Assembly (NCBI GenBank): GCA_023150455.1
Contig: JAKLKW010000028.1
Coordinates: 1,671 to 65,670, forward strand
Length of the DNA stretch: 64,000 bases
Source: Alphaproteobacteria bacterium
Lineage (GTDB): Bacteria > Pseudomonadota > Alphaproteobacteria > JAEULC01
Direction: 5' to 3'
Shown here: positions 1 to 64,000 of the stretch, piece after piece
Position numbering within the stretch: the stretch's first letter is position 1
Layout: each line of letters opens with the position of its first letter
Notes under the pieces: model-generated
What the model saw: the letters and a program-made list of their open reading frames with translations, nothing else
What the model was told of the DNA's origin: nothing
The model's database searches: none
Program-made: the position numbers and the translations under genes

Positions 1-376
1 GCAGGCCGCCGTCGAGCACGGCGACGTCGCTGTGGCCGAAGACGCGGAACATCCACCACACGCGCGCGGCCGAGACCATGCCGTGCGTGTCGTAGACGAC
101 GATGCGGCTGCCGTCGCCGAGGCCGAGCTTGCGCACCTTGCTGGAGAACTTCTCGGGCGCCGGCAGCATGTGCGGCAGCGGATTGCCGCTGTCGGCGATG
201 TCGTCGATGTCGAAGAACACGGCGCCGGGGATGTGCCGCGCGAGGAATTCCTTGTGCGCGTCGCGCGTGGTCGGCGGGATGATGTAGGTGCCGTCGACCA
301 CGCGCACGTCCGGGGCGACGAGGTGGCGCGCCAGCCAGTCGGTCGAGACCAGGGCGTCCGGCTTCCGATAGGGCAT
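1..376 (-). CDS. sseA: 3-mercaptopyruvate/thiosulfate sulfurtransferase (rhodanese), N-terminal part; the gene runs off the left edge
   Basis: Minus-strand ATG at 376. Translation MPYRKPDALVSTDWLARHL...HIPGAVFFDIDDIADSGNPLPHMLP...ARVWWMFRVFGH matches the typical SseA/rhodanese N-terminal domain. Confidence 0.75.
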   Translation of the reverse strand, partial: MPYRKPDALVSTDWLARHLVAPDVRVVDGTYIIPPTTRDAHKEFLARHIPGAVFFDIDDIADSGNPLPHMLPAPEKFSSKVRKLGLGDGSRIVVYDTHGMVSAARVWWMFRVFGHSDVAVLDGGL

Positions 377-394
377 CGGCGTTTCCTCAGCGGT

Positions 395-1114
395 TCACTC
401 GGCTTCGACGAAGGCGACCACGACGCGGCGGTTGATGCGGCCCTTCTTCTCGATCTTGGCCACCTCGACCTTGCCGATCTCGCCGGTGCGCGCGACATGC
501 GTGCCGCCGCAGGGCTGCAGGTCGAGCCCGGCCACCTCGATCAGGCGGACCTTGCCCTGGCCGGTGGGCGGCTTCACTGCCATGGTCTTGACCAGCTCGG
601 GCTGCGCGGCCAGCTCGGCGTCGCTGATCCAGCGTTGGCTGACCGCGTCGTCGCGGGCGACCAGCTCGTTCAGCTTGCGGGTGAGCTCCTCCTTCTCGAG
701 GATCGCCTCGGGAATGTCGAAATCCAGCCGGCCCCTGTCGGCTCCGACCTGGCCGCCCGTCACGGGATAGGGCAGCACGGCCGACAGCAGGTGCAGGCAG
801 GTATGCATGCGCATGTGCCGGTGGCGGCGCTCCCAGTCGATCTCGGCGGTGAGCCTGGTGCCGGGCGTCGGCGGCGTGGTGCCGGGCTCCAGCACGTGCG
901 CGACCGTGTCGGGCGCCTCGCCCTTCAGCGCGTCGGACACGCGCAGCGCCGAGCCGTCGGCCAGCCGCAGCACGCCGGTGTCGCCGGGCTGCCCGCCGCC
1001 GGTCGGATAGAACACCGTGCGGTCGAGCACCAGGCCGCGCGAATCCATGCCGACGACCGCCGCCTGGCAGGAGCGCGCATAGGGATCGTTGCGGAAGACG
1101 AGTTCGGTCGCCAT
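395..1114 (-). CDS. AlaX-like Ala/Thr-tRNA editing domain protein
   Basis: 239-aa ORF with the HxxxH (HTCLH) and CxxxH (CGGTH) zinc motifs of the tRNA synthetase second additional (editing) domain. Confidence 0.8.
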   Translation of the reverse strand: MATELVFRNDPYARSCQAAVVGMDSRGLVLDRTVFYPTGGGQPGDTGVLRLADGSALRVSDALKGEAPDTVAHVLEPGTTPPTPGTRLTAEIDWERRHRHMRMHTCLHLLSAVLPYPVTGGQVGADRGRLDFDIPEAILEKEELTRKLNELVARDDAVSQRWISDAELAAQPELVKTMAVKPPTGQGKVRLIEVAGLDLQPCGGTHVARTGEIGKVEVAKIEKKGRINRRVVVAFVEAE

Positions 1115-1145
1115 CGCTTGCCTCGCGGCCTTGCGCCATCCGGCC

Positions 1146-2147
1146 CTACGGCATCCAGGGCGGAGTCGGCAGGTTCTTCGATCTGAGGAATGCCGGGTTG
1201 AACAGCTTGCTTTGATAACGCTGGCCGCCGTCGCACAGGATGGTCACGATCGTATGGCCCGGCCCCATTTCCTTTGCCAGCCGGATCGCGCCGGCCACGT
1301 TCAGTCCGGACGAGCCGCCCAGCACCAGGCCTTCCTCGCGCACCAGGTCGAACAGGATCGGCAGCCATTCCTCGTCGGTCACCTTGTAGGCGTCGTCGAT
1401 CGGCGCGCCTTCCAGGTTCCTGGTGATGCGGCCCTGGCCGATGCCCTCGGTGATCGAGCTGCCGTGCGACTTGAGCTCGCCCGCCTTGTAGTAGCTGTAG
1501 AGCGCCGCGCCGAGAGGATCGGAGCACACGGCGCGCAGCTTGGGATTGCGCTCCTTCAGCGCCATGGCCACGCCGGCGAGCGTGCCGCCGGTGCCGACCG
1601 CGCAGGTGAAGCCGTCGACCTTGCCCCCGGTCTGCTCCCAGATCTCCGGGCCGGTCGTGCGGTAGTGGCCCATGCGGTTGGCGACGTTGTCGAACTGCTG
1701 CGCCCAGATCGCGCCGTTCGGCTCGGTCTTGGCCAGCTCCTTGGCCAGGCGCTCGGAGACATGCACGTAGTTGTTGGGGTCCTTGTACGGCACGGCCGGC
1801 ACTTCGCGCAGCTCGGCGCCGCACAGCCGCAGCATGTCCTTCTTCTCCTGCGACTGCGTGTCGGGGATGACGATCACCGACCGGTAGCCGCGCGCGTTGC
1901 CGACCAGGGCGAGGCCGATGCCGGTGTTGCCCGCGGTGCCTTCGACGATGACGCCGCCGGGGCGCAGCGCGCCCGTCTTCTCGGCGTCCTGGACGATGGC
2001 GAGCGCCGCGCGGTCCTTGACCGACCCGCCGGGGTTGAGGAACTCCGCCTTGCCCAGGACGGTGCAGCCGGTCAGCTCGGACGCCTTGCGCAGCTTGATC
2101 AGCGGCGTGTTGCCGATGGTCTCGACGAAGCCGGCGCGGATGGTCAT
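1146..2147 (-). CDS. cysK: Cysteine synthase (PLP-dependent, CysK family)
   Basis: ORF 1146..2435 trimmed to the ATG at 2147 (MTIRAGFVETIGNTPLIKL). Contains the NPGGSVKDR PLP-lysine motif and the GTAGNTG loop. Confidence 0.8.
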   Translation of the reverse strand: MTIRAGFVETIGNTPLIKLRKASELTGCTVLGKAEFLNPGGSVKDRAALAIVQDAEKTGALRPGGVIVEGTAGNTGIGLALVGNARGYRSVIVIPDTQSQEKKDMLRLCGAELREVPAVPYKDPNNYVHVSERLAKELAKTEPNGAIWAQQFDNVANRMGHYRTTGPEIWEQTGGKVDGFTCAVGTGGTLAGVAMALKERNPKLRAVCSDPLGAALYSYYKAGELKSHGSSITEGIGQGRITRNLEGAPIDDAYKVTDEEWLPILFDLVREEGLVLGGSSGLNVAGAIRLAKEMGPGHTIVTILCDGGQRYQSKLFNPAFLRSKNLPTPPWMP

Positions 2148-2245
2148 GGCATGGCCCTTGGCAGGTCGGATCGTCTCCAGGTGGAAGCGGCCGACACTAG
2201 CGGCGCGGGCGGGGTGGATCAAGCCGGAGGCCGGGATGGCGGCGT

Positions 2246-2518
2246 TCAGTGCCGGCGGCTGCGATCGGCCGCGCGGTCGACGGGCTGCACGTCCAGCGGC
2301 GCGATGCAGTCGATGTCGGGCCAGCGTGCGCCGCAGGCGGTGCAGACCGCGCGCTCCAGGAAGCGTTGCAGCGGCAGCTCGCCGCCGTACTGGCGCGACA
2401 GGTTCGCCGGGTTGAGCCGCACCTCGTGCCCGCACCGTTTGCAGGTCACGAACAACGGGCGCTGCTGCCGCGCTAGGCCGCCGATGGTGCCGACGCGCGG
2501 GGGCGATCTGCGACGCAT
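2246..2518 (-). CDS. Hypothetical small Cys-rich (zinc-ribbon-like) protein
   Basis: ORF 2246..2671 trimmed to the ATG at 2518. Two Cys pairs are present (CKRCGH ... CTACG). No family recognised. Confidence 0.35.
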   Translation of the reverse strand: MRRRSPPRVGTIGGLARQQRPLFVTCKRCGHEVRLNPANLSRQYGGELPLQRFLERAVCTACGARWPDIDCIAPLDVQPVDRAADRSRRH

Positions 2519-2650
2519 GGGCACGAGGTTAGCACGAAAGCGGCGGTCCCCGGGGCGGGCGCGTCGGCCCCGCCGGGCACGCGCGCGGGCCGATTCGGCA
2601 CCCGCGCAACGACGGTCGCGCAAAGCGTTGTGGATGGCCCCGGCACGCCC

Positions 2651-2695
2651 AAAAAGGCGCAAAAATATCATAGTGATATCAATATATTATACTTC
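2651..2695. promoter_or_regulatory. AT-rich divergent promoter region upstream of gyrA with a perfect 15-bp palindrome ATATCATAGTGATAT (2665..2679)
   Basis: A sharp AT-rich island (aaaaaggcgcaaaaatatcatagtgatatcaatatattatac) in otherwise ~70% GC DNA, lying between divergent genes. Confidence 0.4.
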
Positions 2696-2872
2696 GGTCG
2701 CCGACGCGGCCGGCGGTGCCGAAAGCATTGTTCGCACTTGCAGAATCTGCTAGAAAAATCGCCGATCCGGGCTCGGTTAACGACCCGCCGAATCCCCGTG
2801 CGAAGCCCGCCCGAGCGGCCGGCTGCGACGCCGACAAGAAGCGCCCGATTTCGCCCACCAGAGACCGCCTAA

Positions 2873-5731
2873 GTGACAACGCAGCAGACGCCGCCGCCCT
2901 TCGACATCGCGCCCATCAGCCTGGAAGAGGAGATGCGGCGCTCGTACCTCGATTACGCCATGAGCGTGATCGTGGCGCGCGCGCTGCCCGACGTGCGCGA
3001 CGGCCTCAAGCCCGTCCACCGGCGCATCCTCTACGCCATGAAAGAGGCGGGCTACGACTGGAACAAGGCGTTCCGCAAGTCGGCGCGCATCGTCGGCGAC
3101 GTGATGGGCAAGTACCACCCGCACGGCGACACGGCGATCTACGACGCCATGGTCCGCATGGCGCAGGACTTCTCCATGCGCCTGCCGCTGATCGACGGCC
3201 AGGGCAACTTCGGCTCGATGGACGGCGATCCGCCGGCGGCCATGCGCTACACCGAGGCGCGGCTCGCGCGCGCCGCCGATGCGCTGCTCGACGACATCGA
3301 CAAGGACACGGTGCAGTTCCAGCCGAACTACGACGGCACCGACAAGGAGCCGGTCGTCCTGCCGGCGCGCTTTCCCAACCTGCTCGTCAACGGCGCCGGC
3401 GGCATCGCCGTCGGCATGGCGACCAACATCCCGACCCACAACCTGGGCGAGGTGATCGACGCCTGCTGCGCCTATGTCGACAACCCCGACATCACGATCG
3501 ACGAGCTGATCGAGCGCGTGCCGGGCCCGGACTTCCCGACCGGCGGCATCATCCTGGGCTCGGTCGGCATCCGCTCCGGCTACCATCTCGGCCGCGGCTC
3601 GATCGTCATCCGTGCCCGTGCCACGGTCGAGGAGATCCGCAAGGACCGCTGGGCCATCGTCGTCACCGAGATTCCCTACCAGGTGAACAAGGCGCGCATG
3701 GTCGAGCGCATCGGCGAGCTGGTGCGCGAGAAGGTGATCGAGGGCATCGCCGACCTGCGCGACGAAAGCGACCGCGAGGGCCTGCGCGTGGTGATCGAGC
3801 TGAAGCGCGAGGCGGTGCCGGAGGTCGTGCTGAACCAGCTCTACCGCCACAGCCAGCTGCAGACCAGCTTCGGCATCAACATGCTGGCGCTGAACGGCGG
3901 CAAGCCCGAGCTGCTGGACCTCAAGTCGATCATCGCCGCCTTCGTCGCCTTCCGCGAGCAGGTGATCCGCCGCCGCACCATCTTCGAGCTGGGCAAGGCG
4001 CGCGAGCGGGCGCACGTCCTGGTCGGCCTGGCGATCGCGGTCGCCAACATCGACGAGGTCATCAAGCTGATCCGCTCCTCGCCGGACCCGGCCGACGCCA
4101 GGGCGAAGCTGGTGGCGCGCTCGTGGCCGGCGTCGACCGTGGCGCCGCTGATCGCGCTGATCGACGACCCCGGCCAGGCCATCGACAAGGAGGGCGGCTA
4201 TCGCCTCAGCGAGGCGCAGGCGCGCGCGATCCTCGATCTGCGCCTGCAGCGCCTGACCGGGCTCGAGCGCGACAGGATCGCCGAGGAGCTGGACGGGCTG
4301 GTCAAGCAGATCCGCGACTTCCTGGAGATCCTGGAATCGCGGCCCAAGCTGCTCGGCATCCTGCGCGGCGAGCTGCTGGCGATGAAGGAGCAGTTCGCCA
4401 CGCCGCGCCGCACCACGCTCGAGGCGCAGGAGGACGAGACCGACGTCGAGGACCTGATCCAGCGCGAGGACATGGTCGTCACGGTCACGCTCGGCGGCTA
4501 CATCAAGCGCGTGCCCTTGAGCGCCTACCGCGCCCAGCGCCGCGGCGGGCGCGGCCGTGCGGGCATGGCGACGCGCGAGGAGGATGCGGTCAGCCGCGTG
4601 TTCATCGCCAACACGCACGACCGCATGCTGTTCTTCTCCTCGCGCGGCATGGCCTATCAGATGAAGGTCTACCGCCTGCCGCTCGGCAACCCGCAGGCGC
4701 GCGGCAAGGCGCTGGTCAACCTGCTGCCGCTCGAGGAGGGCGAGACCATCACGACGCTGATGCCGATGCCGGAGGACGAGAAGGCGGCGACGGCGGCGCA
4801 CGTGATGTTCGCGACCTCGACCGGCAACGTCCGGCGCAACGCGCTCAGCGACTTCACCGACATCAAGGCCAACGGCAAGATCGCCATGAAGCTGGAGGAA
4901 GGCGGCGAGCGCCTGATCGCGGTGCAGCCCTGCGGCGAGGGCGACGACGTGCTGCTGGCGGCGCGCGGGGGAAAATGCATCCGCTTCCCCGTCGGCGACG
5001 TGCGCGTGTTCGCCGGCCGTACCTCGACCGGCGTGCGCGGCATCAAGCTGGCCGAGGGCGACGAGGTGATCTCGATGTCGATCCTGCGCCACGCCGACTT
5101 CACGGTCGAGGAGCGCGCGGCGTTCCTCAGGCTGCAGCGCGCCAAGCGCGGCGACACCGGCGAGCCCGAGCCCGACACGGAAGAGGCGTCGACGGCGCCG
5201 GCGGCGGTCCTGTCGCCCGAGCGCGTGGCCGAGATGGAGGCGCAGCAGGAGTTCCTGCTGGCGATCACCGAGAAGGGTTTCGGCAAGCGCAGCTCGGCCT
5301 ACGAGTACCGCGTGGCCGGCCGCGGCGGCCAGGGCATCGCCAACATCGAGGTGACCGAGCGCAACGGCCCGGTCGTCGCGACCTTCCCGGTCAAGGACAC
5401 GGACCAGATCGTGCTGGTGACCGACGGCGGCCAGATCATCCGCACGCCGGTCGACGACATCCGCGTCGCCGGGCGCAAGACCCAGGGCGTGACGGTGTTC
5501 AAGGTCGACCAGGACGAGCGCGTGGTCTCGGTCAGCCGGCTCAGCGAGGACGAGGGCAACGGCCCGAACGGTAACGGCCCGAACGGTAACGGCCCGAACG
5601 GGAACGGCCACGCCGGCAACGGCCCGAACGGTAACGGCCATGGCGGCAACGGCCTCGACGGCGGCGGCGCGAACGGAGCGGGCGACGGCGGGACGGGCAA
5701 TGGCACGGCGGGAGACGGCGATGGCGCCTAG
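2873..5731 (+). CDS. gyrA: DNA gyrase subunit A
   Basis: 952 aa with a GTG start. Motifs: [39 protein letters not shown] and the active-site region [10 protein letters not shown]. The C-terminal beta-pinwheel repeats are followed by an unusual NG-rich tail. Confidence 0.97.
5558..5662 (+). repeat. Seven tandem 15-bp units (aacggcccgaacggt and variants) encoding NGxxG pentapeptides in the GyrA tail
   Basis: Read directly: units at 5558, 5573, 5588, 5603, 5618, 5633 and 5648. Three are near-identical and four are diverged. Confidence 0.9.
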
Positions 5732-6299
5732 GGAACGGGTCGGCGTCTATCCGGGCACCTTCGATCCGATCACGCTGGGCCACGCCGACATCATCCGGCG
5801 CGCCACGCGCGTGGTCGACCGGCTGGTGATCGCCGTCGCCACCAATGCCGGCAAGGGGCCCCTGTTCACGCTGGACGAGCGCGTCGACATGGTGCGTGGC
5901 GAGCTTGCCGCCATGGAGCGGGGCGAGCTGGCCGGCCCGGTCGAGGTCACGCCGTTCGACAGCCTGCTGATGGACTTCACCGTCTCGACCGGCGCGCGCG
6001 TGATCATCCGCGGCCTGCGCGCCGTGTCCGACTTCGAATACGAGTTCCAGATGGCGGGCATGAACGCGCGGCTCAATCCCGACGTCGAGACCGTGTTCCT
6101 CATGTCGTCGGACCGCTACCAGTTCATCGCGTCCCGCTTCGTCAAGGAAATCGGCCGGCTCGGCGGCGAGGTCGCGCATTTCGTCTCGCCGCGCGTGGCC
6201 AGGCGCATGCGCGCGCGCTTCGCCGACGAGCGCCAGAACGGCGGCGCCTCGCGCCTGATGCAGACGTTCAAGGCCGAGCCGACGCCGCCGGACGAGTGA
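5721..6299 (+). CDS. coaD: Phosphopantetheine adenylyltransferase
   Basis: ATG at 5721 overlaps the gyrA stop by 11 nt. N-terminus [19 protein letters not shown] has the T/HxGH nucleotidyltransferase motif. At 192 aa it is somewhat longer at the C-terminus than is typical. Confidence 0.9.
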
Positions 6300-6371
6300 C
6301 AAGGCCGCCGCCGGCCGATTGACCCGCCGGCCGCCCGGGCCTAAGAAGTCGCCGGAAGCCGCTTGGCGGCA

Positions 6372-6446
6372 GAGCCCGTAGCTCAGCGGTAGAGCATCTG
6401 ACTTTTAATCAGAGGGTCCTGGGTTCGATCCCCAGCGGGCTCACCA
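6372..6446 (+). tRNA. tRNA-Lys (anticodon UUU)
   Basis: A cloverleaf can be drawn: 7-bp acceptor stem GAGCCCG/CGGGCTC, anticodon stem TCTGA/TCAGA with loop CTTTTAA, T-loop GGTTCGATCC, and an encoded CCA. Confidence 0.95.
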
Positions 6447-6559
6447 TTCCCAGAAATCAATGGTCTGGGATTGGAAAATCGGGCGCGCCGAAAGCCGGTC
6501 GGCTAAGATTGCGTGTGACATCGGGCGCAGGTCGTGCGCGCGGCGGTACAGTATCCCCG

Positions 6560-6700
6560 CGAAGTGCCGCACCGGTGCCTGTGCTCGCGCACAGGAAGAT
6601 TCTCGGCGCGACCAGGCAGGCGGGCGGCAGCGTGACGATCGAAAGCGCGCCGGGCAGGGGCACGACGGCGCGCGTGTTCCCGCCCGTCGCGGCCGGGGCC
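6560..6700 (+). pseudogene. Remnant of the C-terminal end of a histidine-kinase ATPase domain, in frame with the downstream receiver (hybrid kinase stub)
   Basis: The frame of ORF 6509..7123 reads ...ILGATRQAGGSVTIESAPGRGTTARVFPP, the G2-box/C-terminal signature of HATPase_c. No HisKA or sensor region lies upstream; tRNA-Lys ends at 6446. Confidence 0.45.
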
Positions 6701-6721
6701 GCGCACGGCTGCGGGCCCGGC

Positions 6722-7123
6722 ATGGGATCGGCGATCGGGACGGCAGCGATGCAGGGCGTCAACGTGCTTTATGTCGAGGACGAGCCGCTGGTCGGCATGG
6801 CGACGACCGACGCGCTGGAGAGCGCGGGGTTCCAGGTCCATGCCGCGCCGAGCGCGGAAGCGGCGCTGAAGCTCCTGCGCGAGCGGCCGGAGATCGAGCT
6901 GATCGTCACCGATGTCGGCCTGCCGGGGATGAACGGCTACGACCTGGTCAACGAGGCGCGGCGGCTCAAGCCGGACGTGAAGGCGGTGTTCGTGACGGGC
7001 TACGACCGCGCCGGCACGATCGGCAAGCTCACGGCCGACGCGGCGACCGACTTCATCGACAAGCCCTACGATCCCGAGGACCTCGTCCGGTCGATCCGGC
7101 GCCTGCTGCAACGCCAGGCCTGA
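6722..7123 (+). CDS. Response-regulator receiver domain protein (CheY-like), possibly the surviving C-terminus of a hybrid kinase
   Basis: VNVLYVEDEPLV...ELIVTDVGLPGMNGYDL...VKAVFVTGY...DFIDKPYD has the DD, D and K receiver residues. Start candidates are ATG 6722 and ATG 6749. Confidence 0.75.
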   Translation: MGSAIGTAAMQGVNVLYVEDEPLVGMATTDALESAGFQVHAAPSAEAALKLLRERPEIELIVTDVGLPGMNGYDLVNEARRLKPDVKAVFVTGYDRAGTIGKLTADAATDFIDKPYDPEDLVRSIRRLLQRQA

Positions 7124-7199
7124 ACCGGGCGCTTTCCGCCCATTGTGAAACGCGCGCCGGCTGGCTATCACTGCCGGGTCTCGAGGCCGGGGTGAAGCC

Positions 7200-8129
7200 A
7201 TGGTTGGTCGCAAGAGCAAACGGTCGGTCCGCCGCACGGCGGCCGGGAAGAACGTCGGCCGCAAGACGGTCGCGGCGAAAACCGCATCGGCCAGGACCGC
7301 CAAGGCCAAGCCGTCGGCACGAAGGCCGCTCAAGGTCGCCATCGCCGGTTTCGGCGCGATCGGGCGTACCGTCGCCCGCAAGCTCGATGAGGGCATCGCC
7401 GGACTGGAGCTGGCCGCCGTCTCGGCGCGCGACCTCGAGCGCGCGCGGGCGCTGACGGCGGGCTTCAGGCACAGGCCCGCGGTGGTGCCGCTGTCCCGGC
7501 TTCCCGCCCTGGCCGACGTCGTCGTCGAATGCCTGCCGGCAAGCGCCTTCGCCGAGATCGCGCGGCCGGCGCTCGAGCGCGGGCGCACGCTGGTCGTCAT
7601 CACCGTCGGCGCGCTTCTTGCGCATCCCGAGCTGGAAGCGCTGGCCCGCCGGCACGGCGGGCGCATCGTCGTGCCGACCGGCGCGCTGATCGGTCTCGAT
7701 GCCGTGCGCGCGGCCGCCGAAGGCGAAATCCGCTCGGTGCGCATGATCTCGCGCAAGCCGCCGCGCGGCCTTGCCGGCGCGCCGCACCTGGTCGAGAACC
7801 GGATCGAGGTCGAGGGCATCGACGCGCCGCTCAAGGTGTTCGAGGGCACTGCCCGCGAAGCCGTGCGCGGCTTCCCTGCGAACGTCAACGTCGCCGCCGC
7901 GCTCAGCCTTGCCGGCATCGGGCCGGACCGGACCACGATCGAGGTCTGGGCCGATCCCGGGATCGACCGCAATACCCACGCGATCGAGGTGGAGGCCGAC
8001 AGCGCGCGGTTCTCGATGACGATCGCGAACGTGCCGTCCGACGAGAATCCGCGGACCGGACGCATCACGGCCTTGAGCGTCGTCGCCGCGCTGCGCAAGC
8101 TCACGAGCGCGCTCGGCATCGGGACCTGA
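7200..8129 (+). CDS. nadX: L-aspartate dehydrogenase with a ~44-aa Lys/Arg-rich N-terminal extension
   Basis: LKVAIAGFGAIGRTVA Rossmann motif. C-terminal region FPANVNVAAALSLAG...IEVWADPG...NTHAIEV is typical of NadX. The only in-frame start upstream of the Rossmann motif is ATG 7200. Confidence 0.8.
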   Translation: MVGRKSKRSVRRTAAGKNVGRKTVAAKTASARTAKAKPSARRPLKVAIAGFGAIGRTVARKLDEGIAGLELAAVSARDLERARALTAGFRHRPAVVPLSRLPALADVVVECLPASAFAEIARPALERGRTLVVITVGALLAHPELEALARRHGGRIVVPTGALIGLDAVRAAAEGEIRSVRMISRKPPRGLAGAPHLVENRIEVEGIDAPLKVFEGTAREAVRGFPANVNVAAALSLAGIGPDRTTIEVWADPGIDRNTHAIEVEADSARFSMTIANVPSDENPRTGRITALSVVAALRKLTSALGIGT

Positions 8130-8214
8130 CCCCGGCTTCCGCCCGGTTGCGGCTGGCCGACCGGCTGCTAGTATGGCCCGCAACAACGACCGACGAAGAG
8201 CAGGGAGGACGATC

Positions 8215-9168
8215 ATGGGCAAGCTTCTATCTACCGTCTTTGCGGTCGCGCTGGCGACCGCGATCACCGGCACCGCTGCGGGGCAGCAGTATCCCGACCG
8301 GCCCGTCAAGATGATCGTGCCGTGGGCCGCCGGCGGCGACACCGACAACATCTTCCGCCCCTTCGCGGTCGAGCTGCAGAAGCATCTCGGCCAGCCGGTC
8401 GTGATCGCGAATGTCGCGGGCGCATCCGGGACGGTGGGCGCGCGCGAGGCCAAGGCGGCCGCGCCCGACGGCTACACGCTCTATGCCGTGCACGACTACA
8501 TCCATCTCGTGCACTACGCCGGCATCACCGACGTCAAGTACACGGACTTCGACCCGATCTGCCTGGTGTCGGCGACGCCTTCGGTGCTGACCGCCAGCGC
8601 CAAGACGCCGTGGAAGACGTGGAAGGAGATGGCCGAGGACGCCAAGAAGCGCCCGGGCCAGATCACCGTCGGCGCCACGCTGGGCTCGACCAGCCACATC
8701 TTCCCGGCGCTGATCGAGAAGGCCGCGGGCATCAAGTTCAAATACGTGTCCTACGACGGCTTGGCGCCGCGCATGAACGCGCTGCTGGGCGGGCACATCG
8801 ACCTGACCGACTCGAACCTGACGCAGAAGGGCAAGGTCGAGGCGGGGCTGCTCAGGTTCCTCGCCATCGCCAGCGAGAAGCGCAACCCCGACATGCCCGA
8901 TGTGCCGACGCTGAAGGAGCTCGGCATGAACATCGTCTTCGAGGTGTTGCGCGGCGTGGTGGTGCCGAAGGGAACGCCGGCGCCGGTGCGCGCCAAGCTG
9001 GGCGACGCCTGCGCCAAGGCGGCCAAGGAGCCGGCCTTCGCCCAGTCGATGAAGCTGCAGGGCACCACGGCCGCCTATCTCGACGCGGCGGCGTACGCCA
9101 AGTTCCTCGACAAGATCGACGGCGAGAACAAGGCGATCATGACGGAGCTCGGCCTCATCAAGAAGTAG
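8215..9168 (+). CDS. tctC: Tripartite tricarboxylate transporter substrate-binding protein (Bug/TctC family)
   Basis: ATG 8215 is preceded by GGGAGGA. Signal peptide, then YPDRPVKMIVPWAAGGDTD...GASGTVGA, typical of the Bug family. Confidence 0.85.
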   Translation: MGKLLSTVFAVALATAITGTAAGQQYPDRPVKMIVPWAAGGDTDNIFRPFAVELQKHLGQPVVIANVAGASGTVGAREAKAAAPDGYTLYAVHDYIHLVHYAGITDVKYTDFDPICLVSATPSVLTASAKTPWKTWKEMAEDAKKRPGQITVGATLGSTSHIFPALIEKAAGIKFKYVSYDGLAPRMNALLGGHIDLTDSNLTQKGKVEAGLLRFLAIASEKRNPDMPDVPTLKELGMNIVFEVLRGVVVPKGTPAPVRAKLGDACAKAAKEPAFAQSMKLQGTTAAYLDAAAYAKFLDKIDGENKAIMTELGLIKK

Positions 9169-9178
9169 GCCGCTTCTC

Positions 9179-9658
9179 GTGCGTCTCGGCCGCGACGGCA
9201 TCGCCGGGCTGATCCTCCTGGGATCGAGCCTGGCGCTGCTGGGCGCCTCGTTCGATCTGCCGAGCCTGCCGTTGGTGCCGGTCGGGCCGGGGTTCTACCC
9301 GCGCATCGTCCTGTCGGTCCTGGCCGCCGCCAGCGTCGTCCTCGTCCTGCAGGATATCGCCCGCGCGCATGCCGCCGCGCCCGCCGCACCGGCGGGCGCG
9401 GCGCGCCGCGTCCGCGTGCTGGTCGCCGGGGTCTTCGCCGTCGTCGGCGCCTACGTGTTCCTGATGCCGCTGCTCGGCTTCCGGGTCGCCACCGTGCTGT
9501 TCGTGGGCGGCCTGCAGGCGGCGCTGGAATGGCCGCGCAGCACGCGGCAGTGGACGGCGCTCGCGGTCGTGGCCGTGGCGACGTCGGCGGTGACGTATCT
9601 CGTGTTCGAACGCTATCTGCTGGTGCTGCTGCCGCGCGGCCGCTGGACCGGTTTCTAG
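9179..9658 (+). CDS. tctB: Tripartite tricarboxylate transporter small membrane subunit TctB
   Basis: 159-aa hydrophobic protein with 4 predicted TM segments, located between tctC and tctA. GTG start. Confidence 0.7.
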   Translation: MRLGRDGIAGLILLGSSLALLGASFDLPSLPLVPVGPGFYPRIVLSVLAAASVVLVLQDIARAHAAAPAAPAGAARRVRVLVAGVFAVVGAYVFLMPLLGFRVATVLFVGGLQAALEWPRSTRQWTALAVVAVATSAVTYLVFERYLLVLLPRGRWTGF

Positions 9659-9661
9659 CGC

Positions 9662-11188
9662 ATGTTCGATCTGCTGGTTCAGGCGCTCGGCACGATCGTG
9701 CAGTGGAAGTACCTGCTGCCGCTGTTCCTCGGCACGCTGGCCGGCATCGTCGGCGGGGCCCTGCCGGGCGTGACCATCACGATGACGATCATCGTCGTGC
9801 TGCCGTTCACCTTCGGGCTGGACCCGCTGCAGGGCCTTGCGGCAATGACGGGGGTCTATGTCGGCGGGTCGGCGGGCGGGCTCGTCACCGCCTGCCTGCT
9901 GGGGATTCCCGGGACACCCTCGGCGATCGCCACGACCTTCGACGGATTTCCCATGGCGCGCAACGGCGCGCCCGGGCGCGCCGTCTGGCTGGGCGTGTGG
10001 TCCTCGTTCTTCGGCGGCCTGCTCGGCGGGCTGTTCCTGATCGTGGTCACCGGTCCGCTGGCGGCGATCGCGCTCGAGTTCGGGCCGTGGGAGTATTTCT
10101 CCCTGTTCGTCCTCGCGATGGCCATGGTGGCCGGCCTGGCGGAGGACTCGCTGATCAAGGGCTTGATCTCCACGGCGATCGGGCTGCTCATCACCGTGAT
10201 CGGCAGCGATCCGATCACTGCGGTGCCGCGCTTCACGTTCGGCTCCGAGCTCATCGCCGGCGGTTTTCCCTTCCTGCCCGTGCTGATCGGCATCTTCGCC
10301 TTTGCCCAGATCCTGACCGACGTGGAGAAGCTCGGCGCGCCGAAGCCGGCCGGCGCCGGCGGGATCGCCGGTGCGACGCTGTCGATCTCCCATCCGAAGG
10401 TGATCGGCGAGATCCTGTCGCGGCCGGTCCTGCTGCTGTGGTCGACGCTGGTCGGCATCCTGATCGGCGTCCTGCCGGCCATCGGCGGCAGCGCGGCCAA
10501 CATGCTGGCCTACGACCAGGCGCGCAAGTTCTCGCGCCGGCCCCGGGAGTTCGGCACCGGCATCCCGGAAGGAATCATCGCCTCGGAATCCTCGAACAAC
10601 GCCAATGTCGGCGGCTCGCTGGTGACGATCATGGCGTTCGGCATCCCGGGCGACGCGGTCACGGCGGTGATGCTCGGCGCCATGACGATCCACGGCATCC
10701 AGTCGGGCCCGCTGTTCGTCTCGCAGCACGCCGCGCTCGCCTACGGGATCTACGCCTCCTACATCCTGGCGCATCTGCTGATGGTGCTGATCCTGGCGGT
10801 CGGCGCGCTGTTCATGATCCGCATCGCCTCGCTGCGCCTGTCCATGCTGGCGCCGATCGTGCTGGTGCTGTGCGTGATCGGGGCCTACGCGCTCAACAAC
10901 ACGATGCAGAGCGTCTACGTGCTGCTGCTGTTCGGCGTCGTCGGCTATGCCCTGGTGAAGGCCGGCTTCCCGCTGGCGCCGCTGATCCTCGGGCTTATTC
11001 TCGGCGACCAGATCGAGCTCAACCTGGTCCGCGCGATCATGACCGACGCCGACCCGTGGATGTTCGTCACCCGCCCCATCTCGGGCGGGCTGCTCGCCTG
11101 CGCCGTCCTGTCCGTCGGTTTGGCCTTGTGGCAGCACCGCCGCCATCGCCGGACCATGACGGCGGCGGCAGCCGAGGTCGACTTCTGA
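9662..11188 (+). CDS. tctA: Tripartite tricarboxylate transporter large permease TctA
   Basis: 508-aa polytopic membrane protein. N-terminus LPLFLGTLAGIVGGALPGVTITMTI is characteristic of TctA. Confidence 0.9.
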   Translation: MFDLLVQALGTIVQWKYLLPLFLGTLAGIVGGALPGVTITMTIIVVLPFTFGLDPLQGLAAMTGVYVGGSAGGLVTACLLGIPGTPSAIATTFDGFPMARNGAPGRAVWLGVWSSFFGGLLGGLFLIVVTGPLAAIALEFGPWEYFSLFVLAMAMVAGLAEDSLIKGLISTAIGLLITVIGSDPITAVPRFTFGSELIAGGFPFLPVLIGIFAFAQILTDVEKLGAPKPAGAGGIAGATLSISHPKVIGEILSRPVLLLWSTLVGILIGVLPAIGGSAANMLAYDQARKFSRRPREFGTGIPEGIIASESSNNANVGGSLVTIMAFGIPGDAVTAVMLGAMTIHGIQSGPLFVSQHAALAYGIYASYILAHLLMVLILAVGALFMIRIASLRLSMLAPIVLVLCVIGAYALNNTMQSVYVLLLFGVVGYALVKAGFPLAPLILGLILGDQIELNLVRAIMTDADPWMFVTRPISGGLLACAVLSVGLALWQHRRHRRTMTAAAAEVDF

Positions 11189-11374
11189 TCGACGCCGAAT
11201 CGGCGCCGTGGGCACGCGCGGTCCGATCGCGGCGAAGAATGGGCGGTCGCGGCCGATTCTGTGTCCGGATCGCAGGCTTACGGGCCTCCCGTTCCCGGTG
11301 GATGAAGGCGGCCTGGCGCTGTGCTATAGGCGCAGCGCCCGATGCGACGACCGACGAGACCGTGAGGTGCGCCG

Positions 11375-11731
11375 ATGCGCTATGCCGTCCTGGCCATTGC
11401 CATTCTCGCTGCCGCGGGGGAAGCCGCCGCCGCCCCGGGGCCGTGCGATGGCCGGTATCTCGGCCTGCTGACCGTCAAGTCCGAGCGCGGCGCCAGCGCC
11501 GCCGAGATGCAATGGACCGTGCGCGACACCAAGCTCTACGGCGGCTTCGAGGGCCCGTCCGGGCTGTTCATGATCGAAGCGACCGTCGATGCGAGCTGCC
11601 GCATCGTCGCCGGCACCGCACATGACTATGCCGAAGGGGCGCCCATGCCCGTGATCGGCACCGTGACCGAGGGCGTGTTCCGCCACAACGGGCCGATCGA
11701 CGTCACCTATCGGATGAACCGGGCGCCCTGA
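11375..11731 (+). CDS. Hypothetical secreted protein
   Basis: 118 aa with a signal peptide MRYAVLAIAILAAAGEAAAAP. No family recognised. Confidence 0.5.
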   Translation: MRYAVLAIAILAAAGEAAAAPGPCDGRYLGLLTVKSERGASAAEMQWTVRDTKLYGGFEGPSGLFMIEATVDASCRIVAGTAHDYAEGAPMPVIGTVTEGVFRHNGPIDVTYRMNRAP

Positions 11732-11860
11732 GCGGCCGGTCGGCGCGTCAGGTGCCGCGGGCGCTCTTGCGCGGGAAGTCGAGCACGATGAGCAGCTTGT
11801 CGACGGCGCCGGCGGCGGGCGGCGGGGGCTGTTGGTGCGCGGGTTGTGCCATTGCCGGGC

Positions 11861-13245
<1,385 letters not shown>

Positions 13246-13249
<4 letters not shown>

Positions 13250-13644
13250 GGCGTGTCGACCACCGCGCCGAAGCTGCGGGCCGTATCGCGGGCCGGGCGC
13301 AACAAGACGTAGTCGACGAATTGGCGCGCCGCCGGCTCGGCCCTGCCCGGCAACACCGGGTGCAGCTCGGCGACGAACGGATACGCGCCGGACTCGAGGT
13401 TCTCGACGGTGGGCCAGACGCCGTCGATCGGGATCAGGCGCAACCGGCGCTGCTCGGCCAGGACCTCGATGCGCTGGTCCGGATAGCTGGACATGTATTC
13501 CTCGGCCAGCAAACCGACGATGGCGATGCCGGCGCCGGTGCCGCCGATCCGCAGCGGCTCGGCCGTGGCATGGGTCGCGAGCGACAGCGTCGCGATCAAC
13601 GCAGCCGCCGCCCGCAGCGGGTTCAAGCCTCGCGACATCGTCAT
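13246..13644 (-). CDS. Short PstS/PBP-like periplasmic domain protein, translationally coupled to the kinase; possibly internally deleted
   Basis: Signal peptide, then [20 protein letters not shown] ... [20 protein letters not shown], which resemble the first and last segments of phosphate-binding-type PBPs. Only 132 aa. ATGA overlap with the kinase start. Confidence 0.5.
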
Positions 13645-13846
13645 AACCGTCTGGTCCGACCGGGTTTTTGCCGCTGCACGATATGGTAAGAGCCCTTAAG
13701 GGATGGTTAGTGCCGGCCGCGTGCGCGCCACGGCGCCGGTGCTATGCGCTGTCGCGCCGGCCCGGAAAACCGGTCGTCGCCAGGACAGCGGCCGCACCGG
13801 AATTGTCTTGAATCGGCACGGACTTACTCGACATCGGGAAACCGCC

Positions 13847-15382
13847 ATGCGCCCAGCCGCCGCGCTTCGCCGCACCCGCAGTTCCGCGCCCGTCCGGCAG
13901 CCGGCACCGGTCGCGCCGGGGGGCTCTAGCGGCGGCCAGTACCGGCCGCTGACCGACGCGGATGTCCGGCGCATCGTCGACGCCGCCAAGACCGTGCTCG
14001 AGCGCACCGGCATCCAGGTGATGCCGAGCCGGTGCCGCGAGGTGTTCCGCGCGCTCGGCTGCCGCGTCGACGCGGCGCGCGACCGCGTGCATATCCCCGC
14101 CCGCCTGGTCGAGCGGGCGCTGGCCAGCGCGGCACCCGTCGTGACCCTGGCCGGCCGCCGGCCGGAGCACGATCTCGCGCTGGGCGGGACGAAGGTCTAT
14201 CTCGGCACCGGCGGGCAGGCCGTCAAAGTGCTCGATCTGGACGGGCGCGTGCGCGAATCCGTCCTGCGCGACAACTACGACATCGGCCGCCTGGTCGATA
14301 CGCTCGAGCACATCCATTTCTACATGCGGCCGGTGGTCTGCCGCGACCTGGCGACCGAGGACATCGACGTCAACCAGTTCTACGCCTGCCTCGCCGCCAC
14401 GCCGAAGCACGTCATGGCCAATGCCTACCTGGCCGACAGCGTGCCGCTGCTGAAGGAGATGGCGGCGATGATGGCGGGCGGGGCCGCGGCCCTGGCCGCG
14501 CGGCCGATCATCTCGTTCTCCTCGTGCTGGACCGTGAGCCCGCTGCGCTACGCGGCCGAGACGGTGGAGATCCTCGACCGGATCATCGCGCACGACCTGC
14601 CGGTGGTCACGTCGTCCGCGCCGCAGGCCGGCGCCACGTCGCCCGCGGCGCTGGCCGGCACGCTCGTGCAGATCACCGCCGAGCAGCTTTCGGGTGTCGT
14701 CTACATCTGCCTGCAGAAGCCGCACTATCCGCTGATCATGGGCTGCGTGCCGGCGCAGGCGGATCTCCGCACCGGCGCCTTCACCGGCGGCTCGGGCGAG
14801 TTCGCGCTGCTGAATGCCGCCTGCGCGCAGATCGCGCAGCATCTCCGGCTGCCACTCTACAACTCCAGCGGCATCTCGGACGCCAAGATTCCCGACGCGC
14901 AGGCCGGGGCGGAGAAGGGCATCACGACGCTGGCGGCGGCGCTGGCCGGTGCCAACTACGTGCATCACTCGGCCGGCATGCTGGAAAGCCTGCTGGCGGT
15001 GGCCTACGAGCAGTACGTCATCGACAACGACGTCAACGGCGTGGCGATGCGCATGCTGAAGGGCATAGATGTCAGCGACGAGAGCCTGTCGATCGACGTG
15101 ATCGACGAGGTCTGCCGCGGGGAAGGGCACTTCCTCGGCCATCCGCAGACTCTTGGGCTGATGAACAGCGAGTACCTGTACCCGCGCTTCATGGACCGCC
15201 AGACGCGCGACGACTGGGAAAGCAAGGGCGCCAAGGACATCCGCGAGGCGGCGCGCGACCATGCGCGCAAGGTGCTGGCCGAGCATTTCCCGCGGGTGAT
15301 CGAGCCGGCGCTCGACCGCGACTTGCGGCGGCGCTTCCGCATCCTGCTGCCCGAATCCGCGATGCGTCCGCACGCGGCGTAG
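13847..15382 (+). CDS. MttB-superfamily (trimethylamine methyltransferase-like, non-pyrrolysine) methyltransferase
   Basis: ORF 13703..15382 trimmed to ATG 13847. Length is ~511 aa, and segments such as PLTDADVRRIVDAAKTVLERTGI and GGSGEFALLNAACAQIAQHLRLPLY are typical of MttB homologs. No in-frame TAG. Confidence 0.8.
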   Translation: MRPAAALRRTRSSAPVRQPAPVAPGGSSGGQYRPLTDADVRRIVDAAKTVLERTGIQVMPSRCREVFRALGCRVDAARDRVHIPARLVERALASAAPVVTLAGRRPEHDLALGGTKVYLGTGGQAVKVLDLDGRVRESVLRDNYDIGRLVDTLEHIHFYMRPVVCRDLATEDIDVNQFYACLAATPKHVMANAYLADSVPLLKEMAAMMAGGAAALAARPIISFSSCWTVSPLRYAAETVEILDRIIAHDLPVVTSSAPQAGATSPAALAGTLVQITAEQLSGVVYICLQKPHYPLIMGCVPAQADLRTGAFTGGSGEFALLNAACAQIAQHLRLPLYNSSGISDAKIPDAQAGAEKGITTLAAALAGANYVHHSAGMLESLLAVAYEQYVIDNDVNGVAMRMLKGIDVSDESLSIDVIDEVCRGEGHFLGHPQTLGLMNSEYLYPRFMDRQTRDDWESKGAKDIREAARDHARKVLAEHFPRVIEPALDRDLRRRFRILLPESAMRPHAA

Positions 15383-15464
15383 GTTTCGCCGGCCGGAAAA
15401 CGGACGGGCCGGAGGTCTGGTCGACCTCCGGCCCGGCGCGATGGGTGGATCGCGGCTGGGAGAA

Positions 15465-15818
15465 CTATTTCACGACGCCGGTGGCGCCGGTTGCGCGCGG
15501 CAGGACGGCGGCGCGCGTGGAGTACTTGCGGCGCGCCTGCGCGCGACGGTCGCGCGCGCCCTCGCCGAACAGGTAGGACAGCACCGAGGCGATCAGCATC
15601 GTGGCCAGCATGGCGGTGGCGATCTCGCGGAAGGGCGTATGCGCCGCCATCGCGAAACCCATCAGCACCAGCACGATGGCGTGGTAGGTGAAGTCGAACA
15701 GGCCGGAGCGCCGGAACAGCGCCACGATCGCGACGTAGCCCACGAACAGGAACAGCGAGGTGCCCGCCGGCAGCCAGGGCGCGAGGCTGTTGGACAGCGA
15801 GTTGCCGGTCTTGTTCAT
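15465..15818 (-). CDS. Hypothetical small membrane protein
   Basis: ORF 15465..16196 trimmed to ATG 15818. 117 aa with three hydrophobic segments. An AT-rich promoter region lies upstream. Confidence 0.45.
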   Translation of the reverse strand: MNKTGNSLSNSLAPWLPAGTSLFLFVGYVAIVALFRRSGLFDFTYHAIVLVLMGFAMAAHTPFREIATAMLATMLIASVLSYLFGEGARDRRAQARRKYSTRAAVLPRATGATGVVK

Positions 15819-16098
15819 GAAGGTCCCCACACGACAGCGTCTTGCCTCGAAGGACCAGGACCATCCTGGTAGTTGAATTAGTTTTGTACCAATTTCGCGG
15901 TTATTCGTATATGGAATTTTCGAATTTTGGTTAAAGTTGCGTGAACTCGGCGAAAGATCGTCTCGTAGCGGATTGATTTGGTTTATTTCCCTGCGCAGCC
16001 CTCGGGCTGGCGCGCCGCCTGAAGGCAGAGACGCCGCGTGCGGTTTCCCGCCGTGGCCCCAGTGCTTATATTGGGGCGGAGGAATCGGGAGGCGCTCC

Positions 16099-16629
16099 AT
16101 GGACGTGCCGCTGAAGAACGACGCCGAGGCGCGGGGCTTCGCCATCGTGGTGCAGCCGGACCAGGGCGAAAGCTGGTGGCAGCCGGTGCCCGCCAACGGC
16201 TATGCCGAGGTGCGCGTGTCGCGCCGCAACGATCCGCGCGTGCAGGGCTTCTCGCACGGCATCCAGGTGATCGCGCCGGGCTGCTACGTGCGCGACCATT
16301 CGCACGACGCGAACCAGGAGATCCTGTTCTTCTTCGAAGGCGAGGGGAAAGTGGTGATCGACGGCGGCGAGGAGCATCGGCTTCGCGCCGGCACGTCGGT
16401 CTATCTCGGCCCCAAGCGCCGGCACACCTTCATCAACACCGGCGACAAGCCGCTGAAGATGGCCTGGGTGCTGCTGCCCGGCGGGCTCGAGGATTTCTTC
16501 CAGGGCATCGGCCGGCGGCGCCGGCCCGGCGACGCCGCGCCCGCGCCCTTCGCGCGGCCCGACAACGTGCTGGAGATCGAGCAGAAGACGGTGTTCGCTC
16601 CGCCGCCGGAGAAGCCGGTCAACCGCTGA
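16099..16629 (+). CDS. Cupin domain protein
   Basis: ATG 16099 follows GGGAGG. The cupin motifs can be read: HSHDANQEILFFFEGEG ... GTSVYLGPKRRHTFINTG. Confidence 0.75.
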   Translation: MDVPLKNDAEARGFAIVVQPDQGESWWQPVPANGYAEVRVSRRNDPRVQGFSHGIQVIAPGCYVRDHSHDANQEILFFFEGEGKVVIDGGEEHRLRAGTSVYLGPKRRHTFINTGDKPLKMAWVLLPGGLEDFFQGIGRRRRPGDAAPAPFARPDNVLEIEQKTVFAPPPEKPVNR

Positions 16630-16693
16630 CACCGGCTCCGTCCGGGACGGTTGAGTCCGACGGCCGTTGGCGCGGGCACATGGCAGGTGACCC

Positions 16694-16846
16694 ATGATCC
16701 GGAAAGAAAGAGACGGCTACCGGGTTCTGTCCGAGAGCGGCAAGGTCCTTGGGGGCCCATACAAGACCAAGGCCGAGGCGGAGAAGCGCCTGCGACAGGT
16801 CGAGTACTTCAAGCACCGCAAGCCGGCGAAGAAGAAGTCGGCTTAA
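16694..16846 (+). CDS. Hypothetical 50-aa basic protein (below the ORF-track cutoff)
   Basis: ATG 16694 to TAA 16844-16846. Translation: MIRKERDGYRVLSESGKVLGGPYKTKAEAEKRLRQVEYFKHRKPAKKKSA. Third-position GC bias fits coding. It overlaps the convergent SDR gene by 4 nt. Confidence 0.4.
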   Translation: MIRKERDGYRVLSESGKVLGGPYKTKAEAEKRLRQVEYFKHRKPAKKKSA

Positions 16847-17595
16847 GCCTCGCGCGTCGGCACCACGAGCATCTGCGCCACGGTCACGCTGCGCGGCTGC
16901 TCCAGCGCGTAGACGACGGCGCGCGCGATGTCGTCCGGCTCCATGACGGACGGGTACTTGCCGTAGAAGGCGGTGGCGTGCGCGGCGTCGCCGCGCTGGC
17001 GCGCCTCGGCGAACTCGGTGCGGGTGATGCCGGGCAGGGTCTCGATGATGCGGATGTCGCTGTCCTTGTAGTCCATGCGCAGGCCCTCGGTGAAGGAATG
17101 CACAAAGGCCTTGGTCGCGGCGTAGACGTTGCCGGTGACATAGGTCCTGAGGCCCGCCGTCGAGCCCAGGTTGACGATGTCGCCGCGGCCGCGCTTGACC
17201 ATGCCGGGCAGCACCGCGTGGGTGACGCGCAGCATGCCGACGCAGTTGGTCTCGACGATCGCCGCGAGGTCGTCGATCGAGGCCTGCTCCAGCTTCTTGC
17301 GCCCGCCGACGTCGTGACCGGCGTTGTTGACCAGGATGTCGATCTCGCGATGGCTGGGCGGCAGCCGCTCGAGCAGCGACTTGCAGTCGGCCGCGTCGGT
17401 GACGTCGAGCTTCAGGGCGATGGCGTCCTTGCCCAGCTTCCGGGCAACGCCGGCCAGCCGGTCCAGGCGGCGAGCGGCGCAGATCACCTTGCAGCCGCGC
17501 TCGGCCAGACGCTCCGCGATCGCCAGCCCGATCCCGGTCGCGGCGCCGGTCACCAGCGCCACTGCGCCCGGCTGGATTCCTGTCCTGTCTGCCAT
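16843..17595 (-). CDS. Short-chain dehydrogenase/reductase (SDR)
   Basis: TGAATGIG cofactor motif, NNAG, and catalytic YAATK. Confidence 0.9.
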   Translation of the reverse strand: MADRTGIQPGAVALVTGAATGIGLAIAERLAERGCKVICAARRLDRLAGVARKLGKDAIALKLDVTDAADCKSLLERLPPSHREIDILVNNAGHDVGGRKKLEQASIDDLAAIVETNCVGMLRVTHAVLPGMVKRGRGDIVNLGSTAGLRTYVTGNVYAATKAFVHSFTEGLRMDYKDSDIRIIETLPGITRTEFAEARQRGDAAHATAFYGKYPSVMEPDDIARAVVYALEQPRSVTVAQMLVVPTREA

Positions 17596-17684
17596 GCGTC
17601 CTTCCCCCTTGTAGCCCGGCCGGCGATCCCGTAATGATGAGTTAATTCCCCTATATCAGCGCCCTCAGCAAAGGACCAGAGACG

Positions 17685-18608
17685 ATGCAGCAACAGGCCT
17701 TCACCGGCGTCATGTCGCCGGTCCTGACCCCGTTCGACAAGGACCTGCGGCCGGACGGCAGGAAGCTGGCGCAATTCTGCAAGTCGCTGCTGCAGGAGGG
17801 CTGCACCGCGCTGTCGCCGTTCGGCACCAACAGCGAGGCGAACTCGATGTCGGTCGAGGAGCGCATCGAGCTGCTGGAGCAGATCGTCGCATCGGGGGTC
17901 GACGCGAGGAAGCTGATGCCGGGGACGGGCTCCTGCGCGCTGACCGACGCGGTGCGCGCGACGAAGCACGCGGTGGAGAAGGGCTGCGGCGGCGTGCTGC
18001 TGCTGCCGCCGTTCTACTACAAGAACATGAGCGACGAGGGCTTCTACCGCTTCTTCGCCGAGGTGATCGAGCGCGTCGGCGACGCGCGGCTCAAGGTCTA
18101 TCTCTATCACATCCCGCCGCAGACGATTCAGGGCCTGTCGCACGACCTGATCGAGCGGCTGATCAAGGCCTATCCGAAGGCGGTCGTCGGCATCAAGGAC
18201 AGCTCGGGCGACTGGAAGAACACCGAGGCGATGCTGAAGCGCTTCCCCGGCTTCGGCATCTTCGCCGGCTCCGAGGACTTCCTGCTCGCCAATATGCGCT
18301 CGGGCGGCGTCGGCTGCATCACGGCGACCGGCAACGTCAACGCGCGCATGATCCGCCGGCTTTTCGACGGCTGGCAGAAGCCCGACGCCGACCGGCTGCA
18401 GGCCGAGATCTCGGCGATCCGCAAGACCATCCAGCGCCACCCGATGATCCCGTCGATGAAGTCGCTGCGCGCCGCCTGGACCGGCGACGCCCAGTGGCTC
18501 AACGTCCGCCCGCCCTTCCTGCCGCTGACGATGGAGCAGGGCAAGGCGCTCGCCGCCGACGTCGCCAAGCTGGGCTTGAAGGCGCCGGAGCTGGTGCCGG
18601 CGGAGTAG
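17685..18608 (+). CDS. Dihydrodipicolinate synthase family lyase (candidate pyrroline-4-hydroxy-2-carboxylate deaminase or KDG-aldolase type)
   Basis: 307 aa. FGTNSEANSMS, YHIPPQT and the Schiff-base lysine context VVGIKDSSGD are typical of the DHDPS/NAL family. Confidence 0.85.
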   Translation: MQQQAFTGVMSPVLTPFDKDLRPDGRKLAQFCKSLLQEGCTALSPFGTNSEANSMSVEERIELLEQIVASGVDARKLMPGTGSCALTDAVRATKHAVEKGCGGVLLLPPFYYKNMSDEGFYRFFAEVIERVGDARLKVYLYHIPPQTIQGLSHDLIERLIKAYPKAVVGIKDSSGDWKNTEAMLKRFPGFGIFAGSEDFLLANMRSGGVGCITATGNVNARMIRRLFDGWQKPDADRLQAEISAIRKTIQRHPMIPSMKSLRAAWTGDAQWLNVRPPFLPLTMEQGKALAADVAKLGLKAPELVPAE

Positions 18609-18621
18609 GGCGGGACGGCGA

Positions 18622-18966
18622 TCAGCCCGCGCGGGGCCGCACCCGCGCCTCGATCGCCGCGCCTACCTCGTCGCGGGCGACGGCGAGATCGTAGCTGGCC
18701 TGCATGCCGGTCCAGAACTCGGCCGACGTGCCGAAATAGCGCGCCAGCCGAAGCGCCGTGTCCGGCGTGATCGCACGCTTTGCATGGATCAACTGGCTGA
18801 CCCGCACCTCGGAGACGGCGAGCGCCTTTGCCAAGGCGTACTGACTCATGCCGAGCGGCTTGAGGAAATCCTCGCGCAGCACGTCTCCCGGATGCGCGGG
18901 GGGGAAATCCGGGCCCTTGCGCCGGCGGCGTTCAGTGATAGTCGACGATTTCGACTTGGTGCGCAT
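18622..18966 (-). CDS. higA: HigA-family antitoxin (XRE helix-turn-helix)
   Basis: HPGDVLREDFLKPLGMSQYALAKALAVSEVRVSQLIHAKRAITPDTALRLARYFGTSAEFW is the canonical HigA/VapI core. ATG 18966 overlaps the end of higB. Confidence 0.85.
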   Translation of the reverse strand: MRTKSKSSTITERRRRKGPDFPPAHPGDVLREDFLKPLGMSQYALAKALAVSEVRVSQLIHAKRAITPDTALRLARYFGTSAEFWTGMQASYDLAVARDEVGAAIEARVRPRAG

Positions 18967-19213
18967 CGCCGTTTCTCCATACGAAGCAGACCCGCCACTG
19001 ATCGTTGATCCGGATGCTGTGCTGGCCGGCGCGGTCGCCCGCCAGGGCCTCGAGCCTGTTTCCGGGCGGCGCGCGCAAATCGACCAGCGACTGCGCACTG
19101 TTGATCTGCGTCAGCTTCCGGTGTCCGATCTTGATCACGTCGTTCGGAACGCCCTTTACAAACCGCCGCTCCCAGGCGGCAAGCGCGGCGTCGTTGGCGA
19201 ACGACTTGATCAT
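18932..19213 (-). CDS. higB: HigB-type toxin (plasmid maintenance system killer, RelE/ParE superfamily)
   Basis: 93 aa: MIKSFANDAALAAWERRFVKGVPNDV...LRAPPGNRLEALAGDRAGQHSIRINDQWRVCFVW, the canonical HigB signature. Confidence 0.85.
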   Translation of the reverse strand: MIKSFANDAALAAWERRFVKGVPNDVIKIGHRKLTQINSAQSLVDLRAPPGNRLEALAGDRAGQHSIRINDQWRVCFVWRNGDAHQVEIVDYH

Positions 19214-19260
19214 CCCGCGGGCTATACTAACGTACTACGAAAGCTTTCGCCAGTCGTAAG

Positions 19261-20031
19261 CTACCCGCGCCCTTCCAGCCGCCTGCGGACCGCGTCCAGC
19301 GTCGGCCCGATCGCGTCGAACCAGCCCTTGGCGGCAAGGTCGCGCGCGACCTGCTCGTTGAGGCCGCCCTTGGTCTGCGCGTGCTGCGCGAGCTCGGCGG
19401 GCGGTGCCGCGGCCGGCGCGGCGGCGATCGTGCTCAGCGCGTGCAGCATGGACGTCATGTAGGTCCGGGCCGCCTGCGGGTCGGCGTCGTTCCTGGCGGC
19501 CCAATCGACGGCATGCGAGACGAAGCCGTAGTAGGACGCGATCAGCGTGGTGAGCGTCCAGATCACCAGCAGCTCATGCTTGGAGCCGAGCGGCACGGTG
19601 GTGCCGACCGGCTTCAGCAGCGCTTCCACGTCGCGATCGCCCGGGAAGAACGCGATCGGCCCGAGTCGCTGTTCGACCGGGGGCAGCGGCAGCAGGCGCG
19701 CGACCAGCTTCCCGGGCTTGACCGCATCGTCGATCCACTCGTCGGCGATCGGCGCGATCGCGCTCAGCACCTTCTGCCCCGGCTTGAACCGCAGCGCGCC
19801 GACCACCTCGCGCGCGACCTGCGGCCGGACCGCCAGCAGCACCCACTCGCTGCCGTCGACGACGGCCTGGTTGTCCGCGGCGACCGAGACCATGGCGTGA
19901 CGCTTGGCGAGCTTCGCCGCCGTCTCGGCGTTGCGCGGGCTCACCAGCACCTTGGCCGGCGGTCGCTCCGACGTGCACAGGCCGGTGACCAGCGCGGCCG
20001 CGATACGCCCCGTGCCGACGATTCCGAGCAT
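19261..20031 (-). CDS. Pyrroline-5-carboxylate reductase-like NAD(P) oxidoreductase
   Basis: Trimmed to ATG 20031. N-terminal Rossmann motif MLGIVGTGRIAAAL. The size (256 aa) and the C-terminal dimerisation-like region resemble the ProC / F420-type NADP oxidoreductase family. Confidence 0.65.
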   Translation of the reverse strand: MLGIVGTGRIAAALVTGLCTSERPPAKVLVSPRNAETAAKLAKRHAMVSVAADNQAVVDGSEWVLLAVRPQVAREVVGALRFKPGQKVLSAIAPIADEWIDDAVKPGKLVARLLPLPPVEQRLGPIAFFPGDRDVEALLKPVGTTVPLGSKHELLVIWTLTTLIASYYGFVSHAVDWAARNDADPQAARTYMTSMLHALSTIAAAPAAAPPAELAQHAQTKGGLNEQVARDLAAKGWFDAIGPTLDAVRRRLEGRG

Positions 20032-20077
20032 GACCACTCTCGTGTTTCCCCTGCGGCAGAAGGAAAAGGATTCACCA

Positions 20078-20300
20078 CGGGGGCACGAAGACACAGAGCG
20101 GAAAGAAGGAGGGGCTGTCTTCCGTTCGGCGAAGCCGCTGCATCGGATCTTTCATCTTCCCTTCGTGACCTTCGTGGTTCAATCCGAAAGATCAACCACG
20201 AAGGTCATGAAGGGAAAGGAAGAAGAAGGTGATATGGACGCGGCTGCGCCGCGCGAAGATATCGCTTCTCTTCTTTCTCTCTGCGCCTTTGTGTCCCTGT
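20078..20300. repeat. ~220-bp imperfect palindromic intergenic element with a 24/25-bp near-perfect core stem (20156..20179 / 20194..20218)
   Basis: Core arms are cttcccttcgtgaccttcgtggtt and aaccacgaaggtcatgaagggaaag. The outer ~85-bp arms are ~70% complementary by eye. GC content is lower than in the flanks. Confidence 0.6.
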
Positions 20301-20316
20301 GGTCGATCTTCCCGAC

Positions 20317-21318
20317 CTACATCACCTGGAAGCCGTGCTTGTACGGGTCGCGGTCGTCGACGAAGATCGTGTTGATGCCGGTGACGCGCGCCCAGCCGCC
20401 GATCGAGGGCTTGATCGCGGCGTGGTTGCCGATCGTCGTGGTGTCCTCGACGCGGCCGTGGAACAGGCTGCCGATGATGCTCTCGTGCACGAAGTCGTCG
20501 CCCTTCCTGAGCTTGCCCTTGGCGGCGAGCTGGGCCATGCGCGCGGAGGTGCCGGTGCCGCACGGGCTGCGGTCGATCGCCTTCTCGCCGTAGAACACGG
20601 CGTTGCGCGCATGCGCACCCTTGGCGCGCGGCTTGCCGGTCCACAGGATGTGGCTGACGCCCCTGATGGTCGGGTCGTCCGGGTGCTGCGGCTGGACGAC
20701 CTTGTTGAGCTCGCGCCTGAGGATCGGGCTGAGCCGGATCACGTCGCCCGCCGTCATGTCGGCGAGGTCGGTATAGTTCTTCTGCGGACCGACGATGGCG
20801 TAGAAATTGCCGCCGTAGGAGATGTCGACGACGATCTCGCCCAGGCCGGGGCAGTCGACCTTGACGTCGGTCATGGCGAGGTAGCTGGCGACGTTGTGGA
20901 TGCGCACCTCCTCGACGAAGCGCCCGTCGCGTTTCACGTAGGCGGTCACCACGCCGGCCGGCGTGTCGAGCATCAGCTTCGACGGGTCGCGCGGGTTGAC
21001 GAGGCCGTGCTCGAGCGCCGTCGTCACCGTGCCGATCGTGCCGTGGCCGCACATCGGCAGGCAGCCCGAGACCTCGATGAACAGGATGCCGACGTCGCAG
21101 TCCTCGCGCGTGGGCGGATAGAGGATCGAGCCCGACATCACGTCGTGTCCGCGCGGCTCGAACATCAGCGCCGTGCGCACCCAGTCGTAGTGCTTGAGGA
21201 AGTACTGGCGCCGCTCGCTCATCGTCCTGCCCTGGAGCTGCGGCCCGCCGCCGGCGACCACGCGCACCGGGCAGCCGCAGGTGTGTCCGTCGATGCAGAG
21301 ATAGGTGTTGGAGGCCAT
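20317..21318 (-). CDS. Proline racemase family enzyme, 4-hydroxyproline 2-epimerase-like (Cys/Cys catalytic pair)
   Basis: Trimmed to ATG 21318. Catalytic motifs LPMCGHG and DRSPCGTGTSA. 333 aa. Confidence 0.85.
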   Translation of the reverse strand: MASNTYLCIDGHTCGCPVRVVAGGGPQLQGRTMSERRQYFLKHYDWVRTALMFEPRGHDVMSGSILYPPTREDCDVGILFIEVSGCLPMCGHGTIGTVTTALEHGLVNPRDPSKLMLDTPAGVVTAYVKRDGRFVEEVRIHNVASYLAMTDVKVDCPGLGEIVVDISYGGNFYAIVGPQKNYTDLADMTAGDVIRLSPILRRELNKVVQPQHPDDPTIRGVSHILWTGKPRAKGAHARNAVFYGEKAIDRSPCGTGTSARMAQLAAKGKLRKGDDFVHESIIGSLFHGRVEDTTTIGNHAAIKPSIGGWARVTGINTIFVDDRDPYKHGFQVM

Positions 21319-21477
21319 GGAGCTCACGTTGCTGGTCGTTCTTGGGCGACGCAATCTAGCGCCTCGTCTTGAGCCTGTCTAAGTCGTCGGCGAGCCGCAC
21401 GATGGGCCGCCGACTTGCCTTGATGGCTGGTTCGGCCTTGTGTATATTCAATGTAGACACACCACCGGGAAACAGGG

Positions 21478-21711
21478 ATGCGCGCGAGAATTTCGAAATG
21501 GGGCAACAGCCTGGCCGTCCGTCTGCCACGCGCGTTGACGGAGCAAGTCGGCCTGAAGGAGGGCGGCGCGGTCGAAATCGTCGCCAACGACGACGCGATC
21601 GTGCTGCGCAAGCCGGCCTACACGCTCGACGACCTTGTCGCTCAGATCACGCCGGAGAACCTTCACAGTGAAACCGATTGGGGCAAGCCCCGCGGGCGTG
21701 AGGTATGGTGA
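21478..21711 (+). CDS. mazE: MazE/AbrB-type antitoxin (SpoVT-AbrB domain)
   Basis: MRARISKWGNSLAVRLPRAL is the canonical looped-hinge-helix N-terminus. It overlaps mazF by 7 nt. Confidence 0.85.
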   Translation: MRARISKWGNSLAVRLPRALTEQVGLKEGGAVEIVANDDAIVLRKPAYTLDDLVAQITPENLHSETDWGKPRGREVW

Positions 21712-22052
21712 GACGGCGATCGAGTGCTCTTCCTCCGGACCGGGGCGATCTGATCTGGCTCGAGTTCGACCCTCAGGCCGGTCGGGAACAGGCCGGACAC
21801 CGCCCAGCCCTGGTGCTCTCGCGCAAGGACTACAACGAACGCACCGGCCTCGCCATCGTGTGCCCGATCACAGGGCAGGTGAAGGGATATCCGTTTGAGG
21901 TTGTCCTTCCGGCCGCGATGAAGGTCGGCGGTGTCGTCCTCGCCGATCACGTGAGGAGCGTTGATTGGCACGCCCGACAAGCGACGCGGGCCGGCCGCGC
22001 ACCAGAAGCTCTATTGGCCGAGGTCAGAGCCAAACTCTCGCTGCTGATTTGA
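21705..22052 (+). CDS. mazF: MazF/PemK-family endoribonuclease toxin
   Basis: PDRGDLIWLEFDPQAGREQAGHRPALVLS...GLAIVCPITGQVKGYPFEV is the canonical PemK/MazF signature. Confidence 0.9.
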   Translation: MVRRRSSALPPDRGDLIWLEFDPQAGREQAGHRPALVLSRKDYNERTGLAIVCPITGQVKGYPFEVVLPAAMKVGGVVLADHVRSVDWHARQATRAGRAPEALLAEVRAKLSLLI

Positions 22053-22056
22053 CCCG

Positions 22057-23088
22057 TTAGACCTGCGCCCGCGGCGCGTCGCCGATGCGGAAGCCTTCCG
22101 GCAGCGGGTCGGCCGGGTCGAGCACGAAATGGTGGAAGCCGGTGATGTAGGCGCGGCCGGTAACGCGCGGCCGCACATAGGTGATGCCGTTGCGCTTCTC
22201 GGCCTTGACCGCCGCGCCGGTGAAATACGTGCCCAGCACGCCTTCGAACTTGCGCGGCTGGTCGAGGCCGATCTCGCCGCGCGTGTAGAGCAGCGCGACC
22301 CGGGCCGAGGTGCCGGTCCCGCAGGGGCTGCGGTCGAGCGAGCCGGGCGGGCAGAGGATGGTCTGCTTGTAGTCGCCGGTCGTCTTCTTCGCCGAGGTGA
22401 ACAGCACCTGGTAGCAGACGTCGATGTCCGGCCGCTCCGGATGGACGGTCTCGAGCTGCCGGCCGACGGCCGCGCGGATGCGCCGCCACGCGTCGATCAG
22501 CCTGGCGTCGTTGTGCGGCGTGAGCTCCAGCCCGAGGCGGTCGGCGTCGACGAAGGCGTAGAAATCGCCGCCATAGGCGATGCTGACCTCGGTCTTGCCG
22601 ATGCCCTCGACCTCGATGGCGGCGCGGTCGTGCAGCACGAAGCTGTCGACGTTGTCGAAGCCGACCGACTGCACCTGGCCGTCCTTCACCGCCACGTCGC
22701 AGACGACCTGGCCGGCCGGCGTGTCGAACATCACCGTGGTGACGGGCTCGCGCCGCGCGACCATGCCGGTGGCGACGACGGTCGTGGCCGTGCCGATGAT
22801 GCAGTGGCCGCACATGGGCACGTATTCGTCCTGCTCCATGATGACGGCGGCGAAGTCGCTGTCCTTGCGCTCGGGCGGCAGCAGCAGGACCGAGCACATC
22901 ATGCCGCTGCCGCGCGGCTCGAAGTTGAGCAGGCGGCGCAGCCCGTCGTCGTTGGCCATCAGCCAGGCGCGCTTTTCCAACAGGCTCGTGCCCGGCGGCA
23001 CCTTGACGCCGCCGACGATGACGCGGGTCGGGTTGCCCTCGGTATGCGAGTCGACCGTGTGGATGCTGCGGGTGAAGGCCGTGCTCAC
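22057..23088 (-). CDS. Second proline racemase family enzyme (Cys/Cys pair; racemase/epimerase type)
   Basis: GTG start at 23088 is preceded by GGAGGA and overlaps the upstream stop (GTGA). Motifs VPMCGHC and DRSPCGTGTSA. 343 aa. Confidence 0.85.
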   Translation of the reverse strand: MSTAFTRSIHTVDSHTEGNPTRVIVGGVKVPPGTSLLEKRAWLMANDDGLRRLLNFEPRGSGMMCSVLLLPPERKDSDFAAVIMEQDEYVPMCGHCIIGTATTVVATGMVARREPVTTVMFDTPAGQVVCDVAVKDGQVQSVGFDNVDSFVLHDRAAIEVEGIGKTEVSIAYGGDFYAFVDADRLGLELTPHNDARLIDAWRRIRAAVGRQLETVHPERPDIDVCYQVLFTSAKKTTGDYKQTILCPPGSLDRSPCGTGTSARVALLYTRGEIGLDQPRKFEGVLGTYFTGAAVKAEKRNGITYVRPRVTGRAYITGFHHFVLDPADPLPEGFRIGDAPRAQV

Positions 23089-23372
23089 GCGGTGTTTCCT
23101 CCGGTTGCGGCGTTCCCGTCGAGCGGGCGCGTATCGACCGACTCGCCCCCCTTCGGGATGCAAAGGCATGCGGCGCGGACCTGGCCGTCGACGCGCACGA
23201 GGCAGCGCTGGCACTGGCCGATGGCGCAGTGGAAGTCGGCGGCGGCGCCGGGCGTGCCGGCGACGAGCAGCGCCACCAGCAGCGAGGAGCCGCGCGGCAG
23301 CTCGACGCGTGCGCCGTCGACGCTGACCGCCACCGTGTCGATTCCCTCCGCCAAGCGGCGATAGCGCATCAT
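23085..23372 (-). CDS. Small (2Fe-2S)-binding subunit (HcnA/OoxA-N/gamma-subunit-like)
   Basis: 95 aa with the Cys cluster CAIGQCQRC...C.C. ATGA overlap with the upstream gene and GTGA overlap with the downstream gene. Confidence 0.75.
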   Translation of the reverse strand: MMRYRRLAEGIDTVAVSVDGARVELPRGSSLLVALLVAGTPGAAADFHCAIGQCQRCLVRVDGQVRAACLCIPKGGESVDTRPLDGNAATGGNTA

Positions 23373-24514
23373 TGCAGGAACCGCTTCGGGTCGCAGGCGC
23401 GGGCGAAGGGCGAGCCCTTGCCTGCCAGGAGCGCCGCGACCATGGCGCCGGTCGCGCCGGCAAGCCCGTGGCCGGTGCCTTCGTGGCCGGTCGCGACGTA
23501 GAGCCGTTGATGGGCGTCGACCGCGCCGATCACCGGCAGCCCGTCCGGCACGCAGGGACGAAGTCCCGCATAGCCGCGGATCGCCCGCAGCGCCTTCAAG
23601 CCCGGCACGAAGGCGACGCAGTCGCGCATGATGCGCGCCAGCACGTCCATGTCGACCGAGAGGTCGAGCCCGACGAACTGGCGCGAGCTGCCGCACAGGA
23701 TGGTGCCCGACCGCGTGGCCTCGACGATGGCGGCGGTCTGCGGGCGCGGGTCGTCCGGGTCGATCTCCTCCACCAGGTCGTTGTAGGCGAAGTCGGCGAT
23801 CTTGGTGCGCACGACGAGGTCGGAGCGCTCGATGACGCAGATCTGCCCCTTGCGCGGCAGGACCGGCAGGCGGATGCCGAGCGGCGCGAGCAGGGCAGGG
23901 GTCCACACGCCGGTGCACAGCACGAGCCGGTCGCAGGCGACGGTCGGCGCCGAGCGGAAGCGCAGCGAAACGCCGGCCGCCGACGGCTCGATCGACGACA
24001 GCTCGTCGTAGAGCCGGTACGCGACGCCGCGCGCGCGCAGGTGCCGCGCGATCTGGTAGCAGGCGAGCATCGGCTGCACCTGCCGGTCGTCCGGCCACCA
24101 GCCGACCGCCGCCACCTCGGGATGCAGCGCCGGCTCGACGCGGTGGATGTCGTCGGGCTTCAGCATGCCGGCCTCGATGCCGTGGCGCGCATGCTCCTCG
24201 ACGTGGCGCCGCAGGCCGGGCTCGCGCCGCGGGTCGAGCGTCGCCAGCGTGGCGCCCTTGCGGTCGTACTCGCAGTGATTGCCCAGCGCGGCGATCATCG
24301 CGTCCCAGTGCCGGAAGCTGTCGACGGTCATGTCGAACAGCAGGCCCGGCGACTTGTCGGAGATCAGCAGGTTGCCGTCGGACGCGCGCGACGTGCCGGC
24401 GGCGAGGCCGTTGCGGTCGACCACCAGCAGCTTGAACCCGGCGTCGGCCAGGTGCAGCGCGGTGAAGCTGCCGATGATGCCGGTGCCGATGACGACGATG
24501 TCGTAGCTAGCCAC
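23369..24514 (-). CDS. FAD-dependent oxidoreductase (DAO family; beta-subunit-like)
   Basis: N-terminal dinucleotide motif YDIVVIGTGIIGS. 381 aa with a DAO-type C-terminus (GHEGTGHGLAG). Confidence 0.85.
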   Translation of the reverse strand: MASYDIVVIGTGIIGSFTALHLADAGFKLLVVDRNGLAAGTSRASDGNLLISDKSPGLLFDMTVDSFRHWDAMIAALGNHCEYDRKGATLATLDPRREPGLRRHVEEHARHGIEAGMLKPDDIHRVEPALHPEVAAVGWWPDDRQVQPMLACYQIARHLRARGVAYRLYDELSSIEPSAAGVSLRFRSAPTVACDRLVLCTGVWTPALLAPLGIRLPVLPRKGQICVIERSDLVVRTKIADFAYNDLVEEIDPDDPRPQTAAIVEATRSGTILCGSSRQFVGLDLSVDMDVLARIMRDCVAFVPGLKALRAIRGYAGLRPCVPDGLPVIGAVDAHQRLYVATGHEGTGHGLAGATGAMVAALLAGKGSPFARACDPKRFLQ

Positions 24515-25769
24515 CGATCAGCTCCCGCACGGCGAGCGGGCGCGCGAGCACCTTCTGCGTCAGGGCCGAGCGCGGCGCCGTGCCGCCCTCGGCGACCAGG
24601 CGGCCGACCAGCGGCTCGCAATAGCGGCCCTGGCACGGGCCCATGCCGCAGCGCGTGACGATCTTGATCGAGGACAGGTCCTCGAGCCCGTCGGCGACCG
24701 CCTGGCGCACCCTGGCCACCGGCACGCGCTCGCAGGCGCAGGCCCAGCCGTCGTCGTCGAGGCGCGGCTCGCGCGACGTGGCCGCTTCTTCCAGGGCCTG
24801 CCCGAACCGCGTCAGCCCCAGGGCCTGCGCGCGCAGCGCTGCCAGGCCGTAGCGCTCCGGCGCCGGCGTGCCGCGCTCGGCGAGCCAGGCAAGCGCGGCG
24901 ATCAGCCCGCTATGGCGCGCGTGCGGCCCGCCGCGCACGCCGGCGCCTTCGCCGCACACGAAGATGCCGGGCACGTCGCTGCGATAATCCGCATCGACCC
25001 GGGTATGGAAATACCGCCCCGTGGCCGACCACGCCTGGGTGCAGCCGGCGCTGCGCGCGAGCTGCGTCTGCGGCGCGAACCAGTCGCTGATGCCGACATG
25101 GTCGAAGTCGTAGCGCGTGCCGTCGTCGAGCACGGCGTCACGCGCGCCGAGCGCGACGACGCGGTGGCCGAACCGCAGCGCCACGCCGGCCCGGTGCAGG
25201 CGGCGCTGCACGTCGATCATCATCTTGACGTTGGCCGGGACGGCCATGGCGCGCGGCAGCAGGTTGACATAGGCGCGGCGGGGCAGGGCGTCGACCACCG
25301 CCACGACGGCGACGCCGGCGGCGACCAGGTCGGCGGCAACGACGTGCAGGAACGGTCCGGCGCCGCAGATCAGCACGCGCCCCTCGGGCACGACGCCCTG
25401 GCCCTTGAGCAAGGCCTGCAGCGCGCCTGCCGATGTCCAGCTGGCGAAGCGGCCCGGCCGCGGCAGCATGCCGTCATAGGCGCCGGCGCACAGGAACACC
25501 GCCTCGTAGCCCTGTCGGCGGATGGCGGCGCCGTCGTCCCATTCGACGCTGCGGTCGTTGGAGACGCGAAGCACGCGGCGGCCGCCGCGATAGTCGCAGA
25601 GCGGCACCTCTTCCGGCGGCAGCGCGGGCGCATCGAAGCGGCGCCGGCCGATATTGCCGCCGGCGCGCGGCTGCTCGTCGTAGAGCGCATGGGCGATACC
25701 GGCCGCCGACAGCACCTCGCTGACGGCGGCGCCGGCCGGCCCGGCGCCGACGATGGCCGCGCGCGTCAT
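24507..25769 (-). CDS. NAD(P)/FAD-dependent oxidoreductase with a C-terminal BFD-like [2Fe-2S] domain (HcnB/OoxA/alpha-subunit-like)
   Basis: Trimmed to ATG 25769 (ATGA overlap with the CMD gene). AAIVGAGPAGAA and ICGAGPFLH dinucleotide motifs. C-terminal CACERV...CGMGPCQGRYC. Confidence 0.85.
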   Translation of the reverse strand: MTRAAIVGAGPAGAAVSEVLSAAGIAHALYDEQPRAGGNIGRRRFDAPALPPEEVPLCDYRGGRRVLRVSNDRSVEWDDGAAIRRQGYEAVFLCAGAYDGMLPRPGRFASWTSAGALQALLKGQGVVPEGRVLICGAGPFLHVVAADLVAAGVAVVAVVDALPRRAYVNLLPRAMAVPANVKMMIDVQRRLHRAGVALRFGHRVVALGARDAVLDDGTRYDFDHVGISDWFAPQTQLARSAGCTQAWSATGRYFHTRVDADYRSDVPGIFVCGEGAGVRGGPHARHSGLIAALAWLAERGTPAPERYGLAALRAQALGLTRFGQALEEAATSREPRLDDDGWACACERVPVARVRQAVADGLEDLSSIKIVTRCGMGPCQGRYCEPLVGRLVAEGGTAPRSALTQKVLARPLAVRELIGG

Positions 25770-26167
25770 GGCGTCTGCTTGAACCGTTCGTCCACCTCGA
25801 CCTGGTAGCCGTTGGCGAGCCGGTTGGTCTCGTTGGCCATGCCGACGACCGCCATCAGCTCGCCCAGCATCGCCTCGGTCATGCCGGCCTTGCGCGCCGC
25901 CGCCGTGTGCGAGCGGATGCAGTACTCGCAGTTGTTGGTCGTGCTCACGGCGAGATAGACCATCTCCTTCACCAGCGGGTCGAGCGCGCCGGGCGCCATC
26001 ACCTCCTTGACGCTCTCCCAGGTGCGCTTCAGCGTCGGCGGATGGTGCGCCAGCGTCAGCCAGAAATTGTTGATCCAGTCGGTCTTGCGCGTCGTCATGA
26101 TGTCGTCGTAGACGGCGCGCACGGCGGGCGAGGCGTCGGCATAGGGCACGGGCTTGACGGTGGGCAT
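25766..26167 (-). CDS. Carboxymuconolactone decarboxylase (AhpD-like) family protein
   Basis: 133 aa with the CxxC motif NNCEYCIRSH, typical of the CMD/AhpD fold. Confidence 0.8.
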   Translation of the reverse strand: MPTVKPVPYADASPAVRAVYDDIMTTRKTDWINNFWLTLAHHPPTLKRTWESVKEVMAPGALDPLVKEMVYLAVSTTNNCEYCIRSHTAAARKAGMTEAMLGELMAVVGMANETNRLANGYQVEVDERFKQTP

Positions 26168-26722
26168 GGCGGGCGAGCCCCTGTGGGTTCAAGGAGCCTG
26201 GACTTAAGCCGAACTCGCGGGCGACGCCAAGGGGGCGAAAGGCCGTTACTATAATGAACCGCGTCCGGATGAATGCTGCTTGGGTCATGCAGATCGGCAA
26301 TGGCGCTTGTCCGCTCAGACGGAAACCACTTACGAATTCGCATGGGATGCCGCCCAGGCGCTCGCGCTCCGCCGCATGATTGCGGTTTCCTTCAGTCGTT
26401 GCCCTTCGCATGGTGCGGGTGATGATTGCGGCCGTTGTCCTAACGCTTTGTGAGTTTCCTCGACTTGGCTGTCAGGAAGTCGAAATTGGCCTCCGGCTCG
26501 ACGGAAAGGGCCTGTTGGAGGATTTCCCGATGCTCGGCTTCAGCCAAACGTCCGTTTGGGCGGGGCGTCGCTGCGGCGACGGTGAGGGCAGCCAGCACGA
26601 GTCTCGCGTGCAAGGCCGGGCCGGCTGCCTGGTCATGATCGCCGAGTCGATCGGCGAGTGGCCGCTCACGTCGTCGGATCGCCGCTAGGCGGCTTTCCGA
26701 CCAGGCCCGAGGGAGGCGGCGC

Positions 26723-29018
26723 CTATGCCGCGCGCACCGTGTGGATGAACATGTCGACTTCCTCGCGCAGCTGGTCGGCGATGCGGGTCAGCGCGGCGGC
26801 CGCCTGCTCCATCTGCACGGCGGCGCTGCCGGTTTCCTCGACGGCGCCGGTCACGCCGGCGATGTTGCGGTCGAGTTCGTGGCTGCTGGCCGAGGCGTCC
26901 TGGACGTTGCGGCTGATCTCCTTGGTCGCGGCGCTCTGCTCCTCGACCGCCGAGGCCACGCCGGCGGCGATCGTGTTGATCTCCGCGATCGTGCCGGCGA
27001 TGGCGCGGATCTCCTTGACCGCACCGCCGGTGGTCGACTGGATGCCCTGGATCTGGCGCGAGATGTCCTCGGTCGCCTTGGCGGTCTGGTTGGCCAGCGA
27101 CTTGACCTCCGAGGCCACCACCGCGAAGCCCTTGCCGGCCTCGCCGGCGCGCGCGGCCTCGATGGTCGCGTTGAGCGCGAGCAGGTTGGTCTGGCCGGCG
27201 ACCGCGTTGATGAGGCCGACCACCTGGCCGATCTTCTCGGCCGCCTCGCTCAGGCTCTGCACGGTGGCGTTGGTGCGTCCGGCCTGATCGGCCGCCTCGC
27301 GCGCCATGCCGCTGGAGTGCGCGACCTGCCGGCTGATCTCCTGGATCGACGCCGCCAGCTCCTCGGTCGCCGTGGCGGCGCCCTGGACGTTGGCCGATGC
27401 CTGCTCGCAGGCGCCGGCGGCGGCCTTGGCCTGCGTGCTGGTACGCTCGGCGCTGCCGGTCAGCGCGCGCGCCGTGCCGTGCATCTCGGCGGCGGAGCGG
27501 GTCAGCGTATCGACCACCGCCTTCACGCTGCTCTCGAACGCGTCGGCCATCGCCTGCAGCTGCTCCTTGCGGCGACGCTCGGCCTGTTCGGCCAGGGCGC
27601 GACGCTCTTCCTCGGCCTTGCGGCGGCTGGTCTCCTCGGCCGCGCGCGCCTGCTCCTCGAGCCGGCGCTTCTCCTCCGCGGCCCGACGCTCTTCCTCGGC
27701 CTTCTCGCGCTGGCGCTCGTCCTCGCGCCGGCGCGCCTCCTCCGCCTCGGCCTGCAGGCGCTCGTTCTCCTGGCCGGAGTTCTTGAACACCTCGACCGCC
27801 CGGGCCATGCGACCGATCTCGTCGCGCCGCTCCGTCGACGGCACGGCGACCGACCAGTCCTTCTCGGCCAGCCCGCCCATGGCCTTCGTCAGCCCCGCCA
27901 GCGGGTGCACGACGCCGCGATAGACGATCGAATAGGTCACGAACAGCGCCACCAGCACGCTCGCGATCGACAGGTAGGCCTGGACCTGCTTGCTCGACTC
28001 GATCGTCTCCTCGAGGCGGCCGACCGTCACCATGCTCTGGGTCTCCGCCGTGCTGACATCGCTCGACAACTCGCTGTCGAGCTGCTCGGCGATCTTCGAG
28101 GCCGCCTGCAGCGCCTTGATCGCCATGTCGGCGGACGAAAGCTCCTTGCGGCGGAGCGCCGGCAGGCCCGTATCGGCACTGCCGAGGGCGAGGATCTGCT
28201 GCGTCGCCGCACCGAGCTCCTTCGCCGTCTTCGCGTCGACCTTCTCCAGCCCCGCGACCGCCTTGCGGATGCGCCCGGTCGTGGCGACGAACCGGTCCTG
28301 CAAAGGCACGAGCTGCTCCGGACGCTCGGCCTGGGCGATCTCGTTCAGCACCCCGGCCAGATAGTTGACCTCGGCGACGAGGGTCCACAGGCCCTGCACC
28401 ACCGAGAACTGCACGTCGCCCAGCGTCTTCAGCGACTTGGCGATCGCCTCGGGCGTCGCCTTCTGGTCGACGTCGGTCAGGCCCATCGTCATGTCGAACA
28501 CGGCGTTGTCGACCATGGGCGCGACCTTCTGGATGAAGCTCTCGCGCTCCTTGACGATGACCGCCGAGGCTTGGATGCGCGCCTCCGCCGCCTCCAGGCG
28601 GCTCGTCACCGCCTTGTCGAGCGTCGACAGTTCCTGCGACAGGTTGTCGACCGTCTGGCTGACGCCGGCGGCGCGGTCCTTCTCGATCAGTCCCGAGGCG
28701 GAAACCGTGTCCAGGTCGGCGCGCAGCTGGTCCTGCATCTGCTTCAGGCGCGCGAGCTCGCCCTGGCGCTCCTGCTGCGAGCGCACCGCCGCCAGCAGCG
28801 GCGCCGCCGCGCTCACCGTCGCGGCCTGGCGCGACATGGTCAGCACCGATACGACCGCGGGCATGGCCTGGCGGCTGATCCGCTCGACCGAGGTGTCGAC
28901 GGCCCGGTAGGAGAACCAGGCGACCGCCGCCGATCCGATCGTGAACGCCGCGACCACGGCCCGATCCGATCGTGAACGCCGCGACCACGGCGAACGACAG
29001 ATACAGCTTGTAGCGCAT
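26723..29018 (-). pseudogene. Methyl-accepting chemotaxis protein whose 5' end is frameshifted by a 31-bp tandem duplication
   Basis: C-terminal signalling domain: [36 protein letters not shown] domain and two TM segments are present. ATG 29018 ([19 protein letters not shown]) leaves the MCP frame after the first repeat copy. The MCP frame is open only back to a TTG at 29023. Confidence 0.7.
28930..28991. repeat. Perfect 31-bp tandem duplication (ccgatccgatcgtgaacgccgcgaccacggc x2)
   Basis: Read directly: 28930..28960 and 28961..28991 are identical. The unit length is not a multiple of 3. Confidence 0.97.
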
Positions 29019-29213
29019 GGCAATGTTCACGCCGGGCAGGCGCGGCATCCAGGAAGGACGCGGCAGCTTGGGCATCCGGGCCATGAGGGCGGTCTTCGAC
29101 GGGCGCATGGATTCAACCTCTTCGTTGCTGGCGGACCGTGGCCCCGGCCCCGGTGCCGGCCGGGGCCACGGTCGCGCTGTCTGCTCGGATATGCCGACCA
29201 GGCGCCGGCGGCC

Positions 29214-29441
29214 TCAACTGCCGGTCGCCGTCAGCTGCTTCACGGCCTTGAACGTGCCGTCCTTCTGCAGCACCGTGACGAACACTTCGTCCATGCCCTG
29301 GTTGTCGTCGGCGCCGAAGGTGATCTTGTCCGCCGCCACGCCGGGGTCGGCGGCCTGGGCGGCGAACGGCAGAGTGAAGCTGAAGGCGAGAGCGATGGCG
29401 CTCTTTCTGATTATCGGGGGCATCATACCTCTCCGGATCAC
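29214..29441 (-). CDS. Hypothetical small secreted protein
   Basis: 75 aa with the signal peptide ...SAIALAFSFTLPFAAQA. Alternative starts lie at Met6/Met7. Confidence 0.5.
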   Translation of the reverse strand: MIRRGMMPPIIRKSAIALAFSFTLPFAAQAADPGVAADKITFGADDNQGMDEVFVTVLQKDGTFKAVKQLTATGS

Positions 29442-29630
29442 GGGCTGAGATCGGCAGACGCCCAGCTTCGCGCGCTGGTTTAAAAAAAAAGTAAATCGCG
29501 CGCGGTAAGGCCGCTGATTTTGTGTGTGTTTTCGATAGAGTTTAGGAAATCCGATCCTCGGATGATTTGTTAAGGTCTGCCGACGCTCCAGGCCTGGGCG
29601 CTAACCACCTCATGCCGGCCCGGCCGCCCC

Positions 29631-29665
29631 TTGACCTTCCAGTCTCTGGGATCTCCACCTATATG
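29631..29665 (+). promoter_or_regulatory. MerR/CueR-type promoter upstream of copA (-35 TTGACC, long spacer containing an imperfect dyad)
   Basis: cTTGACCTTCCAGTCTCTGGGATCTCCACCTATAT resembles E. coli PcopA (TTGACCTTCCCCTTGCTGGAAGGT). A cueR homolog lies directly downstream of copA. Confidence 0.55.
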
Positions 29666-29695
29666 AGGCAGCAACGCGTACAGGAATCCGGGCCC

Positions 29696-32071
<2,376 letters not shown>

Positions 32072-32087
32072 CCATGGAGTGTCGCGC

Positions 32088-32525
32088 ATGAACATCGGCA
32101 TCGCGGCCGAGCGCTCCGGCGTACCGGCCAAGACCATCCGCTACTACGAGAGCATCGGCCTGATCCGCCCGGCCGCGCGCACCGCGGGCAACTACCGCGA
32201 CTACGACGACCACGACCTTCAGACGCTGCGCTTCATCCAGCGCGCGCGCCGGCTCGGCTTCTCGGTCAAGGACGTGGCGAACCTGCTTGCGCTCTGGCGC
32301 GATCGCGGCCGCGCCAGCGCCGACGTGAAGCGCCTGGCCGAGGGGCACCTGGCCGAGATCGACCGGCGCATGCAGGAGCTGCGCGGCATGCGCGACACGC
32401 TCCTGCACCTGATGGATCGCTGCCATGGCGACGAGCGGCCGGATTGCCCGATCCTGGAGGAGCTGGCCGGGGCGGCGGCACGCGAAGCCGGGCGCGGGCA
32501 CCGGGGAGGCCGGGCGCAGCATTAA
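32088..32525 (+). CDS. cueR: Cu(I)-responsive MerR-family regulator (CueR/HmrR)
   Basis: MNIGIAAERSGVPAKTIRYYESIGLI HTH, with a C-terminal metal loop CHGDERPDCP. Confidence 0.9.
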   Translation: MNIGIAAERSGVPAKTIRYYESIGLIRPAARTAGNYRDYDDHDLQTLRFIQRARRLGFSVKDVANLLALWRDRGRASADVKRLAEGHLAEIDRRMQELRGMRDTLLHLMDRCHGDERPDCPILEELAGAAAREAGRGHRGGRAQH

Positions 32526-32607
32526 AATTTGTTCACGCAGGATTCCTCCGGCAGCCCCGTGGATAGGACTGTCGCGGGGACATGCGGACACTCCGGAGGA
32601 GTTAACG

Positions 32608-33195
32608 ATGAGCAGGAAAACGAAACTGGGCCTTTCGGCCCTTGCGGTGATCGTCGGCCTCGGCAGCGGCGCGGCCTTGGTCGGCCCCAGCCTGGCGCAG
32701 GCCGTCGGTGGCCCCGGGCCGCAGGCCGGTGCGCCCGCGCAGATGGGCAAGCATCATCGCGGCGAATTCAGGCACGCGAATCTCGGCCATCGGAGCTTCG
32801 GCCGGATCGACGGGCGGCTGGCCTTCCTCAAGGCCGAGCTGAAGATCACCCCCGCGCAGGAACCGCAGTGGGCGGCCTATGAGAAGGTCATGCGCGAGAA
32901 TGCAGCCGCGATGAAGGCCCGGTTCGAGACGATGCGCGCCGAGCGCGAGAAGGCGCGCGAGGAGGCCAAGGCCCAGGGCAAGGACCGGCCCGAGATCAAG
33001 AGTTTGAACGCGGTCGAGCGCATGGAGCGCATGCAGGCCTTCGGCAAGGAGCGCCTGGAGCACCAGGCCAAGGTGCTGGACGCCTTCAAGCCGCTCTACG
33101 CCTCGCTGTCGGACGAGCAGAAGAAGACCGCCGACGAGCTGTTCGCCCATCGCGGCGGGCATCGCGGCCATGGCCCCCGCATGGGCCGCCACTAA
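32608..33195 (+). CDS. Spy/CpxP-family (LTxxQ motif) periplasmic protein with a His-rich C-terminus
   Basis: ATG 32608 follows GGAGGA. Signal peptide, ITPAQEPQW and LSDEQKKT LTxxQ-like motifs, and a C-terminal HRGGHRGHGPRMGRH. Confidence 0.65.
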   Translation: MSRKTKLGLSALAVIVGLGSGAALVGPSLAQAVGGPGPQAGAPAQMGKHHRGEFRHANLGHRSFGRIDGRLAFLKAELKITPAQEPQWAAYEKVMRENAAAMKARFETMRAEREKAREEAKAQGKDRPEIKSLNAVERMERMQAFGKERLEHQAKVLDAFKPLYASLSDEQKKTADELFAHRGGHRGHGPRMGRH

Positions 33196-33229
33196 GCGCA
33201 ATCAAGAACAAGAGACATCCTGAACTTGC

Positions 33230-33274
33230 GGCGCCGCCTGGCCGTCCCCCCGGCCGGGCGGCGCCTCTCTTTTG
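33230..33274 (+). terminator. Rho-independent terminator after the Spy-like gene
   Basis: GC-rich stem ggcgccgcctggccg / ggccgggcggcgcc followed by tctcttttgtg. Confidence 0.6.
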
Positions 33275-33421
33275 TGCATCCGATGCTTGTGCTCGGCGGC
33301 AGCAATTTCGACGTTCAATCATCCGGTTAATTGCCGCCGGCCAATGTCCCAGTCTTGTCACGAGCGCCGACGCGGACTCGCGCGTAGAGGATGGCCTGTA
33401 GAAACCCGAATGGAGGCCCCC

Positions 33422-34174
<753 letters not shown>

Positions 34175-34209
34175 CGCCGGGCTTCGCGACGACAGCGGGG
34201 CGCGTGCCC

Positions 34210-34231
34210 GGCGGCCGTTGATCCGGCCGCC
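34210..34231. repeat. 22-nt GC hairpin ggcggccgttgatccggccgcc, copy 1 (identical copy at 42450..42471)
   Basis: Exact 22-mer found twice, each time just downstream of (copy 1) or overlapping (copy 2) a plus-strand stop codon. 8-bp stem and 6-nt loop. Confidence 0.8.
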
Positions 34232-34299
34232 AAGTCATCGGCAGCGCGGTAGTGGGTCACTTTGAAATTTGCCCGGGCTCGCCCCGCTGTTGGCTGAAG

Positions 34300-34626
34300 T
34301 GGATGAAGTGGACCGCGATCTGCGCCGATACGAAACTGATACCGCCCTTCTACGTCAGCACCAGCTATGCCGAGCGGGCGAACCTCTCGATCCGTATGGG
34401 GCTGCGCCGGTTCACGCGGTTGACCAATGCTTTCAGCAGGAAGGTCGAAAACCACATCCATGCGCTGTCGATCTACTACATGCATTACAACTACGCGCGC
34501 ATCCATCAGTCCTTGCGCGTCACGCCCGCGATGGCGGCCGGGATCACGGACAAGCCGTGGTCGATCGCCGATATCGTCGCCATCGTTGATGCCTGGGGAG
34601 AGCGTCAGCGTCGATTTGCCGCGTGA
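34300..34626 (+). mobile_element. Internally deleted DDE transposase remnant (IS1-like C-terminal signature)
   Basis: ...DTKLIPPFYV|STSYAERANLSIRMGLRRFTRLTNAFSRKVENHIHALSIYYMHYNYARIHQSLRVTPAMAAGI. This is the conserved transposase C-terminus joined directly to a short upstream segment. No catalytic core or terminal repeats were seen. Confidence 0.65.
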
Positions 34627-34811
34627 CAAGCCCGGTATGTGCTTTCCGCGCATCAACCAGTTTTAACGATTTCAATGCCTTAGTTTATTTGCGGCCGATC
34701 CTGCTCAAGAAGAGTTGGATTGATGGGGAGTGCAATTAGCTGCAAAGTATTATGTAGGGGGTTCAAGGGGAGTGGGTGCTGGGAAGAGCACTTAAACGCC
34801 GGAGCAAGGAA

Positions 34812-35117
34812 ATGGTGGTTTTGACGTGCGTCGCTCACGGAAGCGGTGATCGATGGGAAGCTTATTGCCTTGATCTCGATCTCGCAGTCCACGGCAATTC
34901 CCCGCACCAAGTTCAATCGCGCCTGGAGGAGGCGATCGAGGATTACGTCGCGGCCGCTAAGGAAGAGGCGGAGCCCGTGCGTTCTCGTCTTTTGAATCGG
35001 CGAGCGCCGCTCCACGTTCGTCTTCCTTGGGCGTTGCGCATTCTTTTCGCCGCGATCTTTGGCAAGAAGCCTGACAATGATGGCGTTGTCGGGTTTCAGG
35101 TTCCTTGTCGCGCCTAA
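34812..35117 (+). CDS. HicB-like (UPF0150-fold) putative antitoxin
   Basis: ATG 34812 follows GGAGCAAGGA. N-terminus VVLTCVAHGSGDRWEAYCLDLDLAVHGNSPHQVQSRLEEAIEDYV fits the HicB N-domain pattern. No recognisable DNA-binding C-domain. Lies in a low-GC islet. Confidence 0.4.
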   Translation: MVVLTCVAHGSGDRWEAYCLDLDLAVHGNSPHQVQSRLEEAIEDYVAAAKEEAEPVRSRLLNRRAPLHVRLPWALRILFAAIFGKKPDNDGVVGFQVPCRA

Positions 35118-35278
35118 AGTGCTCGTTCGGCGAGTTCATCGAGATTGTCACCGCGAATGGCTTTGCCCTGCACCGACAGGGGGCAACCAGCCACGCAATT
35201 TATCGCAGGCAAGTTGGCGACCAAGTGTGGCTTGTCACAATTTCAAACCGACCCAGTACCGGCAGCGCGCGCGATTGA
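35105..35278 (+). CDS. HicA-like small toxin, C-terminally short (below the ORF-track cutoff)
   Basis: TTG 35105 to TGA 35276-35278. Translation: MSRLKCSFGEFIEIVTANGFALHRQGATSHAIYRRQVGDQVWLVTISNRPSTGSARD. Fits the HicA pattern (..L...GF...RQ.GSH..Y......VT.P). Overlaps the upstream ORF by 13 nt. Confidence 0.45.
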   Translation: MSRLKCSFGEFIEIVTANGFALHRQGATSHAIYRRQVGDQVWLVTISNRPSTGSARD

Positions 35279-35321
35279 CTCGCCCCCGCTCCGCCGTAGT
35301 ACCTTGGGGGCGCCAGGAGGA

Positions 35322-35506
35322 TCCCGCGGGAGAGACTGCCCGGAGCCCACAGGCTTCAGGGCGGCGCCGAAGGAGCAACGGCCCCGAAACTCTCAGGCAA
35401 AAGGACCGCGGGACTTATTGGGCGCTCTGGAAAGCGGGCCTCGCGGCCCCACCGACGGAGTAAGCCGGGCGATCCGGCGAATCTCTCAGGTCTAACGGAC
35501 AGAGTG
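35322..35506 (+). promoter_or_regulatory. Tandem glycine riboswitch (two aptamers) in the gcvT leader
   Basis: Aptamer 1: cgcGGGAGAG...GCGCCGAAGGAGCAA...CTCTCAGGCAAAAGGACcgcggg. Aptamer 2: CTCTGGAAAG...CCACCGACGGAGTAA...CTCTCAGGTCTAACGGACAGAG. Both match the Rfam glycine-riboswitch consensus cores. Confidence 0.9.
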
Positions 35507-35580
35507 GGGCGGTCATGCACGAGCCGGCGCGATGCCGGCCTTGATGGCCGTCGCAATGTCCGCTTTCCCGAGGGGCGCCG

Positions 35581-36696
35581 GTGGCCGATCAACATCCCGA
35601 GCTCGTTCTCCAACGCACGCCGCTGAACGCGCTGCACCGCGCGCTGGGCGCGAAGATGGTGCCGTTCGCCGGCTACGACATGCCGGTGCAGTATCCCGAC
35701 GGCATCCTGCGCGAGCATCTGCACACGCGCGAGGCGGCCGGCCTGTTCGACGTGTCGCACATGGGCCAGCTGCGCATCCGCGGCGCCGACGCGGCGAAGC
35801 GGCTGGAAGCCCTGGTCCCCGGCGACCTGCAGGCCCTGGCGCCCGGGCGCATGCGCTACACGATGCTGACCAACGAGGATGCCGGCATCCTCGACGACCT
35901 GATGGTGACGCGCTTCGACGACCACCTCGTGGTCGTCGTCAACGCCTCGTGCAAGGAAGCCGACACGGCGCACATCGCGAAGCGTCTGGGCGCGGCGGTC
36001 GAGCCGCTGCAGGACCGGGCCCTGATCGCGCTGCAAGGGCCGAAGGCCGCCGCCGCGCTGGCGCCGCTCGCGCCCGACGCGGGCAGGATGGCGTTCATGT
36101 CGGGCGCCTACATGCGCGTCGCCGGCATCGACGCCTTCGTGACGCGCTCCGGCTACACCGGCGAGGACGGCTACGAGGTTTCCGTTCCGGCCGACGCGGT
36201 CGAGGCGCTCGCCCGCAAGCTGCTGGCGCAGCCCGGCGTGAAGCCGATCGGCCTGGGCGCGCGCGATTCGCTGCGGCTCGAGGCCGGCCTGTGCCTGTAC
36301 GGCCACGACATCGACCACACAACGACGCCGATCGAGGCGAATCTGGTCTGGACGATCTCCAGGCGCCGGCGGGCGGAAGGCGGTTTTCCCGGCGCCGCCA
36401 TCGTGCAGCGCCAGCTCAAGGACGGGCCGGCGCGGCTGCGCATCGGCATCCAGCCGGAAGGGCGCGCGCCCGCGCGCGAAGGCACCGCGCTGGCGGACGC
36501 AGGCGGCGCTCCCGTCGGCCGGATCACCTCGGGCGGGTTCGGCCCGAGCGTCAACGGCCCGGTCGCGATGGGCTATGTCGCGCGCGCCAGCGCCGCGACC
36601 GGCACGAAGCTGCAGGCGATGGTGCGGGGCAAGCCGCTGCCGGCGCGCGTCGCCGCGCTGCCGTTCGTGCCGCACCGCTATCACAAGAGCACGTGA
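35581..36696 (+). CDS. gcvT: Glycine cleavage system aminomethyltransferase T
   Basis: 371 aa with a GTG start. [27 protein letters not shown]...[10 protein letters not shown]. Confidence 0.95.
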
Positions 36697-36720
36697 AGTC
36701 GAGCCAACAGGGGAATTCGG

Positions 36721-37098
36721 ATGGCAGATCGCAAGTTCAGCAAGGACCACGAATGGATCGAGGTCGACGGCGCCGTCGGCACGATCGGCATCACCGACTA
36801 CGCGCAGGGCCAGCTGGGCGACGTGGTCTTCGTCGAGCTGCCGGAGCCCGGCAGGAAGCTGGCCAAGGGCGACGCCGCGGCCGTGGTCGAGTCGGTCAAG
36901 GCGGCGAGCGAAGTCTACACGCCGGTCAGCGGCGAGGTGACCGCCGGCAACCAGGCGATCGTCGACGACCCGGCCAAGGTCAACGCCGAGGCCGAAGGCG
37001 GCGCGTGGTTCTTCAAGGTGAAGCTCGCCGATCCCGGCGAGCTTGGCGGACTGATGGACCGCACCGCCTACGACGCGTTCCTGAAGACGCTGGCCTGA
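36721..37098 (+). CDS. gcvH: Glycine cleavage system H protein
   Basis: 125 aa. Lipoyl-lysine motif [11 protein letters not shown] and the N-terminal motif HEWIE. Confidence 0.95.
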
Positions 37099-37100
37099 CC

Positions 37101-38447
37101 ATGCGCTACATGCCGCATACCGAGGCCGACCGCCGCGCCATGCTGCAGGCGATCGGCGTGCCTTCGGTCGACAGCCTGTTCCGCGACGTGCCGGAGGCGG
37201 CGCGCCTCAAGGGGCCGGTCGACCTGCCGCCGCACCAGGGCGAGCTGGAGGTCGAGCGCGCCATCGCCGCGATGGCGGCGCGCAACCTCGGCACGGCCTC
37301 GGCGCCGAGCTTCCTCGGCGCCGGCGCCTATCGCCATCACGTGCCGGCCGCGGTCGACCACCTGATCCAGCGCGGCGAGTTCCTGACCTCCTACACGCCC
37401 TATCAGCCCGAAGTGTCGCAGGGCACGCTGCAGTACCTGTTCGAGTTCCAGACCCAGGTCGCGCTGCTGACCGGCATGGAGGTCGCGAACGCGTCGATGT
37501 ACGACGGCGCGTCGGCGGCGTCCGAGGCCGTGGTGATGGCGACGCGCGTGACGAAGCGCGATCGCGCCGTGCTGTCGGGCAACCTGCATCCGCACTATCG
37601 CGAGGTCGTCGCCACCAATGCCGGGCTCCTCGGCATCGCGCTCGACGCGGCGCCCCCCTGCCCGGACGGGGCGGAGGACCTGGCCCGGCGCATCGACGAC
37701 AAGACCGCCTGCGTCGTCGTGCAGAACCCCGGCTTCTTCGGCCAAATACGCGACTTCACGAAGCTCGCCGAGGCGTGCCGAGCCAGGGGCGCGCTGCTGA
37801 TCGTCGCGGTGACCGAAGTCGTGTCGCTCGGCGCGCTCAAGCCGCCGGGCGAGATGGGCGCCGACATCGTCGTGGCGGAAGGCCAGTCGCTCGGCAATCC
37901 GCTCGGCTTCGGCGGCCCCTATGTCGGCCTGTTCGCGACGCGCGAGAAGTTCCTCCGGCAGATGCCGGGCCGGCTTTGCGGCCAGACCGTCGACGCCGAC
38001 GGGCAGCGCGGCTTCGTGCTGACGCTGTCGACCCGCGAGCAGCACATCCGCCGCGAGAAGGCGACCAGCAACATCTGCACGAACTCGGGACTTTGCGCAC
38101 TCGCCTTCACCATCCACCTGACGCTCCTGGGCGAGGCCGGCTTCCGCCGCCTGGCCGCGCTCAATCACGCGCGCGCGGCGCAGCTGGCCGAGCGCCTGGA
38201 GAAGACCAGGGGAGTCGAAGTGGTCGGCGACGGTTTCTTCAACGAGTTCGCGGTCCGTCTCGAGGGACGCAAGGCGGTGGACGTGGTCGAGCAATTGGCA
38301 GGCAAGCGCATCCTCGCCGGAGTGCCGGTGGCGCGACTCTATCCCGACCGGCCGGAGCTGGCCGACCTGCTGCTGGTGGCGGCGACGGAGCTGACGACCG
38401 ATCGGGACATCGATGCGCTGGCGACGGCGCTGGAAGGGGCACGCTGA
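37101..38447 (+). CDS. gcvPA: Glycine dehydrogenase (decarboxylating) subunit 1
   Basis: [20 protein letters not shown]... 448 aa, lying in the long frame 35532..38447. Confidence 0.95.
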
Positions 38448-39970
38448 TGAGCACGAACCCGCACGGCACGATCACCGGCAATCGCGGCCTGCAGCTGGAA
38501 GAGCCGCTCATCTTCGAGCAGGGCGCGGACGGACGCTCGGGCGTCGACCTGCCCGAGCCGCCCAAGGTGAAGAGCCGCCTCGGCGGGCTGGAGCGCCAGG
38601 GCGCGATCGGCCTGCCGGGCCTGAGCGAGCCGCAGGCGATCCGGCACTACACGCGCTTGAGCCAGAAGAACTACGCCATCGACGCCGGCATGTACCCGCT
38701 CGGCTCCTGCACCATGAAGCACAACCCGCGGCTCAACGAGAAGTTGGTGCGCCTGGGCGGCCTCGCCGACCTGCATCCGCTGCAGCCGGTTTCGACCGTG
38801 CAGGGCGCGCTGGAGCTGATCGACACGCTGGCGCATTGGCTGAAGACGCTGACCGGCATGCCGGCGGTCGCCATGTCGCCCGCTGCTGGAGCTCAGGGAG
38901 AATTATGCGGCGTGATGGCGATGAAGGCGGCGCACGACGCCAAGGGCAACTCGAAGCGCGTGCGCATCCTGGTGCCCGAGTCGGCGCACGGCACCAACCC
39001 GGCCACGGCGGCGGCCTGCGGCTACCAGGTCGAGGCGATCCCCGCCGACGCGCGCGGCCGCGTCGACCTCGCCGCGCTCAAGGCCAGGCTCGGCCCCGAC
39101 GTCGCCGGCATCATGATCACCAACCCGAACACCTGCGGCCTGTTCGAGAACGACATGATCGAGATCGGCCGCGCGGTGCATGCGGCCGGCGGCTTCTTCT
39201 ACTGCGACGGCGCCAACTTCAACGCCATCGTCGGCCGCGTGCGGCCGGGCGACCTCGGCATCGACTGCATGCACATCAACCTGCACAAGACCTTCTCGAC
39301 GCCGCACGGCGGCGGCGGGCCGGGCAGCGGGCCGGTGGTGCTGTCGGCGGCGCTGGCGCCCTACGCGCCCTTGCCCTGGGTTGTTCACGGGAAGGACGGG
39401 TTTGCGCTCGTCGAGCAGACGGAAGGCACGGCCAGGTCGGCCACCGGGCGCCTCAAGGCCTTCCACGGCCAGATGGGCATGTTCGTGCGCGCGCTCGCCT
39501 ACATGATGAGCCATGGCGCCGACGGCCTGCGCCAGGCCGCGGGCGACGCGGTGCTCAACGCCAACTACGTGCTGGCGCGCTTGAGCGACGTGATGTCGGC
39601 GCCGTTCCCGGGCCCATGCATGCACGAGGCGCTGTTCGACGACCGCTTCCTCAACGGCTCGGGCGTCAGCACGCTCGACATCGCCAAGGCGATGATCGAC
39701 GAGGGCTTCCATCCCATGACCATGTATTTCCCGCTGGTCGTGCACGGCGCCTTCCTGATCGAGCCGACCGAGAGCGAGAGCAAGGCCTCGCTCGACCAGT
39801 TCATCGCGGTCATGCGCGGACTGGCCGAGCGCGTGAAGAAGGGCGACACGGACCACTTCCACCAGGCGCCGCGCTACACGCCGCGCCGCCGCCTCGACGA
39901 GACGCAGGCCGCGCGCAAGCCGGTGCTGCGCTGGCGCCCGCCCGCGCCGGACAAGCAGGCGGCGGAGTAG
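38447..39970 (+). CDS. gcvPB: Glycine dehydrogenase (decarboxylating) subunit 2
   Basis: ATG overlaps the gcvPA stop (ATGA). GSCTMKHNP and the PLP-lysine region NLHKTFSTPHGGGGPG. Confidence 0.95.
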   Translation: MSTNPHGTITGNRGLQLEEPLIFEQGADGRSGVDLPEPPKVKSRLGGLERQGAIGLPGLSEPQAIRHYTRLSQKNYAIDAGMYPLGSCTMKHNPRLNEKLVRLGGLADLHPLQPVSTVQGALELIDTLAHWLKTLTGMPAVAMSPAAGAQGELCGVMAMKAAHDAKGNSKRVRILVPESAHGTNPATAAACGYQVEAIPADARGRVDLAALKARLGPDVAGIMITNPNTCGLFENDMIEIGRAVHAAGGFFYCDGANFNAIVGRVRPGDLGIDCMHINLHKTFSTPHGGGGPGSGPVVLSAALAPYAPLPWVVHGKDGFALVEQTEGTARSATGRLKAFHGQMGMFVRALAYMMSHGADGLRQAAGDAVLNANYVLARLSDVMSAPFPGPCMHEALFDDRFLNGSGVSTLDIAKAMIDEGFHPMTMYFPLVVHGAFLIEPTESESKASLDQFIAVMRGLAERVKKGDTDHFHQAPRYTPRRRLDETQAARKPVLRWRPPAPDKQAAE

Positions 39971-39975
39971 GGGGC
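39890..39975 (+). repeat. Direct repeat copy A (last ~86 bp of gcvPB including the stop)
   Basis: About 80/86 identical to 40671..40756 by manual alignment. Confidence 0.9.
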
Positions 39976-40029
39976 GAACGGATAAAGCAATTTGCTTGAC
40001 GTGTATAATGCAAATTGCAATATGAGGCC

Positions 40030-40287
40030 ATGTGGTCGGTCACCTACACGGCCGAGGCGCTCGACGCGTTGAGCAGAATTGATCGGATCGTCGCCAAGCG
40101 CATACGGGCCAAGGTACTGGCCTTGGCGCAGGATCCGAGAGCGCCAAGCAACAACGTCAAGAAGCTGACCGGCGTCGAGGGCTATCGGCTGCGGGTAGGC
40201 GGCTGGCGCGTGATCTATACGTTGAAACAACAGGTCTTGACTGTCGTCGTGGTCAGGGTCGGGCATCGAAGCGAGGTCTACCAATGA
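40030..40287 (+). CDS. RelE/ParE-family toxin
   Basis: MWSVTYTAEALDALSRIDRIVAKRIRAKVLALAQDPRAP...KLTGVEGYRLRVGGWRVIYTL...VVVVRVGHRSEVY is the canonical RelE/ParE signature. A TATAAT box lies at 40004..40009. Confidence 0.85.
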   Translation: MWSVTYTAEALDALSRIDRIVAKRIRAKVLALAQDPRAPSNNVKKLTGVEGYRLRVGGWRVIYTLKQQVLTVVVVRVGHRSEVYQ

Positions 40288-40655
40288 GCAGACAGATCAT
40301 TACCCAGGACGGCAAACCGGCCTTCGTCGTGATCCCGATCGAGGAGTGGCGTCGTATCGAGGCGACGCTGGAGGATCGCGCCGACGCAGCTTCCGTGCGT
40401 GCATTCCTGAAGCATCCGACCGAGACGTTTCCGGACTCGGTGGTGGCGGCGATCCTGGATGGCGCGCATCCGCTCAAGGCGTTGCGGGAGCATCGCGGTA
40501 TGACCCAAGCCGAGCTTGCGAAGGCCTCCGGCACAAGCTCGGTTTACGTTTCGCAGATCGAGCGCGGCGGGCGCCGTGCCGGTCGTAGGCTGCGCGCGAA
40601 GCTTGGCAAGGCGCTGCGCGTCGAGCCCGAGGTGTTGGACCGCGCCGACGACTGA
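40284..40655 (+). CDS. Antitoxin with an N-terminal Phd-like segment and a C-terminal XRE helix-turn-helix
   Basis: ATGA overlap with the toxin. GKPAFVVIPIEEWRRIE, then LREHRGMTQAELAKASGTSSVYVSQIERG. Confidence 0.8.
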   Translation: MSRQIITQDGKPAFVVIPIEEWRRIEATLEDRADAASVRAFLKHPTETFPDSVVAAILDGAHPLKALREHRGMTQAELAKASGTSSVYVSQIERGGRRAGRRLRAKLGKALRVEPEVLDRADD

Positions 40656-40670
40656 GCGCGGACGCGCCGG

Positions 40671-40756
40671 CGCCTCGACGAGACGCCGGCCGCGCGCAAG
40701 CCCGTCCCGCGCTGGCGCCCGCCGGCGCCGGACAAGCAGGCGGCGGAGCAGGGGGC
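40671..40756 (+). repeat. Direct repeat copy B (diverged duplicate of the gcvPB 3' end, TAG changed to CAG)
   Basis: See copy A. It ends exactly at the vapC stop codon (40757). Confidence 0.9.
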
Positions 40757-41173
40757 CTATTTCGACTCGAAGGGGTTCAGCACGCGGACGCCAGATTTTT
40801 CAAGGCCGGCAGCGTCGCGCGTGACCAACGTCATGTCGTGGACGATGGCCGTCGCCGCCAGCAAGCCGTCGACCGGCGGCAAGGGATCTGGCGCAGCGAT
40901 CCTCCCCCATTCCTCCGCGACGGCACGGTCGACGATGAGCACACGGCCGGCAAATCTGGTGATCAGGGTTTCGAGCCAGCGTTCCAGGTTCCATGCTTGT
41001 GTGGGGTCGCTACGCCGAAGTCGCTCGATGCCGTTCCTGAGCTCGCCGATGACCAGCACGCTGGTGAAGACATCGGGCACGTACCGGGATTGAAACCATC
41101 GAGAAACCGCAGGATGGCACCGGACGCCCTTGCGCACTTCCGAGAGGACGTTGGTGTCGAGCAGGTACCTCAC
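40757..41173 (-). CDS. vapC: VapC toxin (PIN-domain ribonuclease)
   Basis: MRYLLDTNVLSE... with acidic PIN residues (D6, E43-like, D...TRD). 138 aa. Confidence 0.9.
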   Translation of the reverse strand: MRYLLDTNVLSEVRKGVRCHPAVSRWFQSRYVPDVFTSVLVIGELRNGIERLRRSDPTQAWNLERWLETLITRFAGRVLIVDRAVAEEWGRIAAPDPLPPVDGLLAATAIVHDMTLVTRDAAGLEKSGVRVLNPFESK

Positions 41174-41176
41174 CGT

Positions 41177-41479
41177 TCAATCGAGGTCGACAGGACGCGA
41201 GGGCCTGCGATCGCGCTGGAGCATCGAGTCGAACGCGTCATCGGGAAGATCGCAGGTAATCAACTTCATGAGTTCGGCCCCCGTAAGCACCTCGCCGGTG
41301 GCGGCGCGTAGTTGTCCGCGCAACAAATCACTGTCGGGCGTTTCTTCCCGCAAACGGCGCGCTACAGCGCGAATCAGCGCTGCATCCGCGCCGGGTACTT
41401 GCACTTCGACGCGCTCGAGCCCCTTGCGCTCTTGGCGTCGGCGGTGATCGGCTACCGCCTTCCGCGGGGTCTTTGCCAA
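41177..41479 (-). CDS. Putative VapB-type antitoxin (TTG start)
   Basis: TTG at 41479 lies 7 nt after GGAG. ~100 aa: MAKTPRKAVADHRRRQERKGLERVEVQVPGADAALIRAVARRL... The stop is 3 nt before the vapC start. The family call is uncertain. Confidence 0.55.
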   Translation of the reverse strand: MAKTPRKAVADHRRRQERKGLERVEVQVPGADAALIRAVARRLREETPDSDLLRGQLRAATGEVLTGAELMKLITCDLPDDAFDSMLQRDRRPSRPVDLD

Positions 41480-41499
41480 ATGACTTCTCCACTCGATTT

Positions 41500-41515
41500 C
41501 CGGTAATATTACCGG
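41500..41515. promoter_or_regulatory. Perfect 16-bp palindrome CCGGTAATATTACCGG upstream of vapB (candidate operator overlapping a -10-like TAATAT)
   Basis: Read directly, 21 nt upstream of the proposed TTG start. Confidence 0.5.
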
Positions 41516-41637
41516 CAACAGGTGCCTGGCACAATCGACTCGTGACTTTGCTGCGTCGCGGCAAAACACGCCTCGTGTCTGCCCAAGCGCTGTAGTATAG
41601 AGCCAGCAAGACGACAACATCTGGTGGATATCCCGGC

Positions 41638-42450
41638 ATGGACCCAGTCACGCTCGCCAAGGCGGCGCTGCTTGGCGTGGTCGAGGGGCTGACCGAGTTC
41701 ATTCCGGTTTCGTCGACGGGGCACCTGATCCTGCTGGTCGACTTGCTGGGGTTCCAGGGGCCGCCCGGCAAGGTGTTCGAGATCGCGATCCAGCTCGGCG
41801 CGATCCTGGCGATCTGCTGGGTGTACCGCCGGCGGCTCGTCGATACCGCCGCCGGGCTGTTCCGCATGGACGAGCCGTCCTGGCAGTTCACCTACAACAT
41901 CGCCGTCGCCTTCGTGCCCGCGCTGGTGCTGGGCGTCCTGTTGCACGGCTTCATCAAGCGGGTGCTGTTCTCGCCCTGGGTCGTGTGCGCGACTCTGATC
42001 CTCGGCGCCTTCGCCATCATCGTCATCGAGCGCATGCGGCCCGCGACGCGCTACGCCGAGGTCGACCAGTTCCGCCCCTGGCTCGCGTTCCGCATCGGCC
42101 TGTGCCAGGCGGTCGCCATGATCCCGGGCGTCAGCCGCTCGGGCGCGACGATCATGGGCGCGCTGCTGCTGGGGGCGAGCCGCAAGGCCGCCACCGAGTT
42201 CTCGTTCTTCCTGGCGATCCCGACCATGCTCGGCGCCACGGTCTACGACCTGTACAAGAACCGCGACCATCTGGCGGGCGACGACGCGCTGGTGATCGCC
42301 GTCGGCTTCATCGCGGCCTTCGTTTCGGGCATGCTGGTGGTGCGGTGGCTGGTCGGCTTCGTGGGGCGGCGCGGATTCGTGCCGTTCGCGCTCTACCGCA
42401 TCGCGCTCGGCCTTGCGATGCTGGCCGTGCTGATTCTGCGCGGCGGGTAG
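41638..42450 (+). CDS. uppP: Undecaprenyl-diphosphate phosphatase
   Basis: GVVEGLTEFIPVSSTGHLIL and PGVSRSGATI are the BacA/UppP signature motifs. Confidence 0.93.
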   Translation: MDPVTLAKAALLGVVEGLTEFIPVSSTGHLILLVDLLGFQGPPGKVFEIAIQLGAILAICWVYRRRLVDTAAGLFRMDEPSWQFTYNIAVAFVPALVLGVLLHGFIKRVLFSPWVVCATLILGAFAIIVIERMRPATRYAEVDQFRPWLAFRIGLCQAVAMIPGVSRSGATIMGALLLGASRKAATEFSFFLAIPTMLGATVYDLYKNRDHLAGDDALVIAVGFIAAFVSGMLVVRWLVGFVGRRGFVPFALYRIALGLAMLAVLILRGG

Positions 42451-42471
42451 GCGGCCGTTGATCCGGCCGCC
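42450..42471. repeat. 22-nt GC hairpin ggcggccgttgatccggccgcc, copy 2
   Basis: Identical to 34210..34231. It begins at the last base of the uppP stop codon. Confidence 0.8.
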
Positions 42472-42528
42472 GTCCAAATGTTTGGCGCGCGGATCGGCGC
42501 GCGCCTAGCCGCCTCCGAGGGGATGGGG

Positions 42529-43719
42529 ATGACCAGGCAGGACATCGCGGCCGCGCCACCGAACCGAGGATCGGGCTTCCGCTTGGTATTCGCCGTGGCC
42601 TTCGTGCTGGCGGCCGTTCTCTATGCCGAATATCGGACCTACGGGCTGCCGGCGCCGAGCGAAGCCTCGGAGCCGGGCGGTCCCCGCGCCGTCCCGGCGA
42701 CGTTCCAGGCGCGGCTGCCGCCCGAGCCCGGCGCGCGTCCGGCCGACGCGTCCGCCGCCGATCCTCCGGCGCCCGACGCGGAGTTCCGCGACGCGCCGGC
42801 CGTCATCGAGCCGGCCGTCATCGACCCGGAGAGGCCCGTGGCGGGCGACGCGTTCGTGCCGCCATCGCCGGTCGATCCGCCGCCCGCCGATCCGATCGGG
42901 GAACGGCAGCTTGCGGCGTTGACGCCCGGAATGCTGCCGTCGGGCCTGCCCGATGCGGCGATCCGGCCGGCGCCGCGGGCCGAGCCCGGGCCGGCCCTGT
43001 GGCGGGTCAACGCCGTGCCGTTCGAGCGCCGGCCGGCGCAGCCCCTGATCGCGGTGATCATCGACGATGCCGGGCTCGACCGCGCGCGCACGGCGCGCGC
43101 CACGCGCCTGCCCGCGCCGCTCACCATCTCGTTCCTGCCCTATGCCGGCGACGTCGCACGGCAGGCGGACGAGGCGCGCCGGCGGGGACATGAATTGATG
43201 CTGCACCTGCCGATGGAGCCGCTCGGGCCGCACGAGAATCCCGGCCCCGATGCGCTGACCACGCGGCAATCGGGGCCCGAGCTGCTGCGCCGCCTGGACC
43301 TGCACCTTGGGCGTTTCGACGGCTATGTCGGCGTGAACAACCACATGGGCAGCCGTTTCACGCAGGAGCGCGAGGCGATGCTGCCGGTGCTCGAGGCCGT
43401 GCGCGCGCGCGGCCTGCTGTTCGTCGATTCGCGCACGGTCGGCGCGACCGTCGCCGGCGCGCTGGCCGACCGGCTCGGCCTTCCCGGCACGGCGCGCGAC
43501 GTGTTCATCGACCACGACGGCAGCGCCGCCGCCGTGCGCGCCCGCCTGGACGACATCGAGCGCATCGCGCGGCGCACCGGCAAGGCGGTTGCGATCGGCC
43601 ATCCGCACGACGTGACGCTCGACGCGCTGGAGCGCTGGCTGCCGGGCCTCGCCGAGCGCGGCTTCGCCCTGGCGCCGGTTTCCGCCGTCGTTCTGCGCCG
43701 GCTCGAGGCGGCGCGATGA
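42529..43719 (+). CDS. Divergent polysaccharide deacetylase family protein (YibQ-like) with a Pro/Ala-rich linker
   Basis: TM segment, P/A-rich region, then LIAVIIDDAGLD...ISFLPY...HELMLHLPMEP...NNHMGS...FVDSRT, typical of the YibQ/DUF610 family. Confidence 0.8.
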   Translation: MTRQDIAAAPPNRGSGFRLVFAVAFVLAAVLYAEYRTYGLPAPSEASEPGGPRAVPATFQARLPPEPGARPADASAADPPAPDAEFRDAPAVIEPAVIDPERPVAGDAFVPPSPVDPPPADPIGERQLAALTPGMLPSGLPDAAIRPAPRAEPGPALWRVNAVPFERRPAQPLIAVIIDDAGLDRARTARATRLPAPLTISFLPYAGDVARQADEARRRGHELMLHLPMEPLGPHENPGPDALTTRQSGPELLRRLDLHLGRFDGYVGVNNHMGSRFTQEREAMLPVLEAVRARGLLFVDSRTVGATVAGALADRLGLPGTARDVFIDHDGSAAAVRARLDDIERIARRTGKAVAIGHPHDVTLDALERWLPGLAERGFALAPVSAVVLRRLEAAR

Positions 43720-44183
43720 CGCGACGCCGGGCGGCGGTCGTCGGGCTCGTTTCCGCGTTGGCGCTCGCCGGCGCGGCGGCGCCCGGTCCGGCTTGGGCGC
43801 AGCAGCGCGGCCGCGACATCGTCTCCGGCATCGCCAAGCTGCCGCTGCCGGAGCGGCCGCAGCGCTCGAAGGACATGGACCAGGAGACGCTGGCTCTGCA
43901 GTTCGTCGAGTCCGTCGGCATGCGCTGCCGGGGGATCGAGATGTATCGCTGGCGCTTCGACGGGGACGAGGCCGAGCGGGCCCAGCGCCTGATCGCGGCC
44001 GGGGAGAAGGGCCTGAAGGACAGGGGCTACGATGTGACCGCGCTGCCGGTCGAGGTCGACGCGGTCACGGCGCTGCAGGCGCGCCATGCCGGCCGCAACC
44101 AGCCCGACGCGAACGTGATCGCGTTGTGGTACGCGAGCGACGAGGGCCTCGACCTGACGCTCTGTCGCGTGCAGGAGAAGTAG
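43716..44183 (+). CDS. Hypothetical secreted protein
   Basis: 155 aa. Signal peptide with AWA cleavage context. ATGA overlap with the upstream gene. Confidence 0.5.
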   Translation: MTRRRAAVVGLVSALALAGAAAPGPAWAQQRGRDIVSGIAKLPLPERPQRSKDMDQETLALQFVESVGMRCRGIEMYRWRFDGDEAERAQRLIAAGEKGLKDRGYDVTALPVEVDAVTALQARHAGRNQPDANVIALWYASDEGLDLTLCRVQEK

Positions 44184-44184
44184 G

Positions 44185-44481
44185 CTAACCGGGCGGCCGA
44201 ACGGTGCGGCTGCCGCGCGTGGTGCGCTCGATCAGCCGGTCCATCTCGTCGATGCGGCGGTTGAACTCGATCTGGCCGTCGCGCTTCTCGTCCGCCTTGG
44301 CCGCGTCCCGCGCCTCACCCAGGCATTCCGCGATCGCCTTCTCGTCGGACAGCTCGGCCAGGGGCAGTGTGTCCAGGCATTCCTTCAACGTCTTGCGTGC
44401 CTTGTTGGCGGGGCTGTCGGCCGTCGCCGCTCCGGCGACGCAGACAAGAAGGGCGGCAAGCGCGATGCGAACAAGGCTCAT
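44185..44481 (-). CDS. Hypothetical small secreted protein
   Basis: Trimmed to ATG 44481. Signal peptide MSLVRIALAALLVCVAGAATA, followed by a charged helical remainder. Confidence 0.45.
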   Translation of the reverse strand: MSLVRIALAALLVCVAGAATADSPANKARKTLKECLDTLPLAELSDEKAIAECLGEARDAAKADEKRDGQIEFNRRIDEMDRLIERTTRGSRTVRPPG

Positions 44482-44673
44482 GGTTTCATCCAAGCAAGGC
44501 AATGGCCGGTCCCGCCGGCGCGACACGTCTTCACCGCGGCGGTAAGCGTTTAGGCCCGAACGCGTTGCCGCTCCATGATTTACGTCAAGAGCGGCGCCCT
44601 GGTCTTGCCGGGACGGCGGCTGCTAGGCTGTTGCCCGGAATCTTCCGATCTCGCCGTCGCTTCAGGAGGATAC

Positions 44674-45684
44674 GTGCGCAAGAGCCGGGCCTTTGCCGAA
44701 GGAACCGTCCACCGCCTCGTCCACGACTCCGGCGTGCTCGCCGACAATCCGCTCGGCGACCCGGCCCGGCGCGAGCTGCATGTCTACACGCCGCCGGGGT
44801 GGAGCAAGGCCGAGCGCCTGCCGCTGCTGGTCGACCTGCCCGGCTTCGGCGGGTCGGGGCCGGGGCACACGAACTGGAAGAACATCGGGGAGAACGTGCC
44901 GGAGCGGCTCGACCGCCTGATCGGCTCGGGCATGATGGCGCCCGTGGTCGCGGCCTTTCCCGACTGCTACACGCGCATCGGCGGCAACCAGTACATCAAC
45001 AGCGCCGGCACCGGGCGCTACGAGGACTACCTGCTCGGCGAGATCGTGCCCTTCGTCGAGGACGCGTTCAATTGCGGCGGCCCGGGCGGGCGCGGGCTGT
45101 TCGGCAAGTCCTCCGGCGGCTATGGCGCGATCTGGCATGCCATGCATCACGGCGGCTTCTGGACCGCGGTGTCGTGCAACTCGGGCGACATGGGCTTCGA
45201 TGCGCTGCATTTGCCCGAGCTCTACGTCGCGCTCGAGGTGCTGGCGAAGCACGGCATGTCGATCCAGCGCTTCTTCGAGCATTTCGACGCCGCCAACAAG
45301 GTGACGGGCGAGGAGCGCCGCTGCCGCATGCTGCTGGCCATGGGGGCGCATTTCGATCCCGAGCCCGCTTCATTCCTCAACATCCGGCTGCCCTGCGATC
45401 CCCGGACGGCCGAGCTGATCCCGGAACGCTGGAACAACTGGCTGCGCCACGACCCGGCGCTGATCGCCGGGCAGTGCGTCGACAGCCTGAAGCGGCTCGA
45501 GGGCCTCTACCTGGACTGCGGCAGCCGCGACCAGTTCCGCATCCATTTCGGCATGCGGCGCCTGAGCCGCGAGCTCAAGCGTCTCGGCGTCGAGCACGTC
45601 TACGAGGAGTACGACGACGACCACACCGACGTCGACTACCGCATGGACCGGTTCCTGCCGTGGCTGGTGGAGCGGCTGCGATAG
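44674..45684 (+). CDS. Esterase-family alpha/beta hydrolase (enterochelin-esterase-like)
   Basis: GTG 44674 follows AGGAGGA. Nucleophile elbow GKSSGG. PLLVDLPGFGGSG, as in putative esterases. Confidence 0.7.
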   Translation: MRKSRAFAEGTVHRLVHDSGVLADNPLGDPARRELHVYTPPGWSKAERLPLLVDLPGFGGSGPGHTNWKNIGENVPERLDRLIGSGMMAPVVAAFPDCYTRIGGNQYINSAGTGRYEDYLLGEIVPFVEDAFNCGGPGGRGLFGKSSGGYGAIWHAMHHGGFWTAVSCNSGDMGFDALHLPELYVALEVLAKHGMSIQRFFEHFDAANKVTGEERRCRMLLAMGAHFDPEPASFLNIRLPCDPRTAELIPERWNNWLRHDPALIAGQCVDSLKRLEGLYLDCGSRDQFRIHFGMRRLSRELKRLGVEHVYEEYDDDHTDVDYRMDRFLPWLVERLR

Positions 45685-45840
45685 GGCGCCAGTAGCGATG
45701 GCGCACGGCTTCGTTGCCGCCGCCGCCCTCGCAAATTCGACGCCGCCGCGTTGTCAGCACCCGGTGCGGCGGCCATCCTTCCCGTCGTGCGACGACAGCG
45801 GTCGCGTGGCGCGCGGAAACGCGGACCGGGGGGCGGACCG

Positions 45841-46009
45841 ATGAACTACGCGACTGCGAAGAACGTCGATGTAAGCGCCATCCCCGTGATCGACATGGCG
45901 CCGTTGATCGACGGCACGCCGGACGCGCGCCGGCGCGCGGCCACGGAGATCGGCTTCTTCTATGTGCGGAACCACAACGTGGCGCCGGCGGTGATCGACC
46001 GCGCGGACG
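45841..46009 (+). pseudogene. N-terminal fragment of a 2OG-Fe(II) oxygenase (DIOX_N-like)
   Basis: MNYATAKNVDVSAIPVIDMAPLIDGTPDARRRAATEIGFFYVRNHNV, after which the frame degenerates. No HxD...H catalytic domain follows. Confidence 0.5.
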
Positions 46010-46477
46010 ATCACCGCCGGCGAGCTGATGGGCTTCGAGATCGACGTGGCCAAGAAGCGGGCAGCGGGCTTCAAGACCGTCGCCGGCTTCAACAAGGCCG
46101 ACGTGACGCTGACCTGCCGGCGCGGGGTCACGTCCCGCGCCTGGATCCAGCAGAACATGCCCAAGGCCACGCTGCGCCAGTTCGACGACGACGCGCAGGC
46201 CTCGCAGGGGGTGCTGAACGGCCGGGCGCACGGCTGGATGGCGAGCGCGCCGCGGCCGCGCTTCCTGTCGCTCGACGATCCCGCGGTCGCCTTCATGCCG
46301 TTCGACCACAACCTGACCAAGGGCGACGAGGCGATCGCCATGCGCAAGGGCGATCCGGACACGCTGAACTGGATCAACAACTGGGTGCTGTTCCACACCT
46401 CGAGCGGCTGGCTGCGGGCCCGTCACGCCGCCTGGTTCTCCAACCGCGACTGGAAGGACCGCGTGGCGAAGAACTGA
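46010..46477 (+). pseudogene. Amino-acid ABC transporter substrate-binding protein fragment (family 3), lacking the N-terminus and part of lobe 1
   Basis: ITAGELMGFEIDVAKK...PKATLRQFDDDAQASQGVLNGRAHGW...EAIAMRKGDPDTLNWINNW...WF. No signal peptide or start in the appropriate place. Confidence 0.55.
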
Positions 46478-46562
46478 GCGCAAGCGCAAGGACGGCGCGC
46501 GGCGCCCGCCTTCGTGCGGGCGCCTGTTCCCGCGCCTGCCGGCGGGCTTCTACGTCGAGACC

Positions 46563-47123
46563 GTGCGCAACATGCCGCCGCTCGTCTTCATGTTCGTCTT
46601 CTACTTCTTCCTGTCGAGCCAGATCGTGCCGCTGCTCGGCATCGAGCGTCTGGCGCAGTCGGACTCTCCGGCGCTGCGGTCGGCGCTCGCCTGGCTGTTC
46701 GGCGACCCGAGGCTCTTTGGCAATTTCCTCAGCGGCTTGTGCTGCCTGGTGCTGTTCGAAGGCGCCTACCTCACCGAGATCGTGCGCGCGGGCATCCAGT
46801 CGATCGACAAGGGCCAATGGAAGGCGGCCGACAGCCTGGGGCTCCGGCGCTGGCAGCGCATGCGCAAGGTGATCCTGCCCCAGGCGCTGCGTCGCATCCT
46901 GCCGCCGCTGGCCGGGCAGTTCATCATGCTGATCAAGGCGTCGTCCATCGTTTCGCTGATCTCGACCCAGGAGCTGACCTTCATCGCCACCGGGGTCGCG
47001 GTGACGAGCGGGCGCGTGTTCGAGGTCTGGATCACCGTCGCCGCGCTGTACTTCGCCGTCAGCGCCGTGCTGTCGCTCGTGTTCCGCCGGCTGGAGCGCG
47101 GCGGGGTCCGGTTCGCGCATTGA
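46563..47123 (+). CDS. Amino-acid ABC transporter permease, apparently N-terminally truncated
   Basis: ...YVETVRNMPPLVFMFVFYF and the EAA-like loop IDKGQWKAADSLGLRRWQRMRKVILPQALRRILPPL. The upstream part of the frame has no start or first TM segments. No ATPase gene follows. Confidence 0.65.
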   Translation: MRNMPPLVFMFVFYFFLSSQIVPLLGIERLAQSDSPALRSALAWLFGDPRLFGNFLSGLCCLVLFEGAYLTEIVRAGIQSIDKGQWKAADSLGLRRWQRMRKVILPQALRRILPPLAGQFIMLIKASSIVSLISTQELTFIATGVAVTSGRVFEVWITVAALYFAVSAVLSLVFRRLERGGVRFAH

Positions 47124-47151
47124 CCGCCGCCACTCGAAACGGGGAGCAACA

Positions 47152-47730
47152 ATGTCCGCCTGGATTCGCATGATCCCGCTGGAGGAGGCGACCGGCTTCC
47201 TCAAGCAGATGTACGAAAAGGTCCGCACGCCGCACGGCACCGTCGACAACGTGATGAAGGTGCACAGCCTGCGTCCGCACACGATGGACGGGCACTGGGT
47301 GCTCTACAAGGCGGCGCTGCACTGCAAGGACAACAGCCTGCCGCTGTGGTTCCTCGAGGCGGTCGGCACCTACACCAGCATGATCAACAAGTGCGACTAC
47401 AGCTTCTCGAACCACTTCCACAACGCCAGGGTGCTGATGCGCGACGACGCAAGGGCCGAGCGCATGAAGGCGGCGTTCGCCGAGGGCAGGCCGGAACGCG
47501 TGTTCCAGGGCAAGGAGCTGGCGCTGCTGCGCTATGCCGGCAAGCTGACGGCACGGCCGCAGGACATGGACGAGGGCGACATCAGGGCGATCCGCGACGC
47601 CGGCGGCACCGACGAGGAGATCCTCGAGGTCAACCAGGTCTGCGCCTATTTCAACTACGCCAACCGCCTGCTCAACGGCCTCGGCGTCACGCTGCAGGGC
47701 GACACGGTGGGCTACTACACGAAGGGCTGA
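47152..47730 (+). CDS. CMD/AhpD-like peroxidase-related enzyme
   Basis: 192 aa. MIPLEEATGFLKQMYEKV...VMKVHSLRP...INKCDYSFSNH... resembles the peroxidase-related CMD-domain family. Confidence 0.75.
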   Translation: MSAWIRMIPLEEATGFLKQMYEKVRTPHGTVDNVMKVHSLRPHTMDGHWVLYKAALHCKDNSLPLWFLEAVGTYTSMINKCDYSFSNHFHNARVLMRDDARAERMKAAFAEGRPERVFQGKELALLRYAGKLTARPQDMDEGDIRAIRDAGGTDEEILEVNQVCAYFNYANRLLNGLGVTLQGDTVGYYTKG

Positions 47731-47804
47731 ACCTCGTCCGCCGTCCAGCGAGGCTGCTGGTCCGAAGCCGCGCGCGTGCCGCTCGCGACGGAAGAAGCCC
47801 CGCC

Positions 47805-49610
47805 CTACAGCACGAAATCCTGGCTGGTGAGCTGGGCCGTCGCGACGCCGTAGATCGTGATGCTGTCATGCGCCGTCAGCTGCACGACGGCGTTGCCGGA
47901 GCCGTCGTCGGCGATCTGTTGCTGCAGCTCGGCGAAGTCGTCGAAGTGATAGGCCCGCAGGTCGATCACGTCGCGGTCGCCGATCGCCTGGCCGAAGTCC
48001 CAGATCGTGTCGTCGCCGGAATGGCGCGTGAAGACGAACGTGTCGTCGCCGGTGCCCGTGCCGAAGCCGAAATGCGACCCGTCGCCGACGAGGCCGTCGT
48101 CGCCGCGTCCGCCGTTGAAGACGTCGTCCCCGTCGGCGCCCCAGATGTCGTCGTTGCCGCGCGACCCGGTGAAGGCGTAGTCCTGCCCGCCCTGGTCGGC
48201 GTAGAAGCCGACGGCGATGGTCGTGTCGTCGAAATCGTTGTGATGGTGCACCAGCTCGTTGGTGAACGAGCCGAGCTGGTAGATGCCGTAGCCGGCATTC
48301 GCGATCGTGTTCCCCTCGGCGACCGGCGCGTCCGCGTCGATGAAGGCGATGCCCGCGTCGGCGGAATTGCCGAAGGAGTCGAGCTCCATGGTGATCCGGT
48401 TGTCGGTGACGACGACGTTGTCGGAGTCGATCACCAGGATGCCGGTCGCGCTGAAGCTGTCGGGGCCGTAGCCGATGCCGCTGATCGTGTTGTCGTCGAT
48501 CTCGCCGGTCGCGCCGCCGCTGACCTGGATGCCGTTCTGCGCGGGCGAGCCCAGCGGCTGCAGCCCGCCGCCGACGATGGTGTTGTCCTCGGCCTCGACC
48601 GTCAGGCCGGCGCCGACGAACACCATGCCGGTCTTCTGGAAGTCGGTGACCGTGCTGTCGCCGACCTCGATGCTCCGGTCCGCGCCGTCGCGGTTGGCCA
48701 CCACGATGCCGTTGCCGCGCTGGATGCCGGACAGGCTGCCGTCGAGATTGTAGGGGTCGCGGATGCCCGTGACGGTGACGTCCTCGACCGCTCCGCCCGC
48801 GTTCAGGAAGTAGATGCCGTTGAAGTCGGCCGCGCCGTAGGTCGTGCTCAGGTGGTTGCCGTTGCCCAGCCCGTCGACGACCAGGTCGCTGATCGAAACC
48901 TGGCCGCCGTTGACGCCGATGATGGCGTTCTTGCTCGGCGTGCCCGAGCCGGCGTCCTGGATATTGGCGGACAGCAGGGCCGGCGCCACGATATGCGTGG
49001 CATCGCCCTGGCCCTGGATGGACAGGACCTTGCCGGTGATCGTCACCTGTTCGACGTAGGTGCCGGCGGCGACCAGCACCACGTCGCCGTCCGCGGCACC
49101 GGCGGCGTCGACGCCGCTCTGCACCGTGGTGAGCTCGCTGGCGCCGCCGCCGACCAGGATGACGTCGTGGTCGTCGAACCGAAGGATCTCGACGCCGCTC
49201 AGCTTGTCGTGGCCGTCCCGGCCGATGACCGCGACCGTGCCGTCCGTCTTGAAGACGATCCGGTAGTCGCACGCGTCGCCGGAGAACAGCGCGACATCGA
49301 TGCCGGCCCCGCCGTCGATCCTGTCGCTTCCCGAGCCGCCGTGCAGCACGTCGTCGCCGGCGCCTCCGTTCAGCGTGTCCGCGCCCCTGTTGCCGAAGAG
49401 GAGGTCGGCGCCGCCGCCGCCATCCAGGGAATCGTCGCCGTTGCCGCCGTGGACGGTGTCGTTGTCGTCCCCGCCGTCGAGGACGTCGTGCCCGTTGCCG
49501 CCGAACAGGATGTCGTCGCCGCCCAGACCTTGAATGGTATCGCTCTTGTGGCCGCCGATCAGCAGGTCGTCGCCGGCGGTGCCGGAAACCGGACTATTCG
49601 AATGCGACAT
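47805..49610 (-). CDS. RTX (hemolysin-type Ca-binding repeat) protein with a central right-handed beta-helix domain
   Basis: GGxGxD nonapeptides occur at both the N-terminus (GGNGHDVLDGGDDNDTVHGGNGDD...) and the C-terminus (GNDDIWGADGDDVFNGGRGDD). The central region reads like parallel beta-helix repeats (NTIVGG..NGIQVSGG..NTISG). 601 aa. Confidence 0.85.
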   Translation of the reverse strand: MSHSNSPVSGTAGDDLLIGGHKSDTIQGLGGDDILFGGNGHDVLDGGDDNDTVHGGNGDDSLDGGGGADLLFGNRGADTLNGGAGDDVLHGGSGSDRIDGGAGIDVALFSGDACDYRIVFKTDGTVAVIGRDGHDKLSGVEILRFDDHDVILVGGGASELTTVQSGVDAAGAADGDVVLVAAGTYVEQVTITGKVLSIQGQGDATHIVAPALLSANIQDAGSGTPSKNAIIGVNGGQVSISDLVVDGLGNGNHLSTTYGAADFNGIYFLNAGGAVEDVTVTGIRDPYNLDGSLSGIQRGNGIVVANRDGADRSIEVGDSTVTDFQKTGMVFVGAGLTVEAEDNTIVGGGLQPLGSPAQNGIQVSGGATGEIDDNTISGIGYGPDSFSATGILVIDSDNVVVTDNRITMELDSFGNSADAGIAFIDADAPVAEGNTIANAGYGIYQLGSFTNELVHHHNDFDDTTIAVGFYADQGGQDYAFTGSRGNDDIWGADGDDVFNGGRGDDGLVGDGSHFGFGTGTGDDTFVFTRHSGDDTIWDFGQAIGDRDVIDLRAYHFDDFAELQQQIADDGSGNAVVQLTAHDSITIYGVATAQLTSQDFVL

Positions 49611-49779
49611 GTGCTCCCCCGGTCAAATGTCGAATGTTAAATAATTGCATCCTTTCGCATGACGCTGCATTGACCCATGTCATTTCGAGCGCGGAGGCGG
49701 GCGCTGACGGGCTTGGCTGGCCAGCACTGCCGAGCGCACATGGGCGTGCCGGCGCGGCGGGCGATCGAGGCGTTTCGTT

Positions 49780-51288
49780 TCACCCGCGCCCGCTCGCGAA
49801 CCTGACCGCCTCCTCCGCGGCCCGGACCAGGGCGCGCGCCTTGTTGACGGTTTCCTGGTACTCGGCCTCGGGATCGCTGTCGGCCACCACGCCGCCGCCG
49901 GCCTGGATGTACATCACGCCGTCCTTCACCACGGCGGTCCGGAGCGCGATGCAGTTGTCCATGGTGCCGTTGGCGGCGAAATAGCCGATGCAGCCGGCGT
50001 AGACGCCGCGTCGCGCCTTCTCCAGCTCGTCGATGATCTCCATCGCGCGCACCTTGGGTGCGCCCGACACCGTGCCGGCAGGGAAGCCGGCGATCAGCGC
50101 GTCCATCGCGTCGTAGTCCGGGTCGATCTCGCCCGTGACGTTCGAGACGATGTGCATCACGTGCGAATAGAGCTCGACCTCGAACTTCTCGGTCACGCGC
50201 ACGGTGCCGATCCTGGCGACGCGGCCGACGTCGTTGCGGGCGAGGTCGAGCAGCATCAGGTGCTCGGCGCGCTCCTTCGGGTCGGACAGCAGGTCCTCGG
50301 ACAGCGCCTTGTCCTCCTCCGGCGTGGCGCCGCGCCTTCGCGTGCCGGCGATCGGCCGGATCGTGACCTGGCCGTCGCGCAGGCGCACCAGCAGCTCCGG
50401 CGACGAGCCGGTGATGGCGAAGTCGCCGAAGTCGAGATGGAACAGGAACGGCGACGGGTTGAGCCTCCGCAGCGCGCGGTAGAGCGCGAAGGGCGGCAGG
50501 CGGAACGGCACGGCGAAGCGCTGCGACGGCACGACCTGGAACACGTCGCCGGCGCGGATGTACTCCTTCGCCCTCTCGACCATCGCGTGGTACTCGGCGC
50601 GCGTCGTGTTGGACGTCGGCTGCGGCAGCTCGGCCACGTCGGCCAGGGGCTCGCGGCGGTGGGGCAGGGAGCGGCCGAAATCCAGCACCACCTCCTTCAG
50701 CCGCTCGCAGGCGCGATCGTAGGCCGCGTGCGGCCCGACCTCGGGATCGGGCCAGACCGGCGTCACGACGGTCACCGTGTCCTCGATCGTGTCGAAGATG
50801 GCGATCACGGTTGGGCGGATGAACATGCCGTCGGGCACGCCGAGCGTGTCCGGGTTCTCGTCCGGCAGGCGTTCCATCAGCCTGACCATGTCGTAGCCCA
50901 TGTAGCCGAACAGGCCCGCGGCCATCGGCGGCAGGTTCGGCGGGATGGCGTCGATGCGCGACTCGGCGATGATCGCGCGCAAGCTGTCGAGCGCGCCCTC
51001 GCCGTGCGGCTCGAAGCCGTTGTCGTCGCCGGCGAGCGCGCGCCGGTTGACCTCGGCGCGGTCGCCGCGGCAGCGCCAGATCAGGTCGGGCCTGAGGCCG
51101 ATCATGGAATAGCGCCCGCGCACGGCGCCGCCTTCGACCGACTCGAGCAGGAAGCTGTTCGGCCGCCCGTCGGCGAGCTTGAGCATGGCGGAGACCGGGG
51201 TCTCGAGGTCGCTGACCAGCCGCGTCCAGACGACCTGCGGCCGCTTGGTGCGATACAACGCGGCGAAGTCGTCGAAGGAAGGATGCAT
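49780..51288 (-). CDS. trpE: Anthranilate synthase component I
   Basis: Trimmed to ATG 51288. LLESVEGG, and a C-terminus with GTRRRG...GAPKVRAMEIIDELE...RGVYAGCIGY. Confidence 0.93.
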   Translation of the reverse strand: MHPSFDDFAALYRTKRPQVVWTRLVSDLETPVSAMLKLADGRPNSFLLESVEGGAVRGRYSMIGLRPDLIWRCRGDRAEVNRRALAGDDNGFEPHGEGALDSLRAIIAESRIDAIPPNLPPMAAGLFGYMGYDMVRLMERLPDENPDTLGVPDGMFIRPTVIAIFDTIEDTVTVVTPVWPDPEVGPHAAYDRACERLKEVVLDFGRSLPHRREPLADVAELPQPTSNTTRAEYHAMVERAKEYIRAGDVFQVVPSQRFAVPFRLPPFALYRALRRLNPSPFLFHLDFGDFAITGSSPELLVRLRDGQVTIRPIAGTRRRGATPEEDKALSEDLLSDPKERAEHLMLLDLARNDVGRVARIGTVRVTEKFEVELYSHVMHIVSNVTGEIDPDYDAMDALIAGFPAGTVSGAPKVRAMEIIDELEKARRGVYAGCIGYFAANGTMDNCIALRTAVVKDGVMYIQAGGGVVADSDPEAEYQETVNKARALVRAAEEAVRFASGRG

Positions 51289-51813
51289 GGCGGCGGGTCC
51301 TTGTACGGTGTGACACGCCGGGTGTGGAGTCCGGCGCGGGCGGGACAGGGGTCCCTCGGGCGACAGTTCGTGTAGCGGGATTCTGCGCGCTTGGCCAGCG
51401 CCTTGGACGCCGGCGGCGGTCAGGACGTGCTCGATGCGCTGCTCCGCCAGCGCGGACGCGCCGGCATCGGCAACGGCCTTCCGGCGTCGCTGTGCCGCCG
51501 CGAGGAACTCGCCGTCGATGCAATAGCGGCGGCGGTACCGCTCGAGCGTGTCGGACCGCGCCATGTCCGTGCCGAGCAGCGTGCCGACGCCGGCGCCGAC
51601 GGACGGCTTGTAGCGGTGCTCGACGACCAGCTCGCGGCGCGACGGGAAGACCCGGCGCCATTGAGTGTGCGCAGCTTCGGCGCCGGCCGACGGCGAAACA
51701 ACGCCGCGTGATCGGTGCCTTCCGTGGCACCTCCGCGGCGCCCCGATCCGCAGTCGGTCGCGTTCACGCGCCGGCGTGGGAATTCGTCCCGCTGGAAAAG
51801 TCGGGCCCTGATC

Positions 51814-52821
51814 CTATCCCGCTTCCGCCTCTGCCGGCGGAGCGGACCGCGTGCCGCCGGCGGCCGCCGCATCGGCACCCTCGCCCGCCGCCGGGCCGAG
51901 CCGGACCGTCACCGGCTGCGGCCTCTCGTTGACGCGCAGGGTGAAGACGTCCGGACGCGCATAGTGCCCGACCACGTCGAGGTCGTACTTGCCGCAGGCG
52001 ATGTCGCCGAGATCGATCTCGGCGGTGAGGATGGTCTCGCCCAGGTAGTTCGGCTCGGCGAGGAAGTTCCCGAACGGATCGATGATGCAGCTGCCGCCGC
52101 GGATCATCACGGTCTTGGGATCGTCGCCCTGGATCGGCGCGTAGTCGTTGCCGTAGGCCTCGCGGGTGATGTACTGGCAGGCCGACAAGACGAAGCAGCG
52201 GCCCTCGAAGGCGATGTGCCGCATGGTCGGGATCCAGCTGTCGCGGTCGTCGACCGTCGAGGCGCAATAGAGTTGCACGCCCTTGGCGTACATGGCCATG
52301 CGCAGCATGGGCATGTAGTTCTCCCAGCAGATCACGCTGCCGACGCGACCGGCCGGCGTCTCTATCACCGGTAGGGTCGAACCGTCACCGAAGCCCCAGA
52401 TCAGCCGCTCCATCGCCGTCGGCATCAGCTTGCGGTGCTTGCCGACCAGGGCGCCCTCGGGCGAGAAGAACAGCACGGTGCAGTACAGCGTGCCGCCGTC
52501 GCGCTCGATGACGCCGATCAGGAGCGTGATGCCGTTCTTGCGGGCGACATGGCCGAGCGCGTCGGTCGCTGCCGATGGCACCTCGATGGCGCTGTCGTAA
52601 TAGCGGCGGAATTCCTCGCGGCCCGCGGCGTCGCGCCAGCCGACCCGCGTTCCGAAGTCGAGCCCTTTCGGATAGGCGGACACGAACGCCTCCGGGAACA
52701 CGACCAGCCGGGCGCCCCGACGGGCGGCATCGGCGACCAGGTCGGCGGCCTTCTCGATGCATCTTGCTTGTTGATAGGGGACCGAGCCCGCCTGGACGAC
52801 TGCCACGATATTCGACGACAT
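51814..52821 (-). CDS. Nitrilase (carbon-nitrogen hydrolase branch 1-like)
   Basis: ATG 52821 follows GGAG. Catalytic triad contexts FPEAF (Glu), HRKLMP (Lys) and ICWEN (Cys). 335 aa with an Ala/Gly-rich tail. Confidence 0.9.
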   Translation of the reverse strand: MSSNIVAVVQAGSVPYQQARCIEKAADLVADAARRGARLVVFPEAFVSAYPKGLDFGTRVGWRDAAGREEFRRYYDSAIEVPSAATDALGHVARKNGITLLIGVIERDGGTLYCTVLFFSPEGALVGKHRKLMPTAMERLIWGFGDGSTLPVIETPAGRVGSVICWENYMPMLRMAMYAKGVQLYCASTVDDRDSWIPTMRHIAFEGRCFVLSACQYITREAYGNDYAPIQGDDPKTVMIRGGSCIIDPFGNFLAEPNYLGETILTAEIDLGDIACGKYDLDVVGHYARPDVFTLRVNERPQPVTVRLGPAAGEGADAAAAGGTRSAPPAEAEAG

Positions 52822-52936
52822 CAATCGGCTCCTCTGCATGACATGCCATCGGCGACCAGAACGCATGACTGGTCGCTGTGAGCCGACTCCCCGACGGCCC
52901 GCATCCGCATGCGGTCGCATGCGCCCGGCACGAGTT

Positions 52937-53194
52937 TCAGACCATCAAATACTTCTTCTTGATCTCCGGCTGGCGTTCGAGTTCGTCGAGCCTGCCTGCG
53001 AATCGCACCCGTCCGCCCTCGATGATGTAGGCACGTTCGGCGACGCGGGCCGCGAAGGCGAGATTCTGTTCCGCAAACAGGATGGCGAGCCCGGTCTCCT
53101 TCAACTGTCCGATCTGGCGGGTCAACTCCTGCACCACCACCGGCGCCAGGCCTTCGACCGGCTCGTCGAGCAGGAGCAGCGAGGCCGGCGCGCG
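52937..53194 (-). pseudogene. C-terminal fragment of a LivF-type branched-chain amino-acid ABC ATPase
   Basis: ...LLLLDEPVEGLAPVVVQELTRQIGQLKETGLAILFAEQNLAFAARVAERAYIIEGGRVRFAG... has Walker B onward only. No Walker A or N-terminal half is present. Confidence 0.7.
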
Positions 53195-53334
53195 GGGTGG
53201 CGAGGAAGCGCTTGTAGCCGGCGTTGCCGATCAGCTCTTTGTCGCCCTGCTGCAGCTTGGCCTCGAGAGACGTCTCCTTGCCGCGCGCCCGCGCCGTCAT
53301 TGAGCCGGGTCAAGATCGCGGCGGGCGCCGCCGC

Positions 53335-55218
53335 CTACTTGAACATCCGGTCGATGACGGACTGGTGCACCGCGACGCCGAAGCGCCCGCGCAGCCCGTT
53401 GTTGAACTGCGCGTATATGTCGGTGCCGATCGACTGGCGCAGCTGGTCGGCGATGCGCGCGACGCCGGCGGCATCGGCGGCGGGATCGGCCGCAGTCACG
53501 GTCCTGAGCTGCGCGACGACGAATCCGCCCGCCACGGGCGACAGGGCGGCCTCGCCCGGCTTCAGCTTGAACAGCTCCGCCACGAGCGACTGGGCCGGCC
53601 GCCCGAACGGCGTGCCTTCCTCGCGCGTGAACGCCGGCGTCGTCTTGATCTCCGCACCCTGTCCGGCCGCTTCGGCCAAAGCGGTGCCCGACTTCACCTT
53701 GTCGCGGATCGCCTCGGCCGCCTGCTGCGCGGCCTTGGTGCGGCGATCCTGCTCGATCGCCTTGGCAAGCTGCTCGCGCACCTGCTCGAAGGGCTTCACC
53801 GCCGGCGGCGTGCTCGAGACGACGTGGATGGCGACCATGCCGCCGTCCTGCGTGTCGGTCATCGGGCTGTCGGCGTTGACGGCGGTCTCGAACGCCAGCT
53901 TCGCCGCCTCGCCGCCCGGCGGCAGGCCCTCGACCGGCTTGCCGTCCGGGCCGCGGCCGTCGCGGTCCATCGCCGCGACCTTGACCGCGCTCAATCCGGC
54001 ACGCTGCGCCGCTTCCTCGAACGAGCCGCCGCCGGCGCGCTCGTCCTCGAACTTGTTGGCAAGGCGCGTCACGGCGTCGCCCGCCGCCTCGCGCGCGAGC
54101 TCGGCCACCAGCTTCGGGCGCGCTTCCTCCAGGGTCTCGGTGCGCGCGGGCTCGATCTTCTCGACCTTGACGATGTTCCAGCCGAACGGCGTCTTGATCG
54201 CCTCGCTGGTCTTGCCGGCGGCGAGCGCGAAGGCGGGCTCCGCCAGCTCCGGCAGCAGCTCGCGCCGCGTGACGCCGCCCAGCTTGACCACGTCCTCGCC
54301 GTGACCGGCGACTTCCTTCGCCACGGCCAGGAAGTCCTTGCCCAGCTCGAGCTCGCGCAGGGCCTGCGTGACCTTCGCCTCGTCGTCGAGCGCCATTTGC
54401 AGGACTTCGCGCCGCTCCGGGTGCTGGAACTCGGCTTGGCGCAGCTCGTACGCCTCCTTCACCCTGGCGTCGTCGGGCTTGAAGCTCGCGATCACCGCGG
54501 CGGGGTCGATGCGCACCATCTCGAATGCGCGGTATTCCGGCGTCGAGAAACGGTCCTTGTGCTGCTCGAGATAGGCCTTGAGCTCCGCCTCGTCGGCCGC
54601 CGGCGGCTCGGGCGTCCTGGCCGCCTCGACGACGACGTAATCGGCGACACGCTGCTCGCGGCGATGGCGATAGACGATGTCGGCGAGCGTCGCCGGCGTC
54701 CGCACGGTGGCCGCGATCGTGCCGGCCAGCTGGTCGCGCGAAAGATCCTGGCGCAGGTTCGCCACCAGGCCGGCCTCGGTCAGGTTGTTGCTTCGCAGCG
54801 CGGCCTGGAATCGCTGCGGGTCGAACAGGCCGGCCTCGTTGCGGAAGGCGGGGATCTGCGCGATGCGCTGGCGGATGACGCTTTCCGGAACCGCGATCCC
54901 CAGGTGCTTGATCTCCTGCTGCAGCAGCGCCTGGCCGACCAGCATGTCGAGCGACTGGTCGAGCACGCCGAGCTGGCGCGCCTTGTCGGCGTCGAACTGG
55001 CCGCCGAACAGCGGGCGCAGCCGGTCGACCTGGCGGCGGAACTCGCCGTTCAGCTCGGCCGCAGAGATCTCGACATCGCCGACCTGGGCGACGCTGGTCT
55101 GCTGGCCGGGACCGCGGAAGATGTCGCCGATGCCCCAGATCGCGAAGCTCACGATCAGCAGAACGAACAGCAGCTTGATGACCCAAGACGTCGCCTTGGA
55201 GCGGAGCGATTGCAGCAT
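53335..55218 (-). CDS. ppiD: PpiD-like periplasmic chaperone / peptidyl-prolyl isomerase (SurA N-terminal domain)
   Basis: 627 aa. N-terminal TM anchor MLQSLRSKATSWVIKLLFVLLIVSFAIWGIGDIF is characteristic of PpiD. A parvulin-like region is also present. Confidence 0.85.
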   Translation of the reverse strand: MLQSLRSKATSWVIKLLFVLLIVSFAIWGIGDIFRGPGQQTSVAQVGDVEISAAELNGEFRRQVDRLRPLFGGQFDADKARQLGVLDQSLDMLVGQALLQQEIKHLGIAVPESVIRQRIAQIPAFRNEAGLFDPQRFQAALRSNNLTEAGLVANLRQDLSRDQLAGTIAATVRTPATLADIVYRHRREQRVADYVVVEAARTPEPPAADEAELKAYLEQHKDRFSTPEYRAFEMVRIDPAAVIASFKPDDARVKEAYELRQAEFQHPERREVLQMALDDEAKVTQALRELELGKDFLAVAKEVAGHGEDVVKLGGVTRRELLPELAEPAFALAAGKTSEAIKTPFGWNIVKVEKIEPARTETLEEARPKLVAELAREAAGDAVTRLANKFEDERAGGGSFEEAAQRAGLSAVKVAAMDRDGRGPDGKPVEGLPPGGEAAKLAFETAVNADSPMTDTQDGGMVAIHVVSSTPPAVKPFEQVREQLAKAIEQDRRTKAAQQAAEAIRDKVKSGTALAEAAGQGAEIKTTPAFTREEGTPFGRPAQSLVAELFKLKPGEAALSPVAGGFVVAQLRTVTAADPAADAAGVARIADQLRQSIGTDIYAQFNNGLRGRFGVAVHQSVIDRMFK

Positions 55219-55554
55219 TTGAACCTGAAGAAACGACGTTAAGAGATTGACGTATCTAATTTAGTTTGGGCGCATCGACGCCAAGCGCATGATATCGGTC
55301 ACCCCGGGCGTCGCAACCGAAAACGGCCTTGGCGGGACGGGAGGGGATGGTCGCGCGGCAGGCCATCGGCCCGGACTCGCTGCGCTGGGTCCCTGCGCTT
55401 GGCGCCCGGCCCGCGACGTGACAGCCTGGAAGCGCGGTTCGCGTCGTCGCGACCCGAGCCGGCCGTATCGGCAGGATTCGTCGAGTAGATCACGCGAGTT
55501 GCCGGCCGAAGGCAAAGCAATGCCGATGCCGTCCCGTCAAAAGGCCAAGTAAAC

Positions 55555-56193
55555 ATGATTCGCCTGCTCACCCGTGGCTTCTGGATTGTGGTATTTGCGA
55601 CGCTGATCGTGCTCGCCAGCACGTTCCACGCCATAAACCCGGCCGAATACAAGGTGTCGTTCGAGAAGCTCGTGTCCGACAAGCTCGGCCGCGACGTCAA
55701 GGTCGAGCGCGCGGGGCTGGAATGGGGACTGCCGCCGCGCATCGTGCTGCACAATGTCCAAATCGCCGACCGCGGCGTGGCGCGCAACGGCCGCGGCGAG
55801 GCGGTGCAGGCCCAGCGCGTCGTCGCCGAGCTCGACATGATCCCATTGACCTATGGCCGCGTCGTGGCGCCGCGGGTGCGGCTCGAGAACGTCGAGCTGG
55901 CATTGCAGACCGGCGGGCGCGGGGCAGCGGGCGCCGGCGCGACGGGCGGCGGAGGCGCCGCCGCGGCGCCCGCGTTCGGCTCGATGCTGAGCACCCTGGG
56001 GCCGGCGCTCGGCGTCGGCGCCCTGGCGATCAGCGGCCTCAGCGTCGTCATGCGCGACGGCAGCGGCGCGGGCACGACGGTGGTCGACCTCGGCGGAACC
56101 GTGATCCGAGGGGGCGGCGGCAAGTCGGAGGGCGACGAAACCCAGCGCGGCGGCGATGGCGGGGGCGGGGGCGGCAAGAAACCGGGCTGCTGA
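55555..56193 (+). CDS. Short AsmA-like N-terminal domain protein with a Gly-rich tail
   Basis: TM anchor, then DKLGRDVKVERAGLEWGLPPRIVLHNVQIAD, which resembles the AsmA N-terminus. Only 212 aa. Confidence 0.45.
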   Translation: MIRLLTRGFWIVVFATLIVLASTFHAINPAEYKVSFEKLVSDKLGRDVKVERAGLEWGLPPRIVLHNVQIADRGVARNGRGEAVQAQRVVAELDMIPLTYGRVVAPRVRLENVELALQTGGRGAAGAGATGGGGAAAAPAFGSMLSTLGPALGVGALAISGLSVVMRDGSGAGTTVVDLGGTVIRGGGGKSEGDETQRGGDGGGGGGKKPGC

Positions 56194-56197
56194 ACCG

Positions 56198-57190
56198 ATG
56201 CGGCAGGCGAGCAGGGCGATCGCTCTCGTGCTGCTGGCGTGCACGCCGCTCGCCGGCGGCCCCGCATCGGCCGCGGTCGACGACGCGCAGCAGCCGATCC
56301 CGGCCGGCGTGATCGAGCAGCCCTCGGCCGACATGGACGAGCGCAGCGAGCGCACCTTCCGCGAAGGGTTCCGCTCGTTCCAGCGCCGCGATTTCCATGC
56401 CGCCTACGAGCACTGGCGCGGACTCGCCGAGGAGGGACAGCCGGCGGCGCAGTTCAATGTGGGCGTGCTGACGGAGCTTGGCCGCGGCATCAAGGCCGAT
56501 TTCAAGGAGGCGGCGGCGTGGTACGAGCGCTCGGCGCTCGGCGGCACGCCCGAAGCCATGACCAATCTCGGCCGGCTCTACATCTTCGGCAAGGGCGTCA
56601 GGCGCGATCATGCCAAGGGGTTCGAGTGGTTTCGCCGCGGCGCCGAGCTCGAGTTCCCCGAGGCCGAGTACAATCTCTGCGTCGCCTACGTGCACGGCTA
56701 CGGCACGCAGCCAAGCCCGCAGCAGGCCTTCGCGGCGTGCCGCAAGTCGGCCGACCGGGGCTATCGTCCGGCCCAGTTCGATGTCGCGGGCTTCTACTAC
56801 CGCGGCTACGGCACCGCGCGCGATCCGCGCGAGGCCGCCACCTGGTACGCGCGCGCCGCCAATGCGGGTGATCCCCTGGCGCAATACAATCTCGGGCTGA
56901 TGCGCGCAAAGGGCGAAGGGGTGCCGCAGGATCCGGCCGAAGCCGCGCGCTGGATCGCGCGGGCGGCGGAGCGGGGACTCGCGCGCGCCCAGGTCCAGCT
57001 CGGCCTCATGTACCTGAACGGGGCCGGCGTCGCGCCGGACCGCATCACGGCGCTCATGTGGTTCGAGATCGCCGCCCAGCGCGGCGACAAGGAGGGGGTC
57101 GACTATCGCGACCGGCTGCGCCGGCAGGTGACGATGGCCGAGCGCGACAAGGCGCGCGATCGCGCCATCGCTTTCAAGCCCAAATCCTGA
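56198..57190 (+). CDS. Sel1-repeat (TPR-like) secreted protein
   Basis: Trimmed to ATG 56198. Signal peptide, then repeated AA.WY.RAA..G...AQ.NLG..Y..G.GV motifs (about 7 repeats). Confidence 0.85.
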   Translation: MRQASRAIALVLLACTPLAGGPASAAVDDAQQPIPAGVIEQPSADMDERSERTFREGFRSFQRRDFHAAYEHWRGLAEEGQPAAQFNVGVLTELGRGIKADFKEAAAWYERSALGGTPEAMTNLGRLYIFGKGVRRDHAKGFEWFRRGAELEFPEAEYNLCVAYVHGYGTQPSPQQAFAACRKSADRGYRPAQFDVAGFYYRGYGTARDPREAATWYARAANAGDPLAQYNLGLMRAKGEGVPQDPAEAARWIARAAERGLARAQVQLGLMYLNGAGVAPDRITALMWFEIAAQRGDKEGVDYRDRLRRQVTMAERDKARDRAIAFKPKS

Positions 57191-57225
57191 TAGCCAGGGC
57201 GTCACGACGACCAGGGAGGTAATCG

Positions 57226-57987
57226 ATGCCGTCGCCCCGCCGGCTGATCGCCGGCAATTGGAAGATGAACGGGCTGAGATCCGACGCGACGACCCGCGCC
57301 GCGGCGCTGCGCGACAAGGCGGGTGCGGCGCGCATGGCGTTGCCCGACATCGTGCTGTGCCCGCCCTTCACGCTGCTGACCACCGTCGCCCAGACGATCG
57401 GCTCGACGCTCGCCCTCGGCGCGCAGGATTGCCACGCCGCCGACAAGGGAGCGCATACCGGCGACATCGCCGCGCCGATGCTGGCCGAGATCGGCTGCCG
57501 CTACGTCATCGTCGGCCATTCCGAGCGCCGCGCCGCGCATGGCGAAAACGACCCGCAGGTGCGCGCCAAGGCCGAGGCGGCGCACCGCGCCGGGCTCGTG
57601 GCCATCATCTGCGTCGGCGAAAGCGCCAACGAGCGCAAGGCCGGCCGCCATCTCACCGTCGTCGCGGGGCAGCTCGATGGTTCGCTGCCGGCCGGCGTCA
57701 ACGCCGCCAACACGGTCATCGCCTACGAGCCGGTCTGGGCGATCGGCACCGGCCAGACGCCGATGCCGTCCGACATCGCCGAGATGCATGCCTATGTGCG
57801 CAAGCGGCTGAGCGACGCGCTGCCGAAGGACGACGAAGGCGAGCGCATCCGCCTGCTCTACGGCGGTTCCGCGAATTCCGGCAATGCGCCGGAGCTGGTG
57901 GCCACCCCGGGCGTCGACGGACTGCTGGTCGGCGGCGCCAGCCTGGACGCCGAGGCGTTCTGGAAGATGGTGCTGGCGGCGGTGTGA
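57226..57987 (+). CDS. tpiA: Triosephosphate isomerase
   Basis: LIAGNWKMNG, GHSERR, and AYEPVWAIGTG. Confidence 0.95.
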   Translation: MPSPRRLIAGNWKMNGLRSDATTRAAALRDKAGAARMALPDIVLCPPFTLLTTVAQTIGSTLALGAQDCHAADKGAHTGDIAAPMLAEIGCRYVIVGHSERRAAHGENDPQVRAKAEAAHRAGLVAIICVGESANERKAGRHLTVVAGQLDGSLPAGVNAANTVIAYEPVWAIGTGQTPMPSDIAEMHAYVRKRLSDALPKDDEGERIRLLYGGSANSGNAPELVATPGVDGLLVGGASLDAEAFWKMVLAAV

Positions 57988-57994
57988 CCTCCGG

Positions 57995-58597
57995 TCAGCC
58001 CGGCGTGTTCGCGTCCCGCGGCTTCATCATCGCCGCGGCGCGGCGCTCGACCTCCTTCGGCGACACGTCCTCCTTGTGGGTCGCCACGTGCCAGACATGG
58101 CCATACGGGTCGCGCACCGTGCCCGAGCGATCGCCGTAGAACTGGTCCTCGACCGGCCGCACGATCGCGGCACCGGCGCCGACCGCCTGCTCGACCGTCC
58201 GGTCGACGTCCTTGACGTAGAGATGGATGGTGACCGGCGTGCCGCCCACCGTGGTCGGGCTCAGCGCCTCGTGCTCGGGCCATTCGTCGGCGAGCATGAC
58301 CAGCGAATCGCCGAACTCGAGCTCGGCATGGCCGATCTTGCCGCCCGGCGCGCCGATGCGCATCTTCTCGCGCGCGCCGAACGCCTTCCTGTAGAACTCG
58401 ATCGCGCCGGCGCCGTCGCTGACGATCAGGTAGGGCGTGATGCTGCCGTAGCCGGCCGGGATCGGCTGCGGCCTGCGCGCGACCCGCGCGGCGGCGCGGC
58501 GCGCGGGTTTGCGAGTCGCGCCGCGCCGGGCCGATCTCGCCCGAACGGTCGCACGGGCGCCGGTCTTGCCCTTGCCCGGTTTGCGGGTGGTCCTCAT
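57995..58597 (-). CDS. VOC-family (glyoxalase/PhnB-like) protein with a ~45-aa Lys/Arg-rich N-terminal extension
   Basis: ATG 58597 lies 7 nt after GGAGGAG. The core ITPYLIVSDGAGAIEFYRKAFGA...HAELEFGDSLVMLADE...FYGDRSGTVRDPYGHVWHV is PhnB-like. Confidence 0.8.
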   Translation of the reverse strand: MRTTRKPGKGKTGARATVRARSARRGATRKPARRAAARVARRPQPIPAGYGSITPYLIVSDGAGAIEFYRKAFGAREKMRIGAPGGKIGHAELEFGDSLVMLADEWPEHEALSPTTVGGTPVTIHLYVKDVDRTVEQAVGAGAAIVRPVEDQFYGDRSGTVRDPYGHVWHVATHKEDVSPKEVERRAAAMMKPRDANTPG

Positions 58598-58835
58598 CGC
58601 CTGTCTCCTCCCTCGCCGTCTGCGCACCGCGCCGGCTTGCGGTCGGCGCAGCCGACTACAACATAGGATCATTGCAGATGAGCGCGCGAGCCCGGTCGAA
58701 CCGGCCACGGAATGGTCGCGAAGCCCGCATTCGGTGCTGGCATCGCGCCGCCGAAAGGTCTAAAAGACCGCCGCACCCGAATCACTGGCCGACGCCGCGT
58801 GCGCCCCGAGGGAATTGGGGGCGCCTGGAGGAGTG

Positions 58836-59174
58836 ATGATCGCAATTCTGACCGTCGTCCACATCCTGGTCACCATCGCGCTGATCGGGGTGATCCTGAT
58901 CCAGCGCAGCGAAGGCGGCGGCCTCGGAATCGGCGGCGGCGGCGGCGGCGGCATGAGCGGCTTCATGACCGGCCGCGGCACGGCCAACCTGCTGACCCGG
59001 GTAACCGCGGGGCTTGCGGTCGCGTTCATGGTCACCAGCATCGGCCTGACCCTGATGGCGACCGGCGGCCGCAGCACGTCGATCATGGACGCGCCGCCCG
59101 CGGCGCCCGCACCCGCCGCGCCGGCCCCGGCGCCGCAGGCGCCGCCGACGGCACCCAGCGCGCCGGTCAAGTAG
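58836..59174 (+). CDS. secG: Preprotein translocase subunit SecG
   Basis: ATG 58836 follows GGAGGAG. MIAILTVVHILVTIALIGVILIQRSEGGGLG is the SecG signature. Pro/Ala-rich tail. Confidence 0.9.
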   Translation: MIAILTVVHILVTIALIGVILIQRSEGGGLGIGGGGGGGMSGFMTGRGTANLLTRVTAGLAVAFMVTSIGLTLMATGGRSTSIMDAPPAAPAPAAPAPAPQAPPTAPSAPVK

Positions 59175-59316
59175 GAAGCCGCTCGCCCCTCGACCGGCTG
59201 GGGCCGGCTCCCTCGGTCCGGTCCTCTCGTTGCCCTGCGCGCGCCCTTGGGCGCGTGCCGAGGCCGGAAGATTTCCCTTGGCGCGGCGCGCGCGTTGGCG
59301 TGTATGATGGGGGCCC

Positions 59317-60945
<1,629 letters not shown>

Positions 60946-60961
60946 TGGCGCGGCGCGCGTG

Positions 60962-61594
60962 ATGGACCGGCCCGCCCGCTTCGCGTCGCTCGCGCTTGTG
61001 CTTGCCGGCCTGTTCTCGCCCCCGGTCGCCGCGCAGGACGCCCGCGCCGGGGCGCTCGAGCGGCTCGAGGCCTACCTCGATACTGCCGAATACCTCTCCT
61101 ATGTCGCGGCGCGGCTGAACGAGTACGAGGCGCCGGGCCTGCGCGCGCAATGCCCGGCGCTGCGCCTGGTCAGGCGCGCGCAGATGTGGGTCGTCGCGGA
61201 AGCGCGCTTCACCGGCAGGGAGATCGCGCCGGCGAGCGGCGAGTGGATCGACCGGCTGATGGTCGACCGTTGTGGCGCGACGGTCTACCGCAACCTGCTG
61301 GTGGTCGCGCGCGAGCAGAAGCTCCAGGCATCGGCGTTGCTGCCCGGCCGCACCTACACGCCGCCGCGCCTGCAGCGCGACGCGCTCAGGCCCGCGGCGG
61401 CGCAGGCGCGCATCAAGACGGGCTGCCAGGACGCCATGCCCGTGGCCGACACCGCCGTCGATGGCAAGGTCGTGCCCGGCGCGCCGTGGAAGGAGGACTG
61501 GACCTTCGTCGGCTGCGGCAAGTCCGTCGTCGTGACGCTGTCCTTCACGCCCGCCAGCGACGGCGCGGCGCGGGTGACGGCGCGGGCGAAGTAG
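60962..61594 (+). CDS. Hypothetical secreted protein
   Basis: Signal peptide ending AAQDA. ~210 aa with four Cys. Located between pyrG and kdsA. Confidence 0.5.
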
Positions 61595-61643
61595 CTCCTC
61601 CGCAGCCTTGCCGAACGATGGGCGTTCGTGCGAAGCCTTGGCC

Positions 61644-62495
61644 ATGAAGCCCGTCAGTCAACGCCACGTGGCCATCGGCAGCCTCGACCTCGCCAACGAC
61701 CGTCCGATCGCGCTGATCGCGGGCCCATGCCAGCTCGAGAGCCGGCAGCACGCGCTGGAGATGTCGTCGGCGCTGCGGGAGATGTGCGACGGTCTGGGCC
61801 TGGGCCTTATCTACAAGACCAGCTTCGACAAGGCCAACCGCACGTCCGTCAGCACCGCCCGCGGTCTGGGCATGGGCAAGAGCCTGCCGATCCTGGCCGA
61901 GGTGCGCGAGCGCGTCGGCGTGCCGGTGCTGACCGACGTGCACGAGCCGGACCAGTGCGCAGCCGTCGCCGAGGCGGTGGACGTGCTGCAGATCCCGGCC
62001 TTCCTGTGCCGCCAGACCGATCTGTTGCTGGCCGCCGGCCGTACCGGCAAGGCGATCAACGTGAAAAAGGGGCAGTTCCTCGCGCCCTGGGACATGAAGA
62101 ACGTCGTCGCCAAGATCGAGAGCACGGGCAACCGCAACGTGCTGGTGTGCGAGCGCGGCGTCAGCTTCGGCTACAACACGCTGGTCAGCGACATGCGCGC
62201 CCTGCCGATCCTGGCCGCGACGGGCTGCCCGGTTGTGTTCGACGCCACGCATTCCGTGCAGCAGCCGGGCGGTCAGGGGAGCACGAGCGGCGGCCAGCGC
62301 GAGTTCGTGCCGGTGCTCGCCCGCGCCGCCGTCGCGGTCGGCGTCGCCGCCGTGTTCATGGAGACGCACCAGGACCCCGACAAGGCGCCGAGCGACGGCC
62401 CCAACATGGTGCCGCTCAAATCCATGCGCGGCCTCTTGCAGGCGCTGATGGCGTTCGACCGCGTGGCGAAGGACAACCCGCTGCCGCGCAACTAG
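61644..62495 (+). CDS. kdsA: 3-deoxy-8-phosphooctulonate synthase
   Basis: Trimmed to ATG 61644. [30 protein letters not shown]. Confidence 0.95.
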
Positions 62496-62634
62496 GCATT
62501 GGCTCGATTGCCTGCGGGTTGGGCAATCATCCGCTGCGGCATTATCGGCATTGGCAGATGCCGGGCGAACGCGCATCCTTTTTCCATGCACAACGCGGGC
62601 GCATGAAGGCGACCCGCCTATAGGGGGAAACGCG

Positions 62635-63819
62635 ATGCGAAAGACTGCGCTGCGATTTGGCTTTGCCCTTGCCGTCCTGACCTTCGCCCAGCCGTCGCTG
62701 GGCTACGACGGCCCGGTGGAGAAGAAGACCTTCGCGCTGCCGAGCTACACGACGGTCGGCGGCAGGACGATCAAGGACGTGAAGATCGGCTGGGAGAGCT
62801 ACGGCAAGCTCAACGAGGCCAGGAGCAACGCGATCCTGATCACGCATTTCTTCTCCGGCAACAGCCACGCCGCCGGCAAGTACAAGCCGGAGGAGAAGGT
62901 CGCGGGCTATTGGGATCCGATCATCGGCGCCGGCAAGCCGATCGACACCGACAAGTACTTCGTCATCAGCAGCGACACGCTGGTCAACCTCAACACCAAG
63001 AGCCCGACCACCGTCACGACCGGGCCGGCCTCGATCAATCCCGACACCGGCAAGCCCTATGGCATGAGCTTCCCGGTGGTCGGCATCCGCGACTTCGTCA
63101 ACGTGCAGAAGGCGCTGCTCGATTCGCTCGGCATCAAGAAGCTGCACGCCGTGGTCGGCGCCTCGATGGGCGCGCTGCAGGCGATGGAATGGGCGGCCGG
63201 CTATCCCGACATGGTCGAGCGCGTCGTGCCGGTGATCGGCGACGCCGAGACCAATGCCTGGCTGATCGGCTGGCTCAACGTCTGGGCCGCGCCGATCATG
63301 CTCGACCCGAACTGGAACAACGGCGACTACTACGGGAGGCCTGAGCCGACCAGGGGCCTGGCCGAGGCGCTGAAGATCGTCTCGCTGCACGCGCAGGGCA
63401 CCGAATGGGCCAACAAGACTTTCGCCCGCAAGTGGGCGGAGGAAGGCAAGAACCCGCTCGACGGCTTCGCGAACAAGTACCTGATCGAGGCGACCCTGGA
63501 GAAGGGCGCGGCCGCGCGCGCCGCCGCCTCGGACGCCAATTCCTTCCTCTACCTCGTCAAGGCCAACCAGCTCTTCATCGCCGACAACGGCGGCTCGCTC
63601 GAGGAGATCGCGAAGAAGATCAAGGCCAGGATGCTGCTGCTGCCGGGCGTCGGCGACCACATCTTTCCGCCGGCCAACAGCCAGCGCGTGCGCGACGCGA
63701 TGAAGGCCGCCGGCAAGGACGTCGAGTACGCCGAGATCGACGGGCCGAACGGGCATCTCAACGGCGTGATCCACATCGCCAAGCAGGGCGAGGCGATCCG
63801 GGCGTTCCTGGCGAAGTAG
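62635..63819 (+). CDS. MetX-like (homoserine O-acetyltransferase fold) alpha/beta hydrolase with a signal peptide
   Basis: ATG 62635 follows GGGGGA. Signal peptide MRKTALRFGFALAVLTFAQPSLG. NAILITHFFSGNSHAAG and the nucleophile elbow GASMGA. Confidence 0.75.
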   Translation: MRKTALRFGFALAVLTFAQPSLGYDGPVEKKTFALPSYTTVGGRTIKDVKIGWESYGKLNEARSNAILITHFFSGNSHAAGKYKPEEKVAGYWDPIIGAGKPIDTDKYFVISSDTLVNLNTKSPTTVTTGPASINPDTGKPYGMSFPVVGIRDFVNVQKALLDSLGIKKLHAVVGASMGALQAMEWAAGYPDMVERVVPVIGDAETNAWLIGWLNVWAAPIMLDPNWNNGDYYGRPEPTRGLAEALKIVSLHAQGTEWANKTFARKWAEEGKNPLDGFANKYLIEATLEKGAAARAAASDANSFLYLVKANQLFIADNGGSLEEIAKKIKARMLLLPGVGDHIFPPANSQRVRDAMKAAGKDVEYAEIDGPNGHLNGVIHIAKQGEAIRAFLAK

Positions 63820-63940
63820 GCGCGCCACGCCGGTTGAATCATGCGAACGGGCGCGCTATGCTGTTGACTAGTTGTTCTGACTAGTCGGGAGACCGACCCT
63901 GCCGAAGCGAACGTTTCGCGAGAAGCGGTCGAGCTGGGCC

Positions 63941-64000
63941 TTGCAGGACGCAAAGGCGCAGCTCAGCGAGGTCGTCAGGCGCGCACGCAGCGAGGGGCCG
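63941..64000 (+). CDS. Possible Phd/YefM-type antitoxin N-terminus; runs off the right edge
   Basis: The frame reads (W)ALQDAKAQLSEVVRRARSEGP, a typical Phd/prevent-host-death N-terminus. The only canonical start is TTG 63941. TGACTAGT direct repeats lie upstream (63864..63885). Confidence 0.35.
   Translation, partial: MQDAKAQLSEVVRRARSEGP

Follow-up and report, generated by a model that had tools for sequence, protein, structure and literature searches.

An exact 31-bp tandem duplication, private to one draft assembly, frameshifts a chemoreceptor gene of an uncultured alphaproteobacterium and may mark a faulty contig join

The sequence analysed here (the window) is a 64-kb stretch of contig JAKLKW010000028.1, from a draft assembly of an uncultured environmental alphaproteobacterium, and carries on its minus strand a gene for a methyl-accepting chemotaxis protein (MCP) that is interrupted by an exact tandem duplication. 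The MCP gene, its small upstream neighbour and the duplicated segment are placed as follows:

26723..29108, minus strand: MCP gene interrupted by the duplication, 784 aa with one copy of the segment (Pfam, hydropathy, dN/dS and the gene call of a sister assembly)
29214..29423, minus strand: gene of 69 aa, function unassigned, 106 nt upstream of the MCP gene on the same strand
28961..28991, minus strand: copy 1 of the 31-mer, lying 5' when read along the gene, with the sequence GCCGTGGTCGCGGCGTTCACGATCGGATCGG
28930..28960, minus strand: copy 2 of the 31-mer, in the receptor frame of the downstream gene and encoding residues 40-49 again
28930-28991, plus-strand reading: the 31-mer as CCGATCCGATCGTGAACGCCGCGACCACGGC
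Copy-copy junction in the window: GATCGGATCGG followed directly by GCCGTGGTCGC

The host gene encodes a methyl-accepting chemotaxis protein, with the signalling domain MCPsignal (PF00015) matched above threshold (E = 1.4e-30, 106.9 bits against a gathering cut-off of 34.6) at residues 558-719 of the repaired 754-aa form, and with two transmembrane helices around a periplasmic sensor, followed by a HAMP domain (PF00672) that scores 23.5 bits, slightly below its cut-off of 25. The HAMP and MCPsignal domains bear out the identity given to the gene in the initial annotation of this DNA. Hydropathy peaks place TM1 at ~34-56 and TM2 at ~365-390 of the 784-aa form, and the predicted order is a 30-aa basic N-terminal extension, TM1, a helical periplasmic sensor of ~300 aa, TM2, HAMP, a charged helix of ~90 aa rich in Glu, Arg and Ala, and the MCP signalling domain. 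Transmembrane MCPs with a helical periplasmic sensor share this layout of TM1, periplasmic helical domain, TM2, HAMP and signalling domain (PF00672, PF00015), however the window receptor adds to it the basic N-terminal extension and the charged helix, and its sensor domain is almost without relatives, the best match outside the genus being 36% identical. In Pfam the sensor region gives a single match, sub-threshold, to the TorS sensor domain, with a protein search of the repaired sensor region returning eight weak matches (best 36% identity) that are uninformative on the N-terminus.

The duplication is confirmed in the window sequence. Tandem Repeats Finder describes positions 28930-28991 as an exact tandem of period 31 with 2.0 copies, 100% matches and no indels, and direct string comparison shows 28930-28960 to equal 28961-28991 letter for letter, in agreement with the exact 31-bp tandem first reported there. 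The 31-mer is absent from the rest of the 64-kb window, even at three mismatches, and 100 dinucleotide-preserving shuffles yielded 0 matches as the chance expectation. Elsewhere in the 64 kb, perfect tandem duplications are built on units of 8-15 bp, the 31-bp repeat being the only one with a unit above 15 bp, and the window holds no other 100% identical array. The repeat cannot be extended by even 1 base on either side, which leaves 0-bp microhomology at the duplication junction, and no flanking direct repeat that could predispose to duplication is present at the locus. Slippage between 6-bp GGTCGC repeats lying 31 bp apart was rejected as a source of the repeat, the junction expected from it being CGGCG/GGTCGC and that observed TCGG/GCCGT. 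At the lesion, searches for RNA families and for promoter or terminator motifs returned nothing relevant. As 31 = 3 x 10 + 1, the duplication introduces a +1 frameshift into the MCP gene, with copy 1 coding for native residues 40-49 plus one surplus base. The frame is lost after the first copy whether it is read from ATG 29018 or from ATG 29108, and a continuous MCP frame returns on removal of one copy, so that both the frameshift of the 5' end and its repair by removing one copy stand as originally described.

A scan of a genome collection found one ortholog, in an uncultured Rhodospirillaceae metagenome-assembled genome (MAG; L001), which is syntenic with the window at 87-91% nucleotide and 89% amino acid identity, and which carries one copy of the segment in an intact 787-aa gene. 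Against this ortholog dN/dS is 0.20, and all other indels are in frame. Sequences of the same organism were found by look-ups of neighbouring genes, and comprise the NCBI sister assembly GCA_026647135.1 (L002, L011, L025 and L039) and Logan per-run assemblies of SRR17665565-90 and SRR22272410-12 (L003-L038). One copy is present in all nine contigs crossing the site, which represent eight independent assemblies and have flanks identical to the window; the nine are two fetches of GCA_026647135.1 and Logan contigs of six listed runs from two run series, one of the Logan contigs being recorded in three samples. The Logan contigs, built at k=31, show only the major allele of the run assemblies crossing the site, and this is the one-copy allele. 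JGI metagenome contigs scanned with degenerate DNA anchors gave 0 matches. Judged from these comparisons, the duplication is private to this assembly, both the ortholog and the conspecifics being single-copy. The check for orthologs with the same 62 bp in frame, put forward in the initial annotation, has hence been run, and with one copy in the ortholog and in every conspecific contig it leaves the reading as a lesion in place. The lesion also appears as recent as had been proposed, the intact one-copy allele of the sister assembly showing 100% identity to the window over the other ~2.2 kb of the gene and over 5.9 kb altogether on that side.

What the two-copy sequence would produce depends on where translation begins, and four features bear on this:

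29117..29123, minus strand: Shine-Dalgarno sequence GAAGAGG, 8 nt upstream of ATG 29108 and conserved in ortholog L001
29021..29023, minus strand: TTG put forward as a rescue start, without a Shine-Dalgarno sequence and within the translated N-terminal extension
28955..28957, minus strand: GTG inside copy 2, the start of the deposited 744-aa protein, without a Shine-Dalgarno sequence
26685..29108, minus strand: frame that the two-copy sequence actually gives from the native start, with 49 native and 758 out-of-frame residues

The native start is probably ATG 29108, and not ATG 29018, which had been taken as the natural one. ATG 29108 is the only candidate start with a credible Shine-Dalgarno sequence, and the 90 nt between the two ATG codons are kept in the ortholog, where they differ by three synonymous changes and a 9-bp indel that preserves the frame, with the dN/dS of these 30 codons (0.24) near the whole-gene value of 0.20. 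In the ortholog the first 39 residues are conserved and under purifying selection, and the intact allele of the sister assembly is called from the same ATG as a protein of 784 aa. Together the Shine-Dalgarno sequence, conservation in the ortholog, dN/dS and the sister assembly's gene call favour ATG 29108, and a start there would put the duplication at codons 40-60 of the 784-aa protein, inside TM1, and not at codons ~10-30 as first counted. The receptor frame of 766 aa reported at the outset is correct in that the rest of the frame is intact, however the length of 766 aa belongs only to the open frame that begins at TTG 29023.

Taken literally, the two-copy allele is best read as a null allele. 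Ribosomes starting at 29108 would run from the native residues into out-of-frame sequence composed of 23% Arg, 21% Gly, 13% Ala and 9% Pro, and meet no stop for 807 codons, the shifted frame terminating 38 nt beyond the native stop, at 26685; the lack of an early stop stems from the high GC content of the gene. That the allele instead yields a working receptor from GTG 28957 or TTG 29023, its N-terminus merely remodelled, has in our estimation almost no probability. Both codons do share the frame of the receptor, the product from TTG would retain 18 hydrophobic residues after an Arg-rich stretch, and NCBI/nr lists the 744-aa product as a protein. However, the in-frame restart codons TTG 29023, GTG 28957 and ATG 28864 are all without a ribosome-binding site, whilst ATG 29108 is preceded by one that is strong and conserved, and reinitiation at internal starts would not be expected, as translation from upstream never ends near them and would occlude them throughout the 807 codons. 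Furthermore, the GTG product would have lost the basic N-terminus together with roughly a third of TM1, its 17-residue hydropathy maximum being 1.44 against 1.76 for the TTG product (the intact protein has a 19-residue maximum of 1.95), and the purifying selection on the N-terminal 39 residues in the ortholog also weighs against such a product. The proposal of TTG 29023 as a rescue start is not supported, this codon having no ribosome-binding site and lying inside the stretch translated from 29108, and an exact protein look-up found no record of the 766-aa TTG form. Programmed ribosomal frameshifting was also dismissed, all relatives lacking the second copy and encoding the receptor in a single frame.

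Comparison with the other assemblies, which cover 56.3 kb of the window, revealed a second private lesion and a small number of further differences:

Between 29507 and 29508: 34-bp deletion private to the window, 517 bp from the duplication, missing bases GGCGCGGGCTGAGCAGCCGCGATTCACTGTCAGC
Deletion junction in the window: AATCAGCGGCCT followed directly by TACCGCGCGCG
33925-33993: 69-bp in-frame segment missing from the sister MAG only, three Logan assemblies agreeing with the window
29848: SNP private to the sister MAG
12536: SNP seen in Logan contig L030 only
10250-11032: five SNPs against the sister MAG, which besides the window is the only assembly to cover them
55301: 1-bp difference in a C run, covered besides the window by L039 alone

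The 34 bp are present in all seven other contigs that cover the site, and have no second copy in the window or at any locus that would mark them as a repeat or mobile element. The deletion junction, like that of the duplication, shows 0-bp microhomology. The site is a break point in two of seven independent k=31 assemblies, with contig L014 beginning exactly at the first missing base and L015 beginning 15 nt further in. The 69-aa gene sits on the 547-bp piece between the two private lesions. None of the SNPs (seven in total) is demonstrably private to the window over the 56.3 kb compared, and no small indel over this length is attributable to it, leaving as its only private differences two indels of at least 30 bp, 517 bp apart. 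In length these two almost offset one another (+31 and -34 bp).

We consider it somewhat probable (roughly 0.55) that the extra 31-bp copy is a local error of the draft assembly and would not be found in the genome of the organism. Three assembled pieces, one lying above 29508, one of 547 bp from 29507 to 28961, and one running from 28960 down, would have been abutted without proper handling of their ends. The 547-bp and downstream pieces would truly have overlapped by 31 bp, an overlap that when left untrimmed would give an exact tandem duplication, and the upstream and 547-bp pieces would truly have been separated by 34 unassembled bases, their abutment giving the deletion of 34 bp. On this view the organism itself would carry an intact chemoreceptor gene, encoding 784 aa from ATG 29108. 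Abutting three contigs in this manner, with the 31-bp overlap ignored and the 34-bp gap unfilled, reproduces the window exactly. Such a faulty join is consistent with the occurrence of the duplication in one assembly only, the conspecifics and the ortholog being single-copy, and with a mutation spectrum of two indels of at least 30 bp and no private SNP, which is unnatural for mutation and natural for a badly joined short contig. The absence of microhomology from both junctions likewise suits abutment, and is not what slippage usually leaves behind. The 34-bp site, at which two of seven assemblies break, seems intrinsically hard to assemble, the private 69-bp difference of the sister MAG indicates that medium-sized indels private to one assembly occur in this material, and the gene is otherwise pristine, being 100% identical to the intact allele with a dN/dS of 0.20. 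Additionally, 31 is a much-used assembler k and a typical length of k-mer overlap in de Bruijn assembly, although to our knowledge the default k-lists for metagenomes (21/33/55 in metaSPAdes; 21/29/39 and upwards in MEGAHIT) do not include it. A faulty join also has to contend with the absence of any break in the Logan assemblies at the duplication site, and hence of an independent sign of a hard spot there, with the inability of a pure de Bruijn assembler to create the k-mers of the copy-copy junction, which would require a step of joining, scaffolding, gap-closing or polishing, and with the lack of Ns at the joins. Small tandem duplications are, moreover, a common class of genuine spontaneous mutation. 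Among the known classes of error in MAGs are sequence duplicated at scaffold joins despite an overlap, end overlaps of k or k-1, and wrong repeat numbers, with 13 local errors described in a 1.13-Mb genome, and such errors pass incorrect protein sequences on to databases (Chen et al. 2020, PMC7111523). The lesions described here resemble those join errors in pairing an exact duplicate of what may be a k-mer-sized overlap with a nearby missing stretch, in being private and contradicted by assemblies of the same population, and in having led to the deposition of a corrupted gene, however the error class of PMC7111523 has Ns between the duplicated ends where none are seen here, and our classification is by inference. 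A generic literature search for duplication artefacts of k-mer overlaps returned only irrelevant eukaryotic papers, and one on accessions of this material (JAPKHE, SRR17665565 and SRR22272410 among them) returned none.

The main competitor to a faulty join, which we hold to be possible but on balance doubtful, is a genuine and very recent loss-of-function duplication of 31 bp that would have become the majority allele of the sampled population and inactivated the receptor. Replication slippage or template switching would have given rise to it, possibly with assistance from two small palindromes at the ends of the unit, GCCGnnnnnnCGGC and CGATCgGATCG. The 34-bp deletion would then be real as well and have arisen second on this haplotype, either as a compensatory change or as a further hit to the operon, unless both lesions stem from a single complex repair event. 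Internally the sequence shows nothing amiss, the duplication being exact and Ns and other anomalies being absent, and zero substitutions in the remaining 2.2 kb against the intact allele would suit a young lesion. Chemoreceptor genes are dispensable and often lost. Furthermore, the break of the SRR22272411 contig at the edge of the 34-bp segment could reflect a real structural polymorphism, and from the k=31 Logan graphs a two-copy allele in the minority would be expected to drop out as a loop of low coverage, so that its absence from these contigs leaves room for it at low frequency. The features of a recent pseudogene are indeed found, namely the dN/dS of 0.20, the in-frame indels against L001 and 0 differences outside the duplication, and are equally compatible with an artefact. 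Against a real mutation stands the requirement that two independent neutral indels, each of at least 30 bp, fell only 517 bp apart while 56 kb of sequence acquired no private SNP, which is very improbable in an otherwise identical strain unless selection or one complex event was involved. The two junctions without microhomology, and the one-copy allele as the sole allele in eight independent assemblies, also weigh against a mutational origin.

The remaining explanation offered at the outset is an ON/OFF switch, in which the duplication would be the OFF state of a phase-variable gene, reverting by slippage or unequal exchange between the copies. Exact tandem duplications can excise precisely, which is a documented mechanism of phase variation, and both one- and two-copy states exist among the assemblies of this organism, however we regard a switch as very unlikely. 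There is no positive evidence of an evolved switch, with the ortholog and all conspecifics single-copy, no variable-copy repeat tract, no predisposing flanking direct repeat, and the OFF state seen in one assembly only; moreover, any exact duplication is in principle reversible, and reversibility alone does not make a regulatory device. Of the three explanations first offered, the artefact and the fresh mutation remain, whereas the switch is left without positive evidence. Phase variation by tandem duplication is described for the pneumococcal genes cap3A, cap8E and tts (Waite et al. 2001, 2003, as reported in PMC11163986 and PMC4022640) and for Ralstonia solanacearum phcA (Poussier et al. 2003, as reported in bioRxiv 10.1101/2023.04.27.538605). 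As far as these secondary accounts describe them, such loci share with the window a perfect duplication within the ORF (here 31 bp x 2, 100% identical and +1), a frameshifted OFF allele and the possibility of precise reversion. They differ, on the same accounts, in that switching and reversion were observed in culture and recurred with different duplications, in contrast to the one static sequence presented here, and the gene here is a chemoreceptor of an uncultured environmental alphaproteobacterium. The contingency loci of Haemophilus and Neisseria, built on simple sequence repeats, likewise frameshift a surface or sensory gene near its 5' end through copy number, however their tracts consist of many units of 1-7 nt and are conserved across strains, whereas the unit here is 31 nt, occurs once in L001 and in the nine conspecific contigs, and forms no conserved tract of variable copy number. 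A real two-copy allele that segregates with the one-copy allele in natural populations of this Rhodospirillaceae-like organism, as a reversible OFF state of this chemoreceptor with its orphan sensor, is more improbable still; if true, it would extend phase variation by tandem duplication from the capsule and regulator genes of pathogens to switching of the chemosensory repertoire of environmental bacteria.

The feature is most likely an ordinary one, being so under a faulty join and a recent mutation alike, with several indirect lines favouring the assembly artefact, and neither outcome would upset current understanding. Were the duplication real, it would represent a textbook young pseudogene, and were it real and found in a mixed population, a rare case of duplication-based phase variation outside pathogens. 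Its main value lies in data quality, as a truncated "protein" has already entered a public database. The true receptor of the organism is almost certainly the 784-aa protein from ATG 29108, as encoded in the sister assembly, and the 744-aa entry is a workaround of the gene-caller and a by-product of the lesion. This entry, from GTG 28957 on a 67,275-bp contig, stands in NCBI/nr as the representative of its cluster.

The 31-bp tandem duplication in the chemoreceptor gene is joined by a second lesion private to the window assembly, a 34-bp deletion whose junction lies 517 bp from the duplication:

29507/29508: site of the 34-bp deletion, intergenic, with a 69-aa gene on one side and a divergent copper P-type ATPase gene on the other.

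The 34-bp segment absent from the window is found in every other contig of the same organism that covers the site (7/7), with no microhomology (0 bp) observed at the deletion junction, and an independent assembly contig (L014) starts at the exact first base of the missing segment. The summed effect of the duplication and the deletion on length is -3 bp. The private 31-bp duplication can be set against a 15-bp one on the + strand (GCCGGCCGTCATCGA x2.3, window 42795-42824), a perfect tandem duplication in frame, which every other assembly covering the site also carries and which is therefore genuine.

The window also differs from the sister MAG (GCA_026647135.1) at several other sites. Within a Gly/Asn-rich repeat protein gene (+ strand), the sister MAG lacks an in-frame segment of 69 bp (window 33925-33993) that the window shares with three per-run (Logan) assemblies. 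Imperfect direct repeats of ~24 bp flank the segment, and its absence is either a deletion private to the sister MAG or a collapsed repeat in that MAG. The sole 1-bp indel across the 56 kb compared is an intergenic C-run at window 55301, with CCCC in the window versus CCCCC in the sister MAG. Five SNPs are grouped within ~800 bp of a TctA-family gene (window 10250-11032), inside a 20-kb stretch that is otherwise identical to the sister MAG. A small patch of recombination could account for this cluster, as could a mixture of strains in one assembly.

Two further long frames lie open over the receptor gene:

26685-29108, - strand: +1 frame of the receptor gene, open for 807 codons.
26741-28975, + strand: antisense frame over the receptor gene, open for 744 codons.

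Both are spurious ORFs of the kind typical in very GC-rich genes (GC3 = 0.94), and could lead gene-calling software astray where the true frame has been disrupted. Between its HAMP and signalling domains, the receptor carries an unusual, charged E/R/A-rich stretch of ~90 aa (residues ~440-530; window ~27600-27800, - strand), also conserved in the ortholog, which resembles a spacer formed by a single alpha-helix or a coiled coil. The underlying DNA contains degenerate 18- and 21-bp repeats (TRF 27632-27746).

Among RNA-family matches, window 35317-35418 (+ strand) holds the aptamer of a glycine riboswitch (Rfam RF00504, 68.7 bits), upstream of gcvT and gcvH (35581-37098), genes of glycine cleavage. 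An Rfam match to PYLIS_3, the pyrrolysine insertion sequence of mttB (window 14873-14972, + strand), scores right at the cut-off (38.2 against a gathering score of 38) and is internal to an MttB-family methyltransferase gene. The match probably stems from a non-Pyl MttB homolog being similar in sequence, and not from a functional element.

What the first reader, a model, noticed from the sequence alone, without database searches (positions are those of the whole stretch)
39890..40756. relE-xre toxin-antitoxin cassette bracketed by ~86-bp direct repeats derived from the gcvPB 3' end
The last ~86 bp of gcvPB (39890..39975, including TAG) recur at 40671..40756 with about 6 substitutions (TAG becomes CAG). 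Weaker similarity extends ~15 bp further upstream. The 695 bp between the copies contain exactly a promoter (TATAAT 40004), two short palindromes (AGCAATTTGCT at 39987..39997 and TGCAAATTGCA at 40010..40020), relE and the xre antitoxin. Copy B abuts the vapC stop codon. The ancestral arrangement was therefore probably gcvPB convergent with vapBC, and the relE-xre unit arrived with, or generated, a long duplication. This footprint is much longer than classical transposition target duplications. It suggests recombination-mediated capture of a TA cassette.
Basis: seen in the sequence. Interest (0 to 1): 0.65.

Follow-up and report, generated by a model that had tools for sequence, protein, structure and literature searches.

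The report
Toxin-antitoxin insertion that duplicated gcvPB's end
A small, horizontally acquired toxin-antitoxin gene pair was inserted between the glycine-cleavage gene gcvPB and a neighbouring vapBC pair, duplicating the last 94 bases of the gcvPB region; this is a clear recombination footprint but not a new kind of mobile element.

Summary
Window 39882-39975 recurs at 40663-40756: 94 nt, 87 identical, blastn E 2e-35, and no other copy in the window. The first copy is the working end of gcvPB. The second is a dead stub with TAG changed to CAG, and it abuts the vapC stop codon. The 687 bp between them are one compact toxin-first cassette: two operator palindromes around a TATAAT, a RelE/ParE toxin and a Phd-N/HTH antitoxin. 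The same cassette, 78-83% identical in DNA, sits in unrelated contexts in other Alphaproteobacteria without flanking repeats. A relative has the empty site, with the gcvPB stop 3 nt from a convergent vapC (L100). A ~95% identical sister strain has both copies but has lost the toxin gene. Comparing the copies across strains indicates a near-perfect original duplication, after which the stub decayed. A second relative (L099) carries different toxin-antitoxin cargo after gcvPB, followed by another gcvPB-tail stub with a different breakpoint. There is no integrase, transposase, terminal repeat or attC-like fold. The best reading is homology-assisted recombination, most likely single-crossover integration of a circularised fragment, with the toxin-antitoxin pair possibly disfavouring loss of the insert. 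Interest is moderate to low.

The parts
38447..39970 (+). gcvPB (glycine dehydrogenase subunit 2). Its last 86 coding nt plus the stop codon lie inside repeat copy A.
   Evidence: Pfam GcvP2_C, GDC-P and Aminotran_5. 69-81% aa identity to GcvPB of Rhodospirillales-like genomes. The C-terminal motif TPRRRLDET.AARKPVLRW is conserved across 80 loci.
39882..39975 (+). Repeat copy A: the functional 3' end of gcvPB (88 nt up to and including TAG) plus 5 nt of intergenic spacer (GGGGC).
   Evidence: It is in frame with gcvPB. It matches the outgroup tails (L099, L100) at 4 of the 7 sites where A and B differ.
39976..40662 (+). Inserted toxin-antitoxin cassette (687 bp). Positions 39982-40651 are conserved as a DNA unit in other genomes. 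6-7 nt at each end (GAACGG / GCGCGGA) are junction filler.
   Evidence: blastn gives 78-83% identity over cassette nt 7-676 to L101, L102 and L103, with unrelated flanks. G+C is 0.595-0.625 over 39900-40399, rising to about 0.66 by 40400-40599, against about 0.70 background.
39986..40019 (+). Regulatory region: palindromes AGCAATTTGCT (39986-39996) and TGCAAATTGCA (40009-40019), which are mutually inverted, flanking TATAAT (40004-40009). Probable operator and -10 element.
   Evidence: Read directly from the sequence and listed as inverted repeat I12. The block is nearly invariant in four homologous cassettes (alignment A1). The consensus scan found no canonical -35/-10 pair. A metatranscriptome contig covers 40010-40271 exactly.
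40030..40287 (+). Toxin gene, RelE/ParE superfamily (85 aa).
   Evidence: Pfam ParE_toxin PF05016, E 6e-12. NCBIfam RelE_StbE TIGR02385, 29.2 bits against a cutoff of 27.9.
40284..40655 (+). Antitoxin gene (123 aa): an N-terminal Phd/YefM-like segment plus a C-terminal HTH_3 (Xre) domain. It overlaps the toxin stop by 4 nt (ATGA).
   Evidence: Pfam HTH_3 at 1e-11 and PhdYeFM_antitox/RelB-like at residues 3-32. NCBIfam phd_fam. 292 homologues at E<=1e-10; the 119 best listed besides the window's own protein are 73-88% identical, and those inspected sit next to a ParE_toxin gene.
40663..40756 (+). Repeat copy B: a displaced, non-functional gcvPB 3' stub with TAG changed to CAG. It directly abuts the vapC stop codon, as the native tail does in empty-site relatives.
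   Evidence: Its junction with vapC is homologous to the gcvPB-vapC junction of L100. It carries 4 derived substitutions, one of them the loss of the stop codon. The sister-strain stub shows further independent changes.
40757..41173 (-). vapC (PIN-domain toxin), convergent with gcvPB. Part of the older resident vapBC module.
   Evidence: Pfam PIN, 1.5e-16. 80% aa homologue in the same position in the empty-site locus L100.
41177..41479 (-). Putative vapB-type antitoxin (100 aa, TTG start, no family match).
   Evidence: Lies 3 nt upstream of vapC. It is called as a 100-aa gene in Logan contigs and is conserved in L100. No Pfam or NCBIfam hit.

Best explanation
History (well supported). An ancestor of this uncultured activated-sludge alphaproteobacterium had gcvPB and vapC convergent, with their stop codons a few nt apart. 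A 687-bp horizontally acquired cassette, carrying a toxin-first RelE/ParE toxin and a Phd-N/HTH antitoxin with its own operator and promoter, was inserted there in a single event. That event duplicated the last 88 nt of gcvPB, stop codon included, plus the spacer nt that follow. The upstream copy (A) stayed the working end of gcvPB. The downstream copy (B) became a neutral stub that has since lost its stop codon and gathered substitutions.

Mechanism (inferred). The insertion was made by the host's general recombination machinery, not by a dedicated recombinase. The most likely route starts with a short DNA fragment carrying the cassette joined to a piece of the gcvPB tail. That fragment circularised and integrated by a RecA-type single crossover within the about 94-bp homology. 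This route necessarily leaves the homologous segment as a direct repeat on both sides of the foreign DNA.

Persistence (inferred). The repeat-flanked insert should normally be lost by recombination between the repeats. The toxin-antitoxin pair may have slowed that loss through post-segregational killing, at least until the toxin decayed, as it has in the sister strain. Two alternatives were not tested: that deletion between 94-bp repeats is simply rare, and that the antitoxin is kept for another reason. The same locus in a relative shows an independent event of the same type with other toxin-antitoxin cargo. The conserved gcvPB 3' end therefore appears to act as a recurrent homology anchor for a variable toxin-antitoxin islet.
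For: - The repeat is real, unique in the window and highly significant.
- Empty sites exist in relatives: L100, an X9 contig and a JGI contig layout.
- The cassette is a discrete conserved unit found elsewhere with unrelated flanks and without direct repeats, so the repeat is not part of the cassette.
- G+C drops across both toxin-antitoxin modules.
- The insert holds only two ORFs, so there is no recombinase gene. It has no terminal inverted repeats. The tail does not fold better than shuffled sequence, with z from -0.02 to +1.98.
- The sister strain (about 95% nt identity) shares the right junction and both copies. Its copy B is A-like at repeat positions 25 and 46, and its copy A has the ancestral G at position 62. 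At the strain split A and B therefore differed at 4 sites or fewer. Since then B has gained about 2 changes per lineage, while A has gained one synonymous change in the window lineage. This fits a near-perfect initial duplication followed by neutral decay of B (with outgroups).
- The duplicated segment includes the lineage-specific spacer GGGGC, where relatives have GGC. This argues that both copies come from the same or a very close lineage.
- In L099, gcvPB is followed by HicA/HicB-like and GNAT/TacA modules and then by a second gcvPB-tail stub (E 5e-7). That stub starts about 22 nt further upstream than copy B. It resembles the L100 allele (31/35) more than L099's own tail (33/41). This is an independent event with a different breakpoint, which is not what a site-specific enzyme would produce.
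- Experimental precedent: in E. coli, linear DNA with one-sided homology mostly circularises and integrates by a recA-dependent single crossover, giving 109-950 bp duplications of the homologous segment (PMC3240628).
Against: - No circular intermediate, donor configuration or excision product was observed. Assembled contigs cannot show rare forms.
- The route requires a fragment that already joined the cassette to a gcvPB tail. No such donor arrangement (cassette directly after gcvPB without a duplication) was found.
- 94 bp is at the low end of the duplications reported experimentally (109-950 bp).
- Homology-facilitated illegitimate recombination, or a break-repair or template-switch event, would leave the same final structure. 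The data cannot separate these routes.
- Stabilisation by the toxin-antitoxin pair is inference only. The sister strain has kept the insert and both repeats despite losing the toxin gene.
- The L099 stub is only 45 nt long because the contig ends there.
Confidence: 0.55

Rival explanations
1. Homology-facilitated illegitimate recombination, or displacement of the Rhs/T6SS orphan type. A linear fragment from a close relative carried the 3' part of gcvPB followed by the cassette. It recombined homologously within gcvPB on its left. Its non-homologous right end was joined illegitimately into the recipient's gcvPB at -88. Copy A is then donor DNA, and copy B is the displaced native tail.
For: - The architecture (new 3' end, new cargo, displaced old 3' stub) matches the model proposed for orphan arrays in T6SS and Rhs loci (PMC5361080).
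- Copy B is contiguous with vapC exactly as the native tail is in L100.
- At repeat position 41, B shares C with L100 and A shares G with L099, which could reflect two alleles.
- The L099 stub resembles a different allele (L100-like) from L099's functional tail.
- The right junction is GC-rich, as is typical of microhomology joins.
Against: - HFIR usually yields an insertion coupled with a deletion, not a duplication (PMC3240628).
- Copy A carries the same lineage-specific spacer GGGGC as copy B, so the donor would have to be nearly identical to the recipient.
- At the strain split, A and B differed at 4 sites or fewer.
- No donor with a gcvPB-cassette adjacency was found.
Confidence: 0.22
2. 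Remnant or satellite of a site-specific integrative element. A tyrosine-recombinase element uses the gcvPB 3' end as attB and carries a replacement tail in attP, as phage 21 and e14 do at icd and as islands do at tRNA genes. The integrase would either have been deleted or would act in trans, and the two repeat copies would be attL and attR.
For: - Direct repeats of tens to more than 100 bp that restore the 3' end of the target gene are typical of such elements (established knowledge; not tested here).
- A second insertion at the same gene end occurs in L099.
Against: - There is no recombinase gene in the 687-bp insert, nor in the 1.6-kb L099 cargo.
- The insert boundaries coincide within 7 nt with the promoter-to-stop toxin-antitoxin unit seen elsewhere, leaving no room for decayed element DNA.
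- The breakpoints differ between the two events: about -88 in the window and about -110 or more in L099.
- The same cassette in other genomes has no repeats.
- There is no identical core flanked by diverged arms. The mismatches are spread across the repeat, and most are recent changes in B.
Confidence: 0.08
3. In-situ target duplication during break repair or replication. Either staggered nicks about 94 nt apart at the convergent gcvPB/vapC junction were filled in around captured foreign DNA, or a microhomology-mediated template switch copied the cassette and re-entered the template 94 nt upstream.
For: - The inferred original duplication was near-perfect and includes the local spacer.
- 6-7 nt of unassigned filler lie at each junction (GAACGG / GCGCGGA).
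- A convergent gene junction is a plausible fragile site (inference).
Against: - I found no precedent in the papers searched for 94-bp fill-in duplications around captured DNA in bacteria.
- This route does not by itself explain a second event at the same gene end in L099.
Confidence: 0.12
4. The similarity is due to chance, GC-rich low complexity or a chimeric assembly.
For: The genome is 69% G+C, and the tail is rich in CGC/GCG codons.
Against: - E is 2e-35, against a next-best hit of 1.7e-4 in the same window.
- The structure was assembled independently in many runs and studies.
- It is present in a diverged sister strain.
- The stub retains the codon-wise pattern of gcvPB.
Confidence: 0.01

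Closest known systems
Single-crossover (Campbell-type) integration of circularised linear DNA with one-sided homology (Amarir-Bouhram, Goin & Petit 2011, PLoS One, PMC3240628)
   Same: Foreign DNA ends up flanked by a direct duplication of the chromosomal segment it carried. No element-encoded recombinase is needed. The duplication length is set by the fragment ends and therefore varies.
   Different: That work is a laboratory result in E. coli with duplications of 109-950 bp. Here the duplication is 94 bp, in a natural population, and old enough for the downstream copy to have decayed. RecA dependence and the circular intermediate have not been shown here.
Orphan 3'-end / immunity arrays at Rhs, CDI and T6SS effector loci (HFIR displacement model; Kirchberger et al. 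2017, PMC5361080)
   Same: A conserved upstream gene serves as the homology anchor. Incoming toxin-plus-protector modules displace the old 3' end downstream, leaving stubs. The process recurs at one locus with different cargo.
   Different: There the anchor gene is itself the toxin gene, and the displaced stubs carry immunity genes. Here the anchor is a housekeeping metabolic gene, the cargo are self-contained type II toxin-antitoxin modules, and the stub has no function.
Integrative elements that restore the 3' end of their target gene (phage 21 / e14 at icd; tRNA-gene islands)
   Same: A long direct repeat is derived from the 3' end of the target gene. The upstream copy keeps the gene intact and the downstream copy is a pseudo-end.
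   Different: Those elements encode an integrase and recombine at a fixed core. Here there is no integrase, the insert is only a toxin-antitoxin unit, and the breakpoints differ between the two events seen. This comparison rests on my own knowledge of those systems, not on a test made here.
higBA-type (toxin-first) RelE/ParE-superfamily type II toxin-antitoxin modules with an HTH (Xre) antitoxin
   Same: A small RelE/ParE-fold toxin gene lies upstream of, and overlaps, an HTH_3 antitoxin gene. Palindromic operators overlap the -10 element. The family is widespread and horizontally mobile.
   Different: The antitoxin has an extra N-terminal Phd/YefM- or RelB-like segment, which is not a feature of classical HigA. 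Toxin activity and target have not been tested.
Toxin-antitoxin cassettes of chromosomal integrons
   Same: Compact toxin-antitoxin units act as stabilising cargo in arrays of acquired DNA that are bracketed by repeats.
   Different: There is no attC-like structure (fold z-scores from about 0 to +2). No intI was seen in the region inspected. The repeats are a fragment of a housekeeping gene.

Membership tests
Type II toxin-antitoxin, RelE/ParE superfamily toxin | The toxin matches RelE/ParE family models above the curated cut-offs. | tested here: met
   PF05016 at 46.4 bits (cut-off 23). TIGR02385 RelE_StbE at 29.2 bits (cut-off 27.9, so only marginally above).
Type II toxin-antitoxin, RelE/ParE superfamily toxin | An adjacent, co-oriented, overlapping small antitoxin gene with a DNA-binding domain. 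| tested here: met
   The genes overlap by 4 nt. The antitoxin has HTH_3 at 1e-11 and a Phd-like N-terminus. The pairing is conserved in L101-L106.
Type II toxin-antitoxin, RelE/ParE superfamily toxin | Autoregulatory operator palindromes at the promoter. | tested here: met
   Two 11-nt palindromes flank TATAAT and are nearly invariant in four homologous cassettes. Binding was not tested.
Type II toxin-antitoxin, RelE/ParE superfamily toxin | The toxin inhibits growth and the cognate antitoxin neutralises it. | not testable with these tools
   Needs expression assays.
Site-specific integrative element (attL/attR from the 3' end of the target gene) | The element encodes, or sits next to, a tyrosine or serine recombinase. 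| tested here: not met
   The insert holds only the two toxin-antitoxin ORFs. The neighbours are gcvPB, vapBC and uppP. The L099 cargo is HicA/HicB-like plus GNAT/TacA.
Site-specific integrative element (attL/attR from the 3' end of the target gene) | The same crossover position in independent insertions. | tested here: not met
   Copy B starts at -88 from the end of the gcvPB stop codon. The L099 stub starts about 22 nt further upstream. This rests on only two events, and one stub is cut off by the contig end.
Transposon / insertion sequence with target-site duplication | A transposase, terminal inverted repeats and a short fixed-length duplication. | tested here: not met
   There is no transposase ORF. 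There are no terminal inverted repeats at 39976/40662. The duplication is 94 bp. Homologous cassettes elsewhere lack any duplication.
Integron gene cassette | An attC recombination site that folds as an imperfect hairpin, plus intI/attI. | tested here: not met
   The repeat and its complement fold no better than shuffled sequence, with z +1.98, +0.82 and +0.34. No intI was seen among the neighbours inspected. The cassette has its own promoter.
Campbell-type single-crossover insertion of a homology-bearing circle | Foreign DNA flanked by a direct duplication of a chromosomal segment, with the empty site holding one copy. | tested here: met
Campbell-type single-crossover insertion of a homology-bearing circle | RecA dependence and the existence of the circular intermediate. 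| not testable with these tools
   Contig data cannot show rare circles. Genetic tests are needed.
HFIR / orphan-stub displacement | The upstream copy and the adjoining gene segment are donor-derived, giving a mosaic. | tested here: inconclusive
   Position 41 and the L099 stub hint at two alleles. Against that, A and B share the lineage-specific spacer and differed at 4 sites or fewer at the strain split.

The most novel reading that the evidence does not exclude
The 3' end of gcvPB in this clade may be a dedicated landing site for integrase-less toxin-antitoxin cassettes. In that reading the cassettes move as small circles made of the cassette plus a gcvPB tail, in effect mobile elements that use a borrowed housekeeping-gene fragment as their attachment site. 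They would cycle between strains by excision through the direct repeats and re-integration. The toxin-antitoxin pair would enforce retention. Repeated rounds would build an array of toxin-antitoxin modules separated by gcvPB stubs.
Probability: 0.1. Interest if true: 0.7.

Novelty: new variant of a known kind. Interest (0 to 1): 0.38.

Why it matters
Chromosomal toxin-antitoxin modules are known to be mobile, but how a bare two-gene unit without any recombinase enters a chromosome is rarely visible. This locus preserves the footprint, and the related states are all available in public data:
- an empty site;
- a filled site with a 94-bp duplication of a housekeeping gene end;
- a decaying stub;
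- a sister strain that then lost the toxin;
- a relative with a second, independent event carrying other toxin-antitoxin cargo.

Together these give a natural example of homology-assisted capture of toxin-antitoxin cassettes. They also extend the 'orphan 3' stub' logic of Rhs/T6SS loci to an ordinary metabolic gene. The locus offers a simple test of whether addiction modules protect repeat-flanked insertions from deletion. It does not reveal a new enzyme or a new class of element.

Tried and rejected
- **GTDB species scan with GcvPB.** The best hit was only 81% aa identical. None of the 80 loci had the toxin-antitoxin genes or uppP downstream. None had a convincing tail duplicate. The weak L056 hit (E 1.4e-4) has no small cassette between the copies and was dropped as chance.
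- **Protein search with the GcvPB C-terminus.** It returned only fragments of 82% identity or less, and the top hit P0001 looks like a chimeric assembly. It was of no use for finding empty sites.
- **Metagenome scan with the shared 24-mer.** It gave a single locus, L099, which turned out to be informative.
- **Extending L099 beyond its end with read layouts.** Both assemblies stop at the same base. This is compatible with a repeat breaking the assembly graph, but no extra sequence was gained.
- **Excision or empty-site joints in the window strain's own runs.** No joint skipping 781 nt was seen in runs X1, X3, X9 or X12. Contigs drop rare variants, so this is not evidence of absence.
- **attC-like or hairpin explanation for the repeat.** The terminal GCCGCCGCC/GGCGGCGG complementarity exists, but the folds are no better than shuffled sequence. 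Rejected.
- **Canonical sigma-70 promoter scan.** No -35/-10 pair was found. TTGAC at 39996 is too close to TATAAT to be its -35 element.
- **Plasmid origin.** Only weak HTH-domain hits (71-75%) on three Azospirillum plasmids.
- **Literature.** Four full-text searches found no description of toxin-antitoxin cassettes bracketed by duplicated ends of housekeeping genes. Prudhomme et al. 2002 is not held in the library.


Full report
**1. The observation**

The repeat finder reports one two-copy family of 94 nt at 39882-39975 and 40663-40756, with 93% identity and spacing 781 (the same result in a whole-window scan). A blastn search of 39850-40000 against the 64-kb window gives E 1.9e-35 for the second copy. 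The next best hit anywhere is E 1.7e-4, in a window of 69% G+C. The match is therefore not compositional.

The seven mismatches lie at repeat positions 8, 25, 41, 44, 46, 62 and 87. The last one turns the gcvPB stop TAG into CAG. Upstream of 39882/40663 the alignment falls to chance level.

The finding's coordinates are a slightly short version of the real repeat, and its palindrome coordinates are off by one base. Everything else it describes is present.

**2. Gene content**

| Coordinates | Strand | Feature | Evidence |
|---|---|---|---|
| 38447-39970 | + | gcvPB, following gcvT, gcvH and gcvPA | GcvP2_C, GDC-P |
| 40030-40287 | + | 85-aa RelE/ParE-superfamily toxin | PF05016, E 6e-12; TIGR02385 just above its cut-off |
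| 40284-40655 | + | 123-aa antitoxin, overlapping the toxin by 4 nt; N-terminal Phd/RelB-like segment and C-terminal HTH_3 domain | |
| 40757-41173 | - | PIN-domain vapC; its stop codon directly follows copy B | |
| 41177-41479 | - | 100-aa vapB-like gene with no family match | |
| 41638-42450 | + | uppP/BacA | |

G+C is reduced across both toxin-antitoxin modules, against about 0.70 in the flanking genes. It is lowest, 0.59-0.63, over the toxin gene and over vapBC.

Upstream of the toxin gene, two 11-nt palindromes are inverted copies of each other and flank TATAAT. This block is almost invariant in homologous cassettes from other genomes, which marks it as the operator and promoter. The simple consensus scan finds no canonical -35/-10 pair. 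An activated-sludge metatranscriptome contig matches 40010-40271 exactly. This is weak evidence that the toxin gene is transcribed.

**3. The cassette is a discrete imported unit, and the repeat is not part of it**

The antitoxin has 292 homologues at E<=1e-10. The 119 best listed besides the window's own protein are 73-88% identical. In the loci fetched, the DNA from the left palindrome to the antitoxin stop (window 39982-40651) aligns at 78-83% identity. This holds for a Logan contig (L101), an NCBI MAG contig (L102) and Stellaceae MAGs (L103-L106), where the cassette lies downstream of a uracil-DNA glycosylase gene. The flanks in these loci are unrelated, and no direct repeats bracket the cassette.

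The insert in the window is thus the bare promoter-to-stop toxin-antitoxin unit plus 6-7 nt at each side. The 94-nt repeat is a property of this insertion event, not of the cassette.

**4. Empty and alternative sites in relatives**

No species representative is close: the best GcvPB match is 81% aa identical, and synteny is not kept. Closer relatives were found in metagenomes.

- **L100** (Logan contig; gcvPB tail 88% nt, vapC 80% aa) reads ...GGCGGCGGAG TAG GGC TTA..., which is the gcvPB stop, three bases, then the stop of a convergent vapC, followed by vapB. This is an empty site.
- **A 599-nt contig in run X9** (gcvPB about 90% identical) runs from the gcvPB tail straight into a sequence that translates, on the other strand, as a VapC-like C-terminus.
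- **A JGI contig holding a 74% VapC homologue** has the layout BacA/vapB/vapC followed by a convergent cut ORF 2 nt after vapC (no DNA available).

The junction of copy B with vapC in the window is homologous to the native gcvPB-vapC junction of L100.

**5. A sister strain dates the event and polarises the differences**

Contigs from three other studies (runs X15, X16, X20; about 95% nt identity) carry both repeat copies and the same right junction (...GACGACTGAGCGCGGA | CGCGCC...). They lack 39982-40247, which is the promoter and about the first 73 codons of the toxin gene. The insertion therefore predates the split of the two strains, and the sister strain later lost the toxin.

| Repeat position(s) | State in the strains | Reading |
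|---|---|---|
| 8, 41, 44, 62, 87 | The sister's copy B equals the window's copy B | Present in B before the split |
| 25, 46 | The sister's copy B has the copy-A state | Changed in the window's B after the split |
| 67, 92 | Changed only in the sister's copy B | Changed in the sister's B after the split |
| 62 | The sister's copy A has G, as in copy B and both outgroups | The window's C is a recent synonymous change in A |

With L099 and L100 as outgroups:
- copy B is derived at positions 8, 44, 46 and 87;
- copy A is derived only at position 62;
- position 41 is polymorphic among relatives;
- position 25 differs in every sequence.

At the strain split, A and B therefore differed at four sites at most. 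Since then the stub has gained about two changes per lineage, while the coding copy has gained one silent change in the window lineage. This is what a near-perfect original duplication followed by neutral decay of the stub would give.

Both copies also include the spacer GGGGC after the stop codon, where relatives have GGC. This points to a local or very closely related source for both.

**6. A second, independent event**

L099 is a soil metagenome contig whose gcvPB 3' end is 90% identical over 575 nt. Its gcvPB has the same tail, but the sequence diverges right after TAGGG into:
- a HicB-like (DUF1902) gene and a truncated HicA gene;
- a GNAT toxin and a TacA antitoxin on the other strand;
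- at the contig end, a second partial gcvPB tail at 2170-2210, with E 5e-7 against its own tail.

This stub reads codon-wise as TPRLTPRRRLGEA. It matches the L100 allele (31/35) better than L099's own tail (33/41). It begins about 22 nt further upstream in gcvPB than the window's copy B. Two assemblies both stop at the same base. This is compatible with the stub becoming identical to the first copy there, but no further sequence could be obtained.

In this clade the gcvPB 3' end has therefore been duplicated at least twice, in association with different toxin-antitoxin cargo and at different breakpoints.

**7. Mechanism**

- **Site-specific integration** is unlikely. There is no recombinase in either cargo, the insert boundaries are those of the bare toxin-antitoxin unit, the breakpoints differ, and there is no identical core.
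- **Transposition** is unlikely. There is no transposase and there are no terminal inverted repeats. The duplication is 94 bp, and the same cassette elsewhere has no duplication.
- **An integron-type site** is unlikely. The repeat folds no better than shuffled sequence.
- **What remains is host recombination.** In E. coli, linear DNA with homology at one end was mostly circularised and then integrated by a recA-dependent single crossover. This left duplications of 109-950 bp of the homologous segment around the foreign DNA. True homology-facilitated illegitimate recombination was much rarer and typically gave insertion-deletions (PMC3240628).

A 781-bp circle made of the cassette plus the gcvPB tail, integrating into an empty site, would give exactly the structure seen. 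I take this as the most likely route (confidence about 0.55).

HFIR with displacement of the native tail is the main rival (about 0.22). It is the model proposed for orphan stubs at T6SS and Rhs loci (PMC5361080). It is weakly favoured by the allele pattern of the L099 stub and by position 41. It is disfavoured by the shared spacer and by the near identity of A and B at the strain split.

A break-repair or template-switch duplication (about 0.12) and a decayed or trans-mobilised integrative element (about 0.08) cannot be excluded.

That the toxin-antitoxin pair slowed repeat-mediated loss of the insert is an inference from what addiction modules are known to do. It was not tested here, and the sister strain has kept the insert without the toxin gene.

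**8. Comparison with what is known, and novelty**

The cassette is an ordinary member of a widespread family of toxin-first (higBA-like order) RelE/ParE-Xre modules. Its only peculiarity is the Phd-like N-terminus of the antitoxin.

The footprint is unusual for a toxin-antitoxin locus: four full-text searches found no description of one. It is, however, explained by known recombination routes, and it parallels the orphan 3' stubs of Rhs, CDI and T6SS loci.

I rate it a new variant of a known kind, of moderate to low interest. It is a well-preserved natural series running from empty site, through filled site and decaying stub, to loss of the toxin. It makes the capture mechanism and the stabilising role of the toxin-antitoxin pair directly testable.

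Noticed in passing
window 39982-40247 (contigs of runs X15, X16, X20): A sister strain of about 95% identity, seen in biofilm and sludge metagenomes, lacks exactly the promoter/operator and about the first 73 codons of the toxin gene. It keeps the antitoxin gene and both gcvPB-tail copies, so it carries an orphan antitoxin that could only be transcribed by read-through from gcvPB. The left end of the deletion coincides within 1-2 nt with the left edge of the conserved cassette.
   Followed up: partly
L107:4950-5372, L108, L109:970-1393: Stellaceae genomes carry an orphan antitoxin of the same family. Homology to the cassette begins at the equivalent of window ~40247-40250, almost the same right breakpoint as in the sister strain. 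It is preceded by TTGTATAAT, with an acetyltransferase gene where the toxin would be. Related genomes (L103-L106) have the full pair at the same UDG-linked locus. Toxin loss with a recurrent breakpoint is unexplained.
   Followed up: partly
L099:634-1949: Between gcvPB and the second tail stub, this relative carries a HicB-like (DUF1902) gene, a HicA gene truncated to 46 aa, and a GNAT-toxin/TacA pair on the other strand. The gcvPB-downstream region is thus a variable toxin-antitoxin islet in this clade.
   Followed up: partly
JGI contig of P0122 (sample 3300078620; no DNA available): A VapC homologue of 82% identity is followed 5 nt later by a complete convergent 119-aa ORF with no Pfam hit. 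This is neither the empty-site layout nor the window layout. It may be a third configuration of the same site.
   Followed up: no
window 40010-40271 (run X13, metatranscriptome): An RNA-seq contig matches the toxin gene exactly and starts 1 nt after the TATAAT. This suggests the cassette is transcribed in activated sludge. A contig end is not a mapped 5' end.
   Followed up: no
whole window; The organism has no close species representative: the best GcvPB match is 81% aa identical, to Rhodospirillales-like MAGs. Near-identical sequence is found mainly in activated-sludge metagenomes, with small shares of the sampled words in biofilm and sludge runs. The source contig is about 223 kb.
   Followed up: partly
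window 33538-33723 and 5535-5698: There are two coding-type tandem repeat tracts. One is a GGC/GGN-rich tract with 9-12 nt periodicity. The other is a 15-nt repeat (AACGGCCCGAACGGT-like, 8 copies).
   Followed up: no
window 49297-49575 (and 48097-48159): A degenerate repeat with 27-nt periodicity is rich in GTCGTCGCCG. On the opposite strand it would encode nonapeptide repeats rich in Gly and Asp (RTX-like calcium-binding repeats?).
   Followed up: no
window 20527-21191 vs 22288-22952: Several collinear matches of 72-81% identity at a constant offset of 1761 nt indicate two adjacent paralogous genes.
   Followed up: no
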